A stretch of 63,563 nt of DNA, filler included, from Platydemus manokwari (Eukaryota): assembly GCA_037951405.1 (NCBI GenBank). It is 6 parts of 6 records of this genome, joined end to end, with 100 filler letters (N's around TTAATTAATTAA, not from the genome) between each part and the next. Parts side by side here need not be neighbours in the genome. Positions count along the whole stretch, not along the records: positions 1 to 8,758 come from JBBMOY011354982.1; 5 more parts are not named here. The stretch is one strand, 5' to 3'. The position numbers and the translations under genes were made by a program. Below, in pieces: positions 1 through 63,563 of this stretch (position 1 is its first letter; each line of letters opens with the position of its first letter). Under the pieces are notes generated by a model. That model had not been told where the DNA came from. It worked only from the letters and a program-made list of their open reading frames with translations, and did no database searches.

Positions 1-760
1 ATACAAATATTATTATTTATAATTTAGACAATTACAATAAGGAATAAGATAAAGAATAGAAAGAAAATTTAATATTTAATTTAAAAGGTTAATTATTGTA
101 TAATAAAAATTTTTAAGGTTAGATAATTTGATGAAATTTTGAAGTTCAAGAACTCTTAAAACAATAAACATTTAGTCTGAAGTAAAATAATGGTTTCAAA
201 TTTACAGGAGTGATTGAAAACCCTAGGTGCAAAGTACCGAATCTCAGCATCTATATAAGCTGAGGGGCTTCTATCCCAACTCACTTTCAACATTTGGTAG
301 TATAGATAACTTGATAATCAGAGCTTAGTAGCAACATTTTTTTTAATATTCAGAACTTTGTAGCGATATTTGAGATATTCAGAACTTTGTGATATTTCTT
401 GACCAATAATAGATTTTGGTAAAAAAAATCTTATATAATAATCCTATAATCAATACTCTTTATTAAACCCAACCTATTTAAGGATTCACCTTTGGGGTTT
501 ATATAATAAAATACATATTAACTTTGTAAGGATGATAGACAAGTTTCCACGATCTCAATGAGATAACTGTACCGATTTGTTTATTAAAAAATCGTTTGAG
601 CTAAATTGTCTGAGTTAACTTACATCTATAATTTTGTGTTAATCATATTTAAATAAAGTTTTTGTTTGTGCGTGTTATTGATTTTATATTTAAAATACCA
701 TAAAGAACTCACGCTGTTGAGTTGCCCAAACAACTAAACACCATACATAACCCAACGATT
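1..760 (+). repeat. Dispersed structured repeat, copy A
   Basis: Collinear with ~7790-8470 and ~51960-52690. Conserved stem blocks at 210-276, 481-500, 545-563 and 706-723. Confidence 0.8.
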
Positions 761-939
761 GAAATAATGATAATACAAATGATATCAAGATTGTTTTATT
801 CAGGACATCTACAATGCACAAATTAGTTCTAAAATACAATTGACCACGCAATAAACGATTTTTTTTTCTCTCTTTAAGAAAAATTAAATCAAAATTAATT
901 CCCCAATAATTCAAAATTGCAATTTACATAAACAAGCAC

Positions 940-1460
940 TGCAAGCCGATACTATTTTATAAAGCACACATTGAAAACGAACCGTCACGAAAACTCACGA
1001 TACCAGATTACATCTTTATTAAAATTATTCAAATAATTTTAAAAACTTACAAATTTAAATTTTCTCCAAATTATTAATGATCTCTGTATCTAATTCTCTA
1101 GATATTTGTCTATCTAAAGATTTTGATTTCTTCTCTACTTAATATCTTCTCCATACCTTTTTATATCTTCTCTATATCGTTATATATCTTCATATCTTCA
1201 TTGTATATTTGTGTCTTCTATATATCTTCACTTTTTCTGCTCTACATCTTCTACACCACTTTACATCTTTTCTATTTTTACTCCTTCCTATCTTCTATAA
1301 TTCCACGTCATAGACATTCTCAGAATCGAATACAAATGCGTGGTCGTCATGTAAATCGCTTCTATGATGATGATGCAAATGATATCTTAAGTACAATTAT
1401 TCAAATAAATAAATATTTTTTTATATATTTTTTCAAATTTCAATTTATTACCAAACTTGA
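940..1460 (-). mobile_element. TRIM-like element, diverged copy
   Basis: LTR-like end TGCAAGCCGATACTATTT at 940, CT-rich interior, and minus-strand PBS TGACGACCACGCATTTGTATTCGA abutting a second LTR end at 1350. Confidence 0.6.
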
Positions 1461-1900
1461 CACGTACATTAAGAACAATGGTCAACGATGGAGTGCTCTG
1501 ATATCGAACCTCCTTTGTGTTGTTATATATATATATATTAAAACTGTGATGTTCTGCTAAAACAATTGATTTTATATTTTTTTAATTATTTGTTTTTTAA
1601 TGTTTTTATTTTAAAAGAAATATGATTTCAGAAGACCACAAAACTAGCTGTGGGTCGTGATTTAATTAAAACAATAAATAAATTACTCATGGTCATCCAT
1701 TGGAAGAATTGCAAAAATAATAAAACTCTTCTTGAGATAATTTGCAGATTAATAGAATTAATTGTGCATACAATTTAGGAATAATTCTCCCACGGGTATC
1801 GCAAATTGGATAAAATAAAATTGGACTTTCAAAATTGTGTCGATAAATGTTGAGCTTTTTAATATTGTCAATTTATAACATGATTGATCACATACAGTTA

Positions 1901-2065
1901 TTATTCGTCAATATCAACTTTCCAATTTGATTTTGATTGAGGCTTTTTGTGAAGCCATTGTAGGCTTTGATAGACCGATTGGGTTTGGCTTGGAATCCTA
2001 TCTTCTGGTAATCTTAGGACAAAGATTGATAAGATTGTTGTGAAGATTGAGGCGATTATCCAGCA
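1901..2065 (-). CDS. Possible orphan terminal exon (hydrophobic segment plus polar tail)
   Basis: TTACAG acceptor followed by 54 open codons, CWIIASIFTTILSIFVLRLPEDR...VDIDE*. No compatible upstream exon was found. Confidence 0.25.
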   Translation of the reverse strand, partial: CWIIASIFTTILSIFVLRLPEDRIPSQTQSVYQSLQWLHKKPQSKSNWKVDIDE

Positions 2066-2930
2066 CTGTAACACAATATTAATTTTTAGTTAATTCAGAT
2101 ATGTGAAATCAACCGCATTTAATATTTTTATTTAAGCATCGAAACTAATTTATCATTTTTGGTAATCAAATAATTATAAATTGTAAAAATTAACGCTATG
2201 TATATAGGAACTTTTAATTTTTAATTGTTTAACCGACTCTAGAAAATCTTTTAATGGATCTGAAGAATGAAATATTGCAAAGATAATAAATTTGAAAAAA
2301 ACTAGTTAATTATTATTATTTGAAAGAAGACACAGATAATCATCACAATCAGTTTGAAAATTGTTTATTATATTTGTAAATTATTTCATTGTCCTTAAGT
2401 TAAATTATTTTTATTTACCTATTTTTCAGAAATTAGACAGTAAAATTAGTCTAGTTTCTTCATCTTTATTTTGGGGTGGTTTATAGTAAATTTTATTACG
2501 ATAATTATATTACAATTCAGTCAGCTTGATATTTTCTAAAGGCCATTGACTTATTGCATTTTTATATCACGAGACAAATGAATCAATCAATATATCCTAA
2601 TATTTTTAATTTTTGATTTTCAGACAGTTTTTCTTTAATAATTGTATTATCACAAATTATTCACGAAATTGACAGAAGTTTTTAAATTTACTTGATATTT
2701 TAAATTAATAATTAATAGACATTTAAAACTGTTCATAATTCTTATTTTTAAAGTATATACATATATAAAATTTTAATCATTTTATTTCTTAATAATTTCT
2801 TATTAAAAAATGAAAATATGATTAATAAATTTAGTAATGTTTTAATATAGTAAATATATTTGCTTTGACCTTAAGTAACATTAATAGTTTTGATATTTTA
2901 CACGTCGAAATTTCGAATTGTTATATCTAA

Positions 2931-3863
2931 ATGAATATATTTAGATTATGCGGTGATTTATCCCATCTAGGGGCAATAATTATATTACTTATAAAAATAT
3001 GGAAAACTCGTTCTTGCGCTGGTTTGTGATTCATTAAATCAAAGCAAAATCTATTAATTGAATTACTTCAGGGGTTTCGGGCAAAACGCAAATTCTTTTT
3101 CTTATGGTTTTTACTACCCGTTATTTAGATTTATTCACAAATTTTGTGTCGATATACAATACAGTGATGAAAATAACATATTTAGTGCTGATTTATGTGA
3201 CGGTGTATCTTATTTACAAGAAATTCAGACCATCGTTTAATGCTGAAGATGACACGTTTAGAGTGGAATTCGTTATAATTCCTACTTTAGCTCTGGCAAT
3301 TCTAGAAAATCACAAAGCAGAAATAATGGAAGTATGTTGACATTGTTTTGATACAGTTTTCTTGAACCATTTGATTGACTTTTGAATTTTAGATTCTCTG
3401 GACATTTTCAATTTATCTCGAATCTCTGGCCATTTTGCCACAGTTATTCATGATCACGAAAACAGGATCAGCGGAGTCGATTACTTATCATTATTTATTC
3501 GCGTTGGGTATTTATCGAGCTCTATACATTGTTAATTGGCTCTATCGATACTACACTGAAGGATTTTATGATCTAATCGCTATCGTCGCCGGTTGCGTTC
3601 AAACAGTTTTCTATTTAGATTTCTTCTATCTCTACGCGACCAGAGGTAAGAATCGTATGATGATTCATCATCTCGAACAAATCAAATCTTTCATTATACT
3701 AATTACTATTGTTGTAACAGTTTTTCATTAGCAATGATGTTATTATATTGTTATTTGATAATCAAAGCACAATCGAATAATTATAATATTGATTAATATT
3801 GCACTATTTTATTGATTTCTTATTTCAGTTCTCAAAGGCAAAGAAGTGCTTCTGCCAGTCTGA
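2931..3863 (+). CDS. KDELR: ER lumen protein-retaining (KDEL) receptor, ERD2 family, 212 aa, 4 exons
   Basis: Exons 2931-3021, 3072-3331, 3393-3645 and 3829-3863, all GT-AG, total 639 nt. Protein reads [17 protein letters not shown]...SCAGVSGKTQ...[16 protein letters not shown]...[13 protein letters not shown]...[11 protein letters not shown], matching ERD2 motifs. AATAAA at 4103-4108. Confidence 0.97.
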
Positions 3864-6800
3864 TTGCCAGAGAGGTGCACAAAAAATATTCTCGCGCTTA
3901 TGCATGTTTACCAATCAAAATTAAGCATGCCGCGATCATTTTTATCGTGTATAGTTTGGGATCGGTTTTAAATGATGACTTTGTTTTACTGTGAGTGATT
4001 TCGAGCGGTGTGCAATCATAACCAGATATTATGTGTGGTGTGTGTGCCTATATCGCTTGGTTACTCGATTCTGTGAATTGTAAATTTTCAACGTGTCGGT
4101 TAAATAAAACATTTGTCGTATTTTCTCGGTGAATTTTGTGTTTCTTTATATGATATCAGAAATGTTTTCGTACATGCATACATAATTTGCAATTGATTTA
4201 TCATTTAATATCAAGTTCAGTAAATTATTAGATTGATTGTTTTGTTTTAATTAATGCCTATATGGCTTATAAACATTATGTGGATACCACGTAGAAATAA
4301 TAATGTAATCATATATTGGTAATCATATTATGTAATAATCAAGGAATAATTATAAATGTTAAAAATACATAATTAATTCAAGATTATAACAAACATTGAA
4401 TAATTCAGATTTCCAATATTGCACAAGAGCAACTTGTTGGAATGAGATTTGAGAGTCTCAAATATCACCTGCATTAAGTAGAGCAGTAACATATATTGTT
4501 TACAAAATACCATTAAGTCATATGTTACAAATATTGTCTATATGAACTCAATAAAGACTGCGACTAAAATATATTGAAATGAATTTCTACTTGGAATACA
4601 TTATCGAGTGCAAGTAGATTTAATGAGTTCTAATAATTACCAGCATAAAGAAATATTTATATTTACATTGATCTATTGTTTGAATAATTGATTTTTTATA
4701 TTGGCTTAAATATGAACCTATTTATTTGTAAATTTGTTTTATAAAATTAAATAACATTGTAAATAAATATGTTAACAATTCAATTTATGAAATTGTCTTT
4801 TAGAATTATTTTCACTCAATACATTGATGAATGAATAAAATGTGGTTTTAATTCGCTACCAGCAGACATAGATCATTACAAAGTATTTTCCAATATTAGA
4901 AAACATTGAAGTGATATTTTGGTATTGATTTTTGGTTTTTTAAAGAAGTTTTGAAAATTATTTTTTTTAAAAATATTTACATTGTAAATACGTTTGTAAT
5001 TGTTAAATAAATATTTGAACATATTTATATCAAATAATGATTCCCAAGATTTTCATAAGTTACTTCGATAAAACTTGAAGAGAAATCTACAATGAAATAA
5101 GTTTAACTTAATAATGATGTTAATATTTTCATTTATTCAAATCTATCTGTGGTGTTCTCGCCTAAACGTGAAAATAATTAAGAAAATAAATGGATAAATA
5201 ACAGAAAAATTCAAGAATTTTGAATAACTTTTAAAAAAGTTCAGGCTTTTCTTAATTGAGATTTGTCCCAATGACTCAGCCATTTTAATTGGATTTTGTT
5301 TGAGACAAAACCAGTCCGCAGATACACGGAGAAATTAAACGAAGACAAAAAATGTTTGTCTCTTTCGAATGAGAGGCTTTGTTTCGAGTAAATTAAGACA
5401 AAGCTTCAATGGGGAGAAACTAAATGGCTTTACCAGTGCCATACAAACCCGGGCGAGTCAACTATTGTTATGCTATATAAACAAACTGCTCTGAGTCATA
5501 AATGCACAAATTTGGATCAACAAAAGGAATGTAAACTACATTCACTAAGTACACCACCTGGAACAAATAAGCAAGCATTTTGTACAAACTGACAAACAAT
5601 AAGTGAATCCTGTTTACCAGATAATTGTTAACAAATATTTGAGGAATAATTGTAGCTATAATATAATAATAACTATAAATTAGAACCACGAATCACAGAC
5701 ATTGATCAATACACACACAGAATCATCATCACGAGGATAAACGTGCGTCAGAATTTTCAGACAATCAGCCATCCATGTTATATATTGTGCGATTTGGCAC
5801 AAATATTAGAAATAAATCAAACTAAGTCAATCTGATCAAGCATCCATTCCTATTTTGTATATGATCATGAACTAAATAAATAATATATTATTTCGATCAA
5901 TTTAACAGGATAATCACTGATAATAATAAATAGATATTGTTAAAATCACGCACACATCTCCAGTCTTATCATTTAAAAGGTAGCTGATGCTCCACTGTCA
6001 AGCGATACCAGTGGTAGTTTATACTGGGGTCTTGTTGTAACAAATTAATTTAATTAAAATTAAAATTAATTTTTATTGATTTTTTCGTTCGTTTTTATTG
6101 ATTTTGATAGCTATTATTAATAAAAATGTGTTGAAATTCGGGACAGTAAATAGTCATAATATATGTTAACCAATAATCATTACTACTGATAAATTGTTAA
6201 TTAATCTTATAAGGAACTCTTCCTTATTTCTGATATATATAAGTCAGATATACAGATTAAATATTGAGAATTTGTGGCTATCATAACATTTTTACAAATC
6301 GTGCATTTGTACTAAGAACTACATAGTTTCGATCTGGGTAGTAATAATAATCTTGTATGGAACACCGGTGGTTATTTTTTGTTTATCCAGGTATTTATTT
6401 ATTCGTATAACCCACATTGGAGTCTTGATTCAGTATAATTAAACCATAATATTGAAATTATAAGAAAATAAAAACGAGTCGTCGCTTAGTTAAGGTTTGA
6501 TAAAATATATAACATTCATTAAAATTATTGACAGAATAAAACTGATTGGGATGATGAGTCGTAAGAGAAATAAAATGTTATTCTGAGTTTTGCAAAAAAT
6601 TGCAGTCAATCTGTTTAGTTAATAAAATAATTGATTCTTTCGAATGTTTTGTTTGTCGAATATAACATTCGTTTTTAATCATTAACAAATTTCGGCTTTA
6701 GAATGTAATGTTCACGTAAGTGTTCTGAATTTTTAGGGCACGTTTTACTATTTGCTCTTCTGTTTATATGCTTGGATTTCTTTATTTACTTGATTTCCTA

Positions 6801-7789
6801 TTTTATTTATTCTTTATTACCATTTTTATGTTCAATTATTTATGATTACTATTTTTAGATCTTTTTATTTTATAGATTTATAGATTCTATTTAATCTATT
6901 TTTAGATTTTTTCTATTTTAAATTTAATTAATCATCTTTTTTTCAAAATTTTGAAATTTTTTATATATTATTATTACTTGGGATGTAAACAACAATATGG
7001 AGATGAGAATGCAATAATAACTATTTCGTAAAGAAAAGGTGATGAGTGAGTAATGTGTAATACTCTACATAAAGAATAAAACAAGCAAATATCCCTTCAT
7101 TTATTAAAAACAAATATTAGTTTCTTGGCTAAAATTTTTACAGAACAGATTTGCTCTCTTAGGATAAATCAGAAAATTAGGATATGTATCGAGACTTCAC
7201 TCACTATCTGACGAATGAAGATGACTGAGAGCATAACTTTAACTTTCCTTTCAAGGAAACGAATTACGAAGGATTTGTTATTTTCAGAAACCAGAGCCGA
7301 AGACACAAATGTCAATACTTTAACACGTGTATCATGGTGATATTTTTTTGGAAAGCATTGGCCGGCTAGTGCTCTACTCAGATAGTAAAGAGAGCGAGGA
7401 AGAAAAAGCTCCCATTACCATCAGTTGATATGGTGAATGTAAGAGCAGGGTAGTCGGGGAAAAATACGAACAACACCAATCAACACCATCCCAATAACAC
7501 AAATCAGATGAATTTAAAAAGCCAACTGCGCTTCACTGAAAACCGATAAAATCGACTGAACCGGCAAAACCAAACCCAAAATGGGAAACATGGGGTATGA
7601 GAAACTGCAGTGATCGTATGATAGTCAACAAGAATTCCACGGGTACTGCTTCGTCAGGAATATTCATTTATTCAACAATCCAAAATCTACTTTTTGACAA
7701 TTAATTGTGATCTGATGACTCTGGAATTGATGACAATTTTTATGATTCGATAATAATTTTATTTGAAATTAAATCTGTAAATTAATTAT

Positions 7790-8470
7790 TATCTATGTAA
7801 TAAAATATTTCAATAAAATACATATTATTATTTATAAATCAAATAATTATAATCAGAAAATAAGTAAAGAATAAAAAGGAATTTAATAAATAATTTTAAA
7901 GGTTGACAATTTATAGAAAAATTTATGATGCCGACCAAATTTAAATTTTTATAGGGTTAAGGTACTTTTAAAATAATAAATGACTAAATAATAAAAAATG
8001 TTTAAAATTTACAAGAGTGATGGAATATCCTAGGTACAAAGTACCGAATCTCAGCATCAATATAAGCTGATGGATTTCCATCACAATTCACCAAAAAAAA
8101 TTTCGAAATGAAAAATTCTAGATTGTAGCTTAGCATAAGACAAGGAAAATTTCAGAGGGCAATTGAAATATATTTGCAATAATTATTATAATAAATAATA
8201 ACCCAAATTTTTCTAAAGGATTTCACCTTCGGAATTAATATCATAAAATCTATATAAAATTTTATAGAACCTAATCATTAGTTCTCACGTTCCCGGTGAG
8301 ATCACTTGACGCATTTGTTTTTATAAAATTTTGGTTTGAGTTAATTTTGTTAATCGATTTGTACGATCATAAATTAAAGGGTAATTTAATTGTTTTTTGA
8401 TTTGTGTAATAATATAAAAGTCAAATTGAAGAACTCAAGCTGTTGAGTTGAACATAAATGACAACGAACA
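7790..8470 (+). repeat. Dispersed structured repeat, copy B
   Basis: Three-way junction 8017-8084, C(UUCG)G hairpin ~8219-8235, TCTCAC/GTGAGA hairpin 8283-8301, AACTCA/TGAGTT hairpin 8432-8449. Confidence 0.8.
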
Positions 8471-8684
8471 CGATATACACAGTCAAATATTTTCTATAAA
8501 TTCCTGGAATTTTTTTGAGTATTAAGAAAATTGCAGAGAATATTGAGGTCATTTGGTTATTCCTTATAAGTGGAGGTGACCTATGATATAGGAAAGTGAG
8601 ATGAGACAAACCTGTGGTAGATTTATGGTTTAATTAATTAATGATATATTGTAATGTATAGAAATTACAATTTGAGTAATCTTA

Positions 8685-8758
8685 TTAGGTTGTTGGGAAA
8701 ATAATGGCCGTTTGTAAACGTATACTTTAAAATACTATAACTCGCTTTAAAATGAACT
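8685..8758 (+). mobile_element. Tc1/mariner terminal inverted repeat end (truncated by gap)
   Basis: TA|TTAGGTTGTTGGGAAAATAATGGCCGTTT resembles the cecropia/Hsmar1-type TIR TTAGGTTGGTGCAAAA. It is a reverse-complement match to 51690-51766. Confidence 0.7.
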
Positions 8759-8858
8759 NNNNNNNNNNNNNNNNNNNNNNNNNNNNNNNNNNNNNNNNNN
8801 NNTTAATTAATTAANNNNNNNNNNNNNNNNNNNNNNNNNNNNNNNNNNNNNNNNNNNN
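8759..8858. other. Assembly spacer (artificial)
   Basis: N44-TTAATTAATTAA-N44. Confidence 0.98.
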
Positions 8859-9014
8859 CCTTATAATTTAATTATTAAATTTCTTATATAACACAATATG
8901 CAAATTAGTGTCCCGACTTATGAGTAAAGCTTTATTTTATCAAGACTAATAATATTAGTAGTCGGTTTTGGTGCTTTTACTGTCATTTTTTATATAAGTA
9001 GGTCCGCTATTTTG

Positions 9015-9201
9015 AGTTAACCGCTATTTTAAAAACCACACATTAAAAGCTAACTTAAAAGTCAAGACACCAAAAATCTATTCAAATACAAATATTGAAA
9101 CAAATAAATTTAATTTTATATAAATATGATTTTATATAAAATTAGAATTAAATTAAAATAAGGTTTGAATTAAAAATATAATTCATTTAAAATATCTCAC
9201 A
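9015..9201 (-). repeat. Solo LTR of the TRIM-like family
   Basis: Collinear with 20501-20678 (CCGCTATTTT..CACATTAAAA..AGTCAAGACA..ATATCTCACA). Confidence 0.7.
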
Positions 9202-10756
9202 GGTCCAAATTACAATAAGTATGAAGCACTTAACTATACAAGTTAAACATTGATTGTTAATTTCACGATAATAAGTTTGGAATATTTTTAAAATCTCAGA
9301 AAATATATAAATAACTAGGTGTGCATGACAACGAATTAATTACGGTTAAAGGATTAAGATACACAAAAACACATAAAATATAATGACATACTAATAGAGG
9401 CCTTAAAAAATATATAAATTAAAAATATTTTAGAAGTTCAATGATATTGTTGAATCCAGGAGAATTGAAAAATGCAATTTATATTTCACACAATCGTACT
9501 AATCAGTACTTACATAAACAACTCCAAAATTCATAAAAATATTCTACGAATCAAGTATTAAAATATCATAATACTGGGATTACAGTTAGTTATTCTTGCC
9601 AAAAAGAGACGCTTTACATTTTTCTGCACACATTATTGAATTGATTCGTTAAAATAAATTGTTCTAGAATATTTTATTCATTTTTATTTTTTGGATAAAG
9701 TAAATTGTTAATGATTTTCTTTTAGAATTTTTCTAATTACACTTATTTAGAATTTTTATATTATTTCTTTGAATTTTATCTTTTACATACTCAACAATAC
9801 TACAATAGGAGAAAGTGTTATAACTTAAATAACAATGAATTTGTAACATCTTAAAAAATTTACAAAATAAATAAACAACTTCTTAAAAATCAATAAAAAT
9901 TAATAGTTTCCTAAAAATCAATAACAGTCAAAAATAAACAAATTATTGATTGAGATGGTAAATCGAGAATATTTGAAATATTCCTCAAAATACAATCGAT
10001 ATATCTGAAGATAAGATATTTTCGTAAAAGAAAACACATTTTTCTTATAATCGATAATAAAACATAAAAATACTATATAAATAAAGATATTGTTTGAAAA
10101 CAAAATCGATAAACATTTTCAAACAATAGACACCAGAGATAATTATTAATAACAATTATGCGCTAATGTTGCGATTGTATAATAGCTATTATGATAAAAT
10201 ATTGGAACCATTTCTATGTTGTCTTTCTCATTGAGCTCACAAACAATATTTTAACATTAAGCTCTTGACAACACAAGCTTTTCCCACACAAAAATCTCAA
10301 TGTTATTAATATGATGCAATATCAATTGTTGAAAATTCCATTAATCAATACTCATAATCAATAGTCAGACTATTGTCAAAATCTTAATAGGTTCGTATTT
10401 CGTATGACGTCATGAGCATTTAATGAATAATCGATGATTGTCTAACTGTTAGCGATAAAACAAATTATCACAATACAATCCGACATGTTATAATAATAAT
10501 TTATGAACAATAATGCTGTCGTGAAAATGGCTTTTAAAAATGAAGCAAACAACGAGCTGAAATATATAACAAACAAAAAAAACCGCGATATTCATACGCA
10601 TTCACAACACACACACACACAAACACAATCAATCGCACTATTTGGTCTAGTAGTAGACAAGCATTACCTGCCACCGAATCAGCGTTTAAATCAATAAATC
10701 AACTAAAAATCAAAATCATTCTTAATCCATAAATATTCTATTGAAAAAACCATTCT

Positions 10757-13726
10757 TCAATTAGAAATTTTTTTACTTTCGTTTTGTGGAACGAATTCTG
10801 GGGCCTCCGGATTGAGATTGGCCATTGGATCTCTATTTTTGTTAACCGCATTCCACTGTGGACGATTTTCAATCAATCGTATTTGCATATTTGTCGTATC
10901 AACTTCAAGCTTGGTGCTTGAACTCAAGATCTGAATTGAAAATAGCGATAGTTTTTTTTCATAAAAATCATAAAAAAATCAATCCATCACCTGACCAAGC
11001 GAATAAAGATCCATTGCAAAATGTACAATACGCTTGAATCCTGCAATCACCATAAGGGGCACCCATCCATTTGCATCCATATGAGAACGCAAATAAGTGT
11101 CTTTGCGTAAATTCTCCTCGCTAAAGTAATACTCGACCTAATACAATATGTCACAATCTGTATCCATCCGTCATACAATCGTTGTCATACCTGTTTCAAT
11201 AAACTATCATTGATTACATTTTCATTGGCGAATGGAATCATTTCTGGATGCAATGACACCAATGAATTATAATCAATATTTTGTGTCAAAGGTGATGACA
11301 CAGATGGTAAAAATAATATTTGATTGTTATATAAACTGCCAGCAGAAACAGTCGTCATGATTCCGGCGTTGGATTCAGATACTTGATTGTTGTAAAGCAA
11401 AGAAATGCCCGTTGCTAAAATTCAAAAAAAAACAAATCGTCACATGATATCTCTGTTGCAATATATTATTATCGATAGCACTACTCTGATGTAATAATTA
11501 TCAATAAATTTCACTATCGAAGTTCACAGTTATACAGCCTTTTATTTCGAATATATAATAAATAGATATAAATAATAATAATAATGATTGAGTATATTAT
11601 ACTGCCCGTCATAACCGAACCCCTTGCTTTATTATCGTTTTTATATATCATTAGCTCATTCGCAAAACAATTCAAAACTTACAATAATTCGGATAAATGG
11701 GCATATAATCCATATTTTTAGATCCATTGTAGTTATTTTCATTGGATTTTGTTTGATTGTATCTTGTCGAATTTCTTCCTCTACCGCCATACATACGTTT
11801 ACCTCGTGAGCCAGCAGCTTGGCGGAAATTTTTTTGTGGAGATTTATTATTCGATTCTTGTATCTCATTTGAAAGATCATTCGACTCTGGTTGCCACTGA
11901 AAAGGTGAATATGGTTGAATATTATTAATATATATATTTTAATCATTTTATTTCGCCACCAAAACAGCTAATATCAGCTGAGTTGATACGGCTTAACCAC
12001 CACATTTGATTCAATATTCGTCTCACATGTAGGCATCAATTTTGGTTATCATATGTAGTTTAATACTGCAATGATGCCGACATCTATTTCCACGCTATAT
12101 TTGCGCTACGATTCAATACCAATATCATCACCGATCAACAAACAAATCCATTACAAAATAGATAAACAAAATAATTATCAAAACAAACATTTTCAGAGCG
12201 ATAATTGTTGCTCTTATTGAATTGACGAGGTGGTTTGAATCCATCATTGGAACGGTTTTTATCCGCATATTCATTTTCCGAATTATCCTTAACTGGGGCG
12301 GCTTGGTCGAAGGAATTGGGTTTATAATTACGATATTGTCTACCACGATAATTTGGTTTGTTTTCTTTGTTTTCCGTTTGTGCTAAACAATGAAATTTAT
12401 ATATGGAATGAATAAATATACACATAAATTCATAAACGATTATTGATTTATTTGTGGACATTTATTTTTGGAGTTTTAGAGAAAAAAAAATATAAAATAA
12501 TGTCTGCCATTTATTTGAATTGTACAATCAATACAATCGATAAATCTGAAATTCCAAAAATTGAATTTAAATAAATATGAAATAAATAAACCAAAAACGA
12601 CAAAAAAACGAAAATCAAATCAGGACAAAAGCATGAAACTAGCGCTGCAAGTGTGGTGCATATTTAAAAGCACCTGTGGAATGATTAAATCTATTTTAGA
12701 CTCCACAATGTTAGACTTTATCGGATAAATGTCTGTAAAAATGGAATCGATTTAAATTAATATTATAAAAAAATGTTTCCACGGTTTCCAAAATGATCAA
12801 ATGTTGGATTTAACACAGCGCACACAATGGCGCTCTGATGAATCGATAATTTTCGTGGTCTATTTAATTTTTCGCTGGATTATGTAATCACTGATATTAG
12901 TTGGCAGCGTATTCAATCAATCTATAACAGAGAATTTATGCCGAATATATCGATCGGTATTGCAATACACGAATCGGCAATAAGCAATCAATAATATGCT
13001 ATATAGATTGAATTTAATAATATTCCATTTCGAGTTTATCTTTATCGAAAATATTAATATCATCACAATAATTGATGCATAATCAATGAAATACCATCAG
13101 AACTATTGTTACCATGACGATTTGGCACGTTTTCCGAACTTGTATATTTGAAATCAACATGAAGCCTTTCCCATCTTCGTTTACTATTGGCAGCGTTAGA
13201 ATGGTTTCCTGGTTTCGATACGTTGTTTTCAGCTTTATCAGATTTTACCTAAAAACAAGAAAATTAATCAATTATTTTATCAGATAAATGAATTAATCCG
13301 TTTTTTATAAAAATCAATAAGTAGAATTATTTTTTATAACTGAATATGACAATTATTAATTAATTTGGAAATAAACTGCTTCATTTTATATTCCTAAACC
13401 GATTATTAATTGATTTTGATTTTATTCGTCGATAAACTCAATCATTTACTTTAAATCAATTCCATAATTATTTAATCAATAATTTGTTATAAAACCACCA
13501 TACACTAAAGAATTTTTATTGATTTAATAAATATATATCTAAAAATCAATTTAGTATTTTAATCAAAGTACCTCAGTATCCAATTGAACCAGTTTTGATT
13601 TTTCTAAAATTGGCCAGTCCTCCATTGATCCTAAAAAAGTTAAAATTGTATATTAAATAAACAATTTTTTTTAATAATTATTTTACTTGGATTTTTAATT
13701 TTTTTATTTTCTACAGTCGAGGTCAT
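10757..13726 (-). CDS. La-related protein, LARP1-like (La motif plus C-terminal PAM2; no DM15 region seen), ~395 aa, 8 exons
   Basis: Minus-strand exons 13726-13687, 13630-13572, 13248-13113, 12382-12189, 11896-11683, 11414-11191, 11137-10991 and 10930-10757 are phase-consistent (1188 nt). La motif LLKQVEYYFSEENLRKDTYLRSHMDANGWVPL; N-terminal DWP and KRRWERLHVD motifs; RG-rich segment; LNPEAPEFVP PAM2. Confidence 0.88.
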
Positions 13727-16700
13727 AAATCGGATAATATCTAAAATTAAAACTATTTTAAAAAAATATACGTTTGGTTCCTTAAATTATCGACTTATGG
13801 AGTTGAAAAATCAATTTAATAAATTTAAAATATCGTAAAACAAAATTTACTTCAAAATGTGTATGCGTCACAAAAACACTAGATCCAATTTAAATTTTAC
13901 TCCGATTGCAAATTATTTATTTTACTGAAATAGAAGATTTAAACAATTCTGCCGATGAAAAGTGGGTTTCTCTTTCGAAGGATTTTCATTTTCATTTTAT
14001 TTTAAATCGATTATAAACGTTTGATTAAAGTTATAAATTGTAAAATAAAATTTTATTCTGTAATATTGATTGGGTCGAATTTAGCGATGGTGGCGAGCAC
14101 TCATTCGAATATTAGCTTTTATTGATTTTAACGCTTTTTAAATTGAATTCTACATCGAATCTTCAGTGGACATATTACAATCTTCGGGATTACTTTATCC
14201 ACTAGTTTCATATTTTTAAATACAATGATTTTTTATTACGACATAAATGTTATATAACGAATTTACTGTTCCATATTGTGCTACTTGTATCGCTCACGTT
14301 CGTTGGAGATGAATTTTTAAAACTTTATTTTTAATTATTTATTTTTTTACCTTTTTGAATACACAATGAAAAAGATTTTAAAAATATTTCTGCTAATAGT
14401 TATTATGTAACATTTGCTGACACAATGTTCTTTAAAGAGTATTTATTGATTAATTACGATAATTTAAAATCAAAATTTATTTTACTGAGACTTCGTTGCA
14501 AATAGAACGGCTTTTGATTTAGTAATTTTAACTTGAACAAGTCGTCTTGGTGATAATTGTTAGATAAGACATCCTATTTTATACTGATGTATAGAAATAA
14601 ATCGGTGTACCGATGGAATTCTCATTACTTAAATCAGACAATTCACGACACCTAGTTTGATTTTAAAACTGTTCACGTGATGATTAAACTTTAAAAATTA
14701 CGACACTATTCATTTCAAAACAATAAAATCAAAGCAGACAACATCAGTTGAGATTGAGTCATTTGGTCCGGTACTTACATGTTGTTGTTTTCTTCTCCGT
14801 CTATTTTTTCTTTTAAAAGACATTTTTTTTATTTCAGTCATTCGGTGGACTTTGACTGGTCATTGATCCAAGGGTCTTTCATCATCGGATATTTATTCTT
14901 TGTTTTCATTGATTCCCATACACAGTCTTCCTTTCGACTTATCTTCGGAGCATGAGTGACCCTGTTTGTATTTGAATTATACCTGGTGGTGTGAGTACAT
15001 AGTTATTTTATTTTTTCTATATTATTAAAAGTCTAACCAGATTTTAACAATATTAAATTGGTGTTTGAGTTTGAGGTAAATCAAGACAATTTAAAATTAT
15101 ATCGATAAATTTACTTCTTTTCATATTTGTTTGAAAATGAGAGACACACTGTCAATAAGGAATAAACGATTGTCAGATACATGAATTATTTCAATGGAGC
15201 TTGGGGCCTTGATTTTAACATATGCTTTGTTAGAGTGTGGAAAGTTGGTTGTATATGAATGGTGCCTAAAATTCACAAAATCAATCAATAATATTAATTC
15301 CTTCTGCTATTCTAGTACGTATCAGAATTCACAAATCCAGGATCAATTTTTGTTTGAATCATGTTAACCATATTACGCTATTTAATAGTTTTTATTCTTT
15401 TTAATAGTTTTGTTTTTTAAATAATTTTTCTTATTTATGTAATAACATTTACAAATTTTTCATATTTAAGATTTTATGATTAATTTATGTTTCCTCAATA
15501 ATAATAATGTCACATTTTTATCGCATTTAATATAATTTTATATTTACATATATAGGTAATTAATAAAACAAATTATCACAATAACTGATGAGTTGTGATT
15601 AAAGATTCCACGAATATAAAGAAAGACTCGAACTCTAAGTTTCATAAATAAATATAAAGGTATAATCCTAAGAAATGAGATAAAAGAACTTCACCGATGT
15701 AACATTATCGATCAACTCAGACAAGTAATAAATAGAACAACTAAATACCTACTCTTTCTAAAAAGTATGCTAGGATATTTTAGCGATATTTATTAATAAG
15801 ATCTGGAAGAATTTGTTCTTGTAATATCTGAATGGGCTGATTTCTGAACTAAAAGAGTCATTGGCTATAAATTGTTTTGGGATATCTGAATGAAGGTAAC
15901 CATTTAAGCATCTCGAACGAGACCCTCTCGCGCATTAAATGCGTTCCGATTTTCACTATCCCGAGTACCTTATAAATATTATGTTTATATTTTTATCTGG
16001 AGCGATACCTTATCTCTCGTTTGTATTTCATAGAGCTAAATGTATATTTATTGTATGTTCCTTCGAATTTAGTTTCGCAGTTCGAATTTTCCTTTCACAG
16101 AAAAACCCTCGCATTAAGCGGTTAATCGAAAAATAATTCAAGTTTTACTAAATTTAAATGGTAAAAAACAGAAAAAGAAGATGACTAACAAATCAAGATA
16201 TCTCCCCGGGAAAATTTGATAGAAAATATAAAGAAATGTTCGTAGATATACTGAAGTGAAATTGAGGTGAATATTTAACCGGTGAACAAAACAAAATATG
16301 AAATCATTAATCAATTATACCATTACAATCATTCCACTTTATTATACTCTTATTTAAGTAATTTTAAAACTCAATTAAAAAATTTACAAAAATGTTTTTC
16401 ACCTAATAGTCCGAACTCGAACTTAAATGAGTTTTTTTTAATAATTCTTAACTTAATTTTGAAAATACATTTACAAATTTATTGATTTTTGGGTGCTTGT
16501 GTAGTAACTCTAACTCAATTCATCATTATTGGTTTTTATTATATTTTTTTTAGAAAATTACTTGTCAAATTATCAAATACATATTTAAAACTTATATTTA
16601 ATGTATATTTATATTTATTTGTTCATAGCAACATATTCTCGATAAAACAATTAATAAAGGCATGGTGTTCAAAATATTTTAAAAAGTTATGATATCTTCA

Positions 16701-17942
16701 TTACAATTATACATGTTTATAATGATAATTCCAGGATTTTCTTCTTCACTAAATCTGGAGTTTATTATGAAAACCAGAAAATTGTCTTACCGAGTTATCA
16801 TTCACAAACATTGATAATCTGAAATACCGAATAAATTAATGCGTTGTCAATCTATGAGGAGTTTACAGGTCATGAAACAATTCCAGATGGTGAATCTGAT
16901 TGAAATGAATGAATTCCACCACCACCATAAAATGAATAATATATCTGTCTATCGGTATAATATTTGCGAGAACTAACGAATGTAAGACCATCAATATGCA
17001 CAATAAATAAATATCTATTATTTGATGTAAGGATGGATTCTTGAAATTTTTAATTCAATATATCGATTAAGGAACAAATTAAAATAAAAAATCTGATACC
17101 TTACAAATATTTAAAATATGGGATTGGAACAAGCTTACTCCTTCGTGAACATCATGGATATTAAGAGTCCAAACTTTAAAAAAGTGCAAGAGAATATATT
17201 ATATTAATAATAATAAGATAACTTGTATATCGATAGTAATGCAATTCTCCAAGCTGCAAAGATGCATTTCGAACGACATATTTACGAATAAATTCTGAGC
17301 CAAAACTATCAATCTGTTGTTGTAAATGGAATTGTTGATGAAGTCTTCTCATTCAAGAAAGAAGTACATAAAATCTCAGTACAAATAATTGTGAAAAATC
17401 AGGAGACAAATGTAAACCTATTCCTTTTGTAGCTCCAAAATAAGATGCTGAAAACCATGTGGATTTGTGTTGTTTTCTAATGAACATTTACAAATTTACA
17501 CGCAACTTTTCGAATAGAAAATGAAATGACTTGGCTGGAGTTCACCAGTCTTTATGATATGCAAATTATTCTGAATTATTTATTATTTTGGTGCTGAAAT
17601 TCTCTTCTACTTTTTTAATCAAATTCTTGAAACTTGATTTTGATCAAATTTTGTGAGAATGTGTCACAATTCGTGTTTTTTTTCTTTGAATAGTTAATAC
17701 ATACATAAATCCACATTCGATTCGAATAAACACAATTTTTAAAAACATGTTGTGATTTACTACGTTTAAGTGTTGTCATGGTTATCTATTGTATTTTGGT
17801 GTTTAATTAAATTTACACCACAAACCGTCTCAACATATTCACTTGTTTCCGCCTAAATTATACTACTCATTATAATTAGTAATTCGTATTGAATTAGGAT
17901 TTGAAAAAATACTTATTCCTTTAGTTTCTGTTAATAAGTTAT

Positions 17943-18042
17943 NNNNNNNNNNNNNNNNNNNNNNNNNNNNNNNNNNNNNNNNNNNNTTAATTAATTAANN
18001 NNNNNNNNNNNNNNNNNNNNNNNNNNNNNNNNNNNNNNNNNN
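17943..18042. other. Assembly spacer (artificial)
   Basis: N44-TTAATTAATTAA-N44. Confidence 0.98.
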
Positions 18043-18125
18043 AAATAAACTATATAGATTTTTGCAATACACTCAACAAATTTAAAATTTCATTTTTTGA
18101 CACTTTTTTAACTTTAGCCTTTCAA
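18043..18125 (+). repeat. Interspersed repeat shared with 40863-40945
   Basis: CTATATAGATTTTTGCAATAYACTCAACA..TAACTTTAKCC occurs in both places; class unknown. Confidence 0.6.
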
Positions 18126-20500
18126 TTTACTATCTGTACAGAAATGTTTTTTTGAATTATTCGAACCAGGTTGTAGTTATTAACAATAAAATCCAAAATT
18201 ATGCAAGATCAGATATTTAAACAATAAAATAATAATTTTTTTTAAAAATAATTAGAGCAAAATTATATGAATTCTGATAGCCTTCATGTAAACATGAGAC
18301 CAAATGCCAGTCAAATTTCAGAAAAATCAGGATATTTAAAAGTATTAATTATTTGTCAGTGCGGCCCTTCATTGCCGATGCCCCAAAAGATCGTAATCAA
18401 TAGAAGACAACATATTAAATTATTTTGAACACACATGGATAATATAAAACATTAAAATAATATTTAGACCTATTTAATTTAAGATACTGGCATATTAGAT
18501 ATGCCTCGTGGGGTGAATACAATTCTCACCCATCTAGTCCAGATTGAAATGGCCATAATAAACAATCTGTCAACAAAATAATTTGTATCAAGCATTGATA
18601 AGGTAGCTAAATGTGTCTTAGTAATTATATCTCAATATCGATATAAATAGTTTATTTCCATCAAAATTTATTATTTCAAAATTTACGCGCGTATTTTCGA
18701 ATATTTAAACAAATCTAAGATTTATCTAACTGAAATAATGATCAATAATAATCCTATCGTTTTAACACGTTTTCAAATTATTAAATTCAATCCATTGTTG
18801 AAATACAAAAAGATTATCATTATATGAAAAACTGATTCTAAAATTCTTGGAAAATGACGAAATGCCGAAATTATTTTTGTTTACTTCTTTGTCTATTTTC
18901 TTATTTTTTTCATAGAATAAATAATGATTTTAGATATCTATACTGAAAACATCATCAAGCACCAGCGAACATGCTTGCCTTTTAATACCAACAGAAATAT
19001 GTTATCTCCATTTTACTGTTAACTGCACCTATCAAAAGTTTGGCCATTGTTTTGGAAATGGTCTGATTTGTCATTCTTTATGAATTGTTTCATCGTGGCA
19101 TGGCAGACGTAAAATGTCATCATAATATATTTATTGGTTTTATGTTGATTTTTCAGCTATGAAAAAAAATGGTTAGCATAAATCAAATTTCTTTCATTTT
19201 ATCCAATGAGCCTTCAATGATTATCAACGCTATTTAAGATGGTTTGATTTTCAAACCGAAATCAGTCCAGATTCTACTGGTTAAGTAAATTGAGAAAATC
19301 AATCTCATTTTTTATATTGTTGCTTTTAGCTCTCTTATTTAATTATATTTACTGAGGCTTAAGTATTTTTCAAGAGCCATTAGTGTCCGTTAATAAATAA
19401 TACAAATAAGAATATTAAGTAATCTCATTTTCTATTTGTAATAATATCGATGTTGAATTTCATAGGCACCAGAATGGATCTCGTCGCTGAAAATGAAGAT
19501 TTTTAATTGTTTTCATATTTTTTATATTATCTGAAAATTTGTGAGAATGATTTAAAATTATTTTTTAGTCCTGGAGATGAAAAAGTGATTTCAAAAATAA
19601 TATCGATTAAAATTATTTAAATCACTCATTAAAATCGATCGATAATCAATCACCAAAAGCCATTTTGAGATTTATTGTTTAAATATAATTCTAACTGGAA
19701 ACAAGAACCACTGACATTTATTCGTGAATTTAGGATTTAGAGATTGGATTTAGTTTTTAGAAATTTTTCTAAGCTCTTTTAAACTCCGAGGTGATTCGGA
19801 TCGAGGTTCGGATCTTTCCCAATCAATATCATATGATGTTATTAAAATTTCCAAAAGAATTATTTGTCGCATCGATCAAAACTTAAGCCAATCAAAGGAG
19901 CTAATAAATCGTATTAACCGAACTTAATTTTTTATTATTTCATAATTGATGAGCATTTTAAAATGCCATTAACCAAAAATATTTCAATTTCTTGGTTTGT
20001 TTCGTTACACTAACATATATACTCATGTACATTATTGAGATTTTTATTCTTAACGTTTGATGAGACGAATAAAAATTGGTGAAGACAAAGTGTTATATTG
20101 GGAATATCAATGAAACAACTAAATTGGAAATATATAAATAAAATTTGATATAACACTGAGGACCTCAAAATCTGAAGTAAATAATCCAAAAATTAACAGA
20201 AAAATCTCAGAACTAGCTCCATCAAATTTTAAATGGCTCCAAACTATTATCAAAATTACTCTTTATTTTTAAAAATTTTAACATGTTTTATTAAATTAAA
20301 AAGTTATTAAATATCGGATTTGGCTTTCATGAAAATGAGGCATGTATCATTATAAAGTGATTAATATCTAGCTTGTATATGATAATGAAAATACTCTGAA
20401 GCCTTGAAATGGCTTATGAGTTATAAAATTTACACATCACAGTTATTAATATTTCTGTTGATTCATCGATTTTAGATATTATTCCATAATTTAATACCTA

Positions 20501-21119
20501 TGTTAGCCGCTACTGTTTTAAAAGCTTCACATTAAAAACGAACTGAACAGTCAAGACATCAAAAATCAAATTAAATATAATTATTTAAACCAATGATTTT
20601 AATTTTATAAAAATATGATTTTATACAAAAATATAATTAATTTGAATAAATTATTTAATTCATTTAAAATATCTCACAGGCCCCTTTCTTTAAAATCTTT
20701 GATTTTGTTTATCGTCTCTGTATCGAATGCCCTACATATTTCATTATTCGAAAACTCTAATTCTTCTACCTTTTTATACATTCTTTTACATCTCCTTTAT
20801 ATCTTCTTTTATATTTTCTTTTATATTTCCTTTTTATCTCTTCTACATCTTCTTTATATGTTCTCAATATAGTCTCAGCATCTTCCTCCTTCTTTTCTAT
20901 AATTTTCAGTATTTGATCTGTTCATAATCGAATCCAGATATGTAGTCGCCGTGTTAGCCGCTACCACCTCACATTAAAAATGAATTGAAAAGTCAAGACA
21001 CGAAAATCTATTTAAATACATAGATTTAAACCAATGAATTTAATTTTATAAAAATATGATTTTATATAAAAATAGAATTAAATTTGAATTAAAAATTTAT
21101 TTCATTTAAAATATCTCGA
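20501..21119 (-). mobile_element. TRIM-like element, second two-LTR copy
   Basis: Direct repeats 20501-20678 and 20952-~21119. On the minus strand, PBS CGGCGACTACATATCTGGATTCGA follows the 5' LTR and PPT AAAGAAAGGGGCC precedes the 3' LTR. The interior is CT-rich on the + strand. Confidence 0.82.
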
Positions 21120-22465
21120 TCTATAAACTCAAAAAATTGTAAAAAATAAACAATTTATGAAATAAATCAGTCGTGTGCGTCGTTTGGATTAGTAGTGGGA
21201 ATTTGCTTAATCTCCCATTCAAACAACAAAACGCTATTGTTTTACCATTTTTTTCAATTTATTATAACAATTTAAATCGGACGTTTTTCATTGATTTTGT
21301 GTAGTTTCGTTATTTGTTGTGGGCAACTAATCATTTGGTTTGATGAATACTGTTTCATATGAGTCGAATGAATCATTAAATTTGGTTATAAAATTAATTA
21401 TCAACACCCATTTTGTTGTTTTAATATATCTTGAAATAAAAGCAAATGTTTGATTTTTCATTCATTGATTTCCAGTAGGATTGGTGTCGCTTGTTTTAGT
21501 CGATTTAAAACTCAATGTCGCAATTAGAACATAAAATAATGGATATTGATTGATAATCATATGATTCAAAAACGAATGACATCCGTTTGGATTTCTATCA
21601 TTGATCATTTTTTATAATCCGAAACAAAATTTCATTTCATTTCTAAATATTAAAACGTTTAGTTCGATTTCTCAATAATATTGAAATTATTTTTTGTTGT
21701 ACTTTATCTACTTTTAAACTATAAATACTACATTACATGTAATAAATATTGAAAATAAGTACAAAAATAAAAATTAATACTTAGCTCAAGCAGTGTAATA
21801 TTATTAAACATGGGTATTTTATTTTAGCTTTTTAAAAGTTTTTTTAATGTGATTTTTAGAAGTTCTTTCGTGATTGCTTTTTAAAATAAAATAAGTAAAA
21901 CATATTTATTAAAATCAAATTCCGGACATGCACTTTTATCGGGTATTTCTCTCGCTATTAGGAAGATAAGAAGTAAAAAATTTTAACGAAAGAAGAGACC
22001 GGTGACCTTCAATTTAGATACCTAGGACAATATCCGGTGAATATTCTGATAAATTTATTGGATTTTTAACTTGTAAAAGTTATAAAATCCCATACTTATT
22101 GAAAAAATAATTACTATTATTGAATGCCAAATCATTTTTAAGTCTACAATTAGAATTGTCAGATGTGACCTACTTTGATATTTATATCGGCCAAATGAAG
22201 CATCCACCTTAAAGTGAAGTACTTTAGAATTACAGAAAACAATAATCAAGGAAAGTAATCGAAATTATACTTCAGCATTGAGTTTGAAACTACTGACTGA
22301 AATGAAATCTGTAACGAATTCTTGACCAGTAGTTTTGGACTTTTAATTATTAGATGCCAATAATACCATATTTGCAGGACTATAAGGCGCACCTTAAAAC
22401 ATATTTTTAGGATTTATTAAGGCTGGAATATTAAAAAAAAAGATGGTTACGATGTTAATATAAGC

Positions 22466-22704
22466 CAGGGGTCTCCAAACTTTTACAGCAAAGGACCACA
22501 TTGCTGATTTTTTTTAATTTGGAGGCCCAAAACTATGGTGGGTTTACAAAAAACTCAAATTAGCCAAAAATATTTTTTATTAATTATCCGAAGAAACACC
22601 ATTAAAAATACCGCGATTATCATAAATATGTGTATCACTTAATTTTGTCATAATGTTTGTGTGTTTCATAGTAAGCTTGGCGGGCCGTACTTTGGAGACC
22701 CCTG
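22466..22704. mobile_element. hAT-type MITE (239 bp)
   Basis: Perfect 14-bp TIRs CAGGGGTCTCCAAA / TTTGGAGACCCCTG and a subterminal GGCGGGCCG. The flanking 8-mers do not match, so there is no clean TSD. Confidence 0.75.
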
Positions 22705-25700
22705 GTTTAGAGTATTCATAAACCACTGTTATGCGAATCAAGAGTTTGTTGAAGTCAATAGATGAAATAATTTCAATAATAATTCCTTGATATGTTTTCA
22801 AATATTAAAATGTTATTAAGCGTGTTTTATGAAGAATAACATGATGAAACAATAAATCGAATGGCCTATGCAATTCAGGTATAAAAAGGTGTTTTTCAAA
22901 ATAGCGTCTCACATGGATATTGGAATAAGTTCCGAAAAATCAGTTCGGTGGTTTGTAAAAATCATTTTAATCTTTTAATATCAGCATCCCCACATTTATT
23001 TTTACAATTTTTGTTTAAATACATGAACGAAAAATTGATTTTTATAATATCAATTAATCGTATGCATTATTTGACATGATCTAAAATTAAATAATTATTT
23101 ATAAACCACGATTTATAAATCGATGCATATTTTGTTTATATAATTTTCCTGAAATAATATTTAATAATGTCTACTTGTACGACATTTATTGCAGCTTATA
23201 AATGTAAATTTATTTCGATTTATTAAATTGGCCAATAGCAGAAAAATTAATCGAAATTAATTTTGCCTTGCTAGCAAATCATACGCGATAGAAAAATGAA
23301 AACAATTTTGATTATTGGAAGATAAAAATAATTTCGATTTAAATTCAAATTCAATTTACCAATAAATGCTATTTTCTACACGATAATGAAAGTATGAATT
23401 GGTTTCCTTTTCTTTCAGAGGACATCGGATCAGGGGTTCCTGGTGTATTTATGAAAATAAGTCATTAAACTGAAAATAAGAGTTCGAATTTTCTTTTTTT
23501 AAAAATGAATTGTTTTATTCAACAGATATTGAAATAAAATATTTCTTTAGTTTTTCAAACGTTGGAAGGAGAAAGGCTTGAATTGAGCTTGGGGTCTCAT
23601 TGTTTGTGTATGAATTGTATCATTTTTAAATCAATAGTAAAAGTACTAAATTTTCATTTGACTGTCTATTGAATCTATTATAAAACAGGACCACTTAGTA
23701 AAAAGATTTCGACACAACTGTGAGGATTATTTCAGAAGAAAAATATATCGAAATATTATTTTTGAATAATCCGACAAAAGAAAGTAAACTAATGATAAAA
23801 TGATTCATCCAAACTGATTAAAAGATAATAATAATAATCAATTTAATTTTTGTATCAATCCGATTTAAATTAAAACTTAAATTCTATGAAAACAGATTTT
23901 ATTTATAATTTAATTGTTAATGAAAGTTGTGAATTATATGTTTTTAAAATGATTTCTATCAATTTGTTCCTAATTATTTTTAATGAATAAATTATTACCA
24001 TATCGACTGTTTAATTAGCAATGAATGCTTTGTGGAGATTTTAAATATCTAGATCCATTTGTTGTTCAATGCCTCTTCTGATAATATTTTTGACTATAAA
24101 CAGATCAAAATAAATTAGTTACATTTCATGTTATGATTATCGAGCAACAATATCGACTTATCATTAATAATATCGATTCACAAATAACAAATTCAGATGA
24201 AGAGCATGATAATCTCGTAACAGAATTAAACCATTGGTATAATAAATGCAATGTAAATTAGCTAATATAGGATTGGAATTATAGAAAATAATATTTAAAC
24301 CAATAAAGAAAATATGTAAATTGAGAAATATAAACAAAATATCAGTCGTCTGTAAATCTGAAATTTTGAAAATAGTCACCTTTAAGGTCCACCTACTTTT
24401 GCCAGCGTTCTGGAAGTTGTTTTGTGTCATTTTCAAAGATTTTATAAATTTATCATACAATATTATCTTGTAATAAAATATCATCAAGTATAGATGATTG
24501 GATAAATTATTATTATATCCTGTATATGTTTAACACATTATTCCCGATAATAATAAAAATTATTAAATAAATTAAATAATAAGCAAGGTTGACAGAGATA
24601 TATTGAAATGGAAAATATTTTTTACAGTTGGACATATTATTATAATTATTATTTAATATCATTGATTCAAACAAACCGGTTATTATATCCGCTCATTGAC
24701 ATTTTTCTTTTTTTTCCAATACTGGCAGTCACAAAATGAAGCCATTCATCTTTATACAAAATGGAATTGGATTCCATTTCCCAACCATTGAAATGCTCAT
24801 TCATACTTATTTAGTCAAACGTAAAAAATGGACAGAATCTGAATCTATTTTGATAATATCCCATATCAATCACATGTAATTTAATTAATATGCGTTGGAA
24901 AGAAATCACTAATAAACAATTGTCAGGTCGGAAATTCGTGTGGTAGTTTATCTCATCTCTTAGACGTCATTTTGATAAATATCTTCATCATATGAATTAC
25001 ATATATATGTTTATATTAGTCGGATATGATCACTACCGGTATAATATACTTGTGAAATATATTTACTGCCCGACCTTATCGACATGATTGGCATAATTCA
25101 TACTGATAATTAATTCCGAAAATAATTACCACTTCATAAATGATAAAGAGTAAGCCATATTTCTTGAATGATTATTGATGATTATCTTTAATTTCCACAT
25201 TTGATTGTTGGTGGTCGTTATTTACTTTTATTATTTATAATAATGACAATGATCTTTACACAACGACAACATGATATTTTGAAAATGACCTCAAGATAGT
25301 ATAAAACATAATTATCTTTTTTACAGTGATATCATGAGATAATTTCAAACCGTTCCATAACATATTAATTTATTTTTCATGTTTTTCTTTAAATAGCTAA
25401 ATAAATTGATCTTTTTTTTGAAAATTATTTTGCATCTTATTAAAAAAACACAATAAATCAAACGAAAAAACCTGATATTTTCATGACTTCAAATTTTAAA
25501 AATAAATTAATTTATGGGAAAAATCCGACTAATTTTTCATGAATCGGCTTGCTTTTAGTAGGATGATGTTTCACAAAAGATAAATAAATCTGTATTCGAT
25601 TATCCACGTTAGCATTGATCTCGATGACAGATAAAATCACTGGATGATTTTACACACATTCAATTTTATCATGCTTGTATATTTGATGATCCATGATGAT

Positions 25701-25720
25701 TTCCTTCTCAAATTCTGTAG

Positions 25721-26435
25721 GTGTTGACGATTGGCAACAACAATGATTATGGCCAACAAGTTTACATTCACATGATGGAAGAGAAAGCTTGTATAATGTT
25801 AAAATCACTTAATATGTATTGCTTAGTGGGTCAGCCAATTCAATCAAATTCCACAAAAGCCAATATCGTTATTAAGATTGTTACATTCTCAAATTGTCTT
25901 AGCCAAGATAATAATAACTATACAATAAGAGTATATGTTGTGCCAAATACCAAGGAATCAATGGGGAATATTTATTTCCAAGAACATAAATTAGGAGGCC
26001 AATTATTAAATATTTCCAAATCGACGAATTTTGCAGATAATGGAGAAAATCTCGTTTTGAGACTTAATGAGATCAGTAATGGTTGGAAAATACAACACAC
26101 TCCACAGACCCAGGTTGGTAATTAGTTTGATTATTTTATTCATTCATTATCATTGAGTTTTAGTTGATTAATTTTTCCATTGTATGGAGAAGCCACAACA
26201 CTTTGGGTGTGATGAATCAATTTATGTTGGAAAAAACTGATTCCAACGTTAATTTCATCAAATGTTGTCTCGTAGCTTATCAAAATGGCAATTATTCTAA
26301 TCGCGTTTCCTTGGAATTGGTTAATGGTAAATCACAGAATCAGTGCGATTTAATTCAAAAACAATCTTTGGACAATTTGTCGTACAAAGAAATAACAGCC
26401 CATCCGTTTGTGAAACCAATTTTTGAAAATTTCAG
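25721..26435 (+). CDS. unc5: Netrin receptor UNC5-like, two internal exons (ZU5 end and UPA domain); partial gene
   Basis: Exons 25721-26113 and 26164-26435 with AG/GT boundaries. Segments VLTIG..VYIHM..ACIML..MYCLVG, YTIRVYVVPNT, EHKLGGQLL, ENLVLRL and WKI..Q|LINFSIVW match the UNC5 ZU5/UPA pattern. The death-domain exon and upstream exons were not found in this contig. Confidence 0.8.
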
Positions 26436-26514
26436 GTAAAAATTATATAAGATTATGTATTATGATAATATAATATATTATAACATTTTATAATACAATA
26501 ATAATAATAATAAT

Positions 26515-26640
26515 TGTAAGCCGCTAGTATTTTAAGAACAGCATATTAAAAACGAACTGAAATGACATGGCAGAAAATTATGTATTTAAATACATTTTTT
26601 ATAAACAGCTTCATATAATTTTATATCTTAAATATTTTTA
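26515..26640 (-). repeat. Partial TRIM-family LTR
   Basis: TGTAAGCCGCTAGTATTTT..ATTAAAAACGAACTGAA matches the LTR end. Confidence 0.6.
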
Positions 26641-26644
26641 TATC

Positions 26645-26663
26645 TTAATAATAATAATAATAA

Positions 26664-26697
<34 letters not shown>

Positions 26698-26755
26698 CAA
26701 TAATAATTATTATTTTACAATAACTTATGATTATATAAGCTTATAAAAAATAATA
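26645..26755. repeat. (AAT)n microsatellite
   Basis: Imperfect TAA triplet run ending at the gap. Confidence 0.85.
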
Positions 26756-26855
26756 NNNNNNNNNNNNNNNNNNNNNNNNNNNNNNNNNNNNNNNNNNNNT
26801 TAATTAATTAANNNNNNNNNNNNNNNNNNNNNNNNNNNNNNNNNNNNNNNNNNNN
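26756..26855. other. Assembly spacer (artificial)
   Basis: N44-TTAATTAATTAA-N44. Confidence 0.98.
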
Positions 26856-28506
26856 ATTTGTTTGAATAATGTTTATTTGTTTTTAATTAATAAAATTGTG
26901 AAAATCCTAATCATGAATTCTTTTGATGCAACCCCAGTAACAAACGAAGTCGCTGCAACTAACATACAATAAATCCCAGTAAGAAGGAAAATGCGTTCAC
27001 TTAAATTTATTGAAATTATTGTGCGTGAAACTAGAAAATGTATTCGTTTAAATACTAGTTTAGGTTGTGGCGTTTGTGGGTGTCATTATTCATTATTTGC
27101 TAACCTTAAAAATTTCCTATGTTGCCATGGTGATCTTGAATTTAAATCACTAACGTTGCCACTAGCATTTTCATGGCAAGATGCATTAATCATACTTTCA
27201 ATCGTATTTATGTTAAAATTATTTCCGCCTACAATAAGAATTATAATTATATTTATAATTATATGTATTAATTATTTATATTTAAATATTTCTATGGATA
27301 CATACGGATATCCAACATCATGACATATTTATTTATATTTATATTTCATATAATTGGGTTTCACATTCATGTTTTATTTCATATAAGATTTCAAATTCAT
27401 TTTTCTATTTTCAGCAGCTTTTATTCTTTTAACTTTTATTACTTTTTGTTTTATATCCAATATTAATTTACTAACCACAGCTCATTATATCTCAAATTTA
27501 TCATTACCGTAGTTCCTCGAGATGTTACAATTCAAGTTGATGAATTTCAGAATACCCTAAAAGATATATTCATTTTAAATGTTTCTGCTGGTTCTTTGGC
27601 AAAACCACTTGACATCATTAAAAGATGGCTTATTGAAATTCAGCAATGCATATAATAGTGTCACATCTTGACTTGAAGCATATGATAATGATTGTATTAA
27701 AATCCATTCTGTATAATGATGGTTTGCAAGTCACATCATTCAATAAGTTAATTGTGGTATTAATTTTTAATAATTACCTGGCTTTAGCTATGGCAATAAA
27801 AACCAATATCTGTTATTTTGATAATAAAAATTATTATATAAAAATGGATTTCAAATTGTCACATAAATATCTTATGTGTTTTCATCGGATTTAAACAATC
27901 TTTTACTATAATATCTAATCAACTTTTATCATTACAATTTTTCCATCTTTCAAATATTTTTATGAACAGATAATATGATTGGTAGTCAGTTAAACACATA
28001 AGTCCAGAAACTATTTTATTGATTTATGAAAATAAACATATTTTTTTCTAAAAATGTTTGATGAGTTGACAATTGCAATTGTTCTTCAATCATAATGAAA
28101 TATTGGTTAATACGACATATAAATTGTTCAAATATATGTAATGTGTACCGCAATGTGCAATTGTCTTTTATTGGCTTCAAAGTTGCTATTTAATTTTAAA
28201 TTTTGAGACAACAGTGGCATTTAAGAATATCGATTTTCGCATAAAATTATGAGTTAAATTTTATACTCTAATTGTACTCAATTAATAAGTTATTGAAAAT
28301 TATTTGATAGAGTTTATCTGAGATCATTTTTAGTACCCGATGAAGTGAAAATAATTATTATTGAGCATTTATTTTTCGTAGCAATTTTAAAGATACAAAT
28401 CCACATAATATAAAGGTACAGAATTGAATCATTAGTTAACATTGTATAGGAATATTTTATCTTTCGTAAAGAATGAAAACAGAAAATCTTATTTCCCTAT
28501 ATTGAA

Positions 28507-29082
28507 TATGAGAATTTGAAATTGAATTAAATTTTTATAGATTTAATTTTGTATAAAAATTGATTTTAAAAATTATAATAATTTGTTTAAATAATTGTAT
28601 TTAAATAGATGATGTGATGTCGTGACTTTTCAGTTTGTTTTCGTTTTTTTTAATAGTGGCGACTAACATGGTGACCCCCTCATCTGGATTCGATTCTTAG
28701 AAGATCAATAACCGAAAATTATGGAAAAGAAGTTGAAAGATATGTTGGGATTTTAATAGAATAGAAAAAGAAGATGTATAGAAGATTTCAGAAGATTTAT
28801 AGATATAAAAAGATTGAAGAATTATAGTATTTTATGTAGATAAATATGTAGATAATTTGATACAATGTCAATTAAGGATACAAAGAAAATCCAAGATTTT
28901 TAAATAAAGGGGGTGTGAGAATATGAAATTGGATTAAATTTTTAAAGATTTAATTTTGCTTAAAATATGATTTCTAAAATTATATTAACTTGTTTAAATA
29001 ATTGTATTTAAATAGATTATGTGATGTCGCGACTTTTCAGTTCATTTTCGATGCATGTTTTTTAAACTACTAGCTTCTCACA
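28507..29082 (+). mobile_element. Miniature non-coding LTR retrotransposon (TRIM-like), structurally intact
   Basis: 5' LTR 28507-28668 (TATGAGA..CTAACA); PBS TGGTGACCCC..GGATTCGA from 28669; purine-rich non-coding interior; PPT AAATAAAGGGGG 28902-28913; 3' LTR 28914-29082 (TGTGAGA..CA); 5-bp TSD TTGAA at 28502-28506 and 29083-29087. Confidence 0.88.
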
Positions 29083-29842
29083 TTGAATATAAATGGAGAA
29101 GACGATAAATTATTTTATAAAAATATTTTTTTTAATTGTGTCATTTGACTAGCTCATTAAGAACGTTGATCTTTGAAATACATTCCATGATTTCATTTTA
29201 TATTAACCCAATTATACAGCAATTATATTGAATAAATGTACATTTGTACTTAATTAATTCTGGTAAATTTTATTTGATTAAGTAGCTTTCAATGTTTAGA
29301 AACTGTAGATTGTATTGTAACACTTGTTCAATCGCTGCATCTTCAAATCTGGTATGTTTGGCAGTGAATATAAATATAACGTTTACTGCGATACTGAATT
29401 TTGTATTTAATTAAGAATGTGATCTGATTCATTTACAATTGACCAAATTAGTGATGCTAAAAAATAATCGATATTAATTATTTTTCTGTTTGATTAAAAA
29501 TCAACATTTGTTTAAAATCGTTATTAATTGATTTTTATACATATAATCGTTTATTATAAGAACAGAATGTGATCGATAGATGATTTCAGAATTATTTTAT
29601 ACTTAATATTGCTATGATCAGAATATCTAATAATGTAATTCATTATTGATTGATAAATTAAATTAGCCAATCATATTCGAGAGATTTTTCGAGAGTACCA
29701 AAATATCAAATCAATTGAAAACAATCGTATTAAACAAGATGATCGATTGTTAAAACTGAAAAATATGAATGAAGTGCTGGTAAATATTTATTTATCACAA
29801 CCCAATATGCCAATAGAAAAATAGACAACAACAACAACAACA

Positions 29843-31313
29843 CTACAAAGACGTATCGACTGAGCAAATAATAAAAATCTGATCGTTCCTGCACAACTCA
29901 TCATTCGATAACAGTTCATCCATTGAAATGAATTTGTGGGAGCCAAATGCTATTCGTTTGTCATCTGTCGGTTTTTTCCAAGCGATATTGTCGACAACAT
30001 CGTCGAATCGCACTGTTCGACTGGTATGAATGAGTCCGGACTGTTGATTGATCAGTGAAAACGTCACCGAATGTTTCATTGGCCATTGTAAAATGTCATC
30101 GAACGGGCCTTGGATTATGCAAAAATGAACCGCCAAATACGAACCCTTTCCAGTGTTAATTCCACTCGGATCGACTCTCAAACACATTTTGTATCCGTTT
30201 CTATGAGAGTAGAAAGATTCGCTGTAAATCTCCTGATTGGTTGCTTCTCGAGCTTTTTTAATTTTATCCGAAAACTGATCGATAGTCCACACAAATTCTC
30301 CATAATTCTGTTTTTCCTGAATCAAGCGCAATTGTGTGATTTTTTTATCGAAATTATCGATTTTTTTGTTGATTATTTGAATGGTCTTGTAGATATCTGG
30401 CCTCATTGTGAGGATATCCGTTTCAATTGCCATTTCAGTGATATCCTCCAGTTGCGATGACTAGATTAAAATGAAATATCAATTAATTATAATCGATAAT
30501 TATTACTGGATCATAATCGACCAATAGATTTGCTCCATTGTATTCGCTTTCTGGATTTCGATATTCGACTTCGTTCAGATTTAATTGACTCATTAAATGT
30601 TTGATTTGCAAGGATTTATAATGATCATTGATTATCAATTGTGAAATGATAGCCTGCATTAATATTACGTCACTGTCACCACTTCTGAATTAATTATAAG
30701 ATACCTGCTTCTCTTCAGCATCCTTTTTGATATGATGGATTTCTTTCTTCAATTCATTATTTTCCTTTCGAGAACTAGAAATGGCTGATTTTATTATTCT
30801 TATTTCATTTCTCAAATTATCGATCCATTTCATCAATAATTTCGTGTGAGAATAATTCTCCACGTCTAAATGTTCATTGATTTCGTCTTTAATCATTTTG
30901 GATTCGCAGCACCCAAGATTAGAAAATGGACATTTGACTGAACCGGTTTCGTATTGTATCAAATCTTCTTTGATATTGTGGAATTCGTCGATTGATTCAT
31001 TTGATTGCTTGTTACACTTTACCACTATTCTCGAAATTTTACTTTCAGTTGATTGGTCAACAAGAATATTTTCATCGATATACAATAATTGTTTTCTACA
31101 CTCATCAAATTCTCCAGGACAACACTTTTCTTCTCCATTTAAATATATTTCAATGCACTCCCAACAATATTTGCAGCCACATAGTCCATTACAAGCATTT
31201 TTCACTGTTCCTTTGCAAATTACACATGTCTGTTCATTAGTAAATAAATCATGATTCTCGTTGATTTGATTTTCTGTGGTATGTTTAGCATTATAAAAAT
31301 TATTAACTGCCAT
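29843..31313 (-). CDS. TRAF: TNF receptor-associated factor (RING, degenerate zinc finger, coiled coil, MATH), ~457 aa, 3 exons
   Basis: Exons 31313-30705, 30653-30507 and 30460-29843 with 51- and 46-nt introns. RING CVIC..CGCKYCWEC..CP; TRAF finger remnant CPFSNLGC..EHL; MATH GEFVWTI..SESFYSHRNGYKMCLRV..GKGSYLAVHF..GPFDDILQWP..NDQIFIIC. Confidence 0.93.
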
Positions 31314-32929
31314 TTAATGATTAAATCTAAAATCAATGAAATATATTTCATTAAACTTATTTTCATTACATTTTAAGACAAACATTAATAATAAAAATTA
31401 ATATTAAAATATTCAACTATTTATTGTAAAATTTCATCTTAATTTAATTTTCAAACTTAGAACTAAGTTAAAATTATACTATTAAAAGGTCATTGATTAT
31501 TTATTAAAATGATTCAATTAAACAATTTCTACAAAACAAAATCATTTTTTAATTTATAAAATCTTCTGAGCTAATTTTTCCGACATAACATCTTTTTCTC
31601 TGCAAAACTTATCTATCAATAAATAATCAATTAATTTTGCATCACATTTTAACTTGATCTTTACTTTTCCATATTTCATATGAGTTTTTTGGTTTCTGTA
31701 TGTGTGTTGGATTGGTCAATTCCTATATGTGTGTAGTCATGTGGCTAAGTCCCTTTTCTAGTTGTGGTTACCATCTAACTCGGCTGTGATTGACTGATTT
31801 CCATACATGTATGGTTATTTAAGCATAAAAATGTTTGAAGTGCTAAAAAAAAAGTTCCAAGGTGCAAATTCGTTTTCCATTTCCAAAGTTTCATCTCACT
31901 CAATACAAATATTTTTTCCAAATAAGGAATAGATTATTTGAAATTTCTCAGGTAATATTAGATTAACATTTTTCCTTCTATTAGGGAATTATTTGCTAAA
32001 TATTTCTCAAGTGATGTTACATTTGTCAATAATCAGTACTGTGATATAAATGACAATATTTGTTTACTTTATTTTAATTGTTTCTTGTAAGTGATTCAAT
32101 AACTTATAATAAAATAAGCTGTTGGAAAAAATTTATCAAGACTTAAAACTAGACTAATAAAATTTAGTTGCTCTGGCCAAAAGAACTATTTAAATGTCAA
32201 TGCCAGTAAAGTGGTTCCTAAAGTTAATACAAGATAAAGATATCTTTAAAACAATGTTTAAACTATCCAATGATAATCGTAATGGCAAATTATAAAGCAA
32301 TAATATTGTGAATGTTATTATATATTTAGAAACAATGACAAAACGTGAAAACAACACTAAAAATCCTTGACAGAAATAAGCAGTGAAGCATCATCTGTAT
32401 GAATTACGGTAAATATCCGGGATATGTAAGAAAGCAAGAGTAAAAGAATTTTAATTAAATTATGAATAAAAATTACAAGTAAATTACAGTTTCTTAAATG
32501 AATAGGGATATTTAAGTTTTAGTGGATAAAAGGAAAGTTCAAATGACTGACGTCACCCGATTGTAGTGAATTTGGAACGAATTCTGTCGACTATGTACTA
32601 TCAATGAAGTAACTATGAGATGCTTGTTCCTCGTATTTTTTCAATAGAGGCTGAATCGTTTTGGTGCGAATTCACAGCACTATTTATTATGGTCCTTTCA
32701 ATTATTCATTTTATTATTGTTTTTATTACTTTTACATTCCATTGGTTTCAATTGTCTGCAATGAATAATCGAAGATATTAGAATTTTATTGGTGGCTATT
32801 TTCATTTAATTGACGAATATTTTTTTCTTTTTCGGTTTATGTTTTTGTTTTTTTTAACTGGTTAATCTACGTTACATAGTTGTCATTTTTCAAGGGTTGA
32901 AATTGTCATTTTTTATTTATTTTTATCTT

Positions 32930-34620
32930 ACAGGAGTTAGAAAAGAATAAATCCACATAAAATTATAGTTAATGAATACTGAAATTAGTGATTATCATCA
33001 TGATTTTGCAGAATTTCCAAATATAGACTGAAGGACTGCGTTTTATTATAATATCAGTGATAACCTTTAATAAAGTAATGAGTAATAAAGTAATAAAGCC
33101 ATCATAATAAGGGGGAATTATCAAAAGAACAAAGAAGCAATCTTTCTAAAAGAAAGTTTGTCTAATCGAGGAGATTACTTTCATGTGAAGAATCTAAGAT
33201 AAAGGAGAGAAGAGAGCTTATTTATAAGAGAAAAGGGCGAGCAATAAGATAACAAGAAAACTTATTTTCTAATAGAAAATAAAAGCAGATTCTGGTGTTC
33301 GATAAGCAAATCGTTACCAGAAGACAAACAAGAAAACAGGAATTAAAAATACATGGTGAAAGACTTTAAAAAGATATAGTACAAGGGCAGCAAGTCATTT
33401 TAAAAGATGTCTAACTTTCTGGAAATGGAATACAAAATATTTCAAATGGAAATAATTAAGTTTACCATTTGAGATGCTTAATGGTCAATGGAAAATTATC
33501 CTAGAAAACATATGGAGGAGATCCATGAAATGGTCAGGACAAATGGTCATAATTGAGAAACCATATGTAAAAATTACTTATATGTCTAACTGGTGTGGTA
33601 ATAAATGCTTATAATCGGACTGCCACTAAAACAAATTGTGGAGAACTAATCGAAGAGCTAAGACAGATTAGCCAATTAAGTAGGACCTCGATGAAAGCAT
33701 AGGAAAATTTGCATTTAATCTCCTAAAGATATTCCAAGTGCTTCGTGGACTTCGAAGTGAATGGTTAGAGGAAACAGATGGAGAAATAACCAATAGATTA
33801 TAGCCCGAGATGACAGAAACAGTAAAAATAACATTGACAGCATTATAATTCAAAAATGTCCAAAAGGTGATAGGCAAGTCAATGAAAATAGAAACTTCCT
33901 TAAGAAATATCGGATCAAAAGTATCATCGGTTTCAAGCAAACCTAGAGAAAAAAATGAAGCATTTTAATAACAATTAAAAGGGCTATAATTCCAAAGATT
34001 ATCGATAATCAAAAACTGAAACTAAGATTAAGCATAGTACATACTGTCTAACGAAAGGACAGTTGGCAGAAGAGTATCGAACCAAGGTTTGCCAAATCTG
34101 TAAAAAGATGGTGTCAAGAAGAAACTTTCTGGTTCAAAAAAGAACACATGAAGCATAAGATGTGAAATAATTTGTTTTAAATGCTGCAAAGCATAACACC
34201 ATGCACGAGAATGTGATGAGTTAACGAAGATTAGAAAACTTAGCAAAAACCTTCCATAGAAGGATCATTATAATATAGTAAATTATGAAGCAACATATCA
34301 TGATGAAGAAAAAGATGGACTGTATGCTCAAATAGAAAAACCACACCTTCAGAGAGAAAAATAATAAAAATCTGGTTATTAATACAATAGTAAATGAATG
34401 AAAGAGACAAAAGAATATAAATCAGATAGCTCGAGAAGTATCTAAAACTCAAATATAATCCATAATAGAATTGATTAAAGACAAATTGCAGTACCGCGAA
34501 GAGTCTTGATCAGATCTCTTAAGACTACAGGATCCAAGATGGAGCCAAATGAAGAAAATATAATTACTAGGGTTAAATGGTCCATGGGAAAAATTGTTGA
34601 GTCCAGACTAGTGATAAAGA
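32930..34620 (+). mobile_element. Decayed retroelement coding relic with gag-type CCHC zinc knuckle
   Basis: Purine-rich, stop-riddled reading frame. CFKCCKA*HHAREC (CX2CX4HX4C) at 34173-34214. Boundaries are approximate. Confidence 0.6.
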
Positions 34621-35170
34621 TATAATATTTAAATTCACCAGTAAATGAATTGTTAAATCCTATATTTAAGATTTTTTCAATGAGAAAGAAATACTATTGG
34701 ATTGACAATGTTACACAATCTTTAAACCCCCAATATAATCCTAAAGCATTTGTCCATATTTTTAACAAGTTACGCAATAAATCACAATCTTTGGACAACC
34801 AAGTCAAAGAAATAATAATTCAATGTCACGTGATTATTAATTTCATTTCACTTAGTTAGAAATAAATTTACTGCATTTTGTAAAATAAATGCTTTTGGAG
34901 AGCTCAACCTTGGTGATATATGATTGGTTAGAAGTTATCGATTAACAAAATAACTAAAATCAAATAACCAATAACGTGTTAATAACTGAAAAATTGTTAT
35001 TAAAAATCATTTAATGTTATAATGTTGCAAATAATGACATTTCACATTGATCATGATATCATTTGATCAGTAAACATAACAAACAAGATAAAAATTCGCA
35101 ACAACGATTTATTTGACCAAGCATTTATTACAAAAACTATAACATATACATGCTGTAAAACTTGATCAAA

Positions 35171-36080
35171 TCATGAATAATGACGATATTCCGGTTTTAA
35201 TTCCCACATATGTCTTCTAGATGGTGCTTTACTTAATTGAGCAACTTCCTTTAAGATCTCTTTCACATATCCCTAGAATTGTATTAATAATTTGATTATT
35301 AACAATAATTTAGTTACGGGAGGCTGACCAGTTAAATCGATTAGATCTTTTATATTATAGAATTGATGCTTTTCAAAATATGAACATATTAAATCCATTA
35401 ATGTATTGCGATCCATTCTGGCAGATCGTGTTCCATCCCTGCCGTTTTGATCTTTCTTTTTCTATAATTTATAATTGAAACATAATTAATTAAAAAAAAT
35501 TTACATTGATAGTTCCAGTAGATTTTGGTTTAAATTCTACTCCTTGCTCTTCGCATATCTGAGTTTTTCGTAAAGGTGTGTTATAAGTTTTTATTTGTTT
35601 TGATTTTAAGGCAAAATATGCATTGTCATCTGGAGGCATTACATTGCATCTAACACTAACTCGACCTATTATCGATTTCTTCTTAAACTTCGGCTTTTTC
35701 ATGGGATTGTAACCTCCTTCTATATCAGATGATTGAAGAATATAAGTTTTACCATCTCGAGATCCTATAGACAAATTTTTCGCTCTTTCTTCAGCTTTAA
35801 TATTTACATTTTTAATATTCTCGTTAACCCCTTGAATAATAAATTTATTAACTGTGGGTATATCTTTATTTTTAATAAAATCTGGATTGCATATTAGCTT
35901 ATAAGCCGCTTCTTTATCTTTATCAGGTTGGTCTCCAACCACAATTTTAGCAACAATTGAATTGTCTGGAGCATTCATCCACTCATTTGATAGATAATTA
36001 GGAATTTTCACTAACCAAACTTTATCATCACATTGGGATGCATCTACTGAATAAACTGCATCATCATCAGGATCAATCAT
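35171..36080 (-). CDS. GTF2F2: General transcription factor IIF subunit 2 (RAP30/TFIIF-beta), ~273 aa, 3 exons
   Basis: Exons 36080-35505, 35461-35318 and 35272-35171. N-terminal VWLVKIPNYLSNEW; C-terminal winged helix FEKHQFYNIKDLIDLTGQPPGYVKEILKEVA..HMWELKPEYRHY*. Confidence 0.95.
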
Positions 36081-38224
36081 ATCAAGTCAAAAAATATTTA
36101 AAATCAAAATATGATATATTTCTGATGGAAAATTTAAACAAAATGGATTTAAGTTTATATTGTAAGAAAATGAGGTTTATGCAATATATTGGGTTATTTA
36201 ATTGAATTTCTTTATTTTTCAATGTTATAAATCTATTTTCAACATAACTAAATAAGGTTGTATTATTGAAATACATTTTATTTATTAATTATTTTATAAA
36301 TAATGTTAATCTTAATTCAAAGAACTAAAGAAATCAAATATTTTCAAATAATCTTGTAAATGATGATGATTTTAAAGGGCTGTGAAATGTAAAAAGAATA
36401 TAGAAGAAAAGTAAAAGTTTAATAAACATGTTTAGCAAACTCTAGAAATATTTATTAAACTCTAATTTAAATTTTCAAAACTATATTTCGAAAACAATTC
36501 ATTTGAACAATTTGAGACATAAGTTTAAGTATTAAGTTTTAGTCATTGACTTCATATTCATAACTTAAGATTTTATAACAATTCTCTAGATTTTGAATAA
36601 TGAAATAAGTTTTATGCCTACAATTAAACGTGACGCATATGATCGAATAAAGTTCTAAGAACGATTCTTAGCACTTTTAATACTCCTTTTACGGAGTCAT
36701 CACATATATACAAGCAACAAAACCAAAAACTTCGAAGTTAATTCAAATCATTGAACAATAAATTACATGAATTATATGCTGGTTTGATTAGCATTTTTGG
36801 AGTCAAATGAAATCCCATAACAAATAACTAAATACAATAAAAGCTCTTGAACTAATTTATGCAATCATTAGAATTCAAAATATTTCAACTTCAATACACA
36901 ATCAAATGGAGGTATAATTCAAATCTGTACTAATTATGTTTATCATTTTTAGGTCCTTATCATCAAAATCACTTATTTCATTAGGTTTTAATGCTAACTT
37001 TCAGAAACAATTGTGTAAAAAGCATGCAGCTTTTAGAGATAAACTAACTGGATTTAAGTTTGATATTATAATTAACCTTGGTTTTAATAAACTTAAATTA
37101 ATTCTGATATTCTATTATGCATGTGTACTATAGATTTCTCGTTTTGATAAACTTGTTCGTTTTTTTAAAATTGTTCTTTTTATTTAAATATGCGCCGATG
37201 ATTAATTTTTAAATTTCGTAAAAAATTCGAATCTATTTTTATCATAAAATTACTCACATGTATCAAATAGGTTTAAACTATTAAAATATATGGCTAGTTT
37301 AGAAAACTTATCGCTAAAAAGTGACAACTTGATCAATTTTCGGTAAAATAATTTTCAAAAGATAGTCATTGATAAAAGTTCTCAATTTATTCTTGTGATC
37401 AAAGATAATATTTACATTGGTGCCTGACAATTTAATTTAAAAATCAATTTCTATTTCATTTTTAAGAAAATTTTGAGTAATTTTACAGTGACTTCAGAAT
37501 CATGTATGAAGACATTTACTAATTACCACTTATTGTCATTGATTTTCGTTTATTAAAAATATTCATCCCTTTAAGAATTTTTTCAAAAGTAATAAATTGG
37601 TTATTGTAAAATAAGTATTTTTCGAAATTTATAATTTGATTCAAAATTACTTTTATAAGATAATAAAAGATGTTCTATCTGAATTAATTTAATGGGTGAT
37701 TTGGTCAAATCTATTTGTAAGTTATTACCATAATTTAGTTTTGTATTTTGGTGTTGGATTCCAGTACTAGAGAATCATCATAAAAGAAAAATAAGGCAGT
37801 TTTTATATTTTTAAAAAATAACATTTTTATAATCTTCTAAATATTCCACTCGTCAATTTTCTTTAAATAAAGCGTTCACCTAGCACATTTCACATGATTT
37901 CAAAAACATTTCAATACTTCCTACTTCATAAGCAACATTGATAAATAAAACAACAATTATAAACTAGCCAAAGCAAATCAAAGTCATTGAAAGAGAACAT
38001 ATCAATAATATAAATAATAATAATATGTGATACAAGCATCCGAATACACCAGAAGAGCAAATGATAAATAAACGAAATGTATTATTATTTATTTCATTCA
38101 AAATTGAAATAAAGGAATATAATGATAATGAAAATAATAAACAATTGAAAACTTAATCAAAAAATTTATAAAATATTTCGAACAAAGAGTATTTCTGATG
38201 ATATCTTGCAAATATTTTTCTCCT

Positions 38225-38924
38225 TTATTGATTTTTAGGTTCAATTTTTGTATGAAATGAGCTGATTGGTTTGGTATTTTGTGATGATCCCCCCGTTTTA
38301 TGGAGATTGTTTTCAATGAAAGATGGCGATAAATCGATTTCCCTATTATTATTGATATATTTATTATCGTCGGTTGTCAATTTCGAATGGGGAGTTTTCG
38401 AATTTGACTGAATAAACCGACGTCGTAATTGATTTTTCTGAATTAATTTCGATGATATAATGAGTATGATAGTCGTGAACAAGAGAAATGAACAAATGGT
38501 TGTAGCAATTATGGCAATTCCACACAAATCGATACTTTCTTCCTTTTGACTGTGTTTTAATTTGAGATTTAATAAACCCGATTTATTTAGGACATCTCTT
38601 TCACTGAACGATTTAAAAGTGTATTCATCTTTCGACAAAGATTTATTATTGTTCTTTGGTTTAACAACTACCCATTGTTTTTCAATGTTTATCGGTGAAT
38701 TTCGTTTGTTTATGGTTTCCAGTTCTATCAATAAATGATAAAGAAGGAAAAACTTAATCCAATTATCGAACCTTTAGGAAGAATGGTTTGAAATAGAGAA
38801 TACCACTTAGATTCAATACAATAGTAAATTTCTGATTGATTAATAGTGGCGATAACTGATCCATTAAAATGCTGCGATAAACCAGCTAAGAATTTAGCCG
38901 ACTCCGGTAGCGCACAGCTCATAT
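38225..38924 (-). CDS. Uncharacterised single-pass membrane protein (last two exons; 5' exons uncertain, possibly ~38990-39300)
   Basis: Phase-1 exons 38924-38772 and 38724-38225 join in frame over a 47-nt GT-AG intron (~217 codons). One hydrophobic segment GIAIIATTICSFLLFTTIILII is followed by basic residues. No family recognised. Confidence 0.6.
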
Positions 38925-41171
38925 CTAAATGATTTATTTAATTAAAAATTTCCTGAAAAATTTAAAAATATTTTTATAACAATGGTACTTTGGAAAAACC
39001 TATTAATACTAATACTAATGAAGAAAGATTTCCTGTAAATACATTGTTTTAATCTTCTATACAAAGGTGTTGAGAGTCAATTTGTTTTCAGAATTAAAAT
39101 ATTTTTTAGTCGAGTATAAATGATGATAAATTTAAAATGTACCTTTTAGAAGAAATTGGCGATTAAATACAATATACAAGACAAACGTCAAAATATTATC
39201 AATATCAGTATACACTTGTTAATAATTCTTAGAATAATTTGAAAGTCAAAAAAAGTTAACCAATGATATTATTTTCAGAGCATATTTACGAAACATTAGC
39301 CATCACCAGAATGTTTTTCCTATCCAAAAAGTCGAAATGAAAACTAAGTTTCAGATTAATAATGAATAAATGAATTCAGAAAGAGTCGGTTTCGATAGTT
39401 CTCATCTATTTTACAGTGCAAATAATTTAGTTAATGCATAGAAAATATTCCAATGGAAAGATAAATCATTAATTCTTCCAATTATTTAGATAATCGATAA
39501 GGATATTCAAACCAAGTAAAAGTTGAAAAACTTTCATTATCGATTAAAATAAATCATCATTTTGATTGAGTTTAATGTTAATCGAATTTTATTTCAATCA
39601 AATCTCCAGACCAGAGTTTATATGCAGATTATATAATCAGGTTTACATTTGGATTTAATCGACTTCTATGGATACAATGGGGGTTTGTCGTTACACTATT
39701 GAAATGTGCAGCATTTACCGGCAATAAAAGTTTTATCAAATACATTTTGACAATAATTTCAGTGATTTTCTTCGGTGGTTTTTTATTTACACTATTCCGG
39801 ATGCACCAAATCTTTCATTTAGATCGATAATATAGTAAAATGGTGTTGAATTATGAACTTTAAGGTCAAAATTTCACACGTATCAACTATCGAAATTAAT
39901 CATATTAGCAATAATAATTAAATAAGTAATATTGTAGACACAATAACAATAATCGAGATAACAGTTAATAGATTGTATATTACATGATATATTAGGAGTG
40001 AAAATCAATACAAATTAGAAATTTCTTATCGATTTACGTGTTAAAATCACATGAAAGCCAATTCATTGTTTCAATGTATCAATTCATGTTAATAATAAGT
40101 AAAATTTAATATAATCAATGAGAGCTGAATTGATATTTCACTGTCAATGAAATATCGATATAAATGTATTTCCTTTAACTTTTAGGAAAGTACAATTTTA
40201 TTGAAGAAGTTGCTAACTAAATTCTTGTAAACAAAAATATATTCCACCAAACACATTCAAAGAAGAGGCCCAATTAATATCAAGGCACATTTCAAAGAGT
40301 TCAGTATATATAATAAAATAAAAAATAATTGATCCGACAGCACTCATCATCAATTAAATATAAAATACTACTTTAAATGTTAATTTAATATTTATATTGT
40401 AATTTATTCCTATGAGTTACACATGTCGGCTTCAGAATAGAAGTAATAAATAAGCAAATCAACAATATATATAATATTATATTTTTTAAAACGTTTAGAT
40501 TTTTTTACCATTTTATGATGTTTAATTTACTTATATGATTCAGTTGGTAGTTCACTTTTTAAGATATCGACAAAACAGAGTCATTAAACCGAGTTCCTGA
40601 TCTAATCAGTGTGATTTAGTAAGCTACTGACATGTTTAATAATCGAATATTGCTTGTTTTTAGAAAAAAATTGCAAAATTTTAAAGTATCTCTCAATTGC
40701 GTTCTAATGTTAAAAAATGGGTTCTCGCTAATTTTTAATTTGACCCGTTTTATAAATATTCAAATTTTAGGAGATTTTAAAAATCTGGTGTATTTAATAT
40801 TTGATTTTGAACAATTAAAATTCTTCCGAAGCACGTAAAAAATGTTTTTAATGAATATAATTAAATAATCTATATAGATTTTTGCAATATACTCAACACG
40901 TTACAAATTTTATTTCAGAACCCATTTTCTTAACTTTATCCAAAATATTCAGTTAATCGATTTAGTATTTTGGAATAATATTTATGAATATTATCGTTCT
41001 TTTGCAAACATTGTCGTGTTGTGAAACAAATTTTAATTCCCTTCTTAACTCATATTCATTGTATACAAATTAGGTACTTACGTATTAACGCCATCGCGGC
41101 AAAAATTCTATTAAAAAGCCGATAAAAATCAATCTTGTTGTTTATATATAGTTTATATATATAGATAATTT

Positions 41172-41271
41172 NNNNNNNNNNNNNNNNNNNNNNNNNNNNN
41201 NNNNNNNNNNNNNNNTTAATTAATTAANNNNNNNNNNNNNNNNNNNNNNNNNNNNNNNNNNNNNNNNNNNN
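41172..41271. other. Assembly spacer (artificial)
   Basis: N44-TTAATTAATTAA-N44. Confidence 0.98.
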
Positions 41272-42910
41272 AAGCACTATTTAAAAACGTCCAAAAATAT
41301 TAATTTAAAACAATCAAGAATTTCATAATTTTACTGAACCTACATTTTTTGAAAACCAGATTTGCGCAACTAATAACCACACATAATGTCAACACGAGAA
41401 AGTAAATAAGGAGCTATTTATTTAACCAAAATTAAATGAAATATTGAAAATGTTAATCGAAAAAAATAAAAACTGATTAAAAATTATCAATAAAAATTCT
41501 CCTTTCAAAGTTGCAGCGAAAATTCTGCGAAAAAAGTAAATTATTTCATTTCCATATTGATGGTTATAAATATTAATAATAATGTTTATAATGTATTTTA
41601 ATAATTTATTTGGCTTGAATTCAGTTCAACCAAACTCTAAGTAATGAATAAACCCGTAGAAAGAATACACGCCGACACGTAGCGGCGGGAACCTTAGCCA
41701 TAACACCATTAGAGTCTCTATTGACACCACAGGTTTATAAATCAGAGTGTCATGAGTGGTATCGAATACAACTGCTGTAGTCAGATAAATAAATGAATTT
41801 ATTAGCTTTTTTACAAATGGAGTATTTATATTTTTAAATTATAAATAACCGATTGCATTGCAATAATATAGATATAATATACTTTTAACGAATTTAGATT
41901 GTCAAATATATCTTATAAATTGTTAAAACACACTAAAACGTATCATTTCTAACGAAAAGGAACGAAAGTTTCAACGAACCAATGATATCGAAGAAATCTA
42001 GAAAAATAAAAATAAAGTCAACTAAATTTAATTTTGTTACGATTCTAAAAAATTTCAATTAAAAGGCTATACCATACCTCATTATCTTCTATACTTTCAG
42101 AAGAGATTCCATTATATCCTTGTGTACGGAAATATGTATCCGATCTTTCTATTTTAATTTGATAAATTAAACTTTAATTTCCTCAAGTGTAAATATTGTT
42201 AGCCTCTTATGGGTTTTGATAAAATAATGTGAATAATAAAATTGAAAAATTAAAAATAGAATATCAAAAAATATATAAATAAAAGAGAAACCTGAATCCA
42301 AAAAAAAAGAATACTTTTTAATAAGATGTAACTAAATATATTACAATTACTAATTAATATGTCAATTTAAAAAGATAGCAATAATTTTAATTGGTGAAAC
42401 AATAACCAGACTTTCTAATTAACTGATTAATATACTGCGTTGTTCCCATATAAATAAATTTGAGTCTCCCGTGGCTTCGCCGCACGAGCTTTTGTTGCTG
42501 AATAACTTGATGAGGATTAACCCTAGATGTGCCAGCAATTCCTCTTATTACAACAAATTTAGGCAATCGATTTAAATATAATTAGTTGAATGGTTGAACT
42601 GGGTCCAATCTATTAAAGCTTAAGATAAAGGCATATAAATTTGTTAATCTAATCATGATTCTATAATAAATCAATTGTTTAATTTGTAATTTATATTATT
42701 GATTTCATTATGAAATTGTAATGGTTAACACAAAATAATGAATGTAAACGTCCGTTGTTTCTCTTCAATCTTAATAAAAACTAATTACTGATGTTTACAA
42801 TTCAATCATAGCAAAAAGTATTTAAAGTCATTCTTATCACTGAAATTGCAATTATTATAAAATAGAACAATTAATTATTGTTTAAATATTACTTATTAAA
42901 ATTTGTCATT

Positions 42911-44175
42911 ATGGTCAAATCAAAAGGCAAAACGAAAAATGTGGAAAAGTAAATCGAATAACACTTTAAACATGATTATTATGACAATGTAGAGAAGTTG
43001 AAGATGTAATTCAATATGCATCTAAAGAGGAAGAAGAAGAATTTCTAAAATTTTCCGACGATGAAAAAAATAGTTCTGAATCTCAATCGGATATCGACAT
43101 GGATTCTTCTATTCATGTACCTAAAGCTTGTGATGTGGATATGTCGGATGATGAAGAAGATGATCTTGATGAAGACAAACTTAGTGAAGATAATTTAGAA
43201 GATATGTACGTTGATTCCGCCGAAGAAGATGAAGATTCAGAATCAGTGAAACCACTTGATAGAAAAGCTTCCAAAGAGTATGAAGATTAGGTATAAGTAA
43301 AAATTTAATTGTATTTAGGCTTGGAAAAGCTTATGCTGAAAAGAATAGGCGAACGATATTTGTTGGAAATATATCAGCAAAAGTGACTAAAAAAGTGTTA
43401 TTGCAATTATTTAATTCAAAAAAAGCTGCTGGTGAGGGAGCAGTTGAAACGATACGCATAAGAGGAGCAGTAGCTCCTGATCAATCACTAAACAATAGAG
43501 CCAAACGTAAAGCTGTGATTTTGAAAAATTATGCAGGTAATAATAAATATTTGTGAATCATGTTTTCAAAATTTATCAAATTCAGACAACGAAAATCAAG
43601 TGCTATGTGCTTTTGTCGTTTTGAAAAAAGAAGAGGATGTTGAAAAATGTTTATCCCTTAATGGTCACCTCATCGATGGTCGACATATTCGAGTTGATAA
43701 ACTTAAAGGCAAAAAACTTAGCTATAATCCGTCCAATTGCATTTTCATTGGAAATTTACCTTTCAACGTTGACGAGGAACAGGTTCGAGAAGCGTTCGAA
43801 AAAACGGGCGAAATTATAAATGTTCGTTTGGTAAGAAATAAAGCCGACGGAAAGGTGAAGGGCATCGGTTATGTGGAATTTACTGAGTCTTTTGCTGTGG
43901 ATTTTGCTTTGAAATTATCGGGAACAATGAAAATTGGCGACAGAATAATTCGCATACAGAAATGGACGAAATCAAAAACCCAAAAAGGGAAACGCGAGGC
44001 ATCCGGTGGTGAAAAGAAGAAATCATTCAAAAAGAAAGTCGTTGCCCCCAGCAATTTGAAGGGAATCGAATTGAAGGAGTTTGTTTATTCGAAACAGAAG
44101 AAAATGTTAAAGAAAGCAGAGAAAAAGAAAAACTTTATCAAATGTAAAAAAGAAGCAAAGGTTAAAAATAAATAA
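42911..44175 (+). CDS. RBM34: RNA-binding protein 34 / Nop12 (two RRMs, acidic N-terminus, Lys-rich tail), ~376 aa, 4 exons
   Basis: Exons 42911-42948, 42993-43277, 43319-43536 and 43586-44175 (1131 nt). RRM1 NRRTIFVGNI..VETIRIR..AFVV..LNG..IDGRHIRVD; RRM2 CIFIGNLPFNVDEE..VRLVRNKADGKVKGIGYVEF. Confidence 0.9.
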
Positions 44176-47100
44176 AAATTTGTGATTTAAAAGTTTTGTG
44201 CGGTTTTGATTGGACAAATTGATGAGTTTTATTTTTATGTTTTTATCAGTTGTTATGGTTTGCTTAATAATTTTACAATTTATCTCATTTATCGGCTTAA
44301 GTTTAGAAAAGTAGGTCAATGACCTAATTTCTATATTATGAATTTTTTCATATTATTGGATTTGTAATTTAAAATTTAGAGTAAAATTAATTAAAAAACG
44401 TTGAAGGGGGGTTATATTTTCCAGATAACTCGTTTTGTCGAGTATAAATATTTTGATGTTATTGATTGATGAATCACTTTGAATGGTTCTATGTTGTTAT
44501 CTGAGCACTTAGAAGTGCATGTAAGACCTTCAATGAAACGTATTTATGGTTGATCGCATAACAGTTAAATTCTAATTAATACATAAAATGTCAACTTTGT
44601 CTTTGTCTTGGAATTAAGAAGCAGCCTTAGTATCGATAAATTTATATCTTAAATAATTAAAGCTTTCTAGATTTACTCATAGTTTTCAGTTAATAATTTT
44701 GTTTTATGTGACACCGTGTAAGTAAAAGAATGAAAAGTAATCTAAAGAATAAGAATAATTAATCAAGTTTTTATTCCAATTACAACACTTTCTAAATCAC
44801 CATCTGTTTGATTCTTTGCATTGGCAAGAAATCTTTATAAGATTTTCGTCGATCTCATATTATAGACTTTTGCACCGAACATTGTATAAAACGTTTTTAA
44901 AAATTGTAAACCGACTTGAAAAATGAGTAGCATGTTTCATACATTACTTACCGCAAATAAAATAAATGCAAAAATTAGAGTATTTCTCCTGTTGGTTTTG
45001 CTGACGTCCGAGACAATCGAAGGTTACAATTTGTATTTTCGTTAACAAATACTAATCATAACGATACAACTAAAGCTTGGCTTCAACTGTTGATTGGATA
45101 TCTTTACAACGGTATTTATGCTTGAGATTTGTGTGTAATTTTTGTATCACATTTTGGTTTGATCTTTAATTTCTCAAGTTTCTATTGGACTTTGATTTTT
45201 GTATACTAGAGATTGATAAGAACTTCTCCCCTAAAATCGTTATATTCAAAAAGATTAATTGTCTTGAAAATCATGGTTATTTGTTTAATATTTTGATTTT
45301 ATTTAATCGCATTAATCAGTTATTGTATTCAATGTCTCTTACAATTAAATCTTTGTGATCTGAATATTTATTCGACTATTCTATTTATAATCTAAATTGC
45401 TTTAGTTTTCTAGCACAGATTTTTTGAGTCAGATAGTTAATTAACCCATTTTTGATGGTCTATTTCTTCATGGCATTTTTACAAAATAGCGCATTTATAT
45501 TTTCAAATATATTTTAAACCAATCAAACCATAACACAGCATTGGATTCTCAATATTTTTTGATTTCACAGCTTTGTTCGTAAATCACTTCGAAATTACGA
45601 CTCGATATAATGATTTTTTAAAAGTGCATTTAGGCATCAATATAAGTTATTATTGATGGAAATTGGTTGAGTCGGATTCTTTGGTGAACAATTAATAATA
45701 AATCAACGATTTCTCAATCGATAATTTACTATATTATTTAGTGTGAGACCATGAGTTTGAGATTGATGTTTCCACCAAATCTGTAACTTCAGAGATTAAT
45801 TATGTTGCGTGTATAATATAAATACTGAGAACAATAAAAATATGATAAAATACTTTATTATAATAACAATTATCAAATGTCCAATGCAAATAGATTATAG
45901 AAAGAGAAGATTGTCGTGCCCTGAAGAGTTTTATCAGTAATGAAAAACCGCCGGAGGGAACTAAGTGGCGTCCAACTGCGGTATGAAAACTAAAGAAATT
46001 TGATTTTAATGCTCACAAATTTAATTACGACTTTGCGAGGTGTTAGTGGCTGAAAACAAATCTCCTTTCGGACAATGATATCAGTTGATTAATATAGAAA
46101 TTAAAATTTACCACTGTGAAATGAGCATATAAGGAAGATAAATATCAGATTGTAATTTCTGTTTCGCTGAATATTGAAATTCGAAATCGCGCTTGAACTG
46201 TAATTCGTGTAGAATTTGTTGAGTTTGTGGCGAAAATACTGAATTTTACTTCAGTATTTATAGTGATTTGGAATATGGGCGCATGATTAATTTTATATTT
46301 AATATTCTGATTCCCTTGGCAATATTCGCCGTTGTCATGGTAATTTGATTTTATATTTGAATTTCTCAGACTACGCTTATTATTACCATGGCAACGTGGA
46401 TTAATAATCATTTTTCAAAGAATTTATGGGTATTTTTAATATAATTTCGCCCACACGCCTACATTTTAATTAATGTGGGTTTATATTTGCAATTATTATT
46501 ATTTATTATTATGTATATTATATTATTAAGCTTGAAGCCTGCATGGGTATTCCAGACATTATTTTTACCACTTTCGCTAGGAGAAGATATTAAAAGCCCA
46601 ATACACCTGCATTTACTGTAGAATTATATTTTTAAATTGATCATCCATGCTGGAGTATTCAATGTTCAATATCTTCCTAATCTCGTCGAAAATTATAAAT
46701 AACAATCAATAATTGAGAAGAAAAACATTTTTGAGAGAAGAATTATCTTGGTATCTAGAGTTATTTAAAAATTGTTCAAACAAGTAATCTTTTAATTTGA
46801 TTTTAACATTCTAATATGATGTAACTTTCTGGGGGTCTATAATCAATTTGAATGGCTTGGGGTTGGCCCAACTATTCCTTTAAATAAAGTTTAAAATTCA
46901 TCATCAAGAAATTAATTAAAAAATAGGCTCAACTATAAGTAAACTATTCAACAAAGAGAGCTCCCAAGTTTTGTTGGATTGATTTTGATCTGCTAACATA
47001 AATTGTTTTTTCTTCAACAATTAAAATGATAGTTCACAGTTGTCGTTTTTCATCATGTTATATACTAATTTATTATCAATTATCAGTTTCTCTGTATACA

Positions 47101-49362
47101 AAGCTTTGTTGCAATTTTAGTGCTCAGTACTGTAGTTCTGCTAAATACCCCGCAGTAGTACCCAAGTACTTCGGTATCACCTGATTATTGCTCTGTAATA
47201 GATGGGCTGACATTTAATCGTATTATTTAGTTCCGCTTTCAGTTGGTGCAATTATCACGTCGGCTTACTTTATATTTCTTTATATTTTATTTCATCCCAT
47301 TCTATTATTTCTTTTATCTCTTTACATAAAATACTTCTACAAGCACTTAATTATTATAATAATTATTGTAGAAAGAATTTTTAATCAAAAATAAATATTC
47401 CATATAATTAAAATGAAGATTAAAAAATTTAAAATCACACGGGTTTTAAAAAGTAAATAATTATTCAGAACTATAATTGATTACAATTGTTCTCTAATTC
47501 CTACAATGAAAAGTAGATGTCCATGATATTGATATAAAAAATTAAGATATTTAATTAAGTCAAGCACAGAAACGCATCAATGATACCAAATGATTGTTTG
47601 TTAAGAACATCGAAATTAAGCGAAATGGTTTAGGATCTAATCTAGATAAAAAATTCTTAAAATATTTAATAAAATTCATTTTTCAGACAAATTAACACAA
47701 ACACATCTCTCAACCGATCTAACTTGTAAGGTGTTATAGAGATAATTGTTTTGTTTGATAAAATTCAAACAATCTAAACATAAATGATTTCAATTTTGTT
47801 TGACAGAATACAATGATGTTAACTGAAGTGATATTTCATTAATTTTCAATGAAACATCGCACAATGTTCGCATTTATTTGTAAAAACCAATAACAAATAC
47901 ATTATCTATCAGAAATTTTTATTAATCAAAATATTTTTATTATAATAAAACACGATAACTATTATGTGATATTCATTGATAAATTTGTCCAGATTCTGTA
48001 CCACTGAAATTGTCTGTACATTAAGCACCATAAAAACTTGTGCATGCCTAAACATAATTTCAGTTCTTGAGCACAATCGTATACCTGTGTGAAAGATTGT
48101 GTGTTGTTGATGTACAATGGATTCGTTGAATCAGTTTTTACAAGCAAGCTTAGGCTGAACAAAACCAGTTTAAAACTCGCATTTTCAATTAAATTTCTAG
48201 TGATGTTGGCATTAATGTTATGTTGTGTTAAAACGAAAAAGAAAAATGAGGTAAGATTGTCTTTGGATTAATTATGTATAAATATTCATGGATAACAACA
48301 TTTGTTTTAATATTCGATCTATTAATCAATATCGAAAGTGATTTTATATCGTTTTTATGTTATGTTTACGATCCTTTCTAGTATACTAGAATGTGCAGAC
48401 GCATCTGTCTCGCAGTTTCATAATCATTAGATATTGTTATTTTAATACAGATGAATTGAATTTCTGTTGAATTGATAAAAAAACAATTATATTTAATGTT
48501 CAAAGTAGGCCTCAGGGGCATAAATATCGACATTATTTAATGATATATCGTCGTATTTTTCTATTTGTAATAATGTTCAACAGTTCAAATTATTCTGCAG
48601 AAATTAGGTGAAACTTTTTTTCACACGAGATAGTATTACAAACTTGTGATTAATACAAGTCAAATCAAAACACTTTCAAATATTGTAAAAAGGCTTTTAT
48701 TCAATTTAAAAAACAATTAAATATACATTTTACTTAGTCTCGGTATAACTTTTGAAAACTGAATGTTATCAAAACTATGCTACGTGATTAAATAAAAATT
48801 TTTTCCTGAACAGGAAACAATATTTTGATAAATTAAAAGAAAAGTCTAATTTAAAATAAGATTAATATTTATTCGTAATACTTATTAGTATGACAATATT
48901 AATTCCGAAAATCACAGGAAATTAATTGGGTTTCAAGTTGTCGTCCATCTTATAATAGAACGGATTGAATTTAGATCATATTTAATTCTTGTCGATACTA
49001 AGGTAGTCATTTTCGATCAAATAATAATTCATGTTATTTTTCCATTATTCAGAAAATAATTTATATTCTAATTTAATTTCAAATGGTGTTTGTATTACGA
49101 TTTTAGAATTTTAGATACTTAAACATATTTTAGAGATCTATCTTTAAATTTAGAAAATATGATATGTAAACAAAACCGTTTGTATCAATTGTATTAGAAA
49201 TTTTTCAAAAATAAAGTTATTTCTCATAATATTAAGATTTTGTTACACAACAAGTCACTCGATTTTCAATTTTGAAGGTCATATTTTAAATTTATGATTA
49301 ACAGTGTATAATTAGAGGAGCTTATTCATAGATAATTATTTTAAGTAAATTACAATAGCATT

Positions 49363-49510
49363 TGTAAGCCACTACTATTTTATAAAAGATGCATCGAAAA
49401 GGAACTGAAAAGTCACGACAACAAATTATGTATTTAAGACCAATTAAATAAATAAAATTATTGTCTTTTGATATTAATTTATGAAGTATTTTTGAAATTT
49501 AAATTTTTTT
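49363..49510 (-). repeat. Partial or solo TRIM-family LTR
   Basis: TGTAAGCCACTACTATTT..GAACTGAAAAGTCACGACA matches the LTR end. Confidence 0.6.
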
Positions 49511-49977
49511 ATCCTCAAGGCATTCATGAAATTTTTTCTTTTTCGTATTTTTTGTGATTAGTTCTCACACTAATTTTTTAAAGATTGATAAGGTTTTATT
49601 GGTTCGACTCATGAAATTATTAAAAAGATGGTTTTCTAAATTGTATCACTGTACTAATTGATATCCCTTTGCACTTGTTATTTTGCCAATCATTCATTCT
49701 GCGATGATTTTAAAGTTTATATCAATAATTTGTTTGAATATTTTGATTAAATATACTTTTGGCTTGACCTTCTTAAATTGTTTTTAATTCGTATTTAGCG
49801 AAATAGTAGCAACCAACAAATTTAATTATTAAAAATTATCATTGAAGTGCGAAAATCTTCTATATTCACTAATTTCTTTAATCTGCTTCTAGTATTTAAA
49901 ATCTTTATTACGAGCTAGATGGATTTAAAAATATTTTCGATAATGAAAAGATGGATATTTTTACTTTTGATCTTTAG

Positions 49978-50283
49978 ATCAAATCGAATGAAAATGATAA
50001 AATTACAAAGGCAACTGATGAAGATGTGATTAATGAAACCAAAGCACCGAAATTGAATACTTCACTCCATGATGAAAATGAAAATGTCGAAGAAACAATT
50101 TCCAAAGCGAATGTCAATTATGAATTTAAGGAGTTAAATTCAAATATACCAATCCCTGGTGAAAACGGTAATTTACTTCGCAAGACTTTTCGATTTGATT
50201 ATGTTTGGCTTGGATATGTTTTTCTATTAACTATCTAAGAAATGGTCCTAAGAAAAAAGATGCCCGCTAGAAATTTTCTATAA
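49978..50283 (+). CDS. Putative 3' exons of an unidentified gene (acidic, low complexity)
   Basis: AG|49978-50167|GT and AG|50240-50283 join in frame (IKSNENDK...IPIPGEN E MVLRKKMPARNFL*). No domain recognised. Confidence 0.35.
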
Positions 50284-51552
50284 TTATTAAAATAAATTAA
50301 TTCATAAAAAAATGTTACACTAGGAGAAATAACTCAAAGGAATTCCTAGGAGAAGCGATCTAAATATCTTTGCTTTAATTAGTGTAGTCTGAAAATTTGA
50401 TCGTGGAAATAATAGTGTTCTTTCTAACTTTGAATTGTCAAACACCCTAAATATTCATTTTGATAAGAAAACTCGATAACGAGAATTTAGCTCACTGCTT
50501 ATCTGATTTCTGATAAATTTCTCTGACGTTATATTTTCCAACAGATAGCTTTTACATAACAATTAAATGAATTTTCGATTTTTGTCAGTGATAATAATTT
50601 TTTAATAATCCAAAATATTATATTTCTTACAAAAATCAATAACAATATTATAATTTATTAGATCAACCAATAATGTAAAGGCAATATTTATTGATAAAAC
50701 TGAAATTACATTTCATTGGAAATTATAATGTTATCAACAAATTAGACTACAAATCTGACATGATTTTATAGATCTCGATTATCTGTGAATTGGTTATTGG
50801 GATACTCATTTCTGATTGGTTCCGAAAGTTGTATGGTTGGTGATTTTATAATCAAGATGAATTTCCATAATTAGTTAATCAATGACTATAATCGTTCCAT
50901 TTGGGTATTTCTGTCTTAGTTTGATTGCCAAGGCAGCTAATGTTTGTCTCGGATAAATCGTCGCTAAGTGGACGGGTTGAACTCAAGTTAAAAATGATTA
51001 TTGTTGTCGAACAGGTTATATTCAAAGATTTAACATCAATAATGGGTGCGAAATTATTGATAGAAAGCAGTTATGATTATGTTTTGTATTTATCAATGAT
51101 TTAATGAAAGAAAAATAGAAATACTTTCACCAGAACATGCTCGATCACAAACTTCTCAGATGGGGAATAACTTGAGGAAAATGTTAGTAAAAAACTAATA
51201 AAATATATTGATAATGTAAACAGGAATTCTTACTGCTGTTCTGATTGAAAAATTAATGTTAAACTCTCCTGAAATGGTTAAAGTTGTGTTACTTGTGTAA
51301 TTCCTTAGTCGACCTTATAACGAAAAACATACATTGAACATGGGTGGTCAATTTTAGATCTTGTAAGGAATAATAACATATAATTATCATATTAAAATAT
51401 AGTATATCTCTACAAGACGTCAAATAAAAGGTTCGAGTGTCAAGAAGAAAGTTTCAAGAATAAAAATAATAAGAATAATATATGAGCTTCCCTTGTCCGA
51501 AAAATGAAGGGGTGTGGTAAAATAGCACATATGGATATATTTATGGCTTGAG

Positions 51553-51652
51553 NNNNNNNNNNNNNNNNNNNNNNNNNNNNNNNNNNNNNNNNNNNNTTAA
51601 TTAATTAANNNNNNNNNNNNNNNNNNNNNNNNNNNNNNNNNNNNNNNNNNNN
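51553..51652. other. Assembly spacer (artificial)
   Basis: N44-TTAATTAATTAA-N44. Confidence 0.98.
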
Positions 51653-51766
51653 GAAATGTATCGAATCCAATGGGCTTTATTTTGATTAATAAACTTATTT
51701 TTTAAGCGAGTTATAGTCTTTTAAAGTTGTTGTTAGATAACGGCCATTATTTTTGCACCAACCTAA
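51653..51766 (-). mobile_element. Tc1/mariner terminal inverted repeat end (truncated by gap)
   Basis: ACGGCCATTATTTTTGCACCAACCTAA|TA is the reverse complement of the mariner TIR plus the TA target site. Confidence 0.75.
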
Positions 51767-51959
51767 TAACATTATTCGATGATGATTTGACAATTTGGTA
51801 AATGATTTTTATGATAATCTGACGTTTTTGAATATTGTAAATAACTGTAATATTTTATTATGTGACATTTATGATGTCATTTATGAAGTTGTGTAAAAAG
51901 ATATGATATAAAAATACGTGGATGAAAAATATTAATATGTTATGTGGATAAAAAAATAT

Positions 51960-52690
51960 ATGAAATAAAAAAAATATTATTATGTATAAATCAAATAAGG
52001 AATAAGACAAGGAATAAAAAGAAATTTGATATTTAATTTAAAAGGTTAATTATTTTATAATATAATTTTTAAGGTTAGATAATTTAATGAAATTTTTAAG
52101 TTAAAGAACTTTTAAAAACAATAAACATTTAGAGTTTAAAGTAAAATAATGGTTTAAAATTTACAAGAGTAGTGGAAAATCCTAGGTACAAAGTACCGAA
52201 TCTCATTTCCATCACAACTCACTCTCGATAAATTCGATATTGCTGATGGCAAAGGCGACAATTAAAACGATATTTTTGGACGAAATTACTTGATTGAAAG
52301 GAAAAGATAAATCGGTAGAAATAAAACCATATTAATTATTTATATTTGTGTTAAAACAAAAGAACATTTCTTTATCCTAAAAACACTGAAGGATCCACTT
52401 TTGGGGTTCATACAATAAAATCTATACTAATTTTGTAATGTATATAGTTTAATCCTCACGATCTCGGTGATATAACTTTACCAAGTTGTTTATTTAACAT
52501 TATCGTTTGAGTTAAATTGGTTGAGCTAATTTTATTTGTAAATTTTTGTTTATAGTATTTTTTTATAAAGTTTTATAAAGATGGTATTTGCCTTTTATTT
52601 ATTGATCTCTAAATTTACCTAATAAAAGGAACTCACGCTGTTGGGTTGATTAAACAACAAAAAACATCTACCACGACCCAACATAAATTA
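51960..52690 (+). repeat. Dispersed structured repeat, copy C
   Basis: Closely matches copy A over the first ~250 bp. One arm of the junction is deleted (52169-52215). Hairpins at 52390-52410, 52455-52470 and 52630-52647. Confidence 0.8.
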
Positions 52691-52701
52691 ATTCTTTAAA
52701 C

Positions 52702-53097
52702 CATGGATTTCCAAAGTGAGCGCTGCAATGATCCACAGGGTCCGTGGTGAATACAAGCTCATTTGGGGGCGATAATACTAAAAGAATGTAAGAAAGCGAT
52801 TATTGAAAATTTTGATGTATCTCGTTTACTCAAAACGCTTATATTGTCTTCAAACAAAGTGCTGTACATTCTCACTATTTTTTATCGAATTATGTGTAAT
52901 CGCGCACTCAAAATGCATTGTTTCTATCTAATTTATTTATCTTTTTTATATATTTAATGGAAAAGATAGTAACATTAAGATTTTTTTATAAATTGCTATT
53001 AAAAGTTAAAAAGATTTGGTGTGGGTTAGTTTGGGGACGCTAAGTAATATTTATTCTGAAAAGGGAGCGGTATGCCCGAAAAGTTTGGGAATCGCTA
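52702..53097. mobile_element. hAT-type MITE (~396 bp), diverged
   Basis: Degenerate TIRs CATGGATTTCCAAA / TTTGGGAATCGCTA; 8-bp TSD CTTTAAAC / CTTTAAAG (7 of 8 match). Confidence 0.65.
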
Positions 53098-56000
53098 CTT
53101 TAAAGGAAATAATTTTAAGAAAATTGTTCTAATTTTACAATTCATAATTGAGCTCTTATTGATTTATGTAGTTATAGTACACCCGACTCCAAACTGTGTA
53201 TGTAGATGAATTATAAACGATATTACTAGAGTTAATAAATAACAACAGAATAGATAAAAATATAATTTCTATAACAAATTATACAATTTCTGGAATGAAT
53301 ACAATTTCTGAATAAAGTATTATAGATTTTCAAATATTGGACTTTATTAAGATAGAGTTAATAGTTTAGTTGAGTTCCTGTGACAATGCTAGTAAGATTT
53401 ATTTTAGTAGTGGTTAGATCTAAGGACACCGTAACCACTGAAATTGCTTTGTATTTGATTTTCGGATTTTAGTTTTTGATTTTAATTCCTAGTTGAGCTG
53501 GGTTCAATCTATTAATAGTTCAGTAGGTGTATAAAGTGTATAGAAATAATAATAACTATTAAGTAATCGAATAATAAATACTATGATAGAATTAAATGAA
53601 TTATATCGACTTTTAAAGGGTTATTAATTTCAATAGGTGCTTTATCTTTTTAAATATTACTGGCAACTGAAATATAGTCTCACTGATTTCTTTCGATGGA
53701 TCACAATCTCCTCAATGGGCCGAAATATACATAGGATATATTGGGCTTTGTCTCTCCCCAGTAATACTAGTTGCAGGTTCAGATAAAGAGCCAAAATATA
53801 TGAGATATATTTGTCTTGGTTTCTCATTGGCGACGCTCTCAGTATATTTAGATAAAGAGCCGAAATATACAGAGGGTATATTTGGCTTTAAAGAGATAGA
53901 AAAGGTTCTTCGATATATAACTTCTATTTTCTTGACGTCTCGATTGACCTAAGTCGGTATTCAATATTGTACTGGTGCGTGAGACTTGTTAAAGTTGATT
54001 TTATAATTTGTTTATAATTTGATTTGATAACTTGGAATAGTTGCTGTAAATCCCAATTAAAATTCGTCATCCGTTTCGTTATTATTCTGATTTGGTTGTC
54101 AACTTGAAATTTGGCGTCTCTCAGATAATTCCTGATAATTTCACCGGATTTTCAGATTTATCAAATGATAACTTTTCGGACGACCTTGATGAATAAGATG
54201 CCACTTTTATATTAGTAATTTATAATTTTTTTTATAGTTACTCATTAATTTAAGACTTCATTGTTGTTATTTTTGTCTTCTTAATTATTTAATAGTTATT
54301 TTTGGTATTTTTATTATTTTGTTCCTATTTTAGGGATTATTTTATTCTATCTTAGGTTGTTGTTTTATTTTTAGTTATTTCCTTATTTATAGAATTGAAA
54401 TTAGTCATTTTTGCTAAAAAATTTCTAACTTATTAATTAAACTTTTTATTTATTAATTATAATTATTTCCTTATTATAGGGTTATGCCCAAAACTATTAT
54501 TTATTTAAAAACAATGATGACCAGTTCAAGTAAACGATTTGATAAAAGCATGTTGGCTTAATAAGAGCTGCATTTAAAACTAAATCTTATATCTAGACAC
54601 TTATAATAATCGAAATCTGATATCAAGGTATTCATGAGAATTTTTCAAGATTTCTAACTTTAATGCAGTTAGAGAGATTATCTTAAATTGTTTGAAAACA
54701 GATTTTGAAAATTTTAATCAAATAGAGCCAAGCACCATTTACTGAGTAATATCTGATATGTGTAGTACCTTCTTCTCCTTCTTCCATTGCTATGCATACT
54801 CAGTCTGGCCAGATAGCATCTGTTGTTTCAACCTCATTTTGAATATTCATATCAGCCTATTTTCTATGGTTCAAATCCAAACTTCTGTCAATAAATTACC
54901 ACAATTCAAACCAATTTTGTCAATCTGAACCTGAACATAGAACATTGAATTATTTGAAAATATCACAATTGAGCCAGCTGACATTTACTGTGCTATCTCC
55001 AGCATTGGAAACCACCTTTTCTTTTTCTATATACCCAGTCTGTGCGCATAGGTCTACACATTTTTAAACAGACTTTCAATCCAGTGTTCTCTGAGAAAGT
55101 ATGCAAAGAATTTAAATCTGACTGTGACAACCAATCAACAACATATTCTCATCTAAATCTTCCACCTCGTTGATCGTTTATTAGAAAATTCAAAACTTCC
55201 AATTCAATCAGTATCATGATCTGGAAAATTCAACTTGACCAATGCCTCAAAAAGAAAATCATCAATTATTCAAACTACCATTCGGAGCTGAACAAATCCA
55301 TCTTTCATTTCGTTCACTTTCACTTTCAGACCAGTCAGTAAAATCAATTAGTTTACGACAACTCGGTGCCAAGTAGAATTCAGTCTTCGAACTTTGACAA
55401 CTTCCTATTCCAGCATCACTGCCCATTGCGATTGTAATATGAGAACCATCATTTAACCCACATTTCTGACCATTTGTGCATTTTTTGGTCTGTCGAAAAA
55501 CTTTCCAAAAATCTGTTCAATCATCTTCATCAAGAAAAAATTATCAAACAAATCTAAAATTCATTGTGAAATGCAGATAATGGAGGCTCCCGTCTGTATG
55601 GATCGTAGATGTATCTTTCGTCCGTACAAGGAATCTGATCTTAAAGAAAATTAATTTACAATTGATGTGAGAGTTTTTCCCAACGCGTCGCGAGAGAAAT
55701 TGTTTTTATGAGTAATAAATATTGATTCTTTTTTCCTTAATAATTGACTATTATACTATAACTCACAATGCAATCTATAAATTTCGCTCAATTCGGCACT
55801 ATTGGTTCTTGATTTATCAAAATATTAAAGAAAAAAACCACTGTCTCTTAACAAGCATTCTTACATATAAAAAGGTGATGATTATGACAATAATTTATAG
55901 CTAACACGATATGGTGACACAATTTCTGTTATTTGCTAAACAAGATGAAAACAAAATCGAGCCGAATTATGAACCAAAATATATCACCGTTGCCTTTGTA

Positions 56001-56792
56001 GCAATTTTATTTAATTATTATTTTCATTGTTTTTTGAATTTTAAATTGTTCAAAAATTTATATTTATAATATTATAATTTATATTTATTTATGCATCAGA
56101 TCTCAACAAATACACGAAGAGATATAAGCTTCGAAATTAATATAATAATTTAAAGCTTTCAAATACTAATATATAATAATAAATAAATGAATATATTAAT
56201 TGAATATAATTTGATTTAATTATTGCCTGAGAAAAATAATGCAAAATAAACAAAATTGTACATCTTCAATCTTCTCGAATGACTTTACAAGTAAAGTTAA
56301 ATGCTAAATCCAGCGGAAATCTCTCAGAGTCAGAGTAAAGTCTGTGACTAATGATTTCGTGTTGGAATTCTACTCTCCTCAGAATTTATTTCCAATAGAT
56401 CGGCACATCAACTGCTACTATTCCATTCGATCCAAATTCAAAATGATTTAAGACGAGCAACCTAAAATTTTAATTATTCACCTTACTTTATCAAATTATC
56501 GTGATTATTTTTATCTTTTAATATTAACATATTTTATATTTGAAATCGTAAGTTAAGAATTATTTGACCTTGTATTCTCATGATCATCAAACTTATTCAG
56601 AAGAAAATGAAACACCTGACTCCAATAATCCGAGATTTATTTGATAAATGCATAACAGGTAATATATTGCTGAAATACGAAAATGTTCCTGAAAAAATAA
56701 AGGGCTACAAGTGTAGCAATTATAAAAATGGACAATGAATTAAAAATACCAAAATGAAATTTTCGATGATTAATAAAAAGATGACGTGAATT

Positions 56793-57720
56793 TCACGCAA
56801 ATGATTTTTGCCAATAAAAATCTTCTCCAGAGTGATTGTAGAGATAACATTGGTTATCTTTATCAATTATAAACGAGACACAGGTTTCAGTTATTTGACA
56901 TGCTACAGCACAATCGATTTCCTTTTCAACGACAAATTTATTCAGATATTTAACTTTCGTACAGAGAAAATCGGGTGCGCGATAAATATCAATCAATAAA
57001 ATCATTAATTACATAGTGTAAAAGAAATTATTTACAAATCATCGAATTTTCTTTGACGAAATTCAATCCGAAATTTCCACTTCGCAAATATTGGTCGCTT
57101 CTTCTTTTATATGGTTTCGAAATAACAATTGTCTTGACTACTTGTATTCAACATTCAAATATAATCAATAATATCATGAAATGTTACAAATCTTGTAAAA
57201 TTGAACTCAATCATTATTTGTGAGGTGAAGGCGGACGTGGATAATAATTGAAAATATAAAAAACAGTCGAATCATTTGTGAATAAAGTTCGGTTTAAAGA
57301 GCTTCCATCGATCTGCTCGGCCATAAATCCGCATCTTTGTAATAACTGCCAATGCGTCGAGAACAATCATCCAATATTTTACAGAATTTTCACCAAAGCT
57401 ATGGTAACAAGAATCTGAATAATAACCAATTAATTGAAAATTAAATCATCTTCATTATTATTTTCATATTTTACTGTGATCTATGTTCCCATTCCGATTT
57501 CCATCTACTGCTCGATCCGAAGTAGATCTAAATGTTTGATATATCTGTTCCACGTCATTATTCGCAAATGTTGGTCGTTTTATCGAAAAAATATCTATAA
57601 AAATATAATCATTTTAATGATATATATTTAAAAATCATCATTTTGTGCCAAGACACAACACTTCATTAGAAAACTAATGCAATATGACAAAAATTGATAA
57701 CAAATATTGAACAAGCAATT
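56793..57720 (-). pseudogene. F-type lectin (fucolectin) plus PAN/apple domain gene, disrupted
   Basis: Exon 57594-57475 (KRPTFA..SDRAVDGNRNG) and the exon starting at 57414 (SCYHS..YWMIVLD..IYGRAD) fit the F-type lectin domain. TNICEVEI near 57075-57100 is its C-terminal motif. PAN-like CAVACQITETCVSF..CYLY at 56793-57005. In-frame stops, a frameshift and no usable GT donor after GRADR. Confidence 0.7.
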
Positions 57721-57964
57721 AATCAATGAAATTTTAAGGATATGAATGTTTGTTTAACTTTTATTTATTGATTTGGTATTATACGTCTGCATTTTTATAT
57801 TGTAGCAAATAAAATTTATCATTTTTTGTTCAAATACTGATATTAATAATGTGTTTGACAAAGACATCAGCCAATCTCATCTAATATATCTAAATAATTG
57901 AAGTTTCTAATTTTACATTTTATTATAATAATTTATTAGACTAAAAATATGCTAAATATTTTTC

Positions 57965-59300
57965 GTAATTCTTTATTTACAGAGATCTACTGTATTGAAA
58001 AATTGAAAAGACCGGCTTAAATATTTAGAAATTTTGAATATGATTTACAACAATTACCATGTTATGCACAAAAGTTTTACTCCTGATTAAGTAAATACAT
58101 CTTGGGAGGTTAATTTGGTCGTACCAACTGATAATTACGCAATTACTAATCAATATGCAATCAAACAAATATACATACACAATATACTTACCACATTCAC
58201 ATTTCCATTTACAAATCACCCTTACATCCCCTCTCTTTTAAAATCTTTCAACCACAATCTTTCATGTCTTTAAACTGTCTGCGCATTCCTGATTTCGAAT
58301 AAAATGATCCTTTTGACTGTAGATATCTTCTGTCTGGGTTCTGAAACTTCTCAAACTGTCGTCGTGTTGGTGCACTGCTATCACTTCTTCTAGGGAATTT
58401 AATGTTGGGTTGATTGTTTACTCTGCACTGACATTGAAAATGACCATTTTCACCGTAGTCAAGGCAGTGTGCATTGCTGCATTTAGCTCTGATGTGTTCG
58501 AGTTGACTGCAAGCTTCACATTGTCGAGTTTATCTCCAGGTGTTTTGATATTTTACATTTGGTGACTACCTTTTCGTTTCATGTTGTCGAATTGAGAGTT
58601 GATTTCTCCCTATTTGAGCATTCTATTGCTTTGTATTCCTTGTTATCTCTGCATATGACAACTTTATATGAATCACAGCAAGTTATTCTTATCCCTGGAT
58701 TTCTTTTTGAATGTCTTTGATATTCTGAATAACATCTTTTGCTTGGTGCACTGTTTTCACATTTCACATTTCCATCTCTTTTTTATTTCCACATCCTCAA
58801 TTGCGTGTTGTGTGAAAAGCATTATTAGATTTGACAAAATTCTGGACGTTGGTAGCCATGTTAGTAATAAGACTTTTAATAAGGAATGATCTATTTTAAA
58901 GAAATTACTATGCTATGTACGTCGTTTTATTTCTGATGATATAAATACATCTTGTGCAATCACTAATCAACATGCAATCAAACGAACATACATGCACATC
59001 ACACTTACCGCATTCACATTTTCATTTACGAATCTCCCTTGCAAGAATAAAAAAGCGTATGTAAAAATTGATAATATAAAAAAATCTAAATTCCATGAAC
59101 ACTCTATCAATACCTGAATAATGTTTGTTTTATATTTTCCTGACAAAAATTTGTTGAAAATGAATTGCGATATTTTGACAAAAATAATGGCAAACACATT
59201 TACATTGACTGCAATTTTACAAATAAGAATTTATTAGTTAAGTTCGATATTTGATTCATAAACTTCTCTTTCCGACTTTATACTGTTACAGAGTACCAGT
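57965..59300 (-). mobile_element. Decayed LTR retrotransposon: gag relic, PPT and 3' LTR
   Basis: Two zinc knuckles, CEACSQLEHIRAKC and CLD(Y)GENGHFQCQC, at 58520-58425. PPT AAAAGAGAGGGGA at 58239-58227 is directly followed by TG at 58226. Outer boundaries are approximate. Confidence 0.7.
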
Positions 59301-61163
59301 AAGCTTATCCTAAATTGTAATAAATAAAAATTTATTAAGTAAAATGAAGTATGTTTTAGCGAGTATTGCGCTTGAGAAAATATCTACTGTACGGTTATTC
59401 TAAGATACAATAAACCCATTGTAATAAAGTACTTAATAATATTGCCTATCTTTGAGGCTTATCGTTAAAATGGAAAAATGCACTGATTTAATTTCCCTTT
59501 TATAATAATTTTTGAAATTATTTTTCATGGTATGTCTTTAAGATATTTTTCATTTCAACGTGATTTCATTAATTTTACAAGATCTATACTTATTTTATTA
59601 AAATATTGCCAAATTCACTGATTTGCAGTTTTACTTTCTTATTAATAAAAATATTTGTTGATTTTGAAGGATTTATTTTCCGTTTATTTTTAATTCTCGC
59701 AATGTTATGGTTTATTTATTGTTTAAAGTTATCCCTGTTGATTTAATAATTATTTTTTTATACAAGCATGATAATTATTCGAATTAAGTTAATTAATTTA
59801 ATGTTAAGTTTAGAACTACTCTAACTTAATGATTAGGTCTTATTCTCCTAATCTGACTTCTACTCAAATTCGGATGCACACTAAATAAAAACAAATATGT
59901 CTTTCTTACTAAGATAAATTTATATTATAATTTACACCAAAAATAAAGTCAATTGATCACAAGTCCCAATAAATTCACGTTAATAATTCGACGACCAAGT
60001 CCCGATACTTCTTTTAAATACCTTAACTCAGAATCTACTCCTGGATAATATCACACTAAAATACACTACAGGACTAATTAGAGCACTGCTAATACCAAAA
60101 ATACCTTGAACATTACTTTTAATCCCATGCAACTAGACTTGTTACAGGGCTAACTAATTTACCAAAAAACATCTCACATTTTGAAGTCTCTGGTTAAATG
60201 GGCAAAAATAAAGAATTAACTCGCTCTTTATATACTTATTTTCGTCATGCACAGCCTTTCTGTGTGCATCATGTTGTTTATACTTACTACAACATGAACC
60301 TTATATTTATTTATTCTAGTTACCGGAAATAGACGGTAATTGTTATTGTTATCTTTAAATTACCATAATTGCACTTATTAGTTAAACTTACAAATTCATA
60401 TTACTTAATAATTTAATCTTTGAAATTAATATTTTGTTTTATTTTAAATGTCACATTTTAATTAATGGTAATTTAATTCCATTTTGTGTAATTATTTTTT
60501 TGGTTAAGACCATTTATTATCAAATTATTTTTACTTATTTACTCTTGATAATGTTTATTTTATCTTTCATTTTATTTATTTTGTCCTATATCGCTTATTT
60601 TAAAGCTCATAGTTTATAATGTATGGGTTTATAATTTATAAATAAAAAAATTATAATTAACATTTCTTATTTTATTTATTTAATTCAGAAATCTGCTTTC
60701 TCAACACAAGGTAGGTTTGCCGTAAATTTAGAGAACAAGACATGGGAATATAAATGTCGATGATTATTATTTATCTATGGTTTTTTTTATTTATCTCCAA
60801 TTATTTTTTACAAATCAATTAAATCGATATTTATGAAACCAAACTGCTTATAATTTTCCAAAATGATTGATTTAAACAAAAATTTAAATTATCTATTTTA
60901 TGAACCGCTATTTATTTTATTTTTTCTTAGATGCAGTCGCCCTCAAAGATTCAAAAGTTAGTTTGTGAATGAAAATTCTGTTCACTTTTAGGCCACTGTC
61001 AATAAATGAGGAGTTGTTGCTTGATTAATTATTGATGTCTATTTAAGAAGTTATCATCTATTGCTTGTAACTTGAAACTATTTTCAGAGAAAAACACAGC
61101 CTAGGATATTAAATATTGAAATAAAAAGAGTACTAGCTGTTGGGGATTCATTGGAATCAATAT

Positions 61164-61305
61164 CTGAAATCATAAATATATAATTAATGAAATATTAAAT
61201 TCAAAATTTCTTACTTAGTTTATTGACAATCCTGAAATCATAAATACATAATTAATGAGATATTAAATTTAAAAATTTGTACTTAGTTTGCTGACAATTC
61301 TGAAG
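61164..61305. repeat. 68-bp tandem duplication
   Basis: CTGAAATCATAAATA..TACTTAGTTT..GACAAT occurs twice, at 61164 and 61232. Confidence 0.85.
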
Positions 61306-63563
61306 TCAAAACATATGTCTCTGTATGGAATTGAGGCATATGTCTTTGTTTTAATTGAAAATAAAAAACTGAAAATTCAAGCACATGTCCTTGTTATGTG
61401 AAACTCGAAAATTTAAACACATGTCTTTCCTTGTTTAGGTTTAAAAATATGTCTTTGTATGTCTTTATTATTTTGAAACTAAAACATATGCTTTGAAAAC
61501 TAACTTAAACAAATTCACAAAGACAATAAGTAAAATTAAAACAACATACGCGCACAAAGCTATGCTTTGTTCCCACACAAAGAGCAGAGAAAAAATAGTA
61601 TAAATACTGGGCAGTGTCTCAGTTAAACTGCCGTACAGTATCTCAGCTAAACTAATTGTCTAGTCTGGATTGCTACCACTATGAGTAATTATTCTCTTTG
61701 TATGATTAATTCTTCGATTATTATTATTGCAATCCGTTTACGGGCTTGTCAATTTTGATATCACAAAAAACTCTAACTCTCTAATCTTCAACCGGGTCCG
61801 GGTCTGTGTCCGAGCTATTAGGCGGCACCGACAATACCCACATTTTCTTTAGGGATAGGATTCGAGTCTTATCTTCTAGTACCTCTTCTCGTACTTGTAG
61901 TTACTAAGGATGTATCACTGTATTGTATTAATAAACATTGTCCATTCATTGTCGTTCGTTTTATTTTAATCTAACAAGAGTGCTAGTATCCGCAATCCTT
62001 GGAGTCAGATTGTTCATTGGAAAAGTCAGCAAATCACTCAACCCGTGAGATACGAAATCTCCACATTACTTTGAAGTCTCGAAGCATTTGTTGGATTGAA
62101 GATAGATTTGCAGCCTTTTTATAATGACAGCCTTTGCTACATCGTTGACGTTTAATTCTTTGTTCACCTTGTCTGTGATTTAACTCTTAATTTTATTATT
62201 TTATTAATTTGGTTTGAGGTTGATTCCCTTATTCTTTATTTTTTAATTTTTATCGAGGACAGGTTTCCACTAACCAAGTTTTCTTACCAATTTATCATAG
62301 TCATATCCAATATATAGACTTAAAATTGAATGAATGTGTGGCAAGAATCTTCACCACAAATATTATTTTACAATTGTTTGTATTAAAAGGCTAAGTAATT
62401 TGATCCGCATATGCAAGTTTCTCCAATAATGCTAATCGATCGGAAAATGAGTTTACTTTTTACTCTGGAATTTTTTTCGTTTTTTGAACTTACGATTTAA
62501 AAAGATATTTTTTCTAATTTTTGATAGTTTAACAGTGCATATTATAAATGATCATCTTGTATATAATTTAATCATCGAATCAGAAATTCTCATAATTTCA
62601 ATATAATCAGCTAATAGAAAACGTTCCTAAATTCAGTAATAAATTCAGGGAAGTGAAGCACGTAAATGCAATACAAAATATGATATAAAATAAAATATAA
62701 GTAATAAAATAATAAAAATAATAAGATATAAATAAAATATAAATTATAAACCAAAGCAATTAAATGAAATAATTATTGCTAGTATCTCGTGATTATCTAA
62801 GAAAATCAATGAGCAACAAATTATGATAAATTGTGAAAACGGGTCCTGTCTAGTGAATTGTTGTGTGATTAACAAGAAAACAAATTTAATTCAATATTTT
62901 ATTTAAACATTTATTTAAAAACTAAGTAATTTTCGAAACATAAATAATTTAATTTATTTGATTATAAATAAATCTTTGAAATCGTCATGTTTATTGAATC
63001 GGAAATTGATTAGAATTGGATTATAGGAATTGATTAATAGAAATTGATTATATGGTGAATTCCCATTCTGGACTAAGCATCGATTCAAAGAGCGATTGAA
63101 ATAATCGAATGAATTGATTTGATTGTTAAGATAGTGTTGAATGGGATTAAGAATCGATACAATGTAGATAGTGTTCAGTTGTGTATCATCAAGAATGTTA
63201 CACTATAATCTTTAACTTACCTGAACTCCAGCAGATACACTTGTTGCTGCTTTCAGTCACTCGTTAATATAATAATAGATAATATTTAAAATATATAGAA
63301 TCAAAAGAATTAAGTCAACACAATAAAATTTATTTTAAAAAGTCAGAAAAGAAAGAACTCCGTTAAGCCATCACGAAGCCAAAAGGGAGTTTTAACACTC
63401 ACCTCTTTTTTTTAAAATTAAAAAAAAAATAAATAAATAAAAAAAAATAAAATAAAAAATAAATAAAATAAAAAAAAACATTTTTGATATACCCTTGAGT
63501 AATAACTTGACACTACTAAAAATAAATAAACATTTATAAAAATGGATCCAAATAAAATCAGAT

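What the first reader, a model, noticed from the sequence alone, without database searches (positions are those of the whole stretch)
8017..8449. Dispersed non-coding repeat whose conserved parts are RNA stems (three-way junction plus three hairpins)
Seen: three copies (1-760, ~7790-8470, ~51960-52690) diverge freely in their AT-rich linkers but keep four ordered stem blocks. Block 1 is a three-way junction: outer GTGATGGAA-ATCC/GGAT-TTCCATCAC, arm GGTAC-AAA-GTACC, linker GAATC, arm TCAGC/GCTGA. Copy A shows a compensatory change (TCC:GGA to CCC:GGG) and a GGTGC/GTACC wobble. Block 2 carries C(UUCG)G in copy B. Block 4 (AACTCA/TGAGTT) becomes TGGGTT in copy C. These wobbles are G-U on the + strand, which points to a + strand transcript. 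No ORF is conserved. Inference: a structured cis-element of a retroelement (packaging, dimerisation, translation or 3' UTR signal), or an undescribed mobile structured RNA or ribozyme. I do not recognise it as a known RNA family.
Basis: partly seen in the sequence, partly recalled or inferred. Interest (0 to 1): 0.8.

Follow-up and report, generated by a model that had tools for sequence, protein, structure and literature searches.

The report
Solo LTR of an old retrotransposon
The repeat is most likely a 1.1 kb long terminal repeat (LTR) left behind by an old gypsy-type retrotransposon, present in roughly a thousand decayed copies; its conserved blocks look like the LTR's promoter core, two RNA hairpins and its end signals, so it is ordinary transposon biology and not a new kind of RNA.

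Summary
The repeat is real and abundant. A 26-base piece of Block 1 occurs 485 times in this 911 Mb genome with at most 2 mismatches, and 0 times in the control.

Copy B runs from 7345 to 8489 (1145 bp). Family ends are sharp: 5'-TGTTGGG...CCCAACA-3', a 7-bp inverted terminal repeat of the TG...CA type. Flanks carry 4-bp target-site duplications, perfect in 4 of 12 scored copies against 0.12 expected. This is the mark of a retroviral-type integrase, so the unit is most likely a solo LTR.

A reading frame is open from the very first base. It has no start codon and ends at a shared stop about 97 codons in. That fits an internal gene running into the 3' LTR. No internal region was found next to any sampled copy.

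Copies A and B belong to different subfamilies, which explains "conserved blocks, free linkers".
- **Block 1:** identical across subfamilies, no covariation, folds equally well on both strands, and holds a TATA box with an initiator-like motif 31 nt downstream.
- **Blocks 2 and 3:** three lineage-level compensatory changes and a conserved U-G wobble, so they are probably plus-strand RNA hairpins.
- **Known RNA families:** no Rfam or tRNA match.

Interest is low.

The parts
7345..8489 (+). Copy B: a full-length unit (1145 bp) of the dispersed repeat, read as a solo LTR
   Evidence: Homology of more than 25 genomic copies starts at 7340-7347 and ends at 8457-8499 in BLAST. Ends were set against the family termini.
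1..757 (+). Copy A: the 3' two thirds of a unit from a different subfamily, cut by the contig start
   Evidence: Alignment to copy B. In Blocks 2-3, the linkers and the AATAAA region it resembles L064, L090 and L091. Model R2 scores it 64.7 bits, against 135 bits for copy B.
7345..7351 (+). 5' terminus. The family form is TGTTGGG; this copy reads TTTTTGG
   Evidence: Junction listings of full copies. The family form matches the TGTNR pattern of gypsy LTR ends described in PMC2836005.
8483..8489 (+). 3' terminus. The family form is CCCAACA, the exact inverse complement of the 5' end; this copy reads TCAAATA
7341..7344 (.). Left flank of copy B (TATT), the remnant of a 4-bp target-site duplication with 8490-8493
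   Evidence: 3 of 4 bases match TTTT at 8490-8493. In the family, 4 of 12 copies match perfectly and 7 of 12 at 3 of 4 or better; control offsets give 0.12 perfect matches.
8490..8493 (.). Right flank of copy B (TTTT), partner of 7341-7344
7345..7704 (+). GC-richer 'head' holding the remnant of a reading frame that is open from base 1 of the unit. In copy B it is broken by a stop at 7426-7428 and by later frameshifts
   Evidence: Across 33 copies, frame 1 has a median open length of 27 codons, against 7 and 4 for the other frames. Copies share a peptide and at least 10 share a stop after ...VDLDV. GC is 0.35-0.38 here, against about 0.25 in the surroundings. The + ORF 7597-7704 has the same C-terminal end as ORFs in L056 and L014.
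8017..8085 (+). Block 1: inverted-repeat three-way junction, the part most conserved between subfamilies
   Evidence: Fold energy -26.8 kcal/mol with z = -5.1 on plus and z = -4.7 on minus. Between-subfamily identity 0.83-0.89. No covariation. Model R1 scores this copy 111 bits.
8059..8066 (+). TATA-box-like octamer in the loop of the second hairpin of Block 1. The family form is TATATAAG; copy B reads AATATAAG
   Evidence: These columns are invariant or at least 90% conserved in 34 copies and are the same in all subfamilies.
8087..8094 (+). Initiator-like motif. The family form is TTCACTCT, with its A at 8090, 31 nt after the first T of the TATA box. Between-subfamily conservation drops just after it
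   Evidence: Read directly from the sequence and from the profile. That this is the transcription start is an inference.
8211..8234 (+). Block 2: 9-bp hairpin with a conserved U-G wobble
   Evidence: Pair 1 is U-A in 33 copies and C-G in 4. Pair 5 is G-C 22, G-U 6, A-U 6. Pair 4 is U-G in 31 of 40 copies and in all subfamilies.
8279..8307 (+). Block 3: hairpin of 6 + 4 bp with a 2-nt bulge
   Evidence: The second outer pair is A-U in 31 copies and G-C in 4, namely L064, L090, L091 and L088 (counts on the CM-fitted alignment).
8372..8377 (+). Polyadenylation-signal-like hexamer. The family form is AATAAA, followed by a T/GT-rich stretch; copy B reads AATTAA
   Evidence: Seen at the same aligned place in the main family and in the divergent subfamilies. 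This is weak evidence in a genome this AT-rich.
8432..8449 (+). Block 4: 6-bp hairpin AACTCA/TGAGTT, about 40 nt before the 3' end
   Evidence: Stem and loop are sequence-conserved in every subfamily, with no covariation. The fold alone is not significant, z = -1.1.

Best explanation
The repeat unit (copy B, 7345-8489) is a solo long terminal repeat of an old gypsy-like LTR retrotransposon family, present in roughly a thousand decayed copies.

Shown:
- sharp ends of the form TGTTGGG...CCCAACA;
- 4-bp target-site duplications, so insertion was by a retroviral-type integrase;
- several subfamilies;
- a reading frame that is open from base 1 without a start codon.

Inferred anatomy, plus strand:
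- **U3** is about 7345-8089. Its first roughly 290 nt are the tail of an internal gene that overlapped the 3' LTR.
- **Block 1** is the core promoter region. It has a TATA box in a hairpin loop, bracketed by 13-nt palindromic arms, with an initiator-like motif 31 nt downstream at about 8090.
- **R** starts near 8090 and holds Blocks 2 and 3. These act as RNA hairpins in the leader and the 3' end of the element's genomic RNA.
- **An AATAAA-like signal** sits near 8372.
- **U5** is about the last 100 nt. It holds the Block 4 hairpin and the integrase end.

Individual copies have decayed neutrally. Conservation is seen only between subfamily founders.
For: - **Ends and duplications:**. Perfect 4-bp duplications occur in 4 of 12 scored copies, plus L017 by eye; 7 of 12 match at 3 of 4 or better; 143 control offsets average 0.12. 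There is no match in a 5-bp register.
- **Published definition:** PMC12440569 states that most LTR retrotransposons make 4-6 bp duplications and have TG...CA termini. PMC2836005 states that TGTNR is the pattern of most gypsy LTR ends.
- **Frame entering from outside the unit:** frame 1 has a median of 27 open codons against 7 and 4, a shared peptide, a shared stop and no ATG. It has no Pfam family and no true relative among 1.84 billion proteins.
- **Copy number:**
- **Neutral decay inside the family:**
- **Subfamilies and the conservation peak at 8005-8094, ending at the putative start site:**
- **TATA columns at least 90% conserved:**
- **Blocks 2 and 3:** three pairs with changes on both sides, and a conserved U-G wobble. 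There are 17 double-change cells against 9.7 +/- 2.5 in shuffles, reached by 3 of 500.
- **AATAAA at the same aligned place in all subfamilies:**
Against: - No internal region (primer-binding site, polypurine tract, gag-pol) was found. None of 33 5' junctions or the sampled 3' junctions shares flanking sequence with another copy. The stretch between copies A and B is a host KDEL-receptor gene plus unrelated short repeats. With this sample, only a fraction of full-length elements above roughly a fifth can be excluded.
- The U3/R/U5 borders, the promoter and the poly(A) site are read from sequence alone. No RNA run exists for this organism here.
- In a 26% GC genome, TATA-like and AATAAA-like strings are common.
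- The covariation signal rests on few lineages and on an alignment fitted to the structure. The tool warns that related sequences can beat the shuffles without any structure.
- One contig holds two copies of the Block 1 26-mer 1136 bp apart in tandem, which is unexplained.
Confidence: 0.65

Rival explanations
1. The 1.15 kb unit is a complete non-autonomous element, not an LTR. It would be moved as DNA by a gypsy-integrase-like DDE transposase (Ginger-like or similar), and the conserved blocks would be subterminal or internal binding sites.
For: TGTNR termini and 4-bp duplications are shared by Ginger transposons (PMC2836005). No internal retrotransposon sequence was found next to any sampled copy. 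Deletion derivatives that keep both ends exist, such as L054, L036, L044 and L084.
Against: Ginger elements have terminal inverted repeats of 40-270 bp (PMC2836005). Here only 7 bp are inverted, and the next bases do not match. Ginger1 targets CCGG or CCGT, whereas here the duplications are AAAT, ATGG, TAAT, AATA and CTAT. A frame that is open from the first base without a start codon has no explanation in a self-contained DNA element.
Confidence: 0.12
2. Block 1 works as an RNA three-way junction, for example a packaging, dimerisation, export or self-cleaving element in the U3-derived 3' part of the element's RNA, and not as a DNA promoter element.
For: The fold is very stable (z = -5.1). It is the part most conserved between subfamilies. 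At least 150 copies score 95-118 bits with a structure-aware model, apart from one end-truncated hit at 80 bits. Neighbouring Blocks 2 and 3 do behave like RNA hairpins.
Against: There is no covariation at any of 23 pairs: 87.1% paired against 87.0% in shuffles. Loops and linkers are as conserved as stems. The minus strand folds equally well. One-sided changes favour A-C over G-U, 44 to 25. No Rfam family matches 11 copies. The junction strands (UA, GAAUC, U) do not fit a hammerhead core. A TATA box with an initiator-like motif at the canonical distance explains the sequence-level conservation.
Confidence: 0.12
3. It is a LINE-dependent SINE-like retroposon, and its conserved 3' hairpin (Block 4) and tail are recognised by a partner LINE reverse transcriptase.
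For: The 3' hairpin and about 60 nt of tail are conserved across otherwise divergent subfamilies. Some copies begin at various internal points.
Against: The 5' end is sharp in more than 25 copies and is not a gradient of truncations. Duplications are a fixed 4 bp. There is no A-rich or simple-repeat tail, no tRNA-like or other RNA-gene head, and the termini are TG...CA inverted. The LINE reverse-transcriptase fragment found in L060 lies in the opposite orientation and is only a neighbour.
Confidence: 0.04

Closest known systems
Solo LTRs of Ty3/gypsy-type (Metaviridae) LTR retrotransposons
   Same: Termini are 5'-TG...CA-3' in the TGTNR form. The terminal inverted repeat is short (7 bp). The target-site duplication is 4 bp. 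The length is about 1.1-1.3 kb. The ordered layout reads as a promoter with TATA, then a transcribed part with hairpins, an AATAAA and a short last segment. There are many isolated copies and several subfamilies.
   Different: No paired copies around a gag-pol interior were found in this sample, so the superfamily (gypsy or BEL/Pao) is not established. The first roughly 97 codons are the tail of an unknown gene with no relatives. The TATA box lies in the loop of a small hairpin inside a 13-bp-armed palindrome.
Ginger1 / Ginger2 cut-and-paste DNA transposons (PMC2836005)
   Same: TGTNR termini and 4-bp target-site duplications. Ginger2 prefers AT-rich targets.
   Different: Ginger inverted repeats are 40-270 bp, against 7 bp here. 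Ginger1 duplicates CCGG or CCGT. No transposase was found, and the frame open from base 1 does not fit.
R-U5 leader hairpins of retroviruses and LTR retrotransposons (TAR, poly(A) hairpin, U5 stem-loops; from general knowledge, not tested here)
   Same: There are small hairpins downstream of the inferred start site and one about 40 nt from the LTR end. Two of them show compensatory changes between lineages.
   Different: There is no sequence or Rfam relationship to any described element. Their role here is inferred only from position.
Hammerhead ribozymes of Penelope-like elements and retrozymes
   Same: A three-way junction in the repeated terminal part of a retroelement that begins inside a reading frame.
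   Different: The conserved hammerhead core is absent, with no Rfam hit in 11 copies. The ends are sharp, with TG...CA and 4-bp duplications, instead of the variable truncations of Penelope-like elements.

Membership tests
LTR of an LTR retrotransposon (gypsy-like) | 5'-TG...CA-3' termini with a short terminal inverted repeat (TGTNR pattern) | tested here: met
   TGTTGGG...CCCAACA in full copies. The pattern is as described in PMC2836005 and PMC12440569.
LTR of an LTR retrotransposon (gypsy-like) | Target-site duplication of 4-6 bp | tested here: met
   Exactly 4 bp. Perfect in 4 of 12 copies (plus L017) and at least 3 of 4 in 7 of 12. Control offsets average 0.12 perfect. No match in 5-nt or 6-nt registers.
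LTR of an LTR retrotransposon (gypsy-like) | Two direct copies flanking an interior with a primer-binding site, gag-pol and a polypurine tract | tested here: inconclusive
   None was found among 33 5' junctions and the sampled 3' junctions. Copies A and B, 7.8 kb apart, belong to different subfamilies and flank a host gene. Indirect support comes from the frame that enters at base 1.
LTR of an LTR retrotransposon (gypsy-like) | U3-R-U5 organisation: promoter, transcription start and poly(A) signal inside the unit | tested here: inconclusive
   A TATA box, an initiator-like motif 31 nt downstream and an AATAAA are conserved across subfamilies. No RNA data are available to map transcript ends.
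Ginger DNA transposons | Terminal inverted repeats of about 40-270 bp | tested here: not met
   Only 7 bp are inverted.
Ginger DNA transposons | 4-bp duplication, CCGG or CCGT for Ginger1 | tested here: not met
   The length matches, but the sequences are AAAT, ATGG, TAAT, AATA and CTAT.
SINE / LINE-dependent retroposon | RNA-gene-derived head, A-rich or simple-repeat tail, duplications of variable length | tested here: not met
   There is no tRNA or other Rfam match. The unit ends in CCCAACA, and the duplication is a fixed 4 bp.
Known structured RNA families (hammerhead, twister, HDV-like and others) | A match to the family covariance model | tested here: not met
   0 matches at E up to 1 in the whole window and in ten other copies.
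Helitron | 5'-TC...CTRR-3' ends, a hairpin 10-12 nt before the 3' end, no duplication, insertion between A and T | tested here: not met
   The ends are TGTTGGG and CCCAACA, the hairpin lies about 40 nt from the end, and 4-bp duplications are present.

The most novel reading that the evidence does not exclude
Block 1 is a functional RNA three-way junction of a kind not yet described, for instance a self-cleaving or 3'-end-forming element or a packaging signal. Purifying selection so strong that no covariation could arise would have kept it nearly invariant across all subfamilies of this LTR family. Alternatively, the family is a new type of integrase-mobilised unit that never had an interior.
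Probability: 0.07. Interest if true: 0.6.

Novelty: new member of a known kind. Interest (0 to 1): 0.2.

Why it matters
Mainly for annotation. A repeat of about a thousand copies in a poorly assembled, AT-rich animal-like genome can be masked and named as an LTR family, and its conserved palindrome should not be taken for a new RNA gene.

There is minor biological interest. The LTR seems to carry the tail of an orphan gene of the lost element. Its most conserved part is a TATA box held in a small hairpin inside a 13-bp-armed palindrome. Two downstream hairpins show real compensatory evolution between subfamilies, so they could serve as a small test case for leader RNA structure in invertebrate LTR elements.

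Tried and rejected
- **Known RNA families:** Rfam at permissive thresholds on the window and ten other copies gave nothing. ARAGORN gave nothing. By eye, Block 1 fits no hammerhead permutation.
- **Copies A and B as the two LTRs of one element:** rejected. They belong to different subfamilies, and the interval is a KDEL-receptor gene (PF00810) plus unrelated short repeats.
- **Search for an interior:**
  - Masked all-against-all comparison of flanks gave no shared flank next to any end.
  - A pattern of the 3' end followed by TGG gave 76 places against 39 in the control, with no shared downstream sequence.
  - Frames upstream of the unit are short and unrelated, with no polypurine tract.
- **The 'head only' copies as a separate short element:** rejected. 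They are truncations and internal deletions with heterogeneous ends.
- **Homologues of the head peptide:** no Pfam family. The profile search of 1.84 billion proteins gave a single hit, a bacterial SprB-repeat protein matched in low-complexity stretches, with hhalign probability 9%. It is spurious.
- **Expression:** the only run holding the stretch is kept as contigs and is not on record as RNA.
- **More copies:** I did not try to read flanks by other means.
- **Consensus:** Only short motifs and natural copies are reported.

Full report
**What is there.**

The piece is an AT-rich (about 26% GC) eukaryotic contig. It comes from a 911 Mb assembly of about 2 million contigs. Two homologous stretches lie on the plus strand, at 1-757 (copy A, cut by the contig start) and at 7345-8489 (copy B).

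The family is highly repeated in the same genome:
- 918 first-look candidates, with the 40 scored copies at 71-84% identity;
- at least 150 hits of 95-118 bits, plus one end-truncated hit at 80 bits, to a covariance model of Block 1;
- 485 places for a 26-base piece of Block 1 with at most 2 mismatches, against 0 for the reversed control.

At about 12% decay per copy, the last figure implies on the order of a thousand units. That estimate is my inference.

**True extent and ends.**

In more than 25 copies it starts sharply at window 7340-7347 and ends at 8457-8499.

Junction listings give the family termini 5'-TGTTGGG...CCCAACA-3'. This is a 7-bp inverted terminal repeat of the TG...CA type, and the bases beyond it are not inverted.

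The four bases on either side are duplicated:
- 4 of 12 machine-scored copies match perfectly, and L017 matches by eye;
- 7 of 12 match at 3 of 4 or better;
- 143 control offsets average 0.12 perfect matches;
- 5-nt and 6-nt registers give none.

Copy B itself has TATT and TTTT as flanks.

Most LTR retrotransposons have TG...CA ends and make 4-6 bp duplications (PMC12440569). TGTNR is the pattern of most gypsy LTR ends (PMC2836005). Ginger DNA transposons share TGTNR and 4-bp duplications, but they need inverted repeats of 40-270 bp, and Ginger1 needs CCGG or CCGT targets (PMC2836005). Neither condition is met here.

There is no A-rich tail, no tRNA-like head, and no Helitron ends.

**A frame that enters from outside.**

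The first roughly 350 nt are GC-richer, 0.35-0.38. Starting at the very first base of the unit, frame 1 is preferentially open. Its median is 27 codons, against 7 and 4 for the other frames, over 33 copies.

The copies share a Ser/Glu-rich then Pro/Lys-rich peptide. At least ten copies stop at the same place, after ...VDLDV, about 97 codons in. There is no start codon. A divergent subfamily copy (L029) keeps parts of the peptide.

The peptide has no Pfam family. A profile search of 1.84 billion proteins gave only a spurious low-complexity hit to a bacterial SprB-repeat protein.

A frame with no start that is open at the boundary makes sense if an internal gene of a complete element ran into its 3' LTR. 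This is the main indirect argument that the unit is an LTR and not a self-contained element.

**No interior found.**

None of the 33 5' junctions or the sampled 3' junctions shares flanking sequence with another copy. A search for the 3' end followed by TGG gave nothing coherent.

The 6.6 kb between copies A and B holds a KDEL-receptor gene (PF00810) and unrelated short repeats. Copies A and B also belong to different subfamilies. All sampled units are therefore solo.

My sample excludes only a high share of complete elements.

**The conserved blocks.**

Inside the main family every part decays alike, at 0.55-0.8 per column, as expected for neutral copies.

Pairwise identity between 12 main-family copies and 6 divergent copies is 0.78-0.89 at 8005-8094. 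That equals the within-family identity. It then drops abruptly, and elsewhere it is 0.1-0.6, with smaller peaks over Blocks 2-4.

*Block 1 (8017-8085).* It folds as described, at -26.8 kcal/mol with z = -5.1. The minus strand folds equally well, z = -4.7.
- In 34 copies, 87.1% of cells pair, against 87.0% in shuffles. This means no covariation.
- Loops and linkers are as conserved as stems.
- The loop of the second hairpin is a TATA box (family TATATAAG, 8059-8066).
- An initiator-like TTCACTCT places its A at 8090, 31 nt after the first T of the TATA box, just where conservation ends.

I therefore read Block 1 as the core promoter region at the end of U3, possibly with palindromic factor sites. 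This is an inference from sequence.

*Block 2 (8211-8234).* This is a 9-bp hairpin.
- The U-G wobble at pair 4 is kept in 31 of 40 copies and in all subfamilies.
- Pair 1 is U-A in the main family and C-G in the four divergent copies.
- Pair 5 runs G-C (22), G-U (6), A-U (6).
- Apart from the ancestral wobble there are 33 G-U against 12 A-C.

*Block 3 (8279-8307).* One outer pair is A-U in 31 copies and G-C in 4 copies of the divergent subfamilies.

*Blocks 2 and 3 together.* On an alignment fitted to a covariance model (45 copies), 17 cells have changes on both sides, against 9.7 +/- 2.5 in shuffles (3 of 500 shuffles reach it) and against 5-11 for slid partners. This is modest support, resting on few lineages, for plus-strand RNA hairpins.

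*AATAAA.* The hexamer sits at the same aligned place in all subfamilies, at 8372-8377 in copy B.

*Block 4 (8432-8449).* It is conserved in sequence, loop included, about 40 nt before the end, with no covariation.

**Known RNA families.** No Rfam family matches the window or ten other copies at E up to 1.

**Verdict.**

- The unit is most likely a solo LTR of an old gypsy-like retrotransposon (confidence about 0.65).
- Block 1 is better explained as a promoter core than as an RNA junction.
- Blocks 2 and 3 are plausible leader or 3'-end RNA hairpins.

This is ordinary transposon biology in a little-known genome. I could not check Dfam or Repbase, so the family may already be named.

I report only natural copies and short motifs.

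Noticed in passing
window 3104-3340 and 3435-3731 (+): Two exons of a KDEL (ER lumen protein retaining) receptor gene, separated by an intron of about 95 nt. They match PF00810 at E 8e-19 and 5e-14. The gene lies between the two repeat copies.
   Followed up: partly
window about 940-1370, 1620-1870, 1880-2035, 6095-6415 and 6510-6980: Other, unrelated dispersed repeats of 150-450 bp, each with many copies at 70-83% identity elsewhere in the genome. They were not classified.
   Followed up: no
L035:894-1508 (+): An open frame with a PIF1-like helicase domain (PF05970, E 5e-17), as in Helitron Rep/Hel proteins. It is interrupted right where a truncated copy of the repeat begins, so the repeat seems to have inserted into it.
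   Followed up: partly
L060:137-787 (+): A reverse-transcriptase fragment (PF00078, E 5e-11) that looks non-LTR (LINE)-like from its sequence motifs. It lies next to, and opposite in orientation to, the 3' end of a divergent copy of the repeat.
   Followed up: partly
G000:C398666:746-771 and 1882-1907 (-): Two perfect copies of the Block 1 26-mer lie 1136 bp apart in the same orientation, which is about one unit length. This suggests a head-to-tail tandem of two units. It could not be fetched.
   Followed up: no
L054, L036, L044, L084: Internally deleted derivatives of the unit keep the 5' head and the 3' end. In L084, Block 1 is joined almost directly to the terminal CCCAACA. It is unknown whether these amplified or are one-off deletions.
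   Followed up: no
window 8245-8259 (+): A second TATA-like, AATAAA-like string (ATCTATATAAA; ATCTATAATAAA in many copies) lies between Blocks 2 and 3. It is conserved between subfamilies at 0.69. It could be an alternative promoter or poly(A) signal.
   Followed up: no

What the first reader, a model, noticed from the sequence alone, without database searches (positions are those of the whole stretch)
28507..29082. Abundant TRIM-like miniature LTR retrotransposon family
Seen: a 576-bp element with ~165-bp LTRs, PBS, PPT and TTGAA TSD but no coding capacity. Two more two-LTR copies (20501-21119, 940-1460) and at least three solo or partial LTRs (9015, 26515, 49363) occur in 63 kb. Known: TRIMs are mostly described in plants, with a few animal cases such as the ta-TRIMs of taeniid cestodes and an ant TRIM. 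Inference: a high-copy non-autonomous family mobilised in trans. The LTR pairs are diverged, so these insertions are old.
Basis: partly seen in the sequence, partly recalled or inferred. Interest (0 to 1): 0.72.

Follow-up and report, generated by a model that had tools for sequence, protein, structure and literature searches.

The report
Miniature retrotransposon with traceable Gypsy parent
This is a real, old jumping-gene family with over a thousand non-coding miniature copies in what is likely a flatworm genome, and it still carries scraps of the first and last codons of a larger retrotransposon lineage, from which it likely shrank and whose enzymes it likely borrowed to spread.

Summary
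Confirmed, and extended. Window 28507-29082 is a two-LTR, non-coding element with a TTGAA duplication. It belongs to a TRIM family with at least 1,170 interior-bearing loci (roughly 2,300-12,000 estimated), two star-like subfamilies (about 575 and 620 bp), 5-bp target duplications and a 12-nt tRNA-Arg(ACG) primer site. LTR pairs are old (median K 0.20 and 0.15). New here: the interior is not anonymous. Its first codons match the gag start, and its last ~10 codons the integrase end, of a Ty3/Gypsy lineage in the same genome. That lineage shares the LTR ends, primer site, polypurine tract and 5-bp duplication. An 11-bp purine array fills the middle and breaks every frame. The closest coding family found is a sister family (about 60% identical in the gag relic), not the direct parent. 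The gag relic is predicted to pair further with the primer tRNA's T arm, Ty1-style, which may explain why it was kept. No planarian TRIM turned up in my paper searches, but Repbase and Dfam could not be searched. This scan had not noted the family before. A new member of a known kind.

The parts
28502..28506 (+). 5' target-site duplication TTGAA
   Evidence: family 5-bp TSD
28507..28668 (+). 5' LTR (162 bp; terminal TG mutated to TA)
28669..28680 (+). Primer-binding site for tRNA-Arg(ACG), decayed in this copy (8 of 12)
28681..28698 (+). Box predicted to pair with the primer tRNA T arm; lies in gag-derived codons
   Evidence: predicted, untested
28668..28743 (+). Relic of about the first 25 gag codons, starting at the ATG across the LTR/PBS junction; stop after 10 codons in this copy; downstream end approximate
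28744..28826 (+). Purine-rich array with 11-bp period; bounds approximate
   Evidence: autocorrelation 0.64, 0.60, 0.56 at 11, 22, 33 bp
28882..28913 (+). Relic of the last ~10 integrase codons, running into the polypurine tract
28914..29082 (+). 3' LTR (169 bp, TG...CA)
29083..29087 (+). 3' target-site duplication TTGAA
20501..21120 (-). Two-LTR copy of subfamily B (interior 273 bp, LTR pair 86.3%)
940..1462 (-). Decayed two-LTR copy
9015..9201 (-). Solo LTR
26515..26666 (-). Partial LTR, 5' end lost in an ATT microsatellite
49363..49512 (-). Partial LTR (3' part)
26856..26964 (+). 3' part of an LTR of the related coding Gypsy family, cut by the contig start
   Evidence: 83% identity, E 2e-27

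Best explanation
This is a non-coding miniature LTR retrotransposon (TRIM) family that likely arose by internal deletion from a Ty3/Gypsy element and was likely copied in trans by Gag and Pol of that same lineage. Shown: two LTRs, a tRNA-Arg primer site, a polypurine tract, 5-bp duplications, relics of the gag start and integrase end, an 11-bp filler array, and two old star-like subfamilies. Inferred: RNA from a few master copies was packaged by a coding relative, primed with tRNA-Arg(ACG), reverse transcribed and integrated. Solo LTRs and tandem arrays came from LTR-LTR recombination. The coding scraps were likely kept because in this lineage gag overlaps the LTR end and PBS and pol runs through the PPT, so the cis-signals sit inside codons. 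Those signals may include a predicted second pairing with the tRNA T arm.
For: Copies: 1,170 hits to a 27-nt interior motif, control 0. TSD: of 93 loci, 36 had both termini recognisable; 9 of 36 had exact 5-bp duplications (permutation mean 0.24), 16 of 36 within one mismatch (1.3), none exact at 4 or 6 bp. Subfamily B: 4 and 14 of 24. PBS: the tRNA-complementary base is commonest at 12 of 12 positions in 64 copies, then drops to 2% (tRNA). Gag relic outside the PBS: 60% identity between 31 TRIM and 18 Gypsy copies over 39 nt, against 27% +/- 6% shuffled; by codon position 54/78/48%, while TRIM-TRIM is 86/78/86%. Pol relic: 68.5% over 27 nt against 41% +/- 6%; best hit in the last ~27 residues of a 1,127-aa Pol for 20 of 29 A and 25 of 30 B copies. 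Relatives carry Gag zinc knuckles and protease, RT and integrase domains; database homologues add RNase H. Gypsy solo LTRs begin TGTGAG, mostly end CTAACA, and have 5-bp TSDs: 8 of 16 exact, 11 within one mismatch. The tree gives one split with long terminal branches, mean 0.175.
Against: No direct parent was found: a pattern joining the TRIM 5' interior to the downstream gag motif gave 0 hits. The closest coding family is only ~60% identical in the relic. LTR bodies score little above a reversed control (39 vs 34). Coding copies look younger (90% pairwise in the gag start) than TRIM copies (83.5%), so the family that mobilised the old bursts may be another or extinct one. Many motif-picked loci are truncated: 8 of 40 lacked a recognisable 3' interior. 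The relics are short (13 and ~9 codons) and copies share descent, so the statistics are not independent events. The block between array and pol relic scored no better than shuffles against Gag.
Confidence: 0.85

Rival explanations
1. A TRIM of unrelated or untraceable origin that only shares cis-signals with the Gypsy lineage by convergence, as proposed for ta-TRIM and lennie.
For: LTR bodies barely align. If the box after the PBS pairs with the tRNA T arm, part of the 5' match could be convergent.
Against: The match runs beyond the box, with second-position codon bias. It is 0.58 to one Gypsy family and 0.41-0.43 to another. The pol-end match is separate.
Confidence: 0.09
2. Heterogeneous, independently deleted remnants of a once-autonomous family, never mobile in short form.
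For: Many loci are truncated; interior lengths span 197-364 bp. Another deleted element of the lineage lies at 58120-59045.
Against: Copies share junctions and the 11-bp array, which needs a common short ancestor. Interiors cluster at 226-257 and 246-287 bp. TSDs flank the short form. The tree is star-like.
Confidence: 0.03
3. The family expresses a functional ~25-residue Gag-derived peptide.
For: The junction ATG is kept in 19 of 30 A copies; the frame often runs about 25 codons.
Against: No third-position excess of change among TRIM copies (86/78/86%); frame lengths run from 0 to 36 codons.
Confidence: 0.03

Closest known systems
ta-TRIM of taeniid cestodes, with candidate partner lennie (PMC4558846; passages and section 19 read)
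   Same: Flatworm TRIM with solo LTRs and tandem copies; partner argued from shared LTR start, PBS and TSD length.
   Different: ta-TRIM uses tRNA-Leu with an 8-nt PBS and mostly 4-bp TSDs in E. multilocularis, with 142 full-length copies; no shared coding relic was reported in what I read. Here: tRNA-Arg, 5-bp TSD, over 1,000 loci, gag and pol relics. Sequences were not compared directly.
PbTRIM of the harvester ant (PMC3532108; passages read)
   Same: Size 480-781 bp, LTRs 152-184 bp, non-coding interior, many solo LTRs.
   Different: tRNA-Leu PBS, 4-bp TSD, young copies; partner proposed only in general terms in the passages read.
biv-TRIM of bivalves (PMC6934838; passages read)
   Same: Animal TRIM with very many loci (27,489 in one clam), solo repeats and tandem arrays.
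   Different: No typical PBS and no autonomous partner detected.
Mini-Ty1 and the Ty1 bipartite PBS (PMC4974528; passages read)
   Same: PBS inside the gag frame; element ends suffice for mobility in trans; extra pairing with the primer's T arm.
   Different: Ty1 is a yeast element primed by tRNAiMet (its copia-type class is recalled) and its pairing is proven by mutation; here a Gypsy lineage, tRNA-Arg, and pairing only predicted.
Plant non-autonomous LTR families with coding remnants (PMC13570524; passages read)
   Same: Origin traced by coding remnants and partner similarity (54 of 115 sugar beet families).
   Different: Plant study of mostly larger elements; it shows that tracing an origin is not new in itself.

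Membership tests
TRIM | Small size (under 1 kb) with terminal direct repeats of 100-250 bp | tested here: met
   576 bp with 162 and 169 bp LTRs; other copies about 516-754 bp; definition from PMC6934838
TRIM | Non-coding interior | tested here: met
   Junction frame at most 36 codons in 52 copies; 11-bp array breaks frames
TRIM | PBS complementary to a host tRNA 3' end, next to the 5' LTR | tested here: met
   12-nt match to tRNA-Arg(ACG) in G000; that gene is cut by a contig end, and a full-length near-identical gene was called by ARAGORN (L042)
TRIM | PPT before the 3' LTR | tested here: met
TRIM | Target-site duplication and dispersed multiple copies | tested here: met
TRIM | Mobilisation in trans by an autonomous element | not testable with these tools
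   Inferred from shared ends, PBS, PPT and TSD length
Ty3/Gypsy (coding relatives) | Gag plus pol with protease, RT, RNase H and integrase last | tested here: met
   Domains found; integrase ends at the PPT and 3' LTR; order pieced from fragments and database proteins
Named Gypsy clade (for example Mag; recalled) | RT phylogeny with reference elements | not testable with these tools
   No named references; close homologues carry no element names
TR-GAG | Retains a Gag open reading frame | tested here: not met
   Only about 25 relic codons
Cassandra or retrozyme type | 5S rRNA or hammerhead ribozyme inside the element (features partly recalled) | tested here: not met
   Rfam scan of 28400-29200 gave 0 matches at E up to 1; one decayed copy only
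Ty1-like bipartite PBS | Second pairing to the primer T arm, needed for priming | tested here: inconclusive
   Predicted duplex mean -16.3 and -14.3 kcal/mol against -7.2 and -6.5 shuffled; box not diverged between subfamilies; post hoc, one ancestral event, no functional test

The most novel reading that the evidence does not exclude
An animal TRIM whose parent lineage can be read from both ends of its interior, and whose retained gag codons are an RNA signal: a second primer-binding box pairing with the tRNA-Arg T arm, stronger in the parasite than in its coding relatives. The family would be a natural deletion map of the minimal cis-module of a Gypsy lineage whose gag starts inside the LTR and which has spawned such miniatures more than once.
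Probability: 0.35. Interest if true: 0.6.

Novelty: new member of a known kind. Interest (0 to 1): 0.42.

Why it matters
Animal TRIMs described in the papers I found come from an ant, taeniid tapeworms and bivalves, with no partner or only a circumstantial one. Here descent from a coding lineage shows in the sequence, which supports the reductive-evolution model directly and marks which cis-sequences survive shrinkage. With thousands of likely copies the family is also a real part of this genome and needs masking. It is old and probably inert, and the kind of element is known, so the gain is for transposon specialists.

Tried and rejected
tRNA-Trp primer, suggested by this copy's decayed site (Trp site recalled): rejected, the family matches tRNA-Arg(ACG). 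Coding interior: rejected. Search for a direct parent: 0 hits. A second pattern for the 3' end gave 0 hits and was probably mis-spaced, so it says nothing. A further gag relic after the array: no better than shuffles. Sequencing runs: no RNA holder listed. The contigs of the one listed run piled up over the element (5,216 laid), but that is no copy number and may be the same sample. Naming the host through a window gene failed: one unnamed homologue, and the Atlas did not read the TRAF query. Rfam gave nothing. Earlier scan notes concern other elements. Ages were not converted to years because no rate was on hand.

Full report
Observation. The element is as described: TTGAA on both sides, a 162-bp and a 169-bp LTR that are 86.4% identical, and a 245-bp interior with a primer site and a purine tract. 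They scored E 6e-17 to 8e-63 against parts of other genomic copies, while the reversed-window control reached 2e-10 at best. The copy at 940 is decayed, and the duplications of the other window copies are unclear.

Host. The genome is 911 Mb in about 2 million contigs and the window is about 26% GC. The four best COX1 genes differ from one another (64-85% identity). One reads AAA as Asn and ATA as Ile, the flatworm/echinoderm code; the other three do not (code assignment from established knowledge). The host is therefore likely a free-living flatworm with other animals' DNA mixed in. This is an inference; no window gene was placed on a tree.

Copy number. A DNA search scored 40 of 5,601 candidates, nearly all near full length, and 74-78% identical to this copy. 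A 27-nt interior motif gave 1,170 hits within two mismatches, control 0. The share of copies passing that threshold was 15 of 30, 2 of 21, 0 of 2 and 3 of 30 in four differently chosen sets. That suggests roughly 2,300 to 12,000 interior-bearing loci, solo LTRs not counted.

Anatomy across copies. I examined 93 loci: 30 best DNA hits, 40 of the 100 listed exact motif hits, 21 of 25 primer-site hits (4 removed: 3 coding elements, 1 unrelated) and 2 window copies. Interiors measured 226-257 bp in 30 of 30 best hits (a biased set) and 197-309 bp in 32 of 40 motif hits; 8 of those 40 lacked a recognisable 3' part. Of 48 non-tandem two-LTR copies, 36 had both termini recognisable. Nine had exact 5-bp duplications (permutation mean 0.24) and 16 were within one mismatch (1.3); none was exact at 4 or 6 bp. 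Thirty loci found with the 20501 copy had interiors of 246-287 bp, with 4 exact and 14 near-exact 5-bp duplications among 24 assessable (no control run there). A tree of 69 copies gave one supported clade (these 30 plus 2), mean terminal branch 0.175, highest pairwise identity 88%. LTR pairs had median K 0.20 (n = 50, 0.075-0.35) and 0.15 (n = 29, 0.04-0.26). A fragmented assembly would collapse young copies, so recent activity is not excluded. Four loci hold two interiors in tandem, 80-89% identical to each other, and a fifth starts one at a contig end.

Primer and filler. In 64 copies the base complementary to the 3' end of tRNA-Arg(ACG) is the commonest at positions 1-12 (62-94%) and falls to 2% at position 13 (tRNA). 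The middle of the interior has an 11-bp period. The frame from the ATG across the LTR/PBS junction never exceeds 36 codons in 52 copies.

Parent lineage. Searching for primer-site variants found three elements in which that junction ATG lies in a gag-like frame. A Gag search gave 150 scored matches among 516 candidates, most of those examined from one family (38 of 57). Its relatives carry zinc knuckles, protease, RT and integrase, with about 70 close unnamed Pol homologues in public assemblies. Gag has an in-frame ATG further upstream, inside the LTR, in 15 of 18 copies. Integrase runs through the purine tract into the 3' LTR. Outside the primer site, the next 39 nt are 60% identical between 31 of 35 TRIM copies and 18 Gypsy copies, against 27% +/- 6% shuffled. 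The second codon position is best kept (54/78/48%), a bias absent among TRIM copies. The last 27 nt before the purine tract are 68.5% identical against 41% +/- 6%; the 18 nt before them only 44% against 30%. As peptides, the relics land at the expected places in most copies, with modest scores. Solo LTRs of the coding family share the terminal letters and have 5-bp duplications (8 of 16 exact).

Against a direct parent. No element joined the TRIM's own 5' interior to the rest of gag. LTR bodies hardly align. A second coding family matches less well (0.41-0.43 against 0.58). Coding copies look younger than TRIM copies. The donor is best read as a sister family, lost or not assembled.

Why the relics were kept. 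In yeast Ty1 the primer site lies in gag, the element ends suffice for mobility in trans, and boxes downstream of the primer site pair with the tRNA's T and D arms (PMC4974528, passages). Here nucleotides 13-36 after the primer-site start are predicted to pair with the tRNA-Arg T arm at a mean of -16.3 (29 A copies) and -14.3 kcal/mol (30 B copies), against -7.2 +/- 2.7 and -6.5 +/- 2.6 for shuffles. The main coding family gives -12.4 against -8.3. The box and the primer site did not diverge between subfamilies (0.84 between, 0.85 and 0.84 within), while LTRs and the 3' block did. The box is only 18 nt, the test was post hoc and all copies share one ancestor, so this is a lead.

Literature. 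Eight answered searches showed animal TRIMs in an ant, taeniids and bivalves; none of the titles listed described a planarian TRIM, and one search found no paper. I read passages of PMC4558846 (plus section 19), PMC6934838, PMC3532108, PMC13570524 and PMC4974528. Term look-ups in two planarian genome papers (PMC11410931; 10.64898/2025.12.11.693146) showed no mention of TRIMs in the main text: zero counts for 'non-autonomous' and 'miniature', and the 'trim' passages shown in the first concerned read trimming. Supplements were not read, and repeat libraries there, in Repbase or in Dfam may hold this family. Tracing an origin by coding remnants is established in plants (54 of 115 families, PMC13570524).

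Verdict. A real TRIM family, new member of a known kind, with an unusually legible origin. Interest 0.42.

Noticed in passing
window 58120-59045, minus strand: A second internally deleted LTR element, apparently of the same broad lineage: different LTRs, similar primer site with junction ATG, about 630-bp interior with broken Gag-like pieces, and a pol-end-like stretch before the purine tract. Copy number not checked.
   Followed up: partly
window 26856-26964, plus strand: 3' part of an LTR of the coding Gypsy family at the start of the same contig as the finding.
   Followed up: yes
L113-L138: In the main coding family the gag frame has an ATG about 17 codons upstream inside the LTR and reads through the LTR end and primer site (15 of 18 copies).
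   Followed up: partly
L065, L112, L126, L155, L166: Integrase end, one LTR and gag start lie in a row: tandem elements or assembly loops.
   Followed up: no
L074, inside the TRIM interior: A roughly 90-bp insertion with inverted ends and an 8-bp duplication, like a hAT-type miniature element (class recalled).
   Followed up: no
window 5-284 and 480-741; 7781-8351; 51931-52665: Another dispersed repeat of two conserved blocks with variable spacing, in three separate stretches, 72-85% identical. Class unknown.
   Followed up: no
window 29843-31313, minus strand: TRAF-like gene (MATH domain) ending about 760 bp from the element.
   Followed up: no
L215-L218: The assembly holds at least four different COX1 genes, one in the flatworm/echinoderm code, so it mixes several animals.
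   Followed up: partly
L031:749-787: A 3' half of tRNA-Arg with the mature CCA end in genomic DNA, likely a reverse-transcribed fragment.
   Followed up: no
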